In this document: positions 1 to 64,000 of the stretch, one piece after another
Layout of the letters: every line of letters starts with the position of its first letter
Numbering within the stretch: the stretch's first letter is position 1
Assembly: GCF_004010195.1 (NCBI RefSeq)
Contig: NC_057749.1
Location: forward strand, 15,503,690 to 15,567,689
DNA: 64,000 bases
Source of the DNA: Chiloscyllium plagiosum
Taxonomy: Eukaryota
Direction of reading: 5' to 3'
Position numbers and translations under genes: made by a program
The notes under the pieces: model-generated
The model's input: only the letters and a program-made list of their open reading frames with translations
Database searches by the model: none
Told to the model about the DNA's origin: nothing

Positions 1-302
1 GTGTGTGTGAAGTGTGAGTGTGAGAGAGGTGTGTGTGAGAGAGATGTGTGTGTGAGGTGTGTGTATATGTGTGTGTATGTGTGTGTGAGGTGTGTGTGTA
101 TGCGTGTATGTATGATGTGTGTTGAGGTGTGTGTGTGAGGTGTGTGTGCATATGCGTGTATGTGTATGTGTGTGTGTATGTGTATATGTATGTGTGTGTG
201 CGTATGTATGTGTGTGCGTATGTGTGTGTATGTGTGTGTGTGTGTGCGCATGTGTGTGTGTATGTGTGTGTGTGTATGTGTGTGTGTGTGTGTGTGCGCG
301 CG
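1..302. repeat. Degenerate (GT)n/(GTAT) microsatellite
   Basis: Continuous gt/gtat/gtgc dinucleotide tract; the C/V-rich ORFs here are translation artefacts. Confidence 0.95.
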
Positions 303-1061
303 CGAAGAAACAAAGAGCTAAAATATATAAAATGGATACAAGAAATTAACTTAAAAGTTACATTTTGGTAAAACCTACAGAAAGCTGCATTCTGCTCAGG
401 ACAAAGATCAGATTAGGTCAGTACAGGCCCGATGTTCATCACAGCAGTGTGAGATTGTTGAGAAAGATTCCACACTTTCCTTTTAATTCAAAAAAATCTT
501 TATCCATTAAAAAAACCTTCGAAAAAATACCTTGTCACAAATGCAGTTTAGTTCTGCATAGTAGCATATCAAGGGAACAAACAAGCCGGATCTGAAACGT
601 TAACTCTAATCTCTCTTCACAGATGCTGTGAGACCTGCTGAGCTTTTCCATCGACTTCTGATTTTGTTTCTGATTTACAGCATACTCAGTTCTTTCCGTT
701 ATTGTTAAACAAACATTTGAGTTTGACTCTAATCCAACAAACCAAAGGCATCTGTTCCACATTCAGGACACACACCTAAAAGCTACCTTTGTGGTTAAAG
801 CTAACACTGGGGCGCAAGGCTAGTTCAAATCTCCTAAAGTATTAGGCCCCCAAGTATTATTATCTTATTGAAAGCAGTATAATGAGCAAATAGATTGACC
901 AACATGACTGTACCCAGCCCTAGTTTTGCCAGAATAAGTTCAAAAATACGTTCTGGGAAATTGAATAAGCAATGAAATTACAATAGGAAGGCCTTCGCAG
1001 CTAAAGTGGGATAATGATTAGAGAATAATCTACTATTGATCGAATGACCTCCTCCACACTA

Positions 1062-1730
1062 CATTTGATTTGATTTGATTTGATTTATTTGTTGTCACAT
1101 GTACCTAAGTACAGTGAAAAGCTTTGTTTGTGAGCAGTATAGGCAGATCACAGCAAGCAAGGACATACAGATCGTAGGGTGAAAAAAAACTTGGACAGAG
1201 TAAGGCATACATGTTACACTGCACAGGACGTGCACGAGGCAAGATCAGCATTATTTATGTTAGAGAGGTCTGTTCATCGGTCTAATAAAGACAGGGTAGA
1301 TGCTGTGCTTGAACCTGTCTGTGCGTGTGTTCAAACATCTGTATTTTCTGCCTGATGGAGGAGATTGGAAGAGAGCATTACCAGGGTAGGAGGGGTCTTT
1401 GGTGATGTTGGCTGCCTTTCTGTGGTGACAAGAAGTGTAAGTAATGTCCATGGAGATGGGAGGCTTGCTTCCGTGATGGTCTGGGCAGTGCACACAACTT
1501 TCTGCAGTTTCTCATGGTCCTGGGCAGAGCAGTTGCCGTTATCAGGCTGTTACGCACCAAAATATTATGCTTTCTATGGTGCATCTGGAGAAATTGGCGA
1601 GGGTCCTTATGGACATGCCGAATTTTCTGAGCTGCCTGAGGAAGGAAAGGCATAGTTGTGCTTTCTTGACTGTCACATCTATGTGGGAAGTCTAGGACAG
1701 GTTGTCGGTTGTCATTGCTCCTAGGAACTT
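1062..1730 (-). mobile_element. Rex1/Babar-type non-LTR retrotransposon, 3' fragment
   Basis: Minus-strand peptide ...DPSYPGNALFQSPPSGRKYRCLNTRTDRFKHSIYPVFIRPMN resembles the Rex1/Babar ORF2 C-terminus; (TTTGA)n tail at ~1062-1087. Confidence 0.7.
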
Positions 1731-2118
1731 TTTAATTATGCAATATCTAAATTGCATTATATATATTTCATCATAACCTAAATAATCAGATTGCTCTGGA
1801 GAGAGATGTTAGTATCAATCATCTCCATTTCAGCTTCATTCTGAACCTAACAAATCTCACACGTTTGAAGGTCAAGGTCATATTAATTTGAAGTTTGATG
1901 GAATCTTTGCTTTCTTTTAAAGTCTTCTATTTGCATCAAGTAAAGATTAAAGATTAGATTCTCTCCTACAAATAAGAATCAGCTAACTATTCTCCTCAGC
2001 ATATTATATAGTTTGCAATTCATACTGTTTGTATAACCACCAACTGTCATTCTGACTTTTGATATTAAATTGATAGGTTTCATTAAAAATTAAACTGTCC
2101 CAGCTACTGTTTTGTAAA

Positions 2119-2499
2119 CTCATAGAGAGAGAGATGTACAGCACAGAGACAGATCCTTCGGTCCAACTCGTCCTTGCCGACCAGATATCCCATCCAGTCC
2201 AGTCCCACCAGCCAGTAACCAGCCCATATCCCTCCAAACCCTTCCTATTCATATACCCATCCCGACCCCAGGGAAAAGACTTTGTCTATTTATCCTATCC
2301 ATTAAATGTTGCAATTGTATCAGCCTCCACCACATCCCCTGGCAGCTCATTCCATACACGTACCAACCCTCTGCGTGAAAAGGTTGCCCCTTAGGTCTCT
2401 TTTATATCTTTCCCCTCTCACCCTAAACCTATGGCCTCTAGTCCTGGACTCCCCCACCCCAGGGAAAAGACTTTGAATATTTATCCTATCCATTAAATG
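2119..2499 (-). mobile_element. CR1 LINE 3' end (HER1-like), 5' truncated
   Basis: Same 3' UTR as other CR1 copies in the window (atgtacagcac...gacccttcggtccaac...ttcctattcatataccc). Confidence 0.85.
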
Positions 2500-3295
2500 A
2501 GGATTGAAATATTTTTGCACAAAGTTGCAATTATTCTCAATTCTTTAAACTTGTATCACCAAAGGTTATTCATTGTTGCACATGGGGACTCCACTTCAGC
2601 AGAGGTCAATGCTGCATTATCGAGAAAAATCGGAACTAATATGGACCTCCTGTCTGCTACTGTAATCAGTCATCACAGGTAGATTGTTGTTCAGATGGGG
2701 ACAAAATATTGCAGATGCTGTAAATCTGAAACAGGTACAAAGAATGCTGGAGAAACTCAGCAGATCCAGCAGTACCTGAGGTCTCTTCTTCTCTGTGTTT
2801 ATTCTTCAAATTGCCCTTGGATCTTAAATGATGTAGACTAGTCCCAATCAAATGTAACTTAATAATAGTTAAAAAAAAAAGTTATCCTCATTCAATGGTC
2901 TGGATAAATATTAAATCAGGTACAGAATGAATCTAGATTGAATCCTAACACAAGACTCTCAGTTTTCGTCAAATGAACAGATTCTTTACTCTTTTTGTTG
3001 GGGGAATGTTTTCTGAGGTGTTTCACTTGGACCCTAGCAGTATCTGGGAACATTACAATCAAGCTGATGTACAATTGTATTTTGGACTATCAAGAAGGGA
3101 ATAACACCCTTAATTGACTTTCTCCCAATCATCTGGGGATTAGTCAGGCTCCATGGGCCCAAATTAACAAAATCCTAGAGTCTAGCTCCCTCTGGCGGAA
3201 GCTGAGAGAACTTAGTTGAGAGACACTCCTCAGTCAAATAGCTCTGGGGAAGGTTGTACAATGGCAAAAAAAATTATATTTGTGTATATTTAATC

Positions 3296-3602
3296 AGCGC
3301 GTGTACCTGCGTGCATTCACGTGGTGTGCATATGTGAGTATATGTGTGTGCCCAGGTATGTGTGCGTGTGTACAAATGTGTATGGGAGTCCATGTGCTTC
3401 TGTGTATGTTGAGAATGTGTGTGTATGTGTGTTTATTTGTGTGTGAAAACGTGTGTTAAAAAGTGTGTATGAGAAATGTTGTGTCTGTGTGTGTTTTTGA
3501 GAAAGCGTGTGTGTGTGTATGTGTGTGCGTGTTTGTGTGTGAGAGAAAGTGTGCATGTGTTTGTGTACATGCACACGGGTGTCTGTGTGCATATGCATGT
3601 AC
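3296..3602. repeat. Degenerate GT-rich low-complexity tract
   Basis: Interrupted (gt)n; H/T-rich ORFs are artefacts. Confidence 0.85.
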
Positions 3603-3605
3603 GCT

Positions 3606-3780
3606 GGGGACTGGTTAGCTCAGTTGGCTGCACAGCTGGTATGTAATGCCAACAGCATGGATTTGATTGGCACACTGGCTGAGGTCACCATCAGCACTCT
3701 CTTTCTCAACCTCTCCCCTCGCCTGAGATGTGGTGACCCTCAGGTTAACCCATCCCCCAGTCATCTCTCCCTAATGAGTG
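3606..3780 (+). mobile_element. tRNA-derived SINE (family also at 23280)
   Basis: A-box-like tggttagctcagttgg head; body ctggctgaggtcaccat...ctcaggttaa...cagtcatctctc..taatgag shared with 23280-23466. Confidence 0.65.
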
Positions 3781-4737
3781 ACTTTATTTTTGACCTCTGC
3801 ATGTGTGTCAGTTTGATCTTTAACTGATGGCAGGACCAGTTGCAGCTCCCTCCAACAGAGATTACCCACCGACAACAAAAAAACTCACTCTTATAGCTCA
3901 GAGGAAATGAATGACCATTTGGGTGAATTGCCCAAAAGTTATAATATGAAATTAATTTCAAATCTCATCTCAGTGGAACTCAGTTTAAGGAAAGGTAAAG
4001 AGGGAACTAGTCAAGAAAGGGTCCTGTAACACAGGACTGTGGCAATAATAATGTGCAGATTAAATTTCAGAGAATCATAGACACAGGCCATTTGGCCCAT
4101 TGTGCTTATGTCTGCTCATTGAAAAATGCTTGCAATCAGTTGCCTTCATCTTCTCTTTCCCAAAAGCTCTGCAATGTTTCCTTTTCTAATAGAGTGGCAA
4201 CCATCTTCACTGTCCTCCCCACTTTCAAATCATGCTTTTGAGATCATGACGATTTGCTGATTCAAAGAATTTCTCCTGTTTTATCTCCCCTCAGAAGCAT
4301 TCCAAAAGACAATGCTTCAGCATTTCATATTTGCAACATTTCTAAAAAGATGGTAAAATATCTCTCTAAAAGCTAGAATCTTGCTAAATGAGTTTGTAAA
4401 GTTCATCTAATCTGTTCCTAAAGGTCATTGTTGAACTGTACAGGGAATTGCTAAACGCCCACGTCTAATTGCGAGGGGCATTTTAGATTAAAATCGGGGC
4501 TGATTTATCAGTGCAATAAGACGACTGATGTGCTACTTTCTTCATGTGAGCCTGGGGCACAGAATCATTATTGAATCAGATAGCAACTTTGGCAGAGATC
4601 GATATAATTAACACTGAGTTAGAGGAACTGCTGCCAAAACTCAGATTGGATGTGACGGAAGTCACAGTAGGCCCAACTAAACCCAAATGATTTTGTTACC
4701 TCGGTACCACATTTAATTAATTCTGCCCACAACAGGT

Positions 4738-5808
4738 ATTGTGGCTACAAAAGCAAGCCAAAGGCTAGGAATCTTGTGGCAAGTAACTCACCTCCTGACT
4801 CCCTAAAACCTGTCAGAGGAAGTGAGGACTGCAGATGCTGGAGAGTCACAATCGAAAACTGTAGCGCTGGAAAAAGCGCTGGAGAAAGGACATTCCTGAT
4901 GAAGGGCTTATGCCCGAAACATCGACTCTCCCGTTCCTCGGATGCTGCCTGACTTGATGTGCTTTTTCCAGTGCTTTTGTCCCTAAAGCCTGTCCACCAT
5001 CGACAAGGCTCAAGTCAGGAGTGGGATGTAATACTCCCCACTTGCCTGGATGGGTGCAGCTCCAACAACACTCAAGAAGCTTGACACCATCCAGGACAAA
5101 GCAGCCCGCTTGATTGGCACCAAATCCACAAGCATCCACTCCCTTCACCACCGATGCTCAGTAGCAGAAATTCAAAATGGTGATGTTCTGGAGGGACGTA
5201 GGCCTGAGTTATATTCAGTATTCTCAATCTGTGCACAAACTGTGAGTGCTGTTTTAAAACTGCAATTCCAAACACAGGCTAGAAAGTAGTGGACGCAAAT
5301 GTCAGAGACAACAAGCTGAGAGAATAGAGTGATCTGAGCAACGTCCACAAACCTGAACTTCTAAATTTGAGAACTCTTTGACCCATCATCCCGAAAGATG
5401 GAACTATAAACCTGTTTGTAAAACTGACCAAATGCTAAATAAAAATCTGTTCTATCTACAAGGTGCACGGCAGAAATTCACCAAAGATCCTCAAATAGCA
5501 CCTTCCAAACCTCCACCACTTCCACCTAGAAAGAGAAGGGCAGCAGATACATGGGAACACCACCTCCTCCAATAGCCCTGCCAAGCCACTCATCATTCTG
5601 ACTTGGAAATATATCCCCGTTCCTTCAGTGTTGCTGGGTCAAAATCCTGGATCTCCCACCCTAATGGCATTGTGGGTCTACCTTCAACACATAGACTGTA
5701 GCAAATCAAGAGGCAGCTCATCACCACCTTCAAAAGGGGCAACTGGAGATGGGCAATAAACTCTAGCCAACCAGTGATGTCCACATCCTGTAAATGAGTG
5801 AAATAAAA
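4738..5808 (+). mobile_element. Old non-LTR LINE family (CR1/L2-group, unresolved), 3' part, interrupted twice
   Basis: Peptide AAPTTLKKLDTIQDKAARLIG; 3' UTR ...cacctt.aagggcaact.g.gatgggcaataaa; homologous copies at 15.7, 30.7, 42.4, 45.2, 45.9-47.1 and 55.4-57.8 kb. Confidence 0.75.
4815..4979. mobile_element. Penelope-derived partially palindromic mini-insertion with hammerhead-like motif
   Basis: Flanked by 15-bp TSD tccctaaa(a/g)cctgtc (4800-4814 / 4980-4994, 1 mismatch); arms match the 3' end of the Penelope element at 37700-39278; CTGATGA-AGGGC-ttat-GCCC-GAAA from 4896. Confidence 0.8.
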
Positions 5809-6630
5809 TCTCCCTTGTGCAGTCCAAATTAAGTGACTCAGCTGATATGGTGGAGCAGGAGCTTGGTCCTGTCCCACTGTTTATCACTTTTACCATTTAT
5901 CAATGTCATGTTGGCACATTGTGGCATTTCAATAGACAATAGACAATAGATGCAGGAGTAGGCCATTCTGCCCTTCGAGCCAGCACCACCATTCATTATG
6001 ATCATGGCTGATCATCCTCAATCAGTATCCTGTTCCTGCCTTATCCCCATGACCCTTGATTCCACTATCCTTAAAAGCTCTATCCAACTCTTTCTTGAAA
6101 GTATCCAGAGACTTGGCTTCCACAGCCTTCTGGGGCAGAGCATTCCATACACCCACCACTCTCTGGGTGAAGAAGTTTCTCCTCAACTCTGTTCTAAGTG
6201 GCCTCCTCCTTATTTTTAAACTGTGTCCTCTGGTTCAGGACTCATCCATTAGCAGAAACATGCTACCTGCCTCCAGAGTGTCCAATCCTTGAATAATCTT
6301 ATGCATCTCAATTAGATCCCCTCTCAGCCTTCTAAACTCAAGGGTATACAAGCCCAGTCGCTCCAATCTTTCAGCATAAGATAGTCCCGCCATTCCAGGA
6401 ATTGACCTCATGAACTTACGCTGCACTCCCTCAATAGCCAGAATGTCTTTCCTCAAATTTGGAGACCAAAACTGCACACAATATTCCAGGTGCGGTCTCA
6501 CCAGGGCCCTGTGCAGCTGTAGAAGGACCTCTTTGCTTCTATTCTGAATTCCTCTTGTTATGAAGGCCAGCATGCTATTAGCTTTCTTCACTGCTTGCTG
6601 TACCTGCATGCTTACCTTCATTGACTGATG

Positions 6631-6888
6631 AGGAGAAAGTGAGGACTGCAGATGCTGGAGATCAGAGCTGAAAAATGTGTTGCTGGAAAAGCGCAGCAGG
6701 TCAGGCAGCATCCAAGGAGCAGGAGAGTCGATGTTTCGGGCATAAGCCCTTCTTCAGGAAGGGCTTATCTTAGCCTGCTTGGCACACCCTCCTCATTCCT
6801 GAAGAAGGGCTTATGCCCGAAACATCGATTCTCCTGCTCGTTGGATGCTGCCTGACCTGCTGCGCTTTTCCAGCAACATTTTTCAGCT
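6631..6888. mobile_element. Penelope-derived palindromic insertion inside CR1 ORF2
   Basis: 15-bp TSD cttcattgactgatg at 6616-6630 and 6889-6903; ~95-bp inverted arms, each with a hammerhead-like core (minus ~6726-6760, plus ~6795-6830). Confidence 0.88.
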
Positions 6889-7345
6889 CTTCATTGACTG
6901 ATGTACAAGAACCCCTAGATCTCGTTGTACTGCCCCTTTACCTAACTTGACTCCATTTAGATAGTAATCTGCCTTCCTGTTCTTGCCACCAAAGTGGATA
7001 ACCATACATTTATCCACATTAAACTGCATCTGTCATGCATCCGTCCACTCACCTAGCTTGTCCAGGTCACCCTGTATTCTCCTAGCATCCTCCTCATATT
7101 TCACCCTGCCACTCAACTTTGTGTCATCTGCAAATTTGCTAATATTACTTTTAATACCTTCATCTATATCATTAATGTACGTTGTAAAAAGCTGCGGTCC
7201 CAGCACAGATCCCTGCGGTACCCCGCTGGTCACTGCCTGCCATTCCGAAAGGGAGCTGGTTATTACTACTCTTTGTTTCCTATCAGCCAACCAACTTTCA
7301 ATCCAAGTCAGTACTTTGCCCCCAATACCATTCGCCCTAATTTTG

Positions 7346-7944
7346 NNNNNNNNNNNNNNNNNNNNNNNNNNNNNNNNNNNNNNNNNNNNNNNNNNNNNNN
7401 NNNNNNNNNNNNNNNNNNNNNNNNNNNNNNNNNNNNNNNNNNNNNNNNNNNNNNNNNNNNNNNNNNNNNNNNNNNNNNNNNNNNNNNNNNNNNNNNNNNN
7501 NNNNNNNNNNNNNNNNNNNNNNNNNNNNNNNNNNNNNNNNNNNNNNNNNNNNNNNNNNNNNNNNNNNNNNNNNNNNNNNNNNNNNNNNNNNNNNNNNNNN
7601 NNNNNNNNNNNNNNNNNNNNNNNNNNNNNNNNNNNNNNNNNNNNNNNNNNNNNNNNNNNNNNNNNNNNNNNNNNNNNNNNNNNNNNNNNNNNNNNNNNNN
7701 NNNNNNNNNNNNNNNNNNNNNNNNNNNNNNNNNNNNNNNNNNNNNNNNNNNNNNNNNNNNNNNNNNNNNNNNNNNNNNNNNNNNNNNNNNNNNNNNNNNN
7801 NNNNNNNNNNNNNNNNNNNNNNNNNNNNNNNNNNNNNNNNNNNNNNNNNNNNNNNNNNNNNNNNNNNNNNNNNNNNNNNNNNNNNNNNNNNNNNNNNNNN
7901 NNNNNNNNNNNNNNNNNNNNNNNNNNNNNNNNNNNNNNNNNNNN
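7346..7944. other. Assembly gap (599 N)
   Basis: Run of n. Confidence 1.
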
Positions 7945-9634
7945 ATGGTCCTTAACTTCCCTCGTCAGCCATGGCCATCCCTGCCTCCCCTTAGGATCTT
8001 TCTTCCTTTTTGGAATGAACTGATCCTGCACCTTCTGCATTATACCCAGAAATACCTGCCATTGTTGTTCCACTGTCATCCCTGCTAGGGTATTGTACCA
8101 TGGAACTTTGGCCAGCTCCTCCCTCATTGCTCCATAGTTCCCCTTATTCAAATGAAATATTGTCACTTCTGATTCTGCCCCATCCCTTTCAAACTGCAAA
8201 TTAAAGCCTATTGTATTGTGGTCACTACCTCCTAATGGCTCCTTTACTTTGAGGTCCCTGATCAAATCCAGTTTGTTGCACAACACCAGATCCAGAATTG
8301 CTTTCTCCCTGGTAGGCTCCAGCATAAGCTGTTCTAAGAATCCATCTCAGAGACACTTCACAAACCCCCTTTCTTGGGGTCCAGTACCTTCCTGATTCTT
8401 CCAGTCTACGTGCATGTTGAAATCCCCCATAACAACTGTAGAAATATCTTTGCGACAGGCCAATTTCAGCTCTTTATTCAACTTACACACTACATCCAGT
8501 CTACTGTTTGGGGGTCTTTCTACCCTTAGAATTTCTCAGCTCTGTCCATACTGACTCTGCTTCCCCTGATTCTACATCCTCCTGCGCAAGGGACTGAATA
8601 TCATTCCTTACCAACAGGGACACCCCACCCCCTCTGCCAGTCAGTCGGTCCTTACAATAGCATGTATAGCCTTGAATATTCATTTCCCAGGCCCTGTCCA
8701 CTTGAAGCCACGTCTCAGTTATCCCCAAACATTGTAACTGCCAATTTCCAAATGAGCCTCAAGCTCATCACCTTGTTTCTAATGCTTCGTGCATTCGTAT
8801 ATAATATTTTAAATTTGTTACTCCCCTCACTCTTCCTATCAATCCTTATTTCACTTGACCTTATGGCATGATCCTTTTTTGAGTTTTCTGTTCCATTGAT
8901 TCCGTTGTCTTTCTTGACTTCTCTTGTTCTAACTTTCCCTTTAACTTCCTTCTTTAACTTCCAGTTTGTCCCCTCCCCCCCCCCCACTATTTAGTTTAAA
9001 TGCAGCTGTGTTGCAGTGGCAAACCTACCTGCCAGAATGCTGGTTCCCACCTATTAAGGTGCAACACGTTCCTCTTGTATAATTTATCCTTAATGCTAAA
9101 CATACCCCAGTGATCCAAGAATTTAAATCCTGCACCAGTTCCCCAGCCACACATTCAAGTCCATTATCTCCCTGTTCCTGTCCTCTCCAGCCCGAGGAAC
9201 TGGAAGCAAACCAGAGATAACCACCCTGGATGTCCTGCTTTTCAGCCTTCTTCCGAGTTCTCGGAAGTCCCACTGTAGAATGTCCCTCCTCTTCTTCCCG
9301 ATGTCATTTGTGCCGACATGTACCAGCACCTCTGGCTCTTCACCTTCACCCTTGAGAATTTCCTGCACTCTGTCTGCGATGCCCTTAATCCTGGCACCAG
9401 GAAGGCAACACACCATCCTCAAATCCCACCTGTTGCCGCAAAAAACCCCTTTCAATCCCTCTCACTATGGAGTCCAGAGTGACTTTATCAAATTAGAGGA
9501 AGCTTTGTGCTTTGAATTGACATTCAATTAGCTGAGGTTAACCAATCTGATGTCACATGGGATATAAAAATGATTGAAGGCTTTGAACCATCATATAATA
9601 CTCCAGTTATCAGTGTGAACTTTAACAGAGGGTG

Positions 9635-9960
9635 GAGCACAATCATCTCAGCTGACATTCCAGCACATGCATGATGGGAATGTTGTCTTTCTGGTGAGAT
9701 GGCAAACTCTCTGGCCAATGAATGACCACTAATTTGAAAGAATGAGCATACACATTCCTCCTTGAAGTTCCAGGCCAATTAGTTTCACTAAAACAGATGA
9801 TTTTGTTGTTGTCACATTGCTGTTTTGATGGAATCTTGCTGTCCACCAGTCAGGTGACACATTTCTTACGTTGTAGTTGGGACTACATTTTAAAAGAATT
9901 TAGTTGTGAGTAATTTGTGATATCCTGAGGTTGTAAAAGGCATGACTTAAAGACAAAGTA
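9635..9960 (+). mobile_element. Degenerate DeuSINE (SacSINE1/AmnSINE1-like)
   Basis: actaaaacagatgatt...tcacattgctgtt...gactacatttt.aaa..cctgaggttgtaaaaggc resembles the Deu domain and tail as I recall it. Confidence 0.55.
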
Positions 9961-11559
9961 ATTTGTTCTCTGTTGTTCAGTGAGGAAGCTAACATGGTTC
10001 ACGAAAGTTGGATAAATTCTAAGATGTGACAATATTAATAAACTGACTATATATATATGTGTGTGAATGTCCCTTACCTATGAAATGCTTTAAGGTGTTA
10101 TTACTGAATGGCTAACTAAGATCCCACTGCAAAACTTTAGCCAGTTACACATACAGCCAGCCAACCTGTCTCTGGCCTGCGCTACAATCCATTTTAGATC
10201 GTCACATTTCAACAATTCGGAATGCAGGTGAAATCATTTGTCTTCTAAATAATTGTATTTGATTTGTGCAGCTTGGAGAAAAAACGTGACCTTTGCAAGC
10301 TCCTTGAAGGCACAATAATAATGTCATTTTCAAGCTTCTGATGTTTGAGTAAGTCTTAAACGGCTCACAGCTAAGCTGAGCTGTCTGCCCTCACTGATGT
10401 GTGTACTTGTGACCAGTGACATGTGCGGCTTGTCCTCACATGCTAGACGGATTTCCACGTTGTCAAAAAAGTTTGAAGGCACAAACAGCCCTGGTTTTCA
10501 ACACGTAAATTTGCAACGTCCCTCTGGAGTGACCCGCACAAGCCACAAAGTTGTTCCAAATTGGCAGTGCAATTGGCAGCCCAACACCTTCCCAGGGGCT
10601 TTCCGGGATGGGCAGTAAATACCGATATTTGTGAGAATCAATAATTCAATAAAACAGCAGACTGTCTTGGTATGGTCGAATCTTATCTCAGCAACTATCA
10701 GCTCAGGGAGGAAGGAAGCAAATAAAAAGAAAGGGAGATTAAAATGCAATAAGGTTGAATTACTTAGATTACAAGTCTAAGCAATTTCATTCCATGTGCT
10801 GTATCCCTCTTAACGATGACAATGCCCGAATCTTAGACCATCGGGATAAGAGTTTTCAATCAGTTTCAAAAGACACTGGGTTATGACGCAGCCCCTGCCA
10901 AATAATTACATTATGTAACAAAAGAAGGTGAAAGAGCACTTACTCTTCCAATTGGTGCTTGATTATCTTCTCAAAAACAAATTGTTTGGAGATTCCTAGC
11001 CATTAATTTCAGGAAATTGCTGTACCTCTATATTGCTTATTGTCAAGCAACAGTCATTGAAATGCATGAGGAACATCAACTTGAAATCAAAGTGTTGTTG
11101 TGTTCAGCAGTATAAGGGCTCCTTATAAAGACTTTGGATGACAGCCTTAAACAACTCACATCAAATACTATCCACTTAATTTGCTGAGACGAAGGGGTGA
11201 CCTCCTCAGGTCTTTTAAAACATTGAAAGGGTTCGATAGATCAGACACAGAGAGAATGCTTCCACTTCTGTAAGGTCAACAGTGAAGGGCCAAGCATGCA
11301 AGTCAGGGGGAAGAAGTAAGGCTATTTGGCCCATCAAGTTTCCCCTTGCAATTCAATAGAAATAGGACTGTACTGGTTCTTTGGCAAAGCTATCCAAATG
11401 GCCCCATGCATTCCCTGCTCTTTCTAAGTAGCTAGGTTTGAGAGTCCACCACCCATTTGTGTGACTAGATCAGCAACAACATGTCCAGTATGCTTGGTGC
11501 ACTCCACTGGGATTGCACCACTGTTATGTTGAAATTCAAGGCTATGATTTTGTGCCAGC

Positions 11560-11880
11560 AATCGAACAGATGAGGATGAGGATTACACAGGTTCAAGTCC
11601 CGCCAGGGCTGCTTGTGAAATTCATATCCAATTGAAAAACCAGGCATTGAATGGTAGTCTCAGCAATAGTGACATTGAAACTATCGTAAGTTGTTGCTTA
11701 TAACCTATCCGATTCTGTAATGCAGTTAAGGGTGGGAAATCTGCAGTCATGACCTGATCTGGCCTACACGTGACTCCAGACCCACAGCAATCTGATTGAT
11801 TCTTAATTGTCCTCTGAAATGGTCGGGTCAGATACTCAGTTCAAAGACAGTTTGGAATGAGCAGAGAATGCCAGCGTTGT
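11560..11880 (+). mobile_element. tRNA-derived SINE carrying the old-LINE 3' tail
   Basis: ggttcaagtccc B-box; tggcctacacgtgactccagacccacagcaat body shared with 35322-35885 and 23672-23998. Confidence 0.65.
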
Positions 11881-12380
11881 TAACACAACGCAGGTAGAAA
11901 GAAAAGAGTTCATCCTCTTGGGATCATGCTGTACTTGCATTGTCTGCTGTGTTTGTCCACATTACAACAATGATTACATTTACATTTTCACTGCCTCTGA
12001 AGCACTTGTGAAAAGTAAGGTATTAAGTCAAAATAAATTCTCTCAGTCTTCACTTTCAGTGCAGCTGAGCATGTTCCATGGATGGATTTATAAATTTAAC
12101 CCGACAGTTTTATTCCTTCTCCCATGAGACGTGTGATGCTGTTATTCTAGCTCATGAATAAAACTACAATCAGCCATGTGCCATTTGAAGAATATTGTTC
12201 TATTATTGCTCCAGACAACATTATTGTCCTCACAGGTTGATTTAATGTGTGTGACACTGCATGTTTCAAATCAAACATTCTTAACTCTCCAATGTCCACA
12301 CCACCAGCTGGTGGTGGCACAACTGGACCTGCTGAGCAATGTGGCCGTACTTCTGTTTAATGGTGAATTGCTTTGCTTTC

Positions 12381-12591
12381 TGTAGTGATTGTAACAAGGT
12401 CAGCTCGGTGAGTTCCCTGACTGGGGCTGTTAATCTGGTCCAATCAGGGAGCCCTGGCTGATTGATATAAACAGGAGTGTCAGAGGTTCAGCTCACTCTG
12501 AGAGCTGGCTCTGAGGGAGCTGGATCAGGGTCAAGGACTCCTCACTTGAAAATAAAGGGTGACTCGGGGATGGGATACCGGAATTATTTCA
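12381..12591 (+). repeat. 5' LTR of the Gypsy element
   Basis: tgtagtgattgtaac...ccaatcagggagccctggct...aataaa...attatttca; homologous to four solo LTRs elsewhere in the window. Confidence 0.85.
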
Positions 12592-14640
12592 GTGGAGATG
12601 AGAGAAAAGCACATTCCTGAAGAAATTTGCTCGCAACAGAGGTCCTTGAGTTGGAGTAAGCATTTCTGGCATCACACTGACATTTTGGAAGCTTGACTCA
12701 TTTGATCCTGCCTTTGAAGAGTGGGTGCAATGTGTAGAAAGAATGCATTTTTCTCTGGGCAAATGACACTGGGGCAGATGAAAAGCAACAAGTCATTCTC
12801 CTGACAGCTTGTGGAGCTGCAATGTTTTCTGTAATTGGGACCCTGACTGTGACGCATCAGATACTAAAACCGTACAAGGTTTGACAGGTTCAGTTAAAGA
12901 ATATTACAGTCTCAAACCCCCTATAATTCTGAGATGCTATCACTTTTACTCATCAATTCAAGAACCAGCAGAATCTGTCTCAGGAGTTTTGACTTGGTTA
13001 AAGGAACTGGCTGAGGCACGTGACTTTGATTTAACCCTTAATGAGATACTGAGAGACCATTTTGTATATGGGATTAATTATGTCACCAAGCACCTTTTAG
13101 CTAATGCCCAACTGGACTTCAAATAGGCATTATAGTTGACTTTATCATTGGAAAATGTGGTAAGTGGAGCATATGAGTTGCAGGGTATTCTGATGGACAC
13201 CCTCACCAGTCTGGCTGAGCTTGAGGAACATTACTTGAGAAAAGGCAATTGCACAGCCTCACTCAGGACATACCCTGAACAGAGGGAGTCCAGGTCAGCC
13301 CACAGGAAAACCCCAAAACAAAGCCAGCCCTCAGGCAAATGGCTAACATCTAAGCCAGCAAACCATTGTAGTTTCTGTCAGTAGGTGAACTTGAGACAGT
13401 AAAACAGTCCCAACTAGATCTAAATTGAGTAAGAGAACTCATAGGCTGGTATCCAGGACAGTGTGCACCCTGGAAAACCCAGTTAAATCTGGTTTGGAAC
13501 AGTTACATTGCTTAGCAACATCCAAATTAGAATCCATCAAAATAAACACCTGGTTCTAGTGGAGGTCAATACCGGCATGGCCATTTCAACAGTCACAGAA
13601 TCAGTCTTTAACAAATTTTAAGTTTGCGCAAGACCTCAGCTAGAATCAGACCCTACACCAGGAACCTTTACAAATTAAGTGTACAACTTCAATTCCAGTC
13701 TCTTATGAGAAGCAGCTGGTAGTAGTAGGCTCAGGCCCAACTTGATGGGGTGAAATGGGTTGAGAAAGATTCACCCAGATTGGCTCAACATTTTCCAATT
13801 AGAAAGTGGCTGCCTGAGTGAAGTCCTAATTAAATATCCAGACATTTTTCAGGAAGGTTAGGGGACTATCAAACCAGCCAAGGCCACCTTGCATCTTGAC
13901 CAGGAAATAATTCCCCAATTCTGCAAGGCCTACTCAGTGCCCTTTGCCTGAGGGGCCAAAGTAGAGGCAGGAATCAGAAGGCTGGAAAGGGAAGGAACCA
14001 TCAAACCAGAACAGATTACGGAATGGGCAGCACCGGTCATACTGACTGTGAAGCCTGACGGGTTGGTTCCCCTTGTGGGGATTTTAAACAAATGGTAAAT
14101 TGCTTTTCACAGCTGGATAAATACCCAATCCCTCTCATAGAGGACCTATACACAAAGCAGGCAAGGGGCTCTCCTTCTGGAAGCTGGGCGTGAGCTATGT
14201 GTACCTGTAATTGCGGTTAGCTGAGGATTCCCAGATTAATGCCCATAGGATTTGTACCAATATACAAGTCTGCCATTTGGGGTCATTCGTCAGTCTGTAC
14301 AAGTTTTCAGCAGATGATAGAAAACATTTTATACTGTCTACTCCAGGTCACTATGTATCTAGATGATGTGCTAATAACAGGGAAGATCAACAAGGAGCTC
14401 TTCGAGAACTTGGACATAGACCTTAGGAGGGAAAATGTGTGTTCCAGGCACCCTAAGAGACCTACTTGGGCTACAGAGTTGACAAGACTGGGTCACACCC
14501 GTTGGAAGATAAAGTGAGGGTGATCAAAGGTGCCCCAGTTCCCACATCTGGAGCTTAGGTCTTTCCATGGGCTGGTGATCAATTATGGAAAATTCATACA
14601 TAACTTGGCCTCCATCCTAGCACCTTTCTATTAACTCTGT
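12381..14640 (+). mobile_element. Gypsy (Mag-like) LTR retrotransposon, decayed, 3' truncated
   Basis: 5' LTR TG...CA 12381-12591; PBS-like gtggagatgag; gag-like KLDSFDPAFEEW..., LRDHFVYGI; protease-like VNTG; RT ...VTMYLDDVLITG; many stops and frameshifts. Confidence 0.85.
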
Positions 14641-15649
14641 GGGAGGGGAGTAAATGGGTGGGTAGAGTCAGTGTTGGGGGGAGAGTGTACACGGTGCTGT
14701 GGGAGGAGTGGCATTTTCTTGTTCTGATAGGGTTCATTAAAGTCACTCCTTGTAAAGTTGTCTCAGGGTTTACTGCCCAAAATAATTGACAGCGAATAAT
14801 ATCCACTGGGCCTTTCTTTTAAGATTCTTCGCCAAGTAGAGTTTGCATTAACATACACCAGCTAATTTGAAACTAAATGAAAGTAAGTTAAAGTTTGGAT
14901 TACACTTCGGAACTTGTTTGGTTGCAACTCATACTCTGAAATATCATATGAAATGATACAGCCCTTTGAAGTCAAAGAAAGATTTGGAGGGGGTTTGCAT
15001 TGTTAGAAATCTTCTGCAACTTAAGTTAATGGAGTGGTGCAGTGGATTCTAGGTAAAACAATCCATGGGTGATGGCATCTCATCACCCATGGCCCTTCAC
15101 TGTTTGTTCCAGTGTAGTTACTGTTGTAATGTAGGTAATGCTGCAGCCAATTTGTACACAGGAAGCTCTCACAAACAACAATGAGACAAGGAGTCCTGGA
15201 TACCTTTTCTTACCTCATGTTGTTGAATTCAGGGTCATGTTAATGTTGTCCGCATGGTTAAACTGCGAGTTTAATCCTCATGTCATGATCCCTTTATTCA
15301 AACCCATTGTGTGGAGTTTTGATAATTAATGGGTTGAATCTGTGACAGTTAAATCTGTGGAAGGAGAAGGTTTTCACTTCTGTGTTGTTTTGCACATTTC
15401 CACCATAAAGCAGTCGCCTTGCATTCATGTAGCACCCAACTCCCAAGTGGTATAGAGAAAATAGGCGGAGGGAATAGGAACCCCAAGGAATTCTCTCAAG
15501 GTAAACACATGAGTTTTCTGTACCTTACGGCAGTCAACATGCCTGCCAACCTGAAACACTGGAGTTTAGTTGATGCAGGACTTGTTAATGTTGTGAGTTT
15601 AGATTTTACCTAATGGATTGGGGTCCTCCAACAGCAACATCCAAATCCA

Positions 15650-15940
15650 TTGCCTCTACCACAAAGAGGCTCCAGAGAAGCAGATACATAGGAACACCAC
15701 CCTGCTCCAGGGATTCCCATCCAAAACACTCACTATATTGACTTGGAAATATATCATTGCTCTTTCGATATCGCTGAGACAAAACCCTGGATCTCCCTCC
15801 CTAACAGCATTGTGGATCAACCTACAGCACACAGATTGCACAAGTTCAGGAAGACAGCTCATCACCACCTTCTCAAAGAGCAAATAGAGAAAAGCTGACC
15901 CATCCAGGAAAGCCCACATCCCGTGAACAAACCTTTAAAA
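15650..15940 (+). mobile_element. Old LINE family 3' UTR fragment
   Basis: gcagatacat.ggaacaccacc...gacttggaaatatatc...agctcatcaccaccttctcaa as in 5540-5808. Confidence 0.7.
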
Positions 15941-16274
15941 AAAGCGAGAAACGGTGTATGTTTGACATTGATACCACGTCACTAATTGAGGCTGAAGGAG
16001 AGAACGATTGCAAGGTTATGCAGGACGGTCAGAGCAGTGGGATTAATTGGAAGAGCTCTTTCAATGATTCAGCACTAGCACAATAAGACAATTGGTTTCT
16101 CTCTGCATTGTGTGGATCTTAAATTGGAGCAAAAAGCATTCCACAGTATACTGAGGCTTTAAGCTGCTGTAAGTTCACTGGCCAGAGGAGGGCAGCTGTG
16201 GCTATAGACCATTTGGTATTGCGATGGATTGAGCGTCATCACTGTTAAAGATCCATCAAAGGAAAAATCGAAAG

Positions 16275-16558
16275 GGTGGCACGGTGGCACAGTGGTTAGC
16301 ACTGCTGCCTCACAGCGCCAGAGACCCAGGTTCAATTCCCGTCTCAGGCAACTGACTGTATGGAGTTTGCACATTCTCCCCCTGTCTGCATGGGTTTCCT
16401 CCCACACTCCAAAAATGTGCAGGTTAGGTGAATTGGCCATGCTAAATTGCCTGCAGTGTTAGGTAAAAGGGTAAATGTAGGGGAATGGGTCTGGGTGGGT
16501 TGCGCTTTGGCAGGTCGGTTGGGCCGAAGGGCATGCTTCCACACTGTAAGTAATCTAA
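16275..16558 (+). mobile_element. HE1-type (V-SINE) tRNA-derived SINE
   Basis: gcacggtggcacagtggttagcactgctgcctcacagcgcc..ggttcaattcc; V-domain tggagtttgcacattctcccc; CR1-like tail gggccgaagggc...cacactgta. Confidence 0.9.
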
Positions 16559-16610
16559 ATGAGGTGTAGCTTCAAAATAAGTCAATGATTTACTGACTAT
16601 GGTAAGCACC

Positions 16611-16829
16611 TGAAATAATTCCCCAGAGGCTGGTATCCAGCAAGTCCCCCTTTATTTACATATGCATTGTCCTTGATACATGTCCAACTCCCTCAGAGTG
16701 AGTACAACCTCTGACACCCCTGTTTATATCTATCAGCCAGAGCTCCCTGATTGGACTGGGTTAAAAGTCACAGTCAGGGAACTCGTACTTTATGAGGTCC
16801 ATCTTGCTGACCTTGTTGCAATCACTACC
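16611..16829 (-). mobile_element. Solo LTR of the Gypsy family
   Basis: Reverse complement homologous to 12381-12591; 5-bp TSD gcacc at 16606-16610 and 16830-16834. Confidence 0.85.
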
Positions 16830-16935
16830 GCACCATTAAAATGAACGCACGCCTGAGAGCTACTTGCAAGATCTTTCATGTTAAGAATGTTTGAGGTCTC
16901 TCAGCCTCTCAGGGCTGCTCAACCATTCAATGATA

Positions 16936-18260
16936 TATAGAATATAGAACATCACAGCGCAGTACAGGCCCTTCGGCCCTCGATGTTGTGCCGCCCTGTC
17001 ATACCAATCTGAAGCCCATCTAACTTACACTATTCCATGTACGTCCAAATGCCTGTCCAGCAACGACTTAAATACACTTAAACTTGGCGAATCAACTACC
17101 ATTGCAGGGAACACATTCCATACCCTTACTACTCTCTGAGGAAAGAAACTACCTCTGACATCTGTCTTATACCTATCTCCCCTCACTTTAAAGTTGTGTC
17201 CCATTGTGTTTGCTGTCCCCATACTTGGAAAAAGGATGTTTATCATGTATTCTTGAGACAGCGATCAATGGATTTATACAAGAGGAGCCTAGGACTCAGG
17301 AGGAGCTTCCTTTGAGCCTTCTCTTAAATAGTCTCCACATGTCTGCTGTGCCCTTTCTATGGAACAATTGCTCCCAGTCTGTACTTCCCAACTCCTGTCT
17401 GATAGTGTCATAATTTCCTTTTCCCCAATTAAATATCTTCCCTCGGTAACTGCTCCTTTCACTCTCCAAGGCTATGCTAAATGTGAGGCAGTTGTGGTCA
17501 CTATCATCAAAGTGCTCTCCCACTGCGAGATCTGACACCTTTCCTGGCTCATTGCCGAGCACCAAATCCAAAATGGCCTCTCCCTTCGTCGGTCTGTCTA
17601 CACACTGAGTAAGGAAACCCTCCTGAACACACCTGACAAAAACGGCTCCGTCCAAACCATCTGCACTTACGAGGTTCCAGTCGATATTGGGAAAGTTGAA
17701 ATCACCCATAATAACAACCCTGCTACTTTTGCATTTTTCCAGAATCACCCTGCCTATGAGATCTTCAATCTCTCTCTGCTTTTAGGGGGTCTGTAGAAAA
17801 CCCCCAATGAGGTGGCTGTTCCCTTGCTGTTCCCAACTTCCACCCATACTGACTCAGTAGACAAACCTGCCTCAACAACCTTTGTTTCTGCAGCTGTGAT
17901 GCACTCTCTGATTAGCAATACTACACCCCCTCCTCTTTTTCCACCCTCCCTGTTCTTTTTAAATGTTCTGAACCCTGGAACATCAAGCAACCATTCCTGC
18001 CCCTGTGAAACCCACGCCTCCGTTATGGCCACAACATCGTAGCCCCAAGTACTGATCCATGCTCTAAGTTCGTCACTCTTATTTCGGATACTCCTTGTAT
18101 TAAAGCAGACACTCTTTAACTGATCCCTTTGTTTCATCATGTGAGAAACCTTCCTGATAGATTCAATATATCCTGTCACTGTCCCGCCTGCAACTGACCC
18201 CCTCTCAGACATGTGGCTCTGATTCCCACCCCCCTGGCAAACTAGTTTAAACCCTCCCGA
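16936..18260 (-). mobile_element. CR1 LINE: endonuclease region joined almost directly to the 3' end
   Basis: NTRSIRNKSDEL, VAITEAW, GVFYRPP, MGDFNFPNIDW, PTKGEAILDLVL, DSDHN (17320-18200); 3' end GHNFKVRG...VRVWN (16936-17235); RT absent. Confidence 0.85.
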
Positions 18261-18379
18261 ATCTCTGTCATTCAATAAAATCTGATTTGTGGTCTCAGTT
18301 CCTGTCTGCCCCCCCAGATCCCCCTACTCTCCAACCCTTGACTCTTTCTCTATCGAGAAGATCTAACTCAGATTTGAGT

Positions 18380-18830
18380 AGAGTCACCAGGATGTTGCCT
18401 GGGCTGGAGTACTTCAGCTGTGAGGAGAGAATAGACAGACTGCGGTTTGTTTTCCTTAGAGCAGGGAAGGCTGAGGGAGGGATCTGATGGCGGTGTACAA
18501 AGTTCTGAGGGCACAGATTAGAGGAACTTCTTTCTCCTTCAGTAGAGTGGTCAATAAACAAGGGGCATAATTTTAAGGTGAAGAGCAGGAGGTCTGGAGG
18601 GAATTTAAGGAAGAACGTTTTCACACGGAAGGTGGTGGGAATCTGGAACTTTCTGCCTGAAAGGGTGATCAAGGCAGGAAGCTTCACAGCATTTAAGAAG
18701 CATTTAGATGTTCATTTGGAACAACATAACACACAGGGCTACAGGCCAAGGCTTGGAAACTGGGTTTAGGGTAGCCAGGTGCTTGCATGGAAAGAGGGGC
18801 TGAATGGCCTTATTTTGTGCTGTAAATCCC
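18380..18830 (+). mobile_element. CR1 LINE 3' fragment
   Basis: TRMLPGLE..., NVFTRKVVGIWNFLPE...FKKHLD. Confidence 0.8.
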
Positions 18831-18937
18831 TGATTGTAAATAATTTAGATATTAAATATATCAAAGATATTTAGATATTAAAGAAATTAAAACATATGCT
18901 GTTCAGCAGCAATGCCCATATCTAACAAGTGAATTGC

Positions 18938-19532
18938 TCAGACCATTGAGTACGAGAGTTGAGATGTCATGTTGAGATTCGACAGGATCTTGGTGAGGCC
19001 ACTTTTGGAGTACTTCATACAGCCCTGGTTACCGTATTATAGGAAGGATATTTTTAAATTGGAGAGGGTGCAGAAAAGATTTACAAGGATGTTACCGGGA
19101 CGGGACTTAGAAGGAGAATCTGGATAGTTAGAACTTTACTCTGTGGTTGAGTAAAGTTGAGAGGTTGAGGGGTGACCTTACAGAGGTTGATAAAATCATG
19201 AGGGGCGTAGATAAGGTGAATAGCAAAGGTCTTTTTCCCTAAGGTTGGAGAGTTCAAAACTAGAGGGAATAATTTTAAGGTGAGAGGGAAAAGATTTAAA
19301 AGGAACCTGCGGGGTAACTTTTTCACACAGAGTAGTTCATGTGTGGAATGAACTGCCAGAGGACATGGTAGATGCAGGTACAGTTAAAAAGACTTATGGA
19401 CAGGTACATGAATAGGAAAGGTTTGGAAGGATTTGGGCCAAATGCTGGCAAATGGGACTAGTTTAGTTTAGTTTGGGAAACTTGGTTGGCATGGATGAGT
19501 TGGGCCAAAGGGTCCGTTTCCTTGCTGTATGA
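18938..19532 (+). mobile_element. CR1 LINE 3' fragment
   Basis: ggtgaggccacttttggagtac...agaaaagatttacaaggatgtt...tgtggaatgaactgccagagg...3' UTR. Confidence 0.85.
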
Positions 19533-20689
19533 GTTAACGAATAATAGCAAGCTTTGAGAATGAATAATAATAAAAATAATCAAAGGATAGGAGGAGAGTG
19601 GAAGGAAAACAGCATTGAGGTAGAAGATCAGCCATCGAGGAGCCCACCCGCACTCCAATATTCCTCTGTTCCACTTCACGGTTGGGCACAATACAGCAAG
19701 AGGGGAGAAAATCTGGGATTGTACAGTATTCCCCAGAATTTCTTAAGATAAGATTCAATTAAGATTTTGGAGACAGGGAGGGGGAGCAGCGGGGGTAGAA
19801 GATGACAATTTGGGCCAAGGTTTGAACAAGGTTCCAATGAGATGCTGAGTCAGGAGTGAGATGGTGTTGCACACTAGGGGTATAGCTATTTTCCATCCTC
19901 ACCCCCATGGACTTGCTCCTTCCGGTATTTGGAACAATGACTGTCAATCCCCAGATGGTTTGTGTAATAAATATATCTTTGACTCATCTCTGTTCAGCGA
20001 GATAGCTGGCAGGGGAGGTGGGGAGGGGCTAGATTAAAATTAGCCTCAGGACCCCCGGCTCGGGCAGGGAATGATTACCCAGAGGTACACTTCCAGCTTT
20101 TATCTTGTAACTTACTGTGTGTTTTCATAGCAACAGGCCTCCCTCTGATACACCTCATAATGCAAAGCTCTGCTGACATTCACTGCCCCAGCTCTCGAGT
20201 GATTAAAAATAAATCAAAATATGCTTTTGAGATTGTTTATCTGATCTCCTGTTTTCAGATTTAAAGGGATGCCTCACTGCCATCCGCATTCAAGTCAAGC
20301 AGAACTGTTTCCATCAAAATGCAGCCGGGGAGGTGAGGTACATGTGAGCTGCTTCGGCATTGCAAATTGTTCTGCAGAGTGAAAAGGAGAAATTGCTTCT
20401 GAAATGTTTTCAGTGCATAGAGCTGGAGCATGAATCCTGTGCAAGAGAAATTAACTTGCTGTTCGGTTTTGAAGAAGGGGAATTGATAAAACAAAGAAAA
20501 GGCAATGAAATTTGATGCAGTACTGTTGTAGACTGCCTCAAATAATTGGACTGTAAGCCGTTAAGTATTCATCCATCGATAGTGGGAAATGACTGCCTCC
20601 TCATCCAACAGACCAGATAATACCCTGGGGAGGTATAGTTTCAAATCCCACTATAACAATGCGTGGAATTTCAATTCAATTAATTAAGC

Positions 20690-21285
20690 GTGTTGCAACT
20701 ATACAGGGCATTGGTTAGGCCACTTTTAATAATATTGCATTTAATTCTGGTCTCCCTACTATAGGTAGAATGTTGTGAAACTTAAAGAGTTCAGAAAAGA
20801 TTTACAACAATTTTGCCAGGGCTGGAGGGTTTGAGCTATAGGGAGAGGCTGAATAGGCTGGGGCTGTTTTCCCTGGAGCATTGGAGGTTTGAGGTGGGGG
20901 CGGTGGGGGTGACCTTATAGAGATTTATAAAATCATGAGGGGCATGGATAGGATAAATAGACAAGGTTTATTCCCAGGGTGGGGGAGTGCAAACTAGAGG
21001 GCATAGGTTTAGAGTGAGAGGGAAAAGATTTAAAAGGGACCTAAAGGGCAACTTTTTCACACAGAGGGTGCTGTGTGCATGGAATGAGCTATCAGAGGAC
21101 GTGGTAGAAGCTGGTACAATTACAACATTTACAAGGTGTCTGGATGGGTATATGAATAGGAAGGGTTTAGAGGGACATAGGCCAAATGCTGGCAAATGGG
21201 GCTAGATTAGATTAGGATATCTTGTTGGCTTAGACATAGTGGACTGAAGGGTTTGTTTCCGTGCTGTATATCTCCATGACCCTAA
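20690..21285 (+). mobile_element. CR1 LINE 3' fragment inserted in a SINE
   Basis: TRGHRFRVRGKRFKRDLKGNFFTQRV..WNEL; SINE halves on both sides (~20600-20685 and ~21286-21475). Confidence 0.85.
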
Positions 21286-21789
21286 ATCTGGAATATAAAG
21301 TCAGTCTCAATGATGGTGACTGTAAAATCAGTATTAATTCCTCTAACAATTCATTTGATTGTCAAAGGTCTTTGCCCAGTCTGCCCACATATGGTTGCCT
21401 CTTAACTGCCCTCTGAAACGGCCCTAGCAATGGCACATTTTTCATGGGCATCAAATACCAGGCCTTGCCAGCAACATTCCCAAAGGTGTGCAGCAGCTCA
21501 GAGGATCTGTGTGCATGCTGTCTCATCCACTTCTGGCTTCTCTTGCACTGCAGCACATGGAGAAATTAGTTTCTAAGAAGTAGGGGCATGAGTAGGCCAT
21601 TCAGCCCCTTGAGCCTGCTCTGCCATTCAGCAGGATCGCGGCTGATCTAACACTTACCATGTTCAGCTTTTCATCTGTTCCCTGCAAATTGGATAAACAT
21701 TAGCCTGGCCAGCGATACTCACATCCCATGGAAGAATAAAAAAAAAATGCCATTGTGGGCACTCAGTGGGACGGGGAGAATCTGGCTAG

Positions 21790-22240
21790 GTCAGTTCCAG
21801 GCACCCAACACCTGGAGGAAGAACACCTCATCTTCTGCCTTGGGACCCTCCAACCACATGGGATCAATGTGGATTTCACCAGTTTCCTCATTCCCCCTCC
21901 CCCAAATTATCCCAGATCCAACCCTCCAACTCGGCACCACCCTCTTGAACTGTCCTACCTGTCCATCTTCCTCCCACCTTTCGCTTCACCCTCCTCTCTG
22001 ACCTATCACTATCACCCCCTCATCTTCATCTACCTATCGCATTCCTAGCTACGTTTACCCCAGCCCCACTTCCCTCCCATTTATCTCTCAGCCCCCTTGG
22101 GCACCCCCACATTCCTGATGAAGAGGTTATGCCTGAACCACCGATTCTCCTGCTCCTCAGATGCTGCTTGACCTGTTGTGCTTTTCCAACACCACACCTT
22201 TGACTCTGATCTCCAGCATCTGCGGTTCTCACTTTCTCCT
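21790..22240 (+). mobile_element. Penelope-like element 3' fragment
   Basis: LEEEHLIFCLGTLQPHGIN C-terminus plus a 3' UTR matching 38830-39278, with a decayed hammerhead core (ctgatgaagagg...). Confidence 0.85.
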
Positions 22241-22567
22241 ACAATTTTGACTAACATTGATCAGAGGTGATCAGCTCACCTGACTATCTTATGTCCCACA
22301 TGCTTGCAAGTAAAATCAGGGTCCAGGGAGGGGGTCATCAGCCAAGACTAGAATTCCGGGGAAAGTGGGAGTTGGAACAGGATGGAAGTGCCAGAAGGAA
22401 TGTGCAAATGAGCCTGGCTCCTTGTGAATACTTCCCACTGGAAGGCTTTGAAGTGAGCAAGATACAAACAAAACACAGCCCTGGCTTTGCTCTCATCAAA
22501 GTGGGCACATTTTCCCCTTTTCACAGCTAACATTTATACCTACTTTGCATCATCACCACTCTGTTGT

Positions 22568-22820
22568 CATGGCACGGTGGCTCAATGGTTAGCACTACTG
22601 TCTCATTGCACAAAGAACCCAGGTTTGATTCCTGCTGCGGGCAACTGTCTGTGTGGAGTTTGCACGTTCTCCCTGTGTCTGCGTGGGTTTCCTCCCACAG
22701 CCCGAGTATGTGCAGATTAGGTGGATTGGTCATGAGAAATGAAGGGACTGGGTGGGTTGCTCTTCATAAGGTCAATGAAACTTGATGGGCTGAATAGCCT
22801 GATTCCACACGTTAGGGATC
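22568..22820 (+). mobile_element. HE1-type SINE
   Basis: ggcacggtggctcaatggttagcac...tggagtttgcacgttctccctgtgtctgcgtggg. Confidence 0.85.
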
Positions 22821-23279
22821 CCATTTGGTTATTTTTGCCAATTGCTCTGGCACAATCTGTTCCACTTGCTCCTCCTCCCTCTCTATCAAAGTAATAAAAA
22901 CCACCTTTTTCCAGATCCATTAGTTCCAAAGAAAAATCACATCAGACTGGAAACATTTACTCTCTTTTTCTCTGCACAGATGCTGCCAGACCTGCTGAGT
23001 TTCTCCAGCACTTTCTGGTTTTATTTCCCTTCCATCTGCCCCATAGGAAGCTGCACTTGGCTTCGGTCCCTCAAACCCCACAGTGGGATTTCCAGGGAAT
23101 GTTCAGAGTCTTGGATGAAAAGCGTTCCTATCTCCTTCCCATTCCTGCAGTTGTGGGGCTTTATGGACTAGCACTGAGTCCAGCCCCTCCTTTAACTGGA
23201 AACCTTCCCTTGGATGGAGGTGGGTCATCATTACACCCACACCTCCTTGCAACTGATTACTAATGTACCTGAGCTCAAA

Positions 23280-23466
23280 GGGGCTTGGTTAGCTCACTTG
23301 GCTGGATGGTTGGTTTGCAGAGGGATACCAACAGCGTGTGTTCACTTCCCACGCTGGCTGAGGTTACCATGAAGGATCCTCTTCCTCAGGTTAAATCACT
23401 ACCAGTCATCTCTCTCTAATGAGAGGGCAGCCCTATGATCTGGTAGGATTATGGCAGCTTTACCTT
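23280..23466 (+). mobile_element. tRNA-derived SINE (family of 3606-3780)
   Basis: tggttagctcacttggctggatgg head; tail gctttacctt. Confidence 0.65.
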
Positions 23467-23671
23467 AAGCTAAAGAACTTGCTTCAATAACAAAAGATTC
23501 ACAGCCTGTTGTCAACACTCCTGTGTGATCAAGTACAACGGTCAAGCTTTTAGCTCTGAAATAAGATTGATAACCGAATGGAGTTGGAATAATTAGGCGC
23601 TTGTTTTTGAACAGCACGGACTTGATGGGCCAAAGGGCCTTATTCTGTGTGTATTCTTTTTTCTTTTTCCC

Positions 23672-23998
23672 CCTTCATTCGCAGGATGAGGACATCACTG
23701 CTTAGGCCAGCATTTATTGCCCAGAAGGCAATTTAGAGTCATCTTCATTGCTGTGGGTCTGGAATCACATATAGGCCAGACCAAGTAAGGATGGTGGTTT
23801 CCTTCCCTGAAGGACATTAGTGAACCAGGTGGGGTTTTTTTTTACCTCTGACAATCAACAATGGTTACAGGATTCCGAATTTCAGATTTTTATGGAATTC
23901 AAATTCCACCATTTGCCGAGGCAGGATTGGCTCCCCAGAACCTTGCCTGGGTCTCTGGATGAACAGTCCAGTGACAATACCACTAAGCCATCGCCTCC
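23672..23998 (-). mobile_element. tRNA-derived SINE carrying the old-LINE 3' tail
   Basis: Reverse complement of the 35322-35885 family (gccagcatttattgccc...ttgctgtgggtctggaatcacat). Confidence 0.75.
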
Positions 23999-25004
23999 CC
24001 CAAATATGTGCTATATTAAGGCAAGTCCCAATGGAGGGAAGAGACACAAAGGGGGAATCCTGGAGGTTGGGACCCAGGCAGCTGAAAGCACAGCCCCACC
24101 CATCCATCTCCACCAACCACACAGGAGGCTTAAAGGAATGCTGTAGTGGAGGGACTTGAAATGAACAATAAGAATTTTAAACTCCAGGGCAGAAGGAGCT
24201 AATGTAAGGTCAGTGAGCCCAGCACTGAGGGATGAATGTGACCTGATGAAGTCAGAAGGTAAACAGAAACTGAACGACCTTCCCCCCGCCACCCCCTTCA
24301 CGTTCAGTTCAATGGAGAAGTAGAGGGTCACACACACAGACCCAAAACTTCAATCATTAGCTCACAGCAATTACTGTTATCCTTTCATTAGATCCAAGTC
24401 TGTCATTGTCACAAATGTTCACTTTTGGAATCACTAAATTAACGAGGAAAAGTTACTTCCTGGTGGAATTTTAATAAAGAAAGAGAAGGTTATTCTTGCA
24501 CATTGCTGAAATTAAATCTCAACAGTTAGCTGACCACAGACAAATATAATTACTTTCTCAGACACAAGATTTAAACTCAACACATAACCATCATTTACTA
24601 TGCCTTTGTTTAAAGATGGAGAATTCTGATTAAGTTGAAATAAAACAGTCCTTTCATTAAATTGCCCAACTTTTAGCCAATCTCCTCTCTGGCTGAATAA
24701 GTTTATTACAGGGTGTGGGTATTGCTAGCAAGGCCATCTTTTATTGCCTATCCCCAATATAATGAGGGACTGTTTGAAAAATCTATTCCAATTATATGCA
24801 TTCTTCCCCTGAAGGTGGAGTCAGAGATACACATTTCTTTGTTTTGGAGGCTGGCACGTTGGGTGTTGAGGGGTATAGGGGTGACACTCCAAGCGCTAGT
24901 CCTAGTGTTTGGAGAGGTAAGGGGGTAAAAACTTGAGGGAGAACAGCAGAGTGGGTGCCGTTGAACTAAACAGATTAGAATCATTGGGTCTTGCAGCACA
25001 GAAG

Positions 25005-25511
25005 TGATATAACACTTCAGGGACCGGGGAGGTCCAACCGGGGAAGGGGAATGCTGGTTAGCACTGCTGCCTCACAGCGCCGGGAACATTGGTTCAACTC
25101 AAATTTCAGGCAACTGTCTGTGTGGAGTTTGCACATTCTCTCCATGTCTGCGTGGGTTTTCTCTGGTTTCTTCCCAGAGTCTAAAAATGTGTGCATTAGG
25201 TCAATTGGCCATGCCAAATTGCCCATAGTGTCCAGGGATGTGCAGGCTGGGTGGATTAGCCATGGGCGTTGCAGGGATTGGGTGGGATGCTCTTTGGACC
25301 TATGGATCCTACGAATCATCCTTTATTTATACATGTATAGCATTTGACAATAGCACTGCCTCTCGCTGAGTCAGGCATTCCAGGATTCAATATCCCTGAC
25401 ATTCATCCTTTTATGTCAGCCAAGGCTCCCTGATTAAACCGGATTTACATCCCCAGTCAGGGAACTCTTATTCTATGAGGTCCAACTGGCTGACCTCATT
25501 ACAATCATTGT
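25005..25511 (-). mobile_element. Solo LTR of the Gypsy family interrupted by an HE1 SINE (~25047-25305, + strand)
   Basis: 25321-25511 homologous to 16650-16829; putative far end tgatataac at 25005; possible TSD agaag (25000-25004 / 25512-25516). Confidence 0.65.
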
Positions 25512-25714
25512 AGAAGGAGGCCATTCAGCCCACAATTCCTCTGCTCGACATTACTCCACTCCACTTTCAAAAAGACAGAGAGGGACAAAGCAGCAACAGA
25601 GCTCACAATCCCCACAAGTTAATCCACACATTAAAATGTAAAGTCGTAATTATATGGTCAAGGATACTTCTGAGATGTATTTCGCGATTCAACGCTGTAC
25701 AGCTAAGTCTAAAG

Positions 25715-25826
25715 GTTACCATGGCAACAGAGTGATATCTGCGTCAAGTGTTATGTCCCTGGCTCTGTTCGGCTTACTGAGGCTTGCTGCTGATTGGGGA
25801 GAAGTTCTGGGGCCAGCAATGACGCA
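25715..25826. promoter_or_regulatory. Candidate enhancer: RFX X-box + two half-CREs + CCAAT/Y-box
   Basis: GTTACCATGGCAAC 25715-25728; TGCGTCA 25740-25746; CTGATTGG 25790-25797; TGACGCA 25820-25826; non-repetitive DNA that retains CpGs. Confidence 0.45.
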
Positions 25827-27943
25827 GGGCTTGCTCAGATCTGTCTCGTCCCTTCTTAAGCCTATCCATACCTCATTTCAATTTTTAAACAAAATCTATT
25901 TGGGAAACAAGGAAAAGTAAGAAAGAATAGATTGAAGTGCATCAAGAGGCTGCAGTGAAGATCATAGTGTTTGGATGAAGTCAAGGTGGGGGTGCCTGTG
26001 GTTGGGGAAGGGGTTAGGTATTGGAGTGGGGCATGGGTGGGGGCAAGGTGCCTACTCACAATGGCTCAACCATCGTGTGTCAATGGATTGGCTGGTCCTT
26101 TCCTGCCCGTCTTGTTTGTAAATTGTCACAAAACTGCAAAGAGTGCATGTGTTGCTGAAGTTTTTCTATCAGGACAAAGGCAAGAATGCCAAACTTCAAT
26201 CATCACAATATTTTATACGAGAAAGGAATGCTGATCGGTTGCAACAGCAACTCTCAGTGGCTGTGCATTGCTGTGGAGAAAGTAAAGGAAGACTGTAGGC
26301 TCCCCAAACTCCTGATTAATTCAAAAATAGACATGAGGCTTGAACATGTTCCTTTTGTTTGCAGAGAAAGGGCCCTTATGTGTGAACATGTGTCACTTCT
26401 CAAAAGCATAAATAACCAATGTTCGGAATTCAACTGATTATTTTAAATTGGACCTTAGTGTCTCTATTAGTACTGTCAGGATTATACAGCACTGTGCTAC
26501 CCTAACATGGGAATGATATATGATATATTCAGCTGGTCGAGATTGCTCCTCCATGGGATATGATCATTCTGACCTTGGGTACAACCTCCACTTTCTCACT
26601 TACTTTCCCATATCCCTCTATTCCTGAGAGATCAAATAAAAAGTTGATCCCAGCCTGAAGTATATTCAACAATGGAGCATCCACAAGTCTCAGGGATGGA
26701 GAATTCGCAAAATCCACAATCCCATGAGTGAAAAAATGTCTCCTCATCTCAGTTCCAAATGCTCAGCCCGTCAGCCTGAGCTTGTGTTTTTGATTCCCTG
26801 ACCAGGAGAATCAATCTGTCAGCATCTACCTCTGCAGAATCTTGCGCATTTTATTGAGGTCACCTCCCACGGTCCTAAAGCCCAGACAGTATAGACCCAA
26901 TTTACTCAGCCTCGCATTGACAGGACAACAGTAGTCATGTTGTTTTGGGTTTGTTAAGCACAGGCTGTTTACTTTGACAATGCATTTTCTTTTTAAGCAA
27001 TAATCCAGTTCTTTTCTATCAAGCTATTGTCACTTATTCTGCATCTTTCTAGACTCCTCTAGTCTTGCTCCACCCTTTCCCAAAGGCCCTAGGATTGGAG
27101 GACATCACTCTCCAGTTGGTGACCATTGTTCACATATCAGGCTCTGTCCAGTGCACACGGCCACATAACTCCTTGACTGTCGGTACACGATCTAACTGAG
27201 AGAGGCATCACTACTGAGGGTAAACCTGCCCCAACCTGGTTTGTTACAGGTAAGGGGTAAATGTCTGCTGTGGATCAATTGGTAGCAGTCTTGACTCTGA
27301 CTCAAGAGTATGGGGTCAAGTCTCATTCTAGAGATTTGAGAACACAGGTCTGGAGATAGATGGGGTCTCTGGCCTAGCCAAGATGATGCTGATGGTCTGA
27401 TTCCTGAAATCCTTGCCTCTAAATCCACCATCCAACATTTTTGGAAGGAGGTGGGTGGGCTGAACCTTGTACATCAGGGGTTTGCTGAGGCAGCTACCTT
27501 CCAACAGAGCGATGTTCATCAGTGGGCTGTACAAAACATGATCTGTGGACTTACAGAGTTTTTCAGCAGAAGGTCTGAGGTTGCCGGAGAGCGTGGGTGC
27601 TCTTTTGGTGAGGTAAGGGACCTTTTAGGATAAGAAACCCCTTTTGGAAGGGGCAAAGTGCCCTGCTGTGTTTCTTGCATTATGATGGCGACTACGTTTC
27701 ATGGGCTGTAGATACTTTGGGTAATTCTAAGCTTGTGAAAGTTACTATATAAATTCAACAAGATGATGAACATGAGATGAATGGAACAGATCAAGAATAG
27801 ATATGAAGACATTTAAGATAGAAAGTGGGGGATAATCACATTATTAGTCAAAGTGTGGGCAGCATCCATCCTAGTCTGGATGGATTGCATCCAGTCATAT
27901 TGCAAGATGCTGGGTCAGGGATATATATTTATACATATTTTGT

Positions 27944-29470
27944 TAGAGTCATAGAGTTGTACAGCACGGAAACAGACCCTTTAATCCAACTCGTCCATGC
28001 TGACCAGATATCCTAAATTAATCTTGTGCCATTTGCCAGCATTTGACCCTTACCCCTCTAAACCGTCCCTATTCATATAACCCATCCAGATGACTTTTAA
28101 ATGTTGTAATTGTACCAGCCTCCACCACTTCTTCTGGCAGCTCATTCTATACATGCACCACCCTCTGCATGTCCTGTTTAAATCTTTCCCCTCTCACCCT
28201 AAACCTATGCCCTCTAGTTCTGGACTCCCTCACCCCAGGGAAAAGTCTTTGTCTATTTACTCTACCCAAGCCCCTCATGATTTTATAAACCTCTATAGGG
28301 TCACCCCTCAGCCTCCAATGCTCCAGGGAAAACAGCCCCAGTCTATTCAGCCTCTTCCTATAGCTCAAACCCTCCAACCCTGACAACATCCTTGTAAATC
28401 GTTTCTGAACCCTTTCAAGTTTCACAATATCTTTCCTATAGCAGGGAGACAAGAATTGACTGCTGTATTCCATAAGTGGCCTAACCAACATCCTATACAG
28501 CACAACATGACTTCCCAACTCCTATACTCAATGCACTGATCAGTTAAGGCAAGTGTACCAAACGCCTTCTTCACTATCCTATCTACTTGTGACTCTACCT
28601 TCAAGGAACTATGAACCTGCACGCCAAGGAATGCACTGATCAGTTAAGGCAAGTGTACCAAAGCCTTCTTCACTATCCTATCTACTTGTGACTCTACCTT
28701 CAAGGAACTATGAACCTGCACGCCAAGGTGCCTTTGTTCAGCATCACTCCTCACTACACTACCATTAAGTGTATAAGTCCTGTCCCAATTTGCCTTACCA
28801 AAATGCAGAACCTCGCATTTATCTAAATTAAACTCCATCTGCCACTCTTCGACCCATTGGCCCATCTGATCAAGGTCCCATTGTACTCTGAGGTAACCTT
28901 CTTCACTGTCCACTACACCTCCAATTTTGGTGTCAATTGCAAACTGACTAATCATTCCTCTTATATTTACATCCAAATCATTTATCTAAATGACAAAAAG
29001 CAGTTGTCCCAGCACCAATCCTTGTGGAATACTGCTGGTCACAGGCCTCCAGTCTGATAAACAACCCTCTACCACCACCCTCTGTCTCGTATTTTCAAGC
29101 CAATTTTATATCCAAATGATTAGCTCTCGTTGAAATCCATGTGATCTAACCTTGCCAACCAGTCTATCATGCAGAATGTTATCAAAAGACTTGCTAAAAT
29201 CCGTATGGACAACATCCACCACTCTACCTTCATCAATCTTCTCCATCATTTCTTCATAAAACTCAATAAAATTTGCGAGACATGATTTCCCATGCACAAA
29301 GTCATGTTGACTATCCCTAATCAGACCTTGCTTTTCCAAATAAATGTAAATCCTGTCCCTCATGATTCCCTCCAAAAACTTACGCACCACTGAGCTAAGG
29401 CTCACTAGTCTATAGTTCCCTGGCTTTTTCTTACTTAAATATTGGCACCATATTAGCCATGATCTACCTG
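27944..29470 (-). mobile_element. CR1 LINE RT and 3' end with an internal 100-bp tandem duplication
   Basis: PGNYRLVSLSS, SQHDFVHGKSC, DFSKSFD, QMEFNLDKCEVLHFG, LVRPLMEY. Confidence 0.92.
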
Positions 29471-30639
29471 TGCTATCAGTGATACAAATTATATATACAC
29501 ACAATGTTAGAAAATGGAATGTTGTCGAGGAATGGTGGACTGTAAGTGCAGGGAATTATACAGCAATAGGCTTCATGTTACAGGTAAAAAAGTGAATGCA
29601 ACCCTGACTCATTCATTCACAGGGTATTCGGCTTCATTTGTCAGGTCAGTATTTATTGCCCATCCCTAATGCCCCTGGAGAAGGTGGTGGTGAACCACAG
29701 ACATTCTTATGGTATCAGAGATCTCCACTGTGCTTTTTGAGAGGGAGTTCCAGGTTTCAGCTCAGAATAGACAATGGAAAATGCTGTTGGTGTAAATCTC
29801 CCCAATGGTTTAGTGGAAACCGACTGTGCTGGGGTAGTGCCGGTCAGGGATGTGCTTTGGCCTCAACCCCCACATAGCAGTGGGGGAGCGGGAGATCATA
29901 TTTAGCCCCAGCACCAATGGGGTAGAAAGAAGATAAAACAATACCCACTTCAAATGTTAAGAATTGGGCCAAACTGTGAAGACTTCAAGGAGCGAATAGC
30001 CACTCTTACTCACAATTGAAGGCTGACTGCTCAGCTGATGTACCAGAGGGTTACCTTTGTCAAAGAATCATAGATCCGTGATTGAGAAGGACAGTGGGCA
30101 AATGGGCAGTGGGGATATGTGAGAGACTTTATAGACTGTTTCTGTTGTACTTTGGCATAAGTAGTGACAAATGAAATATTCTTATTCAGTTTTAGTTTTG
30201 GATTCGTCAGAAGCCCAGAAAACGACGATGAAATTATTCTTAATTTCAATTAAAACTTCATCAAAGTCAATGGAACCCTTTCCTGTGCATATTTGTCCTC
30301 CAAATTCTCAAAGGCGTTCTTTCTGACGCACATTGCGCCCACACCGTCGCCCACAGACCTGCAGGGTGGGTTATTTCAGACCTCAGCCCCGGGTTTCCAG
30401 AGAATAGCTGTGTCTGTCAGAGCTGTCAGCAATTCTGTTCGCTCGCTCTGTCTGAAGCCAGCCCAGTGCTCAGTGTTACAGCCACGGCATTAGCTTTTTT
30501 TTGTGCCTCTTGCTGCAGGGTAATGTTTGATTCATGCAAATATGCAACTAAAAGAGGCTGTGAAGAATAAAGGACTGAAAATCCAGGACTCTTTTGATGA
30601 AGGCTAATTATTTCACAGTGGGACGGGAGTTAATTTGCA

Positions 30640-30945
30640 ACACCTTCTAAATCCACAATCTGGAGGGACAATGGCAGCAGATACATGGGAACACCACCCT
30701 CTTTGCAAATTCCTCTCTGAACCACACACCATCCTGACTTGGAAATATATCAGCATTCTTTCAGTGTTGCTGGGTCAAAATTCTTGGAACTCGCTCCCTG
30801 ACAGCATTGAGGGTCTAATCACAGCATAGGGACAGCAGCAGTTCAAAAAGGCTGCTCCCCACCAGCTTCTCAAGGGTAAGCAGAGACAGATGGTAACTGC
30901 TGGCCCAGTCAGCCATCCCCACATCACCAGAATAGATTGAATGAA
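30640..30945 (+). mobile_element. Old LINE family 3' UTR fragment
   Basis: ggcagcagatacatgggaacaccacc...ctgacttggaaatatatc...gctgggtcaaaa. Confidence 0.7.
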
Positions 30946-32004
30946 AAGTCTTGCACTGTTCAGGAGCTTTCAGGCCCTGTCATGTTCAAGCATGATGTTG
31001 CTTAAGAGTTATTTCTGTTAACATGTGCTACTTTAATATGGAAATCAATGATATAAAATTACAAAGCAAGTCCAATGCAGTCCATAGACATGGGTAAGAG
31101 ATATCCAGTTGACAGGGTGGCATTGTTTGAGCCCAAGGACTTTGTCAGACATGGTCTCACTGTGTCAGCCAAGGCGCATTGGGTGAGTCGGTCCTCTGAA
31201 CCAGAAGGTTGGAGGTTAAAGTAGCACAGCAAAATGAAAACACTATTGGAAAAATGTTGTTAAACTTGAAAGGATTCAGAAAAGATTGACAGGGATGTTG
31301 CCAGGGTTGGAAGGTTGGAGCTAAAGGGAGGGGCTGAATAGACTGGGTTTGTTTTCGGTGTGGGCATGTTGGGCCGAAGGGCCTGTTTCCACACTGTAGG
31401 GATTCTAATTCTAATTAGAACATAGAACATAGAACATAGAAGAATACAGCGCAGTACAGGCCCTTGGGCCCTCGATGTTGCGCCGAACCAAGCCCTAATT
31501 GTTCTCTCTCCCTATTCCTCGAATCTCTATCACGTGGCATCTTCATGAGTAGAAGATGCAGGGGAGAGCATCATATCTCCAATGACAAAGAGAAGGATGC
31601 AGGATCAAAACTTCAGTGTTTCAGATCACTTTTAAGGTCATTGACCTAATCTTAACTCTGCCTTTCTCTCTCTCCATAGAGGCTGCCAGCTATGTCCTGA
31701 ACATTTCTGACAGTTTATTCTTTCCAGCACCCCACTATTTTACAAGTTTGTTAGTTTTTTAGTTCTTGGGTGTCACTGGTTGGGCAAACATTTATCGCCC
31801 AAAATCTAATTTTAGGTGTGTTTCTTACTAGGGTCATTTCAGGAGCAAGAGTTGAAACCAGACTTGAAAGATTAACACTATTTCTCTCTCCCCACATGGA
31901 GCCAAACCCAATGCACTTTCTGTTACAAGGTTTCTCCAGCAATTTCCATTTTTATTCCAAAATTCCAGCATCTGCAGTAACTTATTTTTGTTAGAGACAT
32001 GGGG

Positions 32005-32318
32005 GGGCATGGTGGCTCAGTGGTTAGCACTGCTGCCTCACAGCACCAGGGTCCCAGGTTCAATTCCAGCCTCAGGCGACTGTCTGTATGGAGTTTGCAC
32101 ATTCTCCCTGTGTCTGCGTGGGTTTCCTCTGGGTGCTCCGGTTTCCTCCCACAGTCCAAAGATGTGCAGGTCAGGTGAATTGGCCATGCTAAATTGCTAA
32201 TAGTGTTAGGTGCATTAGTCAGAGGGAAATGGGTCTGGGTGGGTTACTCTTGGGAGGGTCAGTGTGGACTGGTTGGGCCGAAGGGCCTGTTTCCGCACTG
32301 TAGGGAATCTAATCTAAA
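32005..32318 (+). mobile_element. HE1-type SINE, full length
   Basis: tRNA head, V-domain, tail gggccgaagggcctgtttccgcactgtaggg-(aatct)n. Confidence 0.92.
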
Positions 32319-32509
32319 CAACCCCATTGCTGGTGGGTCTGGAGTCACAGGTAGGCCAGACCAGGTAAAGATGGAACCTTTTCCCTCCTTAAAGGTGTTT
32401 TTATGACAACTGGATAGTGGTTACATGGTCACACGCAGTTTGCTTATCATTCTAGATTTTCATTAAATTGAAATGTCACCATCTGCTATTGCAGGATTCA
32501 AACCTAAGT

Positions 32510-34096
32510 AGAGTCATATAGTCATAGAGATGTACAGCATGGAAACAGACCCTTCGGTCCAACCTGTCCATGCCGACCAGATATGCCAACCCAATCTAGT
32601 CCCACCTGCCAGCACCCGGCCCGTATCCCTCCAAACCCTTCCTATTCATATACCCATCCAAATGCCTCTTAAATGTTGCAATTGTACCAGCCTCCATCAC
32701 TTCCTCTGGCAGCTCATTCCATACACATACCACCCTCTGTGTGAAAAAGCTGCCCCGTAAGTGTCNNNNNNNNNNNNNNNNNNNNNNNNNNNNNNNNNNN
32801 NNNNNNNNNNNNNNNNNNNNNNNNNNNNNNNNNNNNNNNNNNNNNNNNNNNNNNNNNNNNNNNNNNNNNNNNNNNNNNNNNNNNNNNNNNNNNNNNNNNN
32901 NNNNNNNNNNNNNNNNNNNNNNNNNNNNNNNNNNNNNNNNNNNNNNNNNNNNNNNNNNNNNNNNNNNNNNNNNNNNNNNNNNNNNNNNNNNNNNNNNNNN
33001 NNNNNNNNNNNNNNNNNNNNNNNNNNNNNNNNNNNNNNNNNNNNNNNNNNNNNNNNNNNNNNNNNNNNNNNNNNNNNNNNNNNNNNNNNNNNNNNNNNNN
33101 NNNNNNNNNNNNNNNNNNNNNNNNNNNNNNNNNNNNNNNNNNNNNNNNNNNNNNNNNNNNNNNNNNNNNNNNNNNNNNNNNNNNNNNNNNNNNNNNNNNN
33201 NNNNNNNNNNNNNNNNNNNNNNNNNNNNNNNNNNNNNNNNNNNNNNNNNNNNNNNNNNNNNNNNNNNNNNNNNNNNNNNNNNNNNNNNNNNNNNNNNNNN
33301 NNNNNNNNNNNNNNNNNNNNNNNNNNNNNNNNNNNNNNNNNNNNNNNNNNNNNNNNNNNNNNNNNNNNNNNNNNNNNNNNNNNNNNNNNNNNNNNNNNNN
33401 NNNNNNNNNNNNNNNNNNNNNNNNNNNNNNNNNNNNNNNNNNNNNNNNNNNNNNNNNNNNNNNNNNNNNNNNNNNNNNNNNNNNNNNNNNNNNNNNNNNN
33501 NNNNNNNNNNNNNNNNNNNNNNNNNNNNNNNNNNNNNNNNNNNNNNNNNNNNNNNNNNNNNNNNNNNNNNNNNNNNNNNNNNNNNNNNNNNNNNNNNNNN
33601 NNNNNNNNNNNNNNNNNNNNNNNNNNNNNNNNNNNNNNNNNNNNNNNNNNNNNNNNNNNNNNNNNNNNNNNNNNNNNNNNNNNNNNNNNNNTCTGGTCCA
33701 GATCCTGTTGTAATCTGAGGTAACCCTCTTCGCTGTCCACTACACCTCCAATTTTGGTGTAATCTGCAAACTTACTAACTGTACCTCTTATGCTCGCATC
33801 CAAATCATTTATGTAAATGACAAAAAGTAGAGGCCCCAGCACTGATCCTTGTGGCATTCCATTGGTCACAGGCCTCCAGTCTGAAAAACAACCCTCCACC
33901 ACCACCCTCTGTCTTCTACCTTTGTGTTAGTTTTGTATCCAAGTGGCTAGTTCTCCCTGTATTCCATGAGAGCTAACCTTGCTAATCAGTCTCCCATGGA
34001 GAACCTCATTGAACACCTTACTGAAGTCCATATAGATCACATCTACAGCTCTGCCCTCATCAATCCTCTTTATTACTTCCTCAAAAAACTCAATCA
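32510..34096 (-). mobile_element. CR1 LINE RT and 3' end spanning an assembly gap
   Basis: VDVIYMDFSKVF, GMPQGSVLGPLLFVIYINDLD, KFADYTK; 3' UTR at 32510-32765. Confidence 0.9.
32766..33691. other. Assembly gap (926 N)
   Basis: Run of n. Confidence 1.
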
Positions 34097-34189
34097 TATC
34101 CCAGAACATTAGGCTGGTACTATGGATTGCTAATACAATGACAGTAGCACAACACCACTGTCTTCTCTAGTTTAGCATAAAATTGAAAA

Positions 34190-34473
34190 GTAGATTAGTT
34201 TACCTACAGTGTGGAGACAGGCCCTTAGTCCCAACCGAATCTCTGAAGAGTAACCCACCCAGACCCATTTTCCTCTGACTAATGCACCTAACACTACGGG
34301 CAATTTAGCATGACCAATTCACCTGACCTGCACATCTTTGGACTGTGGGAGCAAACCCACGCAGACACGGGGAGATTGTGCAAACTCCATACAGACAGTC
34401 AGCTGAGGCTAGAATTGAACCTGGGACCCTGGTGCTGTGAGACAGCAGTGCTAACCACTGAGCCACCATGCCA
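34190..34473 (-). mobile_element. HE1-type SINE
   Basis: Reverse complement: gcagtgctaaccactgagccaccatgcc, gtgcaaactcca. Confidence 0.9.
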
Positions 34474-34588
34474 TCCTTGTAGAACAGAAAATGATGGAAA
34501 TGCTCAGCAGGTCAGGCAGCATCTGGGGAAAGAGAAACTGAATTCATATTTAAGTCAATTATCTTTCATCAGATCCAGTGTTATCCTC

Positions 34589-34795
34589 TGTTGGAACGAG
34601 ATTGGCCAGGTGGATCTTGTTGAGTATGAGATCCCTAATTGGGACTATTTACCAGGGCCAATCAGGGAGCCCTGGCTAACATAAACAGGAGTCTCAGAGA
34701 GTCTTCTCACTCTAGAAGCTGGCTCAGAGGCAGCTGGTCAGAGTCCATGCACTGTGCTTTGGTAACAGGATACCAGCCTCTGTGCAGTTATTTCA
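34589..34795 (+). mobile_element. Solo LTR of the Gypsy family
   Basis: TG...ttatttCA with ccaatcagggagccctggct core; 5-bp TSD tcctc at 34584-34588 and 34796-34800. Confidence 0.85.
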
Positions 34796-35321
34796 TCCTC
34801 CCAGTTCGGAAAGTTCAGTTTCCAATGTTAGTCACTGTAGGTGAAGCTTGACAACAGCCTCAAAGCCTGATTAAAAGTCTCAACTTTGTAGCAAGCACAA
34901 ATAGATTGTGCAGAAATCCACAAAGAGCTCAGATGAATATAAATGCTTGACACTTGCAGTATGTTATTAAAGAAATGTTTCAGCAATACATGAGTAGAAA
35001 CAGATCACACCTTAATATAACAGGATTTATCAATGAGAAAAAAGCCTGCATGCTAAAGAACTCTCTGAAAGCCTCTACTAGATGAGACGGCGTTCACAAT
35101 GTTGAGCTCATTAAAATCACAGTTTGATGTATTCACTTCATTTCTTTAAAAGTTTATCATCTGTGTCAAAGTTTCAACAAGTTACATGTTGCTTCTCACA
35201 GACCGTGTCGCAGTTTGGGGCACTCCCATGTGCTTTAATGCCATTCTGTCAGTATTCAAGTCCAATGTCCAAAACCATATCCATGATAAGGAACGGTACA
35301 TTTTTCTGTTTTGGACTGGGG

Positions 35322-35885
35322 AGGAGATGGCCTAGTTGTTTTTTTACTGGACTGTTAATCCAGAGACCCAGGTAACATTCTGGGGACCCCCATGTTCGAA
35401 TCCCACCATGGTTGGTGGTGAAATATGAATTTAATATAGACAAATTTGGAATTTATAGTCTAGTGATGACCATGAATCTGTTGTCGATTGTTGGAAAAAC
35501 CCACCTTGTTCACTAATGTCCTTAAGGGAAGGAAATTGCCATCCTTACCTGGCCTGGCCTATGTGTGACTCCAGACCCACAGCAATGTGGTTCACTCATA
35601 ACTAATCTCTAGGCAATTAGGGATGGGCAATGAATGCAGTCAAGAGTGTGGTGCTGGAAAAGCACAGCAGGTCAGGCATCCTCCAAGGAGCAGGAGAATC
35701 AATGTTACAGGCAAAAGCCCTTCATCAGGAATGATCTCCTGCTCTTTGGATGCTGCCTGACCTGTTGTGCTTTTCCAGCCCCACACTCTTGACTCTAATC
35801 TCCAACATCTGCAGTCGTCACTTTTGCCTGTGCCATCAATGCAGCCTAGCCAGAGACACCCGTATCCCATGAATGAATAAAACAA
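35322..35885 (+). mobile_element. tRNA-derived SINE with old-LINE tail, interrupted by a Penelope palindrome
   Basis: gttcgaatccc B-box; tail ggcaattagggatgggcaat...cctagccag...atcccatgaatgaataaaa. Confidence 0.78.
35640..35837. mobile_element. Penelope-derived palindromic insertion
   Basis: Inverted arms tcaagagtgtgg.gctggaaaagcac / gtgcttttccagc.ccacactcttga; 7-bp TSD aatgcag 35633-35639 / 35838-35844. Confidence 0.8.
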
Positions 35886-36336
35886 ATTATAAACTGAAGT
35901 GGAAGCCTGAAACTGCTCTGTGGCTGAGATACTAAGGAGCGTTGAAAAATCACATTTTTAGCTATGCTGTTGGAGCAGGGAGATTGATGCATTATTGAGT
36001 CAGAGCTGCACCAGAAATGTTTTGAGTTTAGCAAAGACTGCCTGATGATAGCCCTTGGATTGGTGCAGCTGTAGCTTGTTATTTGTAAATGTAGAGAAGC
36101 CAGAGACCTCCGGCTTATGTTTTATCTGCCTATAATGAACATGTGAAAAAGTCTGTCTTAATTGTGGATGACTATGAGTGAATTTGGGATATTTTAAAGG
36201 GGTTTAGTTTAAGTCACATATTAGTAGAGTAAAATTAACGGGTTATGAAAAACAGATTTATTTCCTGTTAATGATGAAACCTGTTGTGATTTGCTTTTGT
36301 ATGGAATAGCAGTCAATCAGGCAAATTAATCATCTT

Positions 36337-36497
36337 GGAGAAAGTGAGGACTGCAGATGCTGGAGATCAGAGTTGAAGAGTGTGGTGCTGGAAAAGCACA
36401 GCCCAATCCCTGATGAAGAGTTTATGCCCGAAATGTCGATCCTCTTTCTCCTCGGATGCTGCCTGACTGGCTGTGCTTTTCCAGCACCACACTCTTT
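36337..36497. mobile_element. Penelope-derived palindromic insertion
   Basis: aagagtgtggtgctggaaaagcacagcc / ggctgtgcttttccagcaccacactctt arms around a decayed CTGATGA...GAAA core. Confidence 0.78.
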
Positions 36498-37699
36498 GAA
36501 ATTGGTAATCTAACTGGGGTTTTAAATATTTTGTGACAACTTGTGGAACAGTGAGACATGGTTATCAGTATGCTCTTCCTGGCTAAGTCCTGAAACCATA
36601 AGTACAAGTCAGTCTCTAATTAATCCAATCGGCAATTCAGAAAAACGTCTATGGGTGGTGAGAATGTGGAGTTTACTCCCATAGGGAGTGGTTGAGAGAG
36701 TAACTTTGATGCGTTTAAGGAAAAAATATATGATAAACACCAGAAGGAGAAAGTCACAGAAGGATGGGTTTCTGGGTCAGATGAGGAGGGTTATAAAGGC
36801 TTATGTAGGACATAAACAGTCATCCAGTTGAGCTGAATGTTCTGTTTATCTGCTGTATGTTCTATGAAACTAGATTTTTGTGATGAGTGATGATTATGTT
36901 AGCGATAAAAGATTATGGATGATATAGTGTTTCTAACTTCAACAAAAAGCTAAAAAGTGTCAGCCTTCTCAGTGTTCATCAGAGGCTATTTGACTACAAG
37001 GTGCTTCACAGCTGAGGTGAATCTGTAAAATGCATTTTCTAAGTTTAAAACTATTTGTCCCGGCTTTTAATGGCATTCTGAACTATAGCAGACAGGAATT
37101 GTCACAAGTGAATACATTGAATTTCTAAGTGTGATAAAGCAATTACATTTTATATGAATATTATTAATGACTTTATCCATCAGGGAGTTGGCATTATTTT
37201 GTGTCACGATGATGCAAATCAGGTAATGATGAGTTGCTGCCACATTGACTTGGATTGAGCAAGCTAATCAGATTATAAACTCATCCTTCTACTACAATGC
37301 AACTATTCCTGTTCTCTTCCTGAAGAAAATGGGATGCTTCTGTCATTGGAGCTATACATACACTGCCACTGTTTTGAATGAGATGGACTATTTGACTATG
37401 AAGTGCATCACAGAGTTATCCAAGCAAGGGCTCACCTAGTGTCTATCCTTTCACACTTTCTAACAGTCACCAGCTGTGTCCACATTCTCACTCACTCAAG
37501 GCCTTCTCATTCCTGTATGGCTGCTTCGTGTACATTCATCTTACTCAGTACAGAGTAGGGATTGAGCCAGAACCTTGCAGGCCCTTCACATTGAACGGTG
37601 CATGTACCAAGGCTGTGGAGGCAAAGTCAGTCAGTCTACTTAAGACAGAGATAGGTAGTATCAAAGGGATCAAGGGTTATGGGGAGAAAGTGGGAGAAT

Positions 37700-39278
37700 C
37701 GACGCACTCATTTGATTGGCGGAACTGGTCCTCACACTCAACTTCTCCTTCAAATCCTCCCACTTCCTTCAGACCAAAAGGGTAGTCGTGGGCATCTGCA
37801 TGGGCCCCAGCTATGCCTGTCTCTTCCTCGGGTGCATGGAACAGTCCATCTTCCACAGTTACACCGGCACTATTCCCCACCTTTTCCTCTGTTACATTGA
37901 TGACTGTATCAGCACCACCTCGTGCTCCCATGAGGAGGATGAACAGTTCATCAACTTCACTAACACCTTCCACCCTGACCTTAAGTTTGCCTGGACCATC
38001 TCAGACACCTCCCTTTCCTCCCTGGACCTCTCCAACTCCATCTCCGGCAACTGATTCAACACAGACATCTATTTCAAACCAACTGACTCCCACAGCCACC
38101 TAACTATACCACCTCCTGTGAAAATGCAGTACTTTACTTCCAATTCCTCTGCCTCCACTGTCTCTGCTCCCGGAAGGAGTAATTCCACTCCAGGATACCC
38201 CAAATGGCCTCCTATTTCAATGCCACAATTTCCCTTCCCACTTGATCAACAATGCCCTCCAGTACATATCCTCCACTTCCTGCACCTCCGCCCTTGAACC
38301 CTACCTCTCCAACCGCAACAAGGTTAGAACCCCAGCCCTCACCTTGTACCCCATTAATCTCTGGATACAGCACATTATCCTCTGCCATTTCCGCTATGTA
38401 CATTCAGACCCCACCACCAGAGATATATTTCCCTCCCCACCTGAACTGCGTTCCACACAGAACATTCCCCCCATGACTCCCTTGTTAGGTCCATGTCCCC
38501 CACCAATACACCCTCCAGTCCCGGTACATTCCCTTGCCACTGCAAGAGGTGTAAAACACCTCAATCCAAGGTCCCAAAGGGTTTTTTTCACATCTGGCAG
38601 AGATTTTCCTGTGCATCTAAATACCTCATCTATTGTGTCCATTGCTCTCGATGTCATCTCCTCTACATTGGGGAGACAGGATACCAACTTTTGGAACATT
38701 TCAGGGAACATCTCTGAGTCACACACACCAAACAACCTCACTGACCCATGGCCAACCATTTCATCTCCCCCTCCCACTCCGCCAAGGACATGCAAGTCCT
38801 GGGACTCCTCCACCACCAAACTCAAGCCACCCGACACCTGGAGAAAGAATGCTTCATCTTCGCCTTGGGACCTTCCAACCACACGGCATCAATGGCAATT
38901 TCACCAGTTTCCTATCTCCCCTTCCCCCCATCTCATCCTAGATCCAACCCTCCAATTTGGCACCAACCTCTTGAACTGTCTTGCCTGTCCATTTTCCTTC
39001 CCACCTATCCACTCCACCTTCCCCTCTGACCTATCACTATCATCCCCCACCTGCATCTACCTATCACCTTCCCAGCTACCTTCGTCCCAGCTACCTTCCC
39101 CTCACCCACACCCCCGTATTTATCTCTCAGCCCCCTTCCCCCCGCCACATTCCTGATGAAGAGCTTATACCCAAAACATTGATTCTCCTGCTCCTCATAT
39201 GCTGCCTGACCTACTGTACTTTTCCAACACCACAGCTTTTGACTCTGATCTCCAGTGTCTGCAGTCCTCACTTTCTCT
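37700..39278 (+). mobile_element. Penelope-like retroelement (RT + GIY-YIG), 5' truncated, decayed; inserted into a LINE 3' tail
   Basis: AELVLTLNFSF, MGPSYACLF, YIDD, TDIYFKPTDS; GIY-YIG-like LIYCVHCSRCHLLYIGET; host tail resumes at tgagaaacttatcagccatgattgaatgg. Confidence 0.92.
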
Positions 39279-39570
39279 TGAGAAACTTATCAGCCATGAT
39301 TGAATGGCTGAGCAGACTCAATGGGCTGAATGGCCTAACTTTTGCTCCTACATCTTATGGTCTTATGTGAACCACATTACTCCATGCAGTTCCAAAGTTG
39401 CCAGTCACCACCTTCCTGCACTCATTTGCATTTTCCTGCCGTCTGCTCCTCTGCTATGCCCTTCTCAACATAAGGAATCGAGCAGGAGGAGGCCATTCAG
39501 CCCCTTGAACCGGCTCTACAATTCTGATGTGACCTTAAGTCCACTTTCCTGCTTAGCTTCTTTTGACTCA

Positions 39571-39700
39571 GGCAGATGAAGAGCAACAAGTAATTCTCCT
39601 GACAGCTTGTGGAACCACAGCTTTCTCAGTTATTAGGGGCCTAACTTCCCCTGAGGTACTAGAAACTAAAAACTTTCAAGAGTTGATGGATTTAGTTAAA
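39571..39700 (+). mobile_element. Gypsy gag fragment of the 12.4-kb family
   Basis: ggcagatgaagagcaacaagtaattctcctgacagcttgtgga matches 12773-12817. Confidence 0.75.
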
Positions 39701-39899
39701 ATGAACTGTTAGAGGTAGCAGTGGATGCAGGTTCAGTTACAACATTTAAAAGACATTTGGATAAGTACATGAATAGGAAAGTTTTGGATGAATATGGGCC
39801 TAAAGCAAGCAAAAGAGACTGGTTTAGTTTGGGAACATGTTCAGCATGGACTATTTGGACGGAAGGGTCTCTTTCCATGGTGTATGATGCTATGACTCC

Positions 39900-40123
39900 G
39901 TTTTAGATTAGAGTGGTGCTGGAAAAGCACAGCAGGTCAGGCAGCATCCAAGGAGCAGGAAAATTAACATTTCGGGCAGGAGCCCTTCATCAGGAATCTG
40001 AAGGGCTCCTGCATGAAACATCGATTTTCCTGCTCCTCGGATGCTGCCTGACCTGCTGTGCTTTTCCAGCACCACTCTAATCTTGACTCTGATCTCCATC
40101 ACCTGCAGTCCTCACTTTCATCT
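39900..40123. mobile_element. Penelope-derived palindromic insertion in a CR1 tail
   Basis: ~85-bp inverted arms agattagagtggtgctggaaaagcacagcagg / cctgctgtgcttttccagcaccactctaatct; flanking direct repeat ctatgactcc 39890-39899 / 40124-40133. Confidence 0.82.
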
Positions 40124-40485
40124 CTATGACTCCCTTGCAAATCAGAAGTATCTCTAACTCAGCCTTGAATATATTCAGTTATCTTTACCCCTCCCCACTG
40201 CTTTATTAGGGAGAGGATTCCAAAGATTAGCATCCTTCACAAAGAAGAAATTCCACTTCATATCTGGGAGACCGCTTACTCTTACATCTTGTCCCATAGT
40301 TCTAGGGCCCTCCATGAGGAGAAAGGTCCTCTCAGTACCTACTGAGCTAAACCACTCAGAACCTTACACATCTCAGTAAGATATTTTGTCTCAATAAAAG
40401 CCAAAAGAATGGTAGAATTCAGAAACAAAATCAGAAATTGCTGGAAAAGCTCAGCAGGTCTGGCTGCATCTGTGTTGAGAAAACA

Positions 40486-40525
40486 GAGTTAACGTTTCGG
40501 GTCCAGTGACCCTTCTTCAGAACTC
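40486..40525 (-). ncRNA. Minimal type-I hammerhead ribozyme motif (Penelope-associated)
   Basis: Minus strand GAGUU-CUGAAGA-A-GGGUC-ACUG-GACCC-GAAA-CG-UU-AACUC: 5-bp stem I, intact core, 5-bp stem II, palindromic ACGU stem III. Confidence 0.8.
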
Positions 40526-41366
40526 AGATGGCTTGTCCGTCTGCCCTATCTCACTTTCCTACACTCTTCCCCCTCCTCCCTACACATTACCTCTCCCTTC
40601 TGATCCTTTGCCCTGACCCAACCTTTCTCACCTTCCCCTGCTTTCTACACTCTTCTGGTTTCTCCCTAAGCTCCATCCTTGACTGGTGCACAGAATTCCC
40701 TTCCTCCACATCCTCTCCTGGATTCGATATCAATGCTTCTCCCCCATGTCCATCTTCAAAGCCCTCATCTTTGTTGACTGCCCTTTCAGTCGTCTCTCTC
40801 AACTTGTCCCTTGCCTCCAGGTCAGTACATAATCCATAAAAACGATTACCCTAACCTCCGTTCCATATCACATCCTCAGATGCTTTGCTTTGTAAGAAAT
40901 GCCTCATGAATTTTAGTTGATGTCGATTTTATACCAAAATAAACCATTTCATCCTCTTTAATTGGTATTTGTACGGTGGTGTGTATGACGCTATTTATTG
41001 CTTCCCTGAGAAATTCAAATTAACCAAATGTCAGATTTTTACTGAATAAACCTCATTATTTTTCTGTCACACATCGCATTATCATCGATGCATGCGCTTT
41101 CTTTCCAGTTGAGATCTGTGACTCCAAAGCAGCAAATAATCTTGTTGTTTTCATACGCGGCTCAGATTTTCAGAATCCTTAACATCAAATTTCCGCCTCA
41201 GGAAACGCAATCCATTATTTGCTCTCTTTTGAATAAGATGTAAAGGCCAGAGTTTGGAATAATTTAACTATCACTGTTTGTTCACAACTTGATGTCAAAA
41301 TCATTACATCTGGTGATCCACAGCCTCTGAGCTGCAGGCTTTAGGAAGCTGACCATGAGCTGGTTT

Positions 41367-41552
41367 GCTGGAGAAATCTGAGCTGAAAATGTGTTGCTGG
41401 AAAAGCGCAGCAGGTCAGGCAGCATCCAAGGATCAGGAGAATCGACGTTTCGGGCATAAGCCCTTCTTCAGGAATGAGGAAAGTGTGTCCAGCAGGCTAA
41501 GATAAAAGGTAGGGAGGAGGGACTTGGGGGAGGGGCGTTGGAAATGCGATAG
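41367..41552 (-). mobile_element. Penelope-like 3' end
   Basis: Nearly identical to the arm of the 6631-6888 insertion, extended into the C-rich 3' UTR. Confidence 0.82.
41440..41475 (-). ncRNA. Minimal type-I hammerhead ribozyme motif, second family
   Basis: Minus strand AUUC-CUGAAGA-A-GGGC-UUAU-GCCC-GAAA-CG-UC-GAUU; GUC triplet, ACGU palindrome; stem I weak (one U.U mismatch). Confidence 0.68.
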
Positions 41553-43129
41553 AAATCTCCAAAGCAACAACTTATATATGGGAGTGGCATTGACATGATG
41601 GGCAGAATGGCCTCTTTCTGTGCCATAATAAAACATAGAACAGTGCAGCACAGTGCAAGCCCTTCAGTCCTCAATGTTGTGCTGGCCATTTATTCTATTC
41701 TAAGATTCGACTAACCTACACATCTTTCAGTGTACTATCATCCATGTGTTTATCCAAGAGTCGCTTAAATGTCCCTAATGTATCTGACTCTACTACCGCT
41801 GCTGGCAGTGCATTCTACACACCCACCACTCTCTGTGTAAAAAACCTACCTCTGACATCTCCGCTAAACCTTCCTCCAACCACCTTAAAATTATGCCCCC
41901 TTGTGGTAGTCATTTCCGCTCTGGGAAAAAAGTCTCTGTCTACCTCCTAATACCTCCTGATAATCTTGGTTTCTGTGATGTTGCTTCAGGGATAAAGAAC
42001 ATATTTTATAAGGTGCATCTTCCATTTACACCTTATCCATTCACAGGCTTTGGTGACAAGATCAGTATTTATTGCCCACAGGGCAGTTAAGAGTTAACCT
42101 CATTTGCTGTGAGTCTGGAATCACATGGGTAAGGACAGGCAAATATCTTTCATTGAAGGACATTAGCAAACCAGGTTAGTTTTTAACAACAATTGAAATG
42201 GTCATCGTTAGGTTAACTTCCAATTCTAGGTTTTTATTGCATTCAATTTTCACCATTTGCCATGGTGGGTTTTCTTTACCCTCTATCCCTAGAGCATTCA
42301 CTTGGGTTTCTGGATTACTGGTATGATAATGTTACCACTATGCTATCCCCTCATTGACAGCACAGTCCAAACTCTCAATCTCTACCATCTAGAAGGACAA
42401 GGGCAGAAGGCACAGAGGGTGGAGGGGGGAACGCCAGCAGCTACAACCCTCCTGCAGGTCGCGCACCCCATCTCAACACAGGACTATGCTGATTACTTCT
42501 TCACTGTCACTGGGTTAGAATCCTGGAGCTCCCACCCCAAAGGCACTTTGAATGTCCCTCCAGCCCAGGGACTGCAGTGGTTCAAGAATGCAGCTCACCA
42601 CCACCCTCTCAAGGGGCAACTGGAGGTGGGTAATAGCCTTACAAGCCTTGACAACAACCAGAAATCGATCAATTCTTAAAAGTATGTTGCTATTGCGGAG
42701 CTGACTTTTATGGATGGGAAGCACTTGTTAAGGGCCCTGTTGTGATGTTGGTCTCAGTAACAGAGAGTGTGGATACTGAAACTAGCATTTCCAATGAAGT
42801 AGATTGAGGTGAAATCTCAGGAATTGAAAGCTGGTCACTCCATTGAGCCATCCTAGAGAGGCTGAAAAGGTTAAGCATATTTTCTTTAGGCATCCCTGTT
42901 AATATAATATTATCCCAGGCTGATGGGGAAAAGACTGCTTGGTTGAGGGTCAATTGACTAAGGTAGAGTCTATTCACTTTGTAGTTGACCCTGCAAGTGA
43001 GTGGGGGTAGGGGCACAGAGTGAGGGTGATTGTCTTGATCGACCAATGGTGGGAGAGCAGGTGGAGGTAGTCAGAGCTCATGGACATCTCTCGTCATACA
43101 TCCAGCTTGTGTTAGCAAGTACTGTAACT

Positions 43130-43650
43130 AGTTCTGGTCACCCTGTTAATAGGAAGGATAATATAGAGCTGGAGAGGGTGCAGAAGAGATTTACCAGGAT
43201 GTTGCCAGGAATGGAGGGTTTGAGTTATAAGGAGAGGTTGGATAGCTGGGACCTTTTTCACTGGAGATTAGGAGCTTGAGGGGTGACATTACAGAGGTTT
43301 ATAAAAGTGGTATAGATAAAGTGAATGGCAGGTATCTTTTCCCTAAGGTGAGGGATTTCAATACAAGGGGGGCATATTTTTAAGATGAGAGCAGAAATAT
43401 TTTAAAAAGCCATGAGGGGCAATTTGTTTTACACAGAGAGTAGTTCGGATGTGGAATGAACTCCCAGAGGAAGTCGTAGATGGGGGTGCAGATACAACAT
43501 TTAAAAGACATTAAGATACGTACATGAATAAGAAAGGTTTCGAGGGATATGGGCCAAGTGCAGGCAGGTGGGACTAGTTTAGTTTGGGATTATGGTCAGC
43601 ATGGACTGGTTGGACTGGGGGCATCTGTTTCCATGCTGTATAACTCTATG
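43130..43650 (+). mobile_element. CR1 LINE 3' fragment
   Basis: RKDNIELERVQKRFTRMLPGMEGLSYKERL plus 3' UTR. Confidence 0.87.
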
Positions 43651-44374
43651 AGTTGATTCACTTAGTTAGATGGAGGATAAGAAAGGACAGTGAAGGACAA
43701 GGAATCAGTGTTTCCTGTTGGAAATTATGCAGAGAATCGTAGAATTATACAGTACAGAAAGAGGTCATGCAACCTATTGAGCCTGGTCTGGATCCTGAAA
43801 GATCAACCTAGCCAATCCCATTCCTCAGCCCCTTCTCTGTAGCCCTCGATATTCATCACTTTCAAATATATATCCAGCTGTCTGTTGAAACCTCTCTATG
43901 GAATCCGTCTCCACCATGCTGCCAGGCAGCTCATTCCAAATCCTAACAACTCTCTGAGTAAATAAATTTCTTCTCCTCTCACTCCTAGCGCTCTTGCTGA
44001 CAATCTTGAAATTGTGGCACCTAGTTACTGACATACCAACTAGTAGTAACGGAATTTCCTTTTTAATCCTGTCAAATGAATAGGAAGGGTTTGGAGGGAT
44101 ATGGGCCAAGTGCAGGCAAATGGGACTAGATTAGGTTATGATATCTGGTTGGCATGGACAAGTTGAACTGAAGGGTCTGTTTCTCTGCTGTACATCTCTA
44201 TGACTTTATGACTCCAAGTTGCTAATGTGAAGGGAATTATTTTCTCAGTCCTGCTGGGTGGGTGGGAGAACAAGTGGAGAATGTCAAAATTATTCACCTC
44301 CATCTCACTGCAGGAGCTTCCTGATCTTTGCATGGGCCATCACAGCTCCCTTCCTCTCTCACTGCTGCTTTAGT

Positions 44375-44770
44375 GGAAGACTGGACCTAAGCTGGGACAC
44401 ATTTCTCTGCACTCCACACACTGCTCCTGCATATTGACAAGCTGCTATTTCCTCAGAGTACTTAGGGAGAGCTGCTCTGCTGGAGGTGACATCTTCCAGA
44501 TAAGAGATTAAACAAATGCCCCGTTTCCTCTCTCTCTCTCTCTCTCTCTCACGTAGTTGTGAAAGATTAAGATACTATTTGAGAAGCAGCAGAGTTCTCG
44601 CTAAAGTCCTATCCATCATCACTAACAAACTGGTCATTATCACATTACTTTTCATGGGACCTGGCTACTGTATGGATTGCCACATTTTCTATGTCCCACC
44701 AGTGACTACATTTTCAAAGCATTCACTGGCTATAAAGCATTTTGCAAATCCGTGAAAGGCAAGATTTTCT
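44375..44770 (+). mobile_element. Degenerate DeuSINE (SacSINE1/AmnSINE1-like) with an internal (CT)n
   Basis: ggaggtgacatcttccagataagagattaaac...ctggtcattatcacatt...cagtgactaca...cactggctataaagcattt. Confidence 0.65.
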
Positions 44771-45213
44771 TTTCAAAATCTTTCTTTGTTTGTTACATCT
44801 TCCATTCTGAGGTGCTTTTGTGTAAATAATCTATCAGGCTCAGATCATGATTAAGTTCATACAACAGACTCTCAGCATTATCGGCCCACATGGAAACACT
44901 GATGAAACATTATTTGTCTAGTGATGTAGTAATGTGTATGCCATCATATATAAATTGTATATGTCAATTTATCTTTGAAAATTGAGAATTTGAATCAACT
45001 AGACCGTTCGTATTGAGCTCCAAAACATTGAATTATTTTGTGGACCAAATGAAATTAAGGATTTCAACACTGTCAGCATTTCCAATTTCTTAAGTCTACA
45101 ATCAAGTAAATCTTCCAATAGGTAAACTATTTGAAACCCAGACTATTACAAGTCAAGAGTGTGATGGAATACTCCCCACTTGCCTGGATAAGTGCACTCA
45201 TGAGTTTGACACA

Positions 45214-45470
45214 CACTGTCCTTGTCCTTTTGGTGGGTAAGGGTCACAGGTTTGGAAGGTACTGTCAAAGGTGCATTGGTGAGTTGTTGCAGTGCATCTT
45301 GTGGATGGTACACACTGCAGCTACTGTGCCTCAGCGGCGGAGAGAGTGAATGTCAAGCAGTAGCTGCACAGTGTACCATCCACAAGATGCACTGCAGCAA
45401 TTCACCAATGCTCCTTTGACAGTACCTTCCAAACCTGTGACCCTTACCCACCAAAAGGACAAGGACAGTG
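45214..45470. repeat. Long inverted repeat: 113-bp arms, 31-bp spacer
   Basis: 45214-45326 versus reverse complement of 45358-45470: 5 mismatches by manual comparison; lies within an old LINE copy (~45146-45655). Confidence 0.95.
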
Positions 45471-45879
45471 GATACATGAGTACAACACCAACTGTAAGTT
45501 CCCCTTAAAGCCCAACACCATCCTGAGTTGGAACAAGAGTTGTCACTGCTTCATGATCAAAATCCTGGAGTCTCCTTCCTTACAGAACCGTGGATGTACA
45601 ACACAGCAGCAGTTCAAGAAGGTGGTTTACCAACAGCCCTTCTTGTGGGTAATACTGAGGCAATGCCACTGATAATTCAAAACACAGGCTAATGTTCTGA
45701 GGACATGGGATAAAATGGTGAAATCTGAAAGCTGTAAAAAGAGGAAAGAAAAAACCTGGTCTAATGATGATGATATAACCACTGTTAATTATCTTAAAGA
45801 CTCACCTGGCTCACTAATATACTTTAGGGAATTTGCAATATTTACCTGTCTGACCTCTATGTGACAGCAGACCCAATCA

Positions 45880-47085
45880 TCTTTAGCTCTTCCATCAATG
45901 ATCTTCCCTCCATCATAAAGTCAGCACTGGGGATATTTCCCAATGATTGCACAATCTTCAGTACCATTTGCAACTTCTCAGATACAGAAGAAGTTCATGT
46001 CCAATTGCAGCAAAACTTGGACAATATCCATGTTTGATCTGACAAGTGGCAAGTAAGATTCACACCACACAAGTACCAAGTCAAAGCCATCACCAACAAA
46101 AGAGAATTTAATCCTCACCCTTGACATTAAATGCCTTTACCCTATTATTCAACATACCATTGACCAGAAACTGAACTGGACAAGAATAGGTCAGAGGCTA
46201 GGAATCCTGCAGTGAGAAACTCATGTTCTGACAACAACTTTTTCACACAGAGGGTGGTACGTGTATGGAATGAGCTTCCAGAGGAAGTGGTGGAGGCTGG
46301 TACAATTGCAACATTTAAAAGGCATTTGGATGGGTATATGAATAGGAAGGGTTTGTAGGGATATGGGCTGGGCACTGGCAGGTGGGACTAGTTTGGGTTG
46401 GGATATCTGGTCGGCATGGACAGGTTGGACCGAAGGGTCTGTTTCCGTGCTGTACATTTCTATGACTCTATGACTCCCCACTTTACATCCACCATACACA
46501 AGGAGCAAGTCAGGAAGAGATGGAATATTTCCACTTCCCTGGATGAGTGTGGTTCCATCCACAATCAAGAAGTTTGGCATCATCCAGGAAAAAGCAGCCC
46601 ACTTGACTGGCACCACATCTAACACCTTGAAGATTCACTCCCACCACCACTAATGCACAGGGCTAACCATGTGTACCGCATAGAAGGCGCACTAGCTGAG
46701 GCTCATCAAGGCTCCTCTGAAACTCTTCCAAATCCCAGAGCTGTACCATCCAGAAGGAAAAGGGCAGCAGATGGTGGAATGATAGAGCAGGCTTCAAGGA
46801 CTGAATGGCCACTCCTGTTCCTATGTTCCTATACTCTTAGATACATGGGGACACTATTAACAGCTAATTTCCCACTAAATCACTCACAATCCTGACTTGG
46901 AAATATATCGCCATTCCTTTAGTGTCACTGGATCAAAATCCTGGAATTCCCTCACTTACAACTCACTTGTGGGTCTAATGGTTTAAGTAGGCAGCTCACC
47001 ACCACCTTCTCCAGAAGCAGTTAGGGATAAGCAATAAACACTGACTAAGCCTGTGACACCCACTTCCTGCAAAACAAATAAAAAA
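45880..47085 (+). mobile_element. Old LINE family copy (RT end to 3' UTR) with a nested CR1 3' end at 46233-46474
   Basis: catcaatgatcttccctccatc...gacaagtggcaagtaa..ttcacaccacacaagt; nested CR1 ends in (ctatgact)n. Confidence 0.78.
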
Positions 47086-47589
47086 TAACTTATCATTCGC
47101 AATTGGCAGAATTGCCTGTCAATGATACAAAAGCAAAATTTTGCAAAAAACCGAAAGAACTCCGGATGCTGGAAATCAGAAGCAAAAATAGAAATTTCTG
47201 GAGAAGCTCAGCAGGTCTGGCAGCATCTGTGGAGAGAGAAACAGAGTTAATGTTTTGGGTCCTTCTTCAGAACTCAAAGTTGAGTTCTGTAGAAAGGTCA
47301 CTGGATGGGGGAAAGATGAATTCAAAATTCTGCAGATGCTAGAAATCTGAAATAAAAACAGAAAGTGCTGGAAACACTTGACAAGTCTCTGTGGAGAGAG
47401 AAAGCGAGCTAATGATTCAGGTTGAAATGACCGATCTTCAAAACTGAAGAAAGGTAGAAATGTTTTTAAAAGTTTTCAAGTCAGTTGAAATGGGACTGGG
47501 GTGGGCTGTCTGGAGTAAGGAAAGGGAAGTAAGATCTGTGATTGATGGAGGCTGAGGAGATTAAATATCAAAAGATTTCTTGATACAAG

Positions 47590-47988
47590 TGGAGGGTTGG
47601 AGGCTGAGGGGTGACATTTTAGAGGTTTATAAAATCATGAGGGACATGGATAGAGTGAATAGTCAAGGTCTTTTCTCCAGAGGATAGGGGAGTCTAAAAC
47701 TAGAGGGCATAGGTTTTAAGGTGAGAGGAGAAAGATTTAAAAGGGACCTCAGGGGCAACGTTTTCACACAGAGGGTAGTGCGTGCATGGAATGAGCTGCC
47801 AGAGGAAGTGGTGGGGGCTGGTACAATTACAATATTTAAAAGGCACCTGGACGGGTATATGAAGAGGAAGGTTTAGAGGGATATGGGCCAAATGCGGGCA
47901 AATGGGACTAGATTAATTTAGGGTATCTGGTTGGTGTGGGCAAGTAGGACCAAAGGGTCTGTTTTCGTGTTGTACATCTCTATGACTG
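47590..47988 (+). mobile_element. CR1 LINE 3' fragment
   Basis: ggaggctgaggggtgac...tagagggcataggttttaaggtgagagg...tgtacatctctatgac. Confidence 0.87.
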
Positions 47989-49756
47989 CAACAGATAAAC
48001 AGAATGTAATTGGTGCGGTAAAGGGACAAAGTTATGACCAATCAAAGTGTAAATGGCTACTTCACAAGAGCTGAAAGCAATGTGAGGTGTTAAGAGAAGG
48101 AACCAGACAAGACCAACCTGGCCAATGAATTGCAATATGCTCCAGAGCTACCAATATGCACCGTCTATGCTCATTTCTAAACTTTTGGCATTTGGGGCAC
48201 GGCAAGCTAGAGACATATGTCCTCCTTGTGGATTAATTCATACAGAAGGTTAACCTTTAAACACTTATTAGGCCTGGCAGACAGAGAATGCCAAGAAAAC
48301 TTGGTTTATAAGGTGCTTCAGACCCAGCAAAGTAATCCTCTTCAGAAATGTCGGTGTTGGCAACGCACATTGTGAGCAAAGTAAGCAGACAGTATTGTGC
48401 AAGAGACACAGATCCTGCTTATTGGAAGACAAAGGTGGAGTGGCCTTTGATTTGTGTCCTGATGTTGTGAAAGGTGCTATAAAAATGTACTTTCTTCCTT
48501 TCCCTCAATCAAATGCAAGACAGACCACCTTCATATGTTTAACAGATATTCATTTGCAGCAATTTTAAATCAGGCTCTCATTGATCATTTTAAATGATTT
48601 GCTTGTCCTAGTCTGAAAATTAACTAATTCTCTCTGACTCTAATCTTATTTCATATTGACTGAAAAAAAGGCTGCAATTTTCCATTCAAGGAACACGCAA
48701 ATGAATCAATATAACAGTCAAAGGTGTTTAAAACCTCTTGTAGTAAATTGATTGGTACATATTTCACTTCAGCGGTGGTGGGAGATGCAGTAACTCTTTG
48801 ATATATTGTAAGGAGGCTCTCAGGTTAGTTCTCATTCTGAACTTGCTGTGCCCCATCCCTCTACATTGCCTTCAGTTGGAGAGCTAGCTTGAATACTGGA
48901 TGGGGCACAGTTTTCATGATATAGCAGGTTTTCAGAATTAGAATTAGAATTAGTATTAGCTTTATTATCAGAATGTCAGTGCCGAGTCACTGTGAACATC
49001 TGAGGTCAGGAGATGGGGATGGTGCTGACAGTGATTTCCCAGAGTTTTTCTCTCCATGTCGGCTGAAGGATTTTTTCCTGTGTGTTATCTTTAACCTCTT
49101 CCAGGTGTTTATGTGATTCTGGATTAGCCAGGAAAAAGGACATGTCTAATACTGAGTGTGGTCCAGGTTTGATAGACCAGCTGGGTATTCCCAGCCATTG
49201 AGATTCCTATATCCATAGGAAATTATACAGCTGGTGCCAAGCAAGGAGTTGAGTAGGTTGGACCTGTACTCAGGAGAGTTTAAAAGAATGAGATGCAACC
49301 TCATAGAGATTCTTAGGGGATTTGACAGGGTAGATACATAAAAGTTATTTTCTCTTGTGACAGAGTCTACACCAGGGCACATAACTTCAGAAGAAGACAG
49401 AGATGAGGAGGAATTTCTTCTTTTAGAGTGGAGAGTGTCTGTAAAATCTTTTACTGCAGTGGGCTGTTGAGGTTGGGTCATTAAATATATTCAATAGAAA
49501 TAAATGGATTTTTAATCAGTAAGGGAATCAAGGCGGGGAGGGAAGGCAAGATTCTCAGTCAGCCATGATTTCATTGACTGGTGGATTAGACTTGATGGGC
49601 TGAATGGCGTACTCCTGCTTCAATGTTTTATCATCTTACAGACAATCCCAGTGCAGACAGAGAATGCTGCAGTACAGGTTGAATAGGCACACATCAACTC
49701 CACGCATCTTGCATTATACACACAACATACACATTCTCCTGCAATAGCATGATATA

Positions 49757-49758
<2 letters not shown>

Positions 49759-49836
<78 letters not shown>
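49759..49836. repeat. Perfect (AC)39 microsatellite
   Basis: Uninterrupted ac run. Confidence 0.97.
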
Positions 49837-49838
<2 letters not shown>

Positions 49839-50511
49839 CCAATAATGTGCACATTGAACCTCTGATCTCACCCATCCTGTTGTGTCCCCCTGCTGCAAGG
49901 TACTGAGAACCAAGGGTCCAATAGTTTTATTTAAATAGAATCATTTCCAAATGTGGTTTGGGAAGAGAGCATCACCTGAGGGGTAAGTTTGTAGGTAAGT
50001 TTGCTCCCAATCAGCTGCATCATGCTATGAGTCTCAGTGCCTTACTGATGAGGGAGAGTGACAGCAGTGATGGAAGATAAGGATAACAAATCCAGCTCTT
50101 TGGTATCCAGATCACACTAACTCAGGGATGTTCTGGCCCAAGTGCCCATCAGTGTGCAGGTAGAGAATTGGTCTGTTCAATCAAAGACACACAGCAGAAG
50201 ACTGCACACTGAGTACTGACACTCTTAAATTGTGGGACCACTGACGGTGAAACAGATTCTCCATTCATTCAAAAAAACACAACACGACAAGACACAAATG
50301 GAGAATTGTTCGCTCAGACGTGGTTTAGATTGTTGTGGGTTGTAGTTGCTTGAATCTTATTCAGGAGACCATTTACATAATAAAATTATTAACCCAGTGG
50401 GTTTCCTCTCTGGATTCCCAAGTAAATTATACAATTGTGTTACATACATTGAACCGGTAATCAACAACCTTGAAAAGAATTTAGTAGATTTATATTGAGA
50501 GGCAAGTTATA

Positions 50512-51630
50512 GGGTCATAGAGTCATATAGCACAGAAACAGACCCTTCGGTCCAACTGTCCATGCCGACCATAATCCCACACTAAACTAGTCCCACCTGC
50601 CTGCTCCTGGTCCAAATCCCTCCAAATCTTTCCTATTCGTGCACTTATCCAAATGTCTTTTAAATGTTGTAATTGTAACCACATCCACCACTTCCTCATG
50701 AAATGAACGACGCTCTGTATAAAAATATTTACCCCTCATGTCTTTTTAAAATCTCTCTCCTCTCACCTTAAACATATGCCCCTCATCTTGAAATTCCCCA
50801 ACTGGGTAAAGGACACTTGCCATTAACCCTATCCACACCCCTCATGATTTTATAAACCTCTACAAGGTCACCCCTCAACCTCCTATGCTCCCGTTAAAAA
50901 AAGCCCCAGCCTATCCAGCCTTTCTTTATAACCCAAACCTTCCAAACCCAGCACCATCCTGGTAAATCTCTTCTGAACCCTCTCCTGCTTGATAACATCC
51001 TTCCTATAACTAGGCGACCAAAACTGGACACAGTATCCCAAAAGAGGCCTCGCCAATTGCTGTAAAATATCAACATTATTTCCCAACTCCTATACTCAAA
51101 GAACTGAGACCTTGACTATATGTGATGCAAACTTCACAGATTTATGTATCTGAATCCCTAGGTCCCTCTGTTCTACAACACCACCCAGACCATGAATTGC
51201 AAAAGTCCTGCGCATGTTTGTTTTACCAAAATGCAATACCTCACCTTTGTCCAAATTAAACTCCACCTGCCAGTTTTTAGCCCATTGACCCACTTGATCA
51301 AGAAAACCTTCATGGTTTACAACGTCACCAGTTTTGGTGTTGTCAGCAAACTTACTAACCATGTCTCCTATATTCTCATCCAAATCGTTTATGTAAATGA
51401 CAAAGAGGACCCAGAACTGATCCCTGTGGAACGCCACTAGTCACAAGCCTCCAGCAATCCTCCAATACCTCTGTCTCCTGTTGCTAAAACAATTATGTAT
51501 CCAGTTGGCAAGCTCACTGTGAATCCCTGGTGACCTAACTTGACTAATTAATCTACCACGCGGAACCCTGTAAAAGGCTTGACTAAAGTCCAAGTAAATA
51601 ACATCTACTGCTCTGTCCTCATCAATCTTT
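50512..51630 (-). mobile_element. CR1 LINE RT and 3' end
   Basis: LFVIYINDLD..KFADNTK, WQVEFNLDK, YCVQFWSPSYRKD. Confidence 0.9.
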
Positions 51631-52962
51631 TAGACAAATCAATAGTTTGACAGTCTGGTTACTGCACTAAAGGAAGGATGTGACTGAGCTGGAGGGGGTG
51701 CAGAGGAGATTTACCAGGATGTTCCCTAGGATGGAGCAATTTAGTTATGAAGTGAGTGTTGGTGCTTTGTTTGGAACCAGGAAATATACATAATGTAGAC
51801 AAATGATAACCCTGAACAAGAACAGTGACTCTCACGTCCCTGCAGCCTGTGCTCAACTGGTCCCAAGCTCTGACCCTCCAGGTCATCTAACCAGCTCTCT
51901 TAAAGGGGCAATAGCCCCAACTATGTACATGCTTGGATTGCTTGCTTGGAGCAGAGGGGGTGGGGTGGTGGTGTTTGTGACTTGAGTGAGGTATGTAAGA
52001 TTATGAGGAGAATGGCACGGTGGTTAAAACGCTGTTGTTGTCACTTAGTTGAAGGGTCAATAGCAAGGGGGGAGTCATTTAAGGCGAAAGGCAGAGGGTA
52101 TTTGACAACAGTAATTTCAGGCAGAAAGTGGTGGGATTCTGGAATGCACTGCCTGGGATGGTAGTTGAGGCAAGAAACTTCACAATCTTTAAAAAGTACT
52201 TGGATAAGTACTTGAAATATCATTACATTCAGGGCTATGGGTCAAGTGCTGGAAAGTGGGACTAGTGTAGATTTAGAGTAGTATTACTAATGATGGACTC
52301 AATGGGCTGAAGGGCCTCTTCTGTACTGAATGATTCTGTGATTGTATGATTTTGTAAACATTGAGGTACTGACCGTGAAGCTGAGGGAATCAAATATAGC
52401 AAAGAGCACTGAAGTAGACATTTCGCTCATGTATCCAGGTTCAAGGAGACCCTGGTGATCTTCACGAATGTTCCTCAAATCTCCTCTTGGATTTCATCTT
52501 AAAATTATTGCCCTTTGACTAAAGAGAAGAACAGCTTATGTTTGACTCACCGTATGTAAGATCCACGATCTTAACTGGACATTTGGACAGTGGTAGGAAC
52601 AGGAATTCAGGAAACCTGGGCAGTAGGAGTCCACTACCTCAAAACGCACAGCTTGATGTGAGGGAAATGATGGCTATAATTTAGTGGGAGTTAAATTGCC
52701 ACCTGCGTGTTAACCTCACTGCTTTTCCTCTTGCCTCACCAGCCCAGCTTTCAAACAGCAGGAAGTGTTAATAATGGGATCAAGAATTCTGAACTGGAAA
52801 CAGGGATCACAGAACAAGTCACTCAATATCACTTCAAAACACCACCTTTCTCCCCGGCCAACATCTCTGTCTCAGGCTTGCTGCAGTGCTCCAATGAAGC
52901 TCAGCACAAACTGGAAGAACGGCACCTCATTTTCTGTTTGGGAACTCTTCAGCCTTCTGGAC

Positions 52963-53817
52963 TCTAGATTTCCAAAAGGCCTTTGACAAGGTGCCATACA
53001 AGAGGCTGTTGCATAAAATAAGGATGCATGGAGTTAGGGGTAAAGTATTAGCATGGACAGAGGGTTTGTTGACTAACAGGAAGCAAAGAGTGGAGATATA
53101 TGAGTGTTATTCTGGCTGGCAATCAGTGTCTAGTGGTGTGCCTCAGGGATCAGTGTTGGGACTGCAATTAGACACAATTTATATGGATGATTTGGAGTTG
53201 GGGACCATTTGTAGGGTGTCAAAGATGAATGGCAAAGCGTGCAGAGCGCAGTGAAACTTTGCAGAGGAACAAATACATTGAATGAGTGGGCAAAGATTGG
53301 CAGATGGAATACAATGTAAATAACTGTGAAGTCATACATCTTGGTAGGAGTAACAGTAAAAAGGATTATTACTTGAATGGTAAAAAGTTGCAGCATGCTG
53401 CAATGCAGAGGGACCTGGGTGTCCTTGTGCATGAATCACAGAAGGTTGGCCTGCAGGTACAACAGATAATTAGGAAGGTAAATAGGAAGGTAAATGGAAT
53501 TTTGTCCTTCATTGTGAAAGGGATTGAGTTTAAAAGCAGGGAGGTTATGTTGCAGCTGTACAGGGTGTTGGTGAGGCCACACCTGGAGTACTGCGTGCAG
53601 TTTTGGTCTCCTTACTGGTCTCCTTACTTGAGAAAGAATGTACCAGCACTGCAGGGGGTGCAGAGGAGGTTCACGAAGTTGATTCCGGAGAAGGGGGGTT
53701 GGCTTATGAGGAAGACTGAGTAGACTGGGGCTATTTTCATTGGAATTTAGAAGATTGAGGGGGGACTTATAGAGACATATAAAATTATGAAGGGAATAGA
53801 TAAGATAGAAGTAGAGG
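52963..53817 (+). mobile_element. CR1 LINE RT fragment
   Basis: DFQKAFDKVP, GVPQGSVLG, WQMEYNV, LVRPHLEYCVQFWSP. Confidence 0.9.
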
Positions 53818-53824
53818 TGAAGCA

Positions 53825-54365
53825 AGGGCTTGTTATCACCTAGTCTGCTATTACAAACAACCCATTACTAGCCAATAATAGTCCCCTTTAATAGCTATTC
53901 ATTCTCCTAGCCTGATCGTTATCCACTCCTTTGTCTGTCCAACTATCCTTCTTTTCTCTTTGGGCTCTATCTCCACCTATCACTTACTCCTTATCCCCTC
54001 CCCCTACTCTATCTTCTGCATAAAAACCAACATTTTCCTAGTTAAGAATCACATAACACCAGGTTATAGTCCAACAGGCTTAATTAGAAGCACTAGCTTT
54101 CAGAGCACCACTCTTTCATCAGGTGGTTGTGTGGAGCAGCGCTCTGAAAGATAGTACTTCCAATTAAACTTGTTGGACTATAACCTGGTGTTGTGTGATC
54201 TTTAACTTTGTACACCCCAGTCCAACACCGGCATCTCTGAATCATAACATTTTCCTAGCCACCATAACTTCTGAGGAAAGGTCACTCAACCTGAAATGTT
54301 AACTCTGATTTTTCTTCACAGATGCTCCACACTTTCTGAACTTTTCCAGCAATTTCTGTTTTTGA
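53825..54365 (+). mobile_element. Penelope-like 3' UTR with a nested palindromic insertion of a different Penelope family (54042-54245)
   Basis: 13-bp TSD aacattttcctag 54029-54041 / 54246-54258; inverted arms aacaccaggttatagtccaaca / tgttggactataacctggtgtt; host ends ctgaggaaaggtcac...gttaactctg...cagatgct. Confidence 0.75.
54091..54125 (-). ncRNA. Minimal type-I hammerhead ribozyme motif, third family
   Basis: Minus strand CAC-CUGAUGA-A-AGAGU-GGU-GCUCU-GAAA-GC-UA-GUG; palindromic AGCU stem III, 3-bp stem I. Confidence 0.68.
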
Positions 54366-54887
54366 ACTCAATATCCACACAGTTCCGGATTGAGGCATTG
54401 TGCCAGTGAGGCATACCTGTATTTATTAACCTGGCTTTTTTTTTTCTCTGTCAGAGGTTGGTGACCTCCTGTTCATTTCCTTTATTTCCTGCTTATTTTA
54501 GAAAGAAATGCAAAAACATAGTAATTATTTTGCTCCAACTCACAGTGGCTTGCAATTAGCTTCAGTTAAAAAAATTTTATTCAAATGTGGTTTAGGCTTC
54601 CTGAATGTGTGCAGTGACACAGTGATTAGATTTAAATCACACAGCCATTTGAATGTGTTCTACTCCAGGGTATACTACAAAAGGCAAAAGTACATATCTG
54701 CACTGTGCATCTTAATTAGTTAAAAAAAGGGTGTCTCATTTCTTAGATATAATTGCATATTTAACCAAGTTTTAACCCCTGATTTCATTTTTACATTGAA
54801 TTCTACAGAATTTATAGCACACAAAAATGCCCAAATGGCCAATTCTGTTTTTCTGTGGGTTCTTATATTCATATAAGCTTAGGCTTG

Positions 54888-55114
54888 TGAAGTAACTTCC
54901 TACAGGCCAGTATCCTGTCACCAAGTTCCCCTTAATTTCCACATGAACAGTCCTTGACTTTAGCACTGACTCATTCAGAGTCAGGTACCAGAGTGACAGT
55001 ATCCCTGACATCCAACCTTTTCATGTCAGCTAGGGGTCCCTGATTGGACCAGATTGACAGCCCCAACTCCTATTCTATGAGATCCAACTGGCTGACCTCG
55101 TTCCAATCACTGAA
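54888..55114 (-). mobile_element. Solo LTR of the Gypsy family
   Basis: Homologous to 16611-16829; 5-bp TSD gcttg 54883-54887 / 55115-55119. Confidence 0.85.
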
Positions 55115-55543
55115 GCTTGATGTTTCTTTAGACAATATGGAAGAAAAATATATACATGACATGGAGCTCCCACTCTGAGCTTTACAAGTTGCCATCTTCT
55201 AGCACAATCTGCAACACATGACCATTCTGTTCTGAGGAAAGGTCACTGGACCCAAAACCTTAACTCTGATTTCTCTCCACAGATGCTACCAGACCTGCTG
55301 AGTTTTTGATTTCTGATTTACAGCAGCTGCAGTTCTTTCGGTATTTAGTTATATGGTGCAATTGCACATTTGCACCGATAATGATCACTTCCAAAATGAA
55401 TCTAACCATCTCCCCTTGACATTCAATGGCATTGCCATTATTCTGTGCCCCACCATTGACCAGAAAATGAACTGAACCATCCCTACAACTGTGACTGAGA
55501 GAGCAGGTCAGCAGGCTGGAATCTTGCAGTGAAGGAACTCACT

Positions 55544-56931
55544 GGGAGAACTAGTCATTTGGATACAGAACTGGCTCCAAGGTAAAAGGTAGAAGAGGAT
55601 GGTGGTGGAGGGTTGCCTTTCAGACTGGAGGCCTGTGACCAGTGGTGTGCCACAAGGATTGGTTTTGGGTCCACTGCTTTTCATCTTTTATATAAATGGT
55701 TTGGATGTGAACATAGGAGGTATTGTTAGTAAATTTACAGATGACTCCAAAATTGGAGGTGTGTTGGACAGTGAAGAAGGTTACCTCAGAGTGTAACGGG
55801 ATCTCGATCAGATGGACCAATGGGCTGAAGAGTAGGAGATGGATTTTAATTTAGATAAATGTGAGGTGTTGCATTTTAGAAAGGCAAATCAGGGCAGGAC
55901 TTATATACTTAATGATAAGGATCTGGGAAGTATTGCTGAACAAAGAGACCTTGGAGTGCAGGTTCATAGTTCCTTGAAAGTGGACTCACAGGTGGATAGG
56001 ATAGTGAAGAAGACGTTTGATATGCTTTCCTTTATTGGTCAGAGCACTGAATATAAGAGTTGGGAGTTCATGTTATGGCAGTACAGGACATTGGTTAGGC
56101 CACTCTTGGAATACTGTGTGCAATTCTGGTCTCCCTCTTATTGGAAAGTTGAAAGGATTCAGAAAAAAATTACAAGGATGTTGCCAGGGTTGGAGGATGT
56201 GAGCTATGGTGCCTCAGTGGTAGCACTGCTGCCTAAAAGAACCAAGGACTCAGGCTCGCTTCCAGCCTTGGACACCAGTCTGTGTGGAGTTTGCATATTA
56301 TCCCCGTGTCTGCGTGGGTTTCCTCCCACTGTCTAAAGATATGCAGGTCAAGTGAATGGGTCATGCTAAACTGCCCATAGTTTTAGGTGCATTAGTCAGA
56401 GGGAAATGGGTCTGGGTGGGTTACTTTTCGGAGGGTCAGTGTGGACTTGTTGGGCTGAAGGGTCTGTTCCCACACTGTACGGAATCTAATCTAAAAAGAA
56501 AGAGGCTGAATAGGTTGGGGATGTTTTTCCTGGAGCATTGGATGCTGAGTGGTGGCCTTATAGACTTTTATAAAATCATGAGGGGCATGGATAGGGTAAA
56601 TAGACAAGGTCTTTTCCCTGGGGTGGTGGAGTCCAGAACTAGACAGCATAGATTTAGGATGAAAGGTGAAAAATTTAAAAGGTACCTAAGGGGCATTCTT
56701 TTCATGCAGAAGATGGTGCATGTATGGAAAGGACTGCCAAAGGATGTGGTGGTGGCCAGAACAATTACAACATTTAAAAGGCATCTGGATGGGTATATGA
56801 ATAGGAAGGGTTTGGAGGGATATGGACAAATGCTGGCAAATGGGATAGATTAGGTTGGAATATCTGGTCAGCGTGGAAAAGTTGGACCAAAGGGTCTGTT
56901 TCTGTGTTGTACATTTCTATGACTCTATGAC
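55544..56931 (+). mobile_element. CR1 LINE RT and 3' end, nested in an old LINE copy (~55400-57815)
   Basis: GVPQGLVLGPLLF, KFTDDSK, LVRPLLEYCVQFWSP; tail (ctatgact)n. Confidence 0.92.
56207..56493 (+). mobile_element. HE1-type SINE nested in CR1
   Basis: Splits the CR1 at gagctat|agaggctgaatagg; V-domain and (aatct)n tail. Confidence 0.87.
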
Positions 56932-57339
56932 GTCCAGTCTCCACAAAGCCTGTTCACCATCTATAAAGCACAGGTTAGGATTGTGATGGCCTGCAAGTCA
57001 CTTGCCTGGATGAGTGCAGCTCCAAAAACACTCAACACAATCCAGAACAAAGCAATCCCACTGGATTGGCACCCCATTCATCCTATTGTACATTCAACCC
57101 ACCCAACAGTATGTACCATGTACAAGATGCAATTCAACAATTTGCCAAGGAACCATCAACATCACCTTCCAAATCTATGACAGCTATCAATTAACAGCAT
57201 GACCTATAGGTTCCTCTCCAAGTTGTGCACTAACCTGTCTTGGAAATATAATGCTATTCATTCAGTGTCACTGGGTCAAAGTCCTGAAAGTCTCTCCCTA
57301 TAGCTTAGTGGGCATCCCTATGACCCAAGGAATGCAGCA

Positions 57340-57714
57340 GAAGGGTTGTTTTCTCTGGATTGTTGGAAGCTGGGGAGAGACTTGATAGAAATCTATAAAC
57401 TTATGAGATGCACAGATAAGGTTGACAGCCAAAGGAGATGTGAGTGGCAAGTTTTTTACACAAAGTGTGGTAGGTGTTTGGAATGCGTTGCCAAGGGTGA
57501 TTGTGGAAGTAGGTACTGGAGAATCATTTAAGAGACATTGAGATAAGCACATGAATATGCAAAGATATGGACCAAGGGCAGGTGGAAGGGATTAGTTTAA
57601 TTTGGAGTCATGTTCGGCAAAACATCGTGGGACAAAGGGCCCGTTCCTGTGCCGTACAGTTCTATGTTCTATGTTCTATTGTGTATGTTCTATGATCTAT
57701 GTTCTATGTTCTAT
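57340..57714 (+). mobile_element. CR1-type LINE 3' end with (ttctatg)n tail
   Basis: LGRDLIEIYKLMR; tandem tail 57659-57714. Confidence 0.78.
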
Positions 57715-58939
57715 TTCAAGCATCTTATCACCATCTTCTCCAGGGCAATTAGGAATGAGCAGCAAATGGTGACCTAACCAGTGAAGTCTATATCCCATTA
57801 AACAACTATAAAAAAGAAGAGAGGCCTTTCAGCCCATGGTGATTGTGCTACAAGTTTGCAAAGAATTATCCAATTTATCCCAACTCCAGAGCCCTTGTCC
57901 ATCCCCCACATCCTCCACTCAGTACTCTATATTGCATCCAAGTTTTATTGCCTTTTTAGAGGCTATTTTAACTGTTTTATGAACTTCTATAAAATAGGCT
58001 ACCTCACCTTTGGATTTGAATGATAGTTTCAAATGTCAGAGGTCTTGTGTAGGAGGTCTGTAAAGATCTTCATCATGCTATTCAGATTAAAATCAGACTT
58101 TATTGGAATGTGTAAATAAAGAAAAAAGTATTGAATCAGAGAGCTAATGTTAAGTAAATAGTTTCCTTTCGTGTGTAAATGTATTCAAAGAAGCAAGTGA
58201 TATTCACAGAGCAAATAATGATGGCAAGGGACTTCATGTCAATAAGCATCTTCTGAAATGAGTGGTATGGGAAATATCAAACTTCTCTTAAATATCTCTA
58301 ACTCACATTTTGAATTATACACAGACAATAATTAAAGAAATATGAGGGATATCTAGCAACATATTTAAATATAATGGTTCCTTTACAACTGGGGAGGAAT
58401 GAAATTTGATTGTCTTGTGACAATGTTCCAAAAGGAGAGAAGGAATATCAGGAGAGTTTGCCCATTAGCCAGTGTTCTAGTGGCAAGGCTCCACAATGTT
58501 GGTGGTTGGAGAATTTATCCTGAGGGCTTTAACTTCAGGAATCACTCTGACTCTGGAGGACAGTGTAAAGGTGGAGGCTACCTCACTGAACCTGGGTTTA
58601 TCACCCTCTGTACTGTCAGTATAACTGTGTGGTATCAAATCAAAAAAGCTCAATAGATTGTCTTAAAGGTGTATTTTAAGAACACATACTGTCTCTGAAA
58701 CATTATTCATCAGGTGGGGGTAAAGCTGTACATGCATGTGATCTCTCATTGCCCTACTTGACAACACTGACTCCACTTCAAAAATATTTCATTGGCTGCA
58801 AATTGCTTTGAGATTCCGGTGCACATAAATACCAGGTTTTCTTTCTTATAGTGTGAAAAATGTTAATATGACACAAAGTACAGCCTACAGTATTGACATT
58901 GGACATGGTCCAAAGGAGATTTATTTGATTCATACTTGG

Positions 58940-59340
58940 ATACAAGGGCCTGATGAATTGTATACTAGGCTGTTAAAGGAAGCCAGTGAGATTCTTCGAG
59001 GATCATTTTCCAATCCTAATTAGATACAGGTGAGGTACCAGAGGACAGGAGGTCAGCAAATGTAGCAGACAAATAATTATAAGCCAGTAAGTCTGACCTC
59101 AGTGGTGGGGAAATTATTAAAATCAATTTTGGGAGAAAAGAGTAGCAGTAACTTCGAGAGGCTAGGATTAATCAGGGATAGTCAGCATAGACTTGTTAAG
59201 GGAATGTCATGTCTCACCAACTGAATTGTATGTATTGAGGAAGTAACAAGGAGGATTGCTGAAAGTTGTGCAGTGGTTGTCTACATGGATTTTAGAAAGG
59301 CATTTGACAGGGCAACACATGGCAGGCTCCTAAGAAAAAA
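58940..59340 (+). mobile_element. CR1 LINE RT N-terminal fragment, decayed
   Basis: aattataagccagtaagtctgacctcagtggtggggaaa (NYKPVSLTSVVGK); tacatggattttagaaaggcatttgac (YMDFRKAFD). Confidence 0.8.
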
Positions 59341-60899
59341 TCCATCACACTCCTGACTTGTAAAAGGTGCTTTGTATATGAACAGGTAATGGAGTAACAA
59401 GAGGTGAGGTCTTCCCTTTCGGAGTCCCTATGTACGCACTAGAATAATTGTGCTTGTATGCCATGTATATGCTAGAGTGCTCCTCTGTCTTTGTGTGTGT
59501 GTGTGTGAAAGCAGCAGTGGGTTTGGCTGTGGAGCTGCTCATAGTTGAAGCCCTCCAATACTTATCAATACTGACTGAGCCACCAGTAAAAGGCTGTGGC
59601 TGTAGAGAACCGCATCCAAACTTGAATGAGACTTTGAAGCGAAAATACGGACGAGATTCAGGATAAAGCACGGTTGCAAATTCACTATTTGATACCTGAA
59701 TTAAACTTATAGTTCACTGATCAACAAATTGTTTACATTTCCATACGGCGGCATGCAGTATTCCATCTAAAAAAACTGTACTAACTCAAAATACAACAGC
59801 GACTGAAGTAAATCCCAACCTTCGTTCATAGTCAAGAGAGACCAGTCCTTAACATACATTTACCGAAGTGTTCTGCGCGGTTTCTCCATATTTAACAGTC
59901 TCGTTCAGGGAGGCAAGGTATTTTTGAAGGTAGGCACTGGGCTCTGCAAAAATGGAACTGTTACGTTGTCAATAATGAACGGCATTAACTCGGAGCAAAG
60001 TGAGTTCACATATTCGCTCAGACAGTAGCATTGTTTGAGTTGGAATCTTTAGCAGAATTGTGGGGTTCAGTGTTGCTGCTAAACTCGGTGAGTTTGAGTC
60101 TCAGTCCAGAATCCGGAGCACATTTGGAAAGCTATCAATTCAATGGGGACATCAAGAGGGTTGGAGATGAACCAAAGCGCTAAACTGCGCTCGGTCTGCC
60201 TGCACAAATGGATGTGAAACATCCTGGGGCAATCTTCCAAGGAATGGCAAGAAAGTTCTCTCAGTTTCCAACCTGGTAATCTTTCCTCAACCACAGAAAC
60301 TGGTTTATTTATCACATTGGTGCTTATGGGACGTTCATTAGCTGAAACGGACAGATTCGCCAACTTCGAAATAAAAGGTCATTGGTTGCACGAATCCCTG
60401 TGGAAAATCCCTAGGAACAAAAAAAAATGCAAGCTCTTTCTTAATTGAACACCTTAAGGACGCTGTGTCCTCATTAAAAGTGAAAGATAGAACTCAACTG
60501 TAAAACCTTGGTGTACCCAGTGCCAAGAGTTCATTAAAACAGAACAAGTAGAGTGGATCCGAACCGATACCAATGGGAACTGCAACACCCCGCTAACAAC
60601 ACAGCAACATTACAGCACTTAGCACTGCCAGAGACATCAGAATGGTTGATTTAAATAAATAATTCAGCACATCAGGAATACAGTTCAGCATTTTTAGCTG
60701 CTTTAAATCTTTCCTTATACCACTCTTTTCTTCCTCTGACTATTAATCAAACCGCGCTTTTTAACAAAAATAACTTTTCAAACGCGAGTTACTTTCGGAA
60801 TGAGGCTTTGCAGTTGTTCAGACTTTCAGATTGAAATGTATCTGTGTTCCCCATCCACCCCCATCCCCCTTCATCAGACTGTGTGAAGACTAGTGTTGT

Positions 60900-61076
60900 G
60901 CGATTGGAGCTGGCTGATTTGGTCACTGCTGAGCGGGAGTGAACCATTTTTTGTTGTACCTTTCAACAATAACAAAAAAAAACTTCAATGTACCAATCGC
61001 CAAGGCTGAATAGCTCGCCGTTAAAACTGGGAGGAGCATGTGAGTGCTTATAGATCAGCAATGCTCTTCTATAAAA
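60900..61076 (+). promoter_or_regulatory. CART proximal promoter: paired inverted CCAAT boxes and TATA box
   Basis: GCGATTGG 60900-60907, CCAATCGC 60993-61000, TATAAAA 61070-61076 (~90 bp before the ATG, no intervening ATG). Confidence 0.7.
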
Positions 61077-61149
61077 AGCTGGGTCCCTGATTGAGAAGCC
61101 AAACGCTGTGAAACATTCCAAGTCTACTTCTGTTGAGGGTGAGCCTCTG

Positions 61150-61170
61150 TTCAGCACCATGGAGAGCGAC
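61150..61170 (+). promoter_or_regulatory. RE1/NRSE (REST/NRSF site) overlapping the CART start codon
   Basis: TTCAGCACCATGGAGAGCGAC versus consensus TTCAGCACCnnGGAnAGCGCC: both half-sites with canonical 2-bp spacing. Confidence 0.85.
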
Positions 61171-61302
61171 CGTCTACTCGCCGCTATCTACCTCTCTGTC
61201 CTTCTGTCTCTGGCCAGCGGCTCTGACAACTCGGATTTGGAGACCAGAGCCCTGAGAGACTTCTACCCCAAAGATCCATACCCTTCCAGCGAAAAGGAAC
61301 TG
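61159..61302 (+). CDS. cartpt: Cocaine- and amphetamine-regulated transcript prepropeptide, coding exon 1 (signal peptide + N-terminal propeptide)
   Basis: MESDRLLAAIYLSVLLSLASGSDNSDLETRALRDFYPKDPYPSSEKEL; Kozak accATGg; phase-0 donor CTG|gtcagt at 61303. Confidence 0.95.
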
Positions 61303-61424
61303 GTCAGTATTATATCCTCTTTTTTATTTCCTTAACTAACGGTTTCTTGGGTGTGCCTAACAGAAGGAGACAGATGAGGTACTGTTTAACGTTCATAGTC
61401 ATTAGTGTGAACATTTGGCAACAT

Positions 61425-61525
61425 AAAAGCAGCTAGCTGTGGATGCTGGGAACCTGAAATTAAAAACAGACACTCAGCAAGTCTGGCAGCATCTGTGAGG
61501 AGAGAGAGAGAAAAAACAGAGTTCT
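61425..61525 (-). mobile_element. Penelope-like 3' UTR remnant in CART intron 1
   Basis: gatgctgggaacctgaaattaaaaacaga...ctcagcaagtctggcagcatctgtg as at 47160-47250. Confidence 0.6.
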
Positions 61526-61963
61526 GTTACCGTTTGCCTATTGAATGTGCCTTTGTTTTAAAGAAATTTGTCGAAGATGTTGATCTGACCCTTTTTTTAA
61601 AGAAAAAGACATTGAAAGTTTTAAGCACAACGATTATTTGAAGTGAGCAAACACCTGAGTAAAGGGATTGGAGATGGAGGGCACGAAATTCCCACCATGA
61701 CAGCGTGTGAGGGGTAACTTCAATGGATTCAGTCAGTTTCTTGATGAGTCGGTGGGTGGTTTTTTTTGGGGGGGGGGGGGTGCGTGTTAAAATGTTGTAG
61801 GAAGCATTCCATTTGGCTCAGATATTATGGCAGTCCTGTGATCCCAATAATTCGTGGAGGAGTTCCGACTCCATTTCAGGTTCTTGTACTCAAGCCAATT
61901 CGATAAAAATGCTTTAAACGGCTGATTTATTTATTTTTTAATGTGACCTGGTTTGGCCCACAG

Positions 61964-62047
61964 CTCGGAGCACTGCAAGAAGTCTTGGAAAAACTGCAGA
62001 CGAAACGGCTCCCCGCCTGGGAAAAGAAGTTTGGACAAGTCCCACTG
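61964..62047 (+). CDS. cartpt: CART prepropeptide, coding exon 2 (84 nt); gene incomplete in window
   Basis: cag|LGALQEVLEKLQTKRLPAWEKKFGQVPL|gtaacg; KR and KK convertase sites; matches vertebrate CART exon 2 (…ALQEVL.KL..KR.P..EKK.GQVP.). Confidence 0.97.
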
Positions 62048-63812
62048 GTAACGTCAACCTGCTGTGGCTCTGTTCTTTCTATTCTAGTCCTTGTAGTGTC
62101 CTGGGGGTTGCAGAGGGAGTGAGAGAGAGCAAGAGAGAGAGAGAAAGAGAGATGTCCTTTTTGTTTTTCGAATAGGAGATCGGCCAGCGGCCGAGTTACT
62201 GCCTGAGGGAAAGGCACTGTCAACATTTGAGGTGGGACTCTCCCGGTCCCAGAATCTACACCGGGCATCCCATATTCCCACTTGGTCACTGCCCTGTCTG
62301 TGCTACCTGTCTCCATCACAGAGTTTCTTCCCAAATCTTGTTGAGTTGCTTTTGGGAACTGGGACTGCATCTGGTGAGATAGAAGAGGGAATGGTCAGTA
62401 AATGGCCCTACCCAGTGACCTGGCTACCATGTCCGAAACACACATATCCCTTTATTAAACTGGTTATGGGATATTCCCACTGAGTGTCTGACGAGAATTG
62501 AAACAATTTTAATTCGGTTCTCCCATCAATCTGAGTCTGAGGGGAGCGGGGAGGTTGGTTTCACAGTTGAACCCCAAAGTCCAGGCTGTTCAAGATCTGA
62601 CTGACGGCCTCCCTGTCAACCCCCCCCCCCCCCTTTGAAACGGGATGAAATGATCAATTTACAGGAGAATTCACTTTCAGTTTGCACCCACCACGTCCCT
62701 TGGCTATTGCAAGGCATTGTCCATGGGAGGTGAGCGGAAACAACACCGGCACTTTGTGTCGATAACCTAGCGCCAGGACAATATCCTACCCACTCCGTAT
62801 GCGAGACAGCCGTCTCTCATTAACCTTGGAAACCTACAGCACTCCCTTCAGTCGTGCTGGTCGGCTTCAGCAATTGTAATCCTGCCTTGGGACTGTCTCC
62901 GCTCAGCGCTGACGGGAGGTAGGCACCAGTGTCTACATTGTCAATGGCCTGACTGTCATTGCATTCATGTAGAACATGAAAGGGTTTCCTACTGAGACCT
63001 GTATGACCCATTCTTTCCAGCTTTTTCGGAGATGTAGTTTCACCCACATAAAATCTTCGAGCTCTACAGCATGAAAACAACCTTTCGGTTTATCTCGTCC
63101 ATAATTAATCTATTCTTCACTCTATTCAGCACATTTGCCAGCAGACAGCAATCAGGCCATTGAATTATGTTTGCCTCCAACCCGCCTCATTTACAATTTT
63201 AGGGGAACATAGCCAGGTATCTGCGACCTGGGATTTGACTGCAGCGTCCCAGTGTTGAAAAAGGAGACATGGTCTGTGGTCCTGCTCCTTTCAGTTGGAG
63301 GAAGACCCCAGTGAACCACCGTACCAGCCAAGATTCACGCACCCACACACTGCCTAAAGCCCAGTGAGCATCCTGGGTGAGGAAGAAACTGCCCAGAGAG
63401 TAAATCAACATCCTTGCTGTTCTTTCTAGTAGAGTTCATCTTTTGGTCGTCATCATAATTTCTCCCCAAGATTGAGAGGTTCAGAATTAGGCAGTAATTA
63501 AATCATTGCCTTCTTCCAGTTTATCTTTACACAAAAGGTTTCTTAAAGGGACTGAAAAGTGTATTTGATAAAGTGCCATTGCGTGCACAAAGGAATTTTC
63601 TTGTTCAGTAATGACCTGGCTTCAGTAGCTCCAAACCTGCTGGAGATTTAAAAGATGTTGCTGGGAGAACTGAACGTAAATATTGCTGGAGACTTGCAGG
63701 AAACTGAAGAAATGACCAAATAAATAACAAAGGTAATCTAGACAAAATTTATCTCCCCTCCCTCCCCCCCAAAAAAATCATTGAAACATGGTCCTGTATG
63801 AAATAATCAACA

Positions 63813-64000
63813 CAGTGGCTCGGTGGTCAGCACTGCTGCCTCATAGCGCCAGGGACCCGCGTTTGATTCCCCCCTCGACTGACTGTAGAGTTCGCACATT
63901 CCTCCCAGTGTCTGCGTGGGTTTCCTCCGGGTGCTCCGGTTTCCTTCCACAGTCCAAAGATGTGCAGGTGAGGTGAATTGGCCATGCTAAATTGCCCATA
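63813..64000 (+). mobile_element. HE1-type SINE in CART intron 2, cut by the window end
   Basis: gtggctcggtggtcagcactgctgcctcatagcgccagggaccc...gtgtctgcgtgggtttcctccgggtgctccgg. Confidence 0.9.

What the first reader, a model, noticed from the sequence alone, without database searches (positions are those of the whole stretch)
61150..61170. REST/NRSF silencer (RE1) built around the CART start codon: one 21-mer is RE1, Kozak and codons 1-4
Seen: TTCAGCACC-AT-GGAGAGCGAC. The 2-bp RE1 spacer is the AT of ATG, the left half supplies the Kozak ACC, and the right half encodes (M)-E-S-D. Established: the RE1 consensus is TTCAGCACCnnGGAnAGCGCC, and mammalian CART is reported to be REST-regulated. From memory (to be verified), human CARTPT has a similar TTCAGAACGATGGAGAGCTCC at its ATG. 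Inference: the 'MES' N-terminus common to CART precursors may be conserved for REST binding rather than protein function, and this arrangement may predate the shark/bony-vertebrate split.
Basis: partly seen in the sequence, partly recalled or inferred. Interest (0 to 1): 0.8.

Follow-up and report, generated by a model that had tools for sequence, protein, structure and literature searches.

The report
REST silencer over CART start codon
A 21-base docking site for REST, the protein that keeps nerve-cell genes switched off elsewhere, lies exactly on the start codon of a shark CART neuropeptide gene and of its two sister genes, an arrangement already known in mammals that is shown here to be very old.

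Summary
Its ATG (61159) is the start codon of a three-exon CART gene (Pfam PF06373), confirmed by spliced RNA contigs from related species.

The site is not chance. The 3.56-Gb genome holds 61 such sites against 0 for the reversed control.

The same genome has two more CART paralogues, and both carry the element in the same register. One has the identical 17-mer. The other has ACG in place of ATG. Anchored on the start codon, the 17-mer is the only conserved island: 15 of 17 positions are identical in all three genes, against 4 of 51 upstream.

A tree places the three genes in three families that are each shared with bony vertebrates, so the arrangement predates that split.

In a related species the only change inside the 21-mer is G>C at RE1 position 15, which turns Glu into Asp and GGAGAG into GGACAG.

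The arrangement itself is published: the mu-opioid receptor NRSE spans -9 to +12, and mammalian CART is a known REST target. The idea that "MES" is kept for REST is suggestive but unproven.

The parts
61070..61077 (+). TATA-like box (TATAAAAA) of the CART gene
   Evidence: Read. RNA-derived contigs of related organisms begin 32-35 nt downstream, at 61109 and 61112. It is a promoter element by position only.
61109..61158 (+). 5' UTR, minimum extent as seen in transcripts
   Evidence: Contig 9 of X18 covers 61109-61302 and contig 24 of X20 covers 61112-61301 without a joint. The RE1 therefore lies inside the transcribed region, about +40 to +60, and the TTCAG is not used as a splice acceptor in these transcripts.
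61150..61170 (+). RE1/NRSE 21-mer TTCAGCACC-AT-GGAGAGCGAC: left half 61150-58, spacer 61159-60, right half 61161-70
   Evidence: motif match. (genome-wide excess over the reversed control). (the only conserved block among the three paralogues). (the only difference in organism B is 61164 G>C).
61159..61302 (+). CART exon 1 coding part (48 codons; signal peptide and start of the propeptide); GT donor at 61303
   Evidence: Spliced contigs. Residues 1-22 match, letter for letter, the first 22 residues of the protein a source names CART-like of Chiloscyllium punctatum (P0208).
61303..61963 (+). Intron 1; holds a very high-copy repeat at about 61460-61547; no second RE1
   Evidence: The joint 61301/2 to 61963/4, GT..AG, appears in X18, X19 and X20. 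Summed depth reaches 870,309 in bin 61460-61503. There is no other match to the 21-mer at up to 3 mismatches anywhere in the window.
61964..62047 (+). CART exon 2 (LGALQEVLEKLQTKRLPAWEKKFGQVPL); GT donor at 62048
   Evidence: Pfam PF06373, 35.3 bits against a cut-off of 27. Contigs continue from 62047 into the exon 3 sequence (table 7). Exon 3 lies outside the window, at L009:3457-3564, which is 3457 bases past the window's end.

Best explanation
The 21-mer is a genuine RE1/NRSE, the binding site of the zinc-finger repressor REST/NRSF. It lies in the first transcribed 60 bases of a CART neuropeptide gene, so that its 2-bp spacer plus the next base form the start codon.

Proposed mechanism. In non-neural cells and neural progenitors, REST binds this element and recruits co-repressors: mSin3/HDAC through its N-terminus and CoREST-type complexes through its C-terminus. 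CART stays silent. Where REST is low, in neurons and neuroendocrine cells, the promoter is free to fire.

Shown here: the motif, its rarity, the genome-wide excess of its class, its exact register on the start codon, and its retention in three anciently separated CART genes of one shark.

Inferred: that REST binds it and represses. This rests on mammalian CART and on the mu-opioid receptor gene, whose functional NRSE has the same -9..+12 register.

Because the element overlaps codons 1-4, it probably adds a DNA-level constraint on residues 2-4 of the signal peptide. How much of the M-E/D-S conservation it explains is open.
For: 1. Motif.

2. The class is under selection in this genome, each count against the reversed control: 61 vs 0; 35 vs 0 for the GGAGAG variant; 1205 vs 358 for the loose 16-mer.

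3. The target gene is a neuropeptide gene: Pfam CART, spliced transcripts, and orthologues named CART by their sources.

4. Paralogue footprint.
- CART B (contig C2) has TTCAGCACCATGGAGAG at its ATG.
- CART C (C40, 111 kb upstream of this site) has TTCAGGACCACGGAGAGTTCC in the same place.
- Ungapped and anchored on the start codon, positions identical in all three genes are 15 of 17 in the 17-mer, 4 of 51 at -60..-10 and 6 of 51 at +13..+63. A equals B at 17 of 17, against 12 of 51 upstream.
- The six upstream bases TTCAG(C/G) are explained neither by Kozak nor by coding.

5. The paralogues are old.
- The tree puts A with chondrichthyan 'CART-like' proteins (96/88), beside a clade holding the coelacanth 'CART-like' protein and ray-finned cart2.
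- B sits with shark and ray 'CART' (96/83).
- C sits with teleost cart-like/cart4 representatives (98/98).
- Synonymous sites are scrambled: 23 of 48 identical degenerate residues in exons 2-3 share a codon between A and B.

6. In organism B the only difference inside 61150-61170 is 61164 G>C, seen in a DNA run and in an RNA-derived run. It changes Glu to Asp but turns GGAGAG into GGACAG. Both are allowed at the S position of the published consensus.

7. The variant with G at position 6, as in paralogue C, is also over-represented: 57 vs 11.

8. Mammals. REST ChIP-seq peaks are assigned to CARTPT (two in human ES cells, one of them conserved) and to Cartpt (two in mouse, one conserved). Reviews state that REST controls CART.

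9. Precedent. In mouse, rat and human mu-opioid receptor genes, the NRSE plus an adjacent GC box lies at -9 to +20 from the ATG and represses transcription (PMC1702488, abstract and Figure 1 legend).
Against: - No binding or expression test was possible. The REST gene itself was not looked for in this genome.
- Part of the match is shared with other signals. ACCATGG is also the Kozak optimum, and GAG AGC is also protein-coding, so only about six bases (TTCAGC) are purely 'RE1'.
- Paralogue B has three mismatches in the 3' tail (positions 18, 19, 21). Paralogue C fails the strict 17-bp consensus at position 6.
- No second, intronic RE1 is present. If the mammalian 'dual NRSE' is promoter plus intron 1, as I recall but could not read, that part is not shared.
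- The Xenopus NRSE tables of PMC4430910 list no cartpt.
- Within-order comparison is weak. At about 3.6% divergence (16 differences and 1 gap over 444 bases, X17), an unchanged 11-base left half plus spacer is expected by chance.
- For organism C, only 4 of its contig's 8 differences are listed, so a hidden one cannot be fully excluded.
Confidence: 0.8

Rival explanations
1. The RE1 is real and old, but it is a passenger on the coding sequence. Residues M-E/D-S-S-R-L would be kept for signal-peptide or other protein-level reasons, and the RE1 needs only the six upstream bases in addition. REST would then not be what fixes 'MES'. This rivals the reader's inference, not the identification of the element.
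For: - Among the 85 of 120 listed CART proteins that begin M[ED]S, Arg5 (65 of 85) and Leu6 (46 of 85) are also conserved, although they lie outside the 21-mer.
- In fish proteins whose residue 2 is Q, R, H or P, the following SSRL is kept. Q and H have no codon beginning with G and would break the GG of the right half.
- E to D is the most conservative replacement at the protein level.
Against: - An acidic residue next to the initiator Met is unusual for a signal peptide's normally basic n-region (general knowledge, not tested here).
- Codon 2 is GAG in all three shark paralogues, while the rest of these genes use GAG 8 times and GAA 13 times. Codon 3 is AGY in all three, against AGY 8 and TCN 20 elsewhere.
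- The one verified Asp codon is GAC.
- Paralogue C keeps both half-sites although its ATG reads ACG.
Confidence: 0.45
2. Look-alike by coincidence. A strong Kozak context plus a conserved MES N-terminus happens to resemble an RE1, and REST does not act here.
For: ACCATGG is shared by Kozak and RE1. 11 of the 61 best RE1 sites of this genome have AT as spacer (my hand count of the list), so RE1s often contain an ATG in good context. Most of them are not start codons.
Against: - The exact 17-mer occurs only 13 times in 3.56 Gb, and two of those are at CART start codons.
- TTCAG(C/G) at -9..-4 is kept in three paralogues while the 51 bases upstream are at random identity.
- The motif class is 61 vs 0 over its control.
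- The mammalian orthologue is bound by REST at its locus.
Confidence: 0.08
3. The conserved block acts in the RNA, as a translation-initiation context or a protein-binding site at the 5' end of the mRNA, rather than in the DNA.
For: The block lies inside the transcript (contigs from 61109 and 61112) and surrounds the start codon.
Against: - In paralogue C the start codon itself has changed (ACG) while both half-sites remain.
- The block is a near-perfect match to a DNA motif that is over-represented genome-wide on both strands (28 forward, 33 reverse).
Confidence: 0.05
4. The pyrimidine-rich run ending in TTCAG is a 3' splice acceptor for an upstream non-coding exon.
For: All three paralogues show a Y-rich stretch plus CAG four bases before the start codon.
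Against: - RNA-derived contigs of two organisms run unspliced from 61109 and 61112 across the site to the exon 1 donor.
- A TATA-like box sits 32-35 nt upstream of those contig starts.
Confidence: 0.02

Closest known systems
NRSE of the mu-opioid receptor gene (Oprm1/OPRM1), Kim et al. 2004 (title seen in an abstract) and 2006 (PMC1702488; abstract, Methods passage and Figure 1 legend seen)
   Same: - It is a functional REST/NRSF element that straddles the translation start. NRSE plus GC box lies at -9 to +20 with the ATG as +1.
- The antisense cloning primer printed in Methods, 5'-GGCGCTGCTGTCCATGGTTCTGAA-3', carries the ATG inside an NcoI site between the two half-sites. The register is therefore the same as here.
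- The primer encodes Met-Asp-Ser.
   Different: - It is a G-protein-coupled receptor gene, not a secreted peptide gene.
- It cooperates with an adjacent Sp3-bound GC box. No such box was looked for here.
- It was studied only in mammals. Whether the shark receptor gene has it was not tested.
NRSEs of mammalian CART/CARTPT (Li et al. 2008, J Neurochem; Zhang et al. 2012, J Biol Chem, 'dual NRSE mechanism'); titles only seen, papers not held
   Same: - Orthologous gene family and the same repressor.
- Reviews say CART is under strict REST control (PMC10605157) and that REST antagonises CREB on CART (PMC4596026).
- ChIP-seq peaks are assigned to CARTPT/Cartpt in human and mouse ES cells.
   Different: - I could not read where the mammalian elements lie. 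That one is in the promoter and one in intron 1 is recalled.
- The shark gene in the window has a single element and none in intron 1.
- The window's gene is the 'CART-like' (cart2-type) paralogue, not the CARTPT orthologue. The CARTPT orthologue is the copy on contig C2.
Genome-wide RE1/NRSE sets of human, mouse and frog (PMC4430910; passages and supplement search seen)
   Same: Same 17-bp degenerate consensus. A comparable order of site numbers: 742 in Xenopus and about 4050 in human by that screen, against 1205 for the 16 specified bases here.
   Different: Those screens report distance to genes, not overlap with start codons. cartpt is not in the Xenopus table.
Transcription-factor sites inside coding exons ('duons'; recalled concept, no paper read here)
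   Same: One stretch of DNA is read both as codons and as a factor binding site.
   Different: Here the overlap includes the initiation codon and 5' UTR, and it can be followed through three gene families.

Membership tests
RE1/NRSE (REST-binding silencer element) | 21-bp bipartite motif: left half TTCAGCACC, 2-bp spacer, right half GGA(C/G)AGnnCC | tested here: met
   1 mismatch to the 21-mer. Exact match to the 17-bp consensus printed in PMC4430910.
RE1/NRSE (REST-binding silencer element) | Belongs to a motif population that is over-represented in the genome | tested here: met
   61 vs 0, 35 vs 0 and 1205 vs 358, each against the pattern read backwards.
RE1/NRSE (REST-binding silencer element) | Linked to a neuron- or neuroendocrine-specific gene | tested here: met
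   The element lies on the start codon of a CART gene. Tissue specificity in the shark was not tested.
RE1/NRSE (REST-binding silencer element) | Conserved beyond the neutral expectation | tested here: met
   15 of 17 positions are identical in three old paralogues, against 4 of 51 and 6 of 51 in the flanks.
RE1/NRSE (REST-binding silencer element) | Occupied by REST (ChIP, EMSA) | not testable with these tools
   Only indirect evidence: peaks assigned to human and mouse CARTPT/Cartpt. The peak position relative to the ATG rests on gene coordinates that I only recall.
RE1/NRSE (REST-binding silencer element) | Represses the linked gene when REST is present | not testable with these tools
   Needs reporter or knock-down experiments.
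RE1/NRSE (REST-binding silencer element) | A REST gene is present in the same genome | not tested
   No REST sequence from a tool was at hand to search with. The motif excess is the only hint.
CART prepropeptide gene (Pfam PF06373) | CART domain with six cysteines; three coding exons | tested here: met
   Exon 3 scores 69.7 bits and exon 2 scores 35.3 bits, against a cut-off of 27. The exon 3 peptide holds six Cys. Both exon junctions are seen in RNA-derived contigs.
Start-codon-straddling NRSE (mu-opioid-receptor type) | Left half at -9..-1, spacer = AT of ATG, right half = G of ATG plus codons 2-4 | tested here: met
   Register read. The comparator register comes from PMC1702488.
Start-codon-straddling NRSE (mu-opioid-receptor type) | Adjacent downstream GC box bound by Sp3 | not tested
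   The bases after the 21-mer here are CGTCTACTCGCC. No Sp-site scan was run.

The most novel reading that the evidence does not exclude
The RE1 has sat on the CART initiation codon since before the CART gene family split into its three families, which means before sharks and bony vertebrates diverged. On this reading the needs of REST, not of the signal peptide, fix residues 2-4 of CART precursors.

- The widespread alternation of Glu and Asp at residue 2 would be the G/C wobble of RE1 position 15.
- Ser3 would be held as AGY.
- Residue 4 would be mostly S, A, T or P because these are the NCC codons.
- In one shark paralogue the silencer would even have outlived the AUG, which now reads ACG in perfect Kozak context with the reading frame still open.

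This would be a roughly 450-million-year-old case of a transcription-factor site dictating protein sequence.
Probability: 0.3. Interest if true: 0.65.

Novelty: new member of a known kind. Interest (0 to 1): 0.4.

Why it matters
REST control of CART is known in mammals, and an NRSE on a start codon is known for the mu-opioid receptor. The element as such is therefore ordinary.

What this locus adds is depth and a clean natural experiment. Three anciently separated CART genes in one genome keep nothing in common around their start except this 17-mer. The substitutions seen are the ones an RE1 tolerates: G/C at position 15, and T>C in the spacer that removes the ATG.

That makes CART a good system for asking how far a transcription-factor site can constrain a protein's N-terminus. 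It also gives concrete codon-level predictions that anyone with the public vertebrate genomes can check in an afternoon.

Tried and rejected
1. Non-shark CART 5' DNA.
- A metagenome scan with a CART alignment gave 9 loci. Three are fish-like CART contigs (L028-L030), but they hold only exons 2/3 or exon 3, not exon 1. The other six matched only 14-20 residues and were not used.
- The genome-contig scan failed twice on form and was not pursued.

2. Representative-protein search. It returned 121 hits, many of them gene-caller fragments. Of the 50 that start with M and are 85-145 aa long, only 3 begin MES and 3 begin MDS. This list runs against the 'MES is common' reading. I set it aside in favour of the named, full-length proteins, because most rows are not real N-termini.

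3. Codon comparison of paralogue C with A and B. It was done without aligning a two-codon length difference, so it is meaningless and was dropped. Only A vs B is used.

4. Xenopus NRSE tables: no cartpt.

5. Earlier findings of this scan: nothing relevant.

6. Sequencing runs: no RNA holder is listed for the window's own organism.

7. Homologues of paralogue C's exon 1: none found.

8. Other RE1s with an ATG spacer used as start codons.
- Of the 11 other exact 17-mer sites, the 8 AT-spacer sites and the 8 sites read, only C13:27144784 opens a long ORF.
- That ORF is 81 aa and coiled-coil-like, with no Pfam family above cut-off.

9. A look-alike of paralogue C's element on C19 is followed by a 15-codon ORF and has no CART exons within 10 kb.

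10. Splice-acceptor reading of TTCAG: rejected by unspliced RNA contigs.

11. Literature for the position of the mammalian CART NRSE. Searches found no open paper that states it. Li 2008 and Zhang 2012 are not held. A recalled PMC id for a 2006 comparative NRSE paper was not held.

12. Novelty searches found no paper describing an RE1 on the CART start codon or its conservation in cartilaginous fish. Subscription journals are mostly not in the library.

Full report
**What is there.**
It is the only match in the 64-kb window even at three mismatches, where shuffles expect 0.01.
- It also fits the 17-bp degenerate NRSE consensus NTYAGMRCCNNRGMSAG exactly.

**The gene.**
- The ATG at 61159 opens exon 1 (61159-61302): MESDRLLAAIYLSVLLSLASGSDNSDLETRALRDFYPKDPYPSSEKEL.
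- Exon 2 is 61964-62047. Exon 3 lies 3.4 kb past the window's end (L009:3457-3564).
- Exons 2 and 3 score 35.3 and 69.7 bits on Pfam CART, against a cut-off of 27.
- Contigs from three runs of related organisms (X18, X19, X20; labelled 'RNA?' by the tool) skip 61302-61963 with GT..AG ends and continue from 62047 into the exon 3 sequence. They are therefore spliced transcripts.
- Two of these contigs start at 61109 and 61112, which is 32-35 nt downstream of a TATAAAAA at 61070-61077. The element thus lies at about +40 to +60 of the transcript, half in the 5' UTR and half in codons 1-4.

**Is it more than chance?** The window lies in a 3.56-Gb genome that can be searched. Each count below is against the same pattern read backwards.
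- The 21-mer at up to one mismatch: 61 sites (28 forward, 33 reverse) vs 0.
- The canonical left half with GGAGAG: 35 vs 0.
- The loose 16-base consensus: 1205 vs 358.

So an RE1 population is maintained in this genome, and the window's site belongs to its best-scoring class. Counting the list by hand, 49 of the 55 one-mismatch sites have their mismatch in positions 18-21, and 16 have it at position 20. The one mismatch here is of the commonest kind.

**The paralogue footprint.** The exon 3 peptide finds three CART loci in the genome.
- A is the window's gene.
- B is on contig C2.
- C is on the same contig as A, 111 kb upstream and on the same strand.

B's exon 1 (MESTRLCLLTLLGAALL...) starts within TTCAGCACCATGGAGAGTACT. 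That is the same 17-mer, which occurs only 13 times in the whole genome.

C has a TATA-like box. At the homologous place it reads TTCAGGACCACGGAGAGTTCC. Both half-sites are kept, position 6 is G, and the spacer reads AC, so the start codon reads ACG.

MAFFT finds no other conserved block in promoter plus exon 1 except the exon 1 donor. The ungapped comparison anchored on the start codon gives:

| Stretch | Identical in all three | A = B |
|---|---|---|
| 17-mer (-9..+8) | 15 of 17 | 17 of 17 |
| -60..-10 | 4 of 51 | 12 of 51 |
| +13..+63 | 6 of 51 | 19 of 51 |

The upstream figures are at random level. The six bases TTCAG(C/G) upstream of the Kozak triplet are explained by neither translation nor coding. 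G at position 6 is itself an over-represented variant in this genome: 57 vs 11.

**How old?** A maximum-likelihood tree was built from 52 CART proteins: the three shark genes spliced in the script, 36 named proteins and 13 unnamed representatives.
- A falls inside a chondrichthyan 'CART-like' clade (96/88). That clade sits beside one holding the coelacanth 'CART-like' protein and the sturgeon, gar, bichir and teleost cart2 proteins.
- B falls with shark and ray 'CART' (96/83), near tetrapod CARTPT on an unresolved backbone.
- C falls with teleost cart-like/cart4 representatives (98/98).

Each shark gene therefore has its own relatives in bony vertebrates, so the duplications predate that split. 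Between A and B, only 23 of 48 identical degenerate residues in exons 2-3 use the same codon, so silent sites are scrambled. The simplest reading is that the element was already on the start codon of the ancestral CART gene.

**Closer relatives.** A DNA contig of organism B (X17) covers 60859-61302 with 16 differences and one gap.
- The only difference inside the 21-mer is 61164 G>C, and the RNA-derived contig of the same organism (X20) shows it too.
- It is the third base of codon 2 (GAG to GAC, Glu to Asp) and also position 15 of the RE1 (GGAGAG to GGACAG). The published consensus allows exactly G or C there.
- Organism C shows no listed difference in the element, but only 4 of its contig's 8 differences are listed.
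- At this low divergence the unchanged left half carries no statistical weight.

**Protein-level pattern.** Two profile searches returned named CART proteins, and all 240 listed rows carry PF06373.
- List 1 (families A and B, best 120 of 691 hits): 78 begin MES and 7 begin MDS. Five more show MES after an annotated upstream extension.
- List 2 (family C, best 120 of 619 hits): 46 begin MES and 40 begin MDS. Fourteen more have an internal M[ED]S.
- Among the 85 M[ED]S proteins of list 1, residue 4 is S 62, A 5, D 4, T 3, Y 3, C 3, P 3, G 1 and one residue not printed. All the printed residues can be encoded as NNC, and most as NCC.
- In the three shark genes codon 2 is always GAG, while the rest of the genes use GAG 8 and GAA 13. 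Codon 3 is always AGY, against AGY 8 and TCN 20 elsewhere.

These facts fit a DNA-level constraint. Results that do not fit:
- Arg5 (65 of 85) and Leu6 (46 of 85) are conserved too, and they lie outside the 21-mer.
- Many fish proteins read M-Q/R/H/P-S-S-R-L. They keep SSRL although Q and H have no codon beginning with G and would break the GG of the right half.
- The unfiltered representative library gave only 3 MES and 3 MDS among 50 plausible-length rows, though most of those rows are fragmentary gene calls.

**What is known.**
- Reviews state that CART is under strict REST control in neuroendocrine cells, and that REST antagonises CREB on CART (PMC10605157, PMC4596026; passages). They cite Li 2008 and Zhang 2012, which are not held. 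I recall, but could not check, that their two elements lie in the promoter and in intron 1.
- Table S2 of PMC4499139 lists REST ChIP-seq peaks assigned to CARTPT in human ES cells: chr5:71014962-71015287, marked conserved, and 71015373-71015691 (hg19).
- The same table assigns peaks to Cartpt in mouse ES cells: chr13:99900529-99900745, marked conserved, and 99921358-99921568 (mm10). That the conserved peaks cover exon 1 rests on gene coordinates I only recall.
- The architecture has a published precedent. In the mouse, rat and human mu-opioid receptor genes, the NRSE with an adjacent GC box lies at -9 to +20 from the ATG and represses transcription (PMC1702488, abstract and Figure 1 legend).
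- The antisense primer printed in that paper's Methods has the ATG inside an NcoI site between the two half-sites and encodes Met-Asp-Ser.

**Rivals.**
- A pure coincidence of Kozak plus MES is unlikely, given the rarity of the 17-mer, the conserved TTCAG and the mammalian binding data.
- An RNA-level element is made unlikely by paralogue C, where the codon changed and the half-sites did not.
- A splice acceptor ending in TTCAG is contradicted by the unspliced RNA contigs.
- Gene conversion confined to 17 bases between loci on two contigs is not credible.

**Verdict.** This is a real, very probably functional RE1 of a known kind, on a known REST target family. New here are its presence on the start codon of all three CART families of a shark and the RE1-compatible pattern of its changes. 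No binding, expression or cross-class DNA test could be run.

Noticed in passing
L014:6237-6257 and 6246-6360 (G000:C40:15453595-15453615; 50 kb upstream of the window's first base): The third CART paralogue has ACG where the other two have ATG, in the context ACCACGG.
- From the ACG the frame stays open through exon 1 (115 nt), a phase-1 junction, exon 2 and a six-cysteine exon 3 (Pfam CART, 60.2 bits).
- There is no in-frame ATG between the upstream stop and the ACG.
- It could be a non-AUG start, a polymorphism or assembly error, or a very young pseudogene.
- No homologue of its exon 1 was found among annotated proteins.
   Followed up: partly
G000:C40:15453595 and 15564839 (window 61150): CART C and CART A lie 111 kb apart on the same contig and strand, yet fall in different ancient families in the tree. 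This is an old tandem pair rather than a recent duplicate.
   Followed up: partly
L018/L048 (G000:C13:27144784-27144804, minus strand): Another exact TTCAGCACCATGGAGAG whose ATG opens an 81-codon ORF (MESNKRLMQIIKDMRSDMKKLESENKALRVRL...). It is coiled-coil-like, with no Pfam family above cut-off. It may be a second gene with an RE1 on its start codon.
   Followed up: partly
window 61460-61547 (intron 1): A short stretch attracts thousands of contigs from every run laid (summed depth up to 870,309), with loose ends on both sides. It is a very high-copy repeat shared by the related species.
   Followed up: no
window 63800-64000: By eye this stretch looks like a tRNA-derived SINE head (cagtggctcggtggtcagcactgctgcctcatagcgccagggacccg...), a type I recall as common in shark genomes. 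No search was run.
   Followed up: no
G000:C43:10264063 and 10264842; G000:C41:390369 and 1342703: RE1 sites that come in duplicated copies with near-identical flanks: 779 bp apart on C43 and 0.95 Mb apart on C41. Some of this genome's RE1 sites therefore sit in repeated segments.
   Followed up: no
G000:C40:15783063-15783083: A second one-mismatch RE1 (TTCAGCACCACGGACAGCGAC) lies 218 kb downstream of the CART site on the same contig. Its neighbouring gene was not examined.
   Followed up: no
one search list, genome-wide: 11 of the 61 best RE1 sites have AT as spacer, where 1 in 16 would be expected (my hand count). These sites embed ACCATGG, an optimal Kozak start, yet almost none of those examined opens a plausible ORF.
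   Followed up: partly
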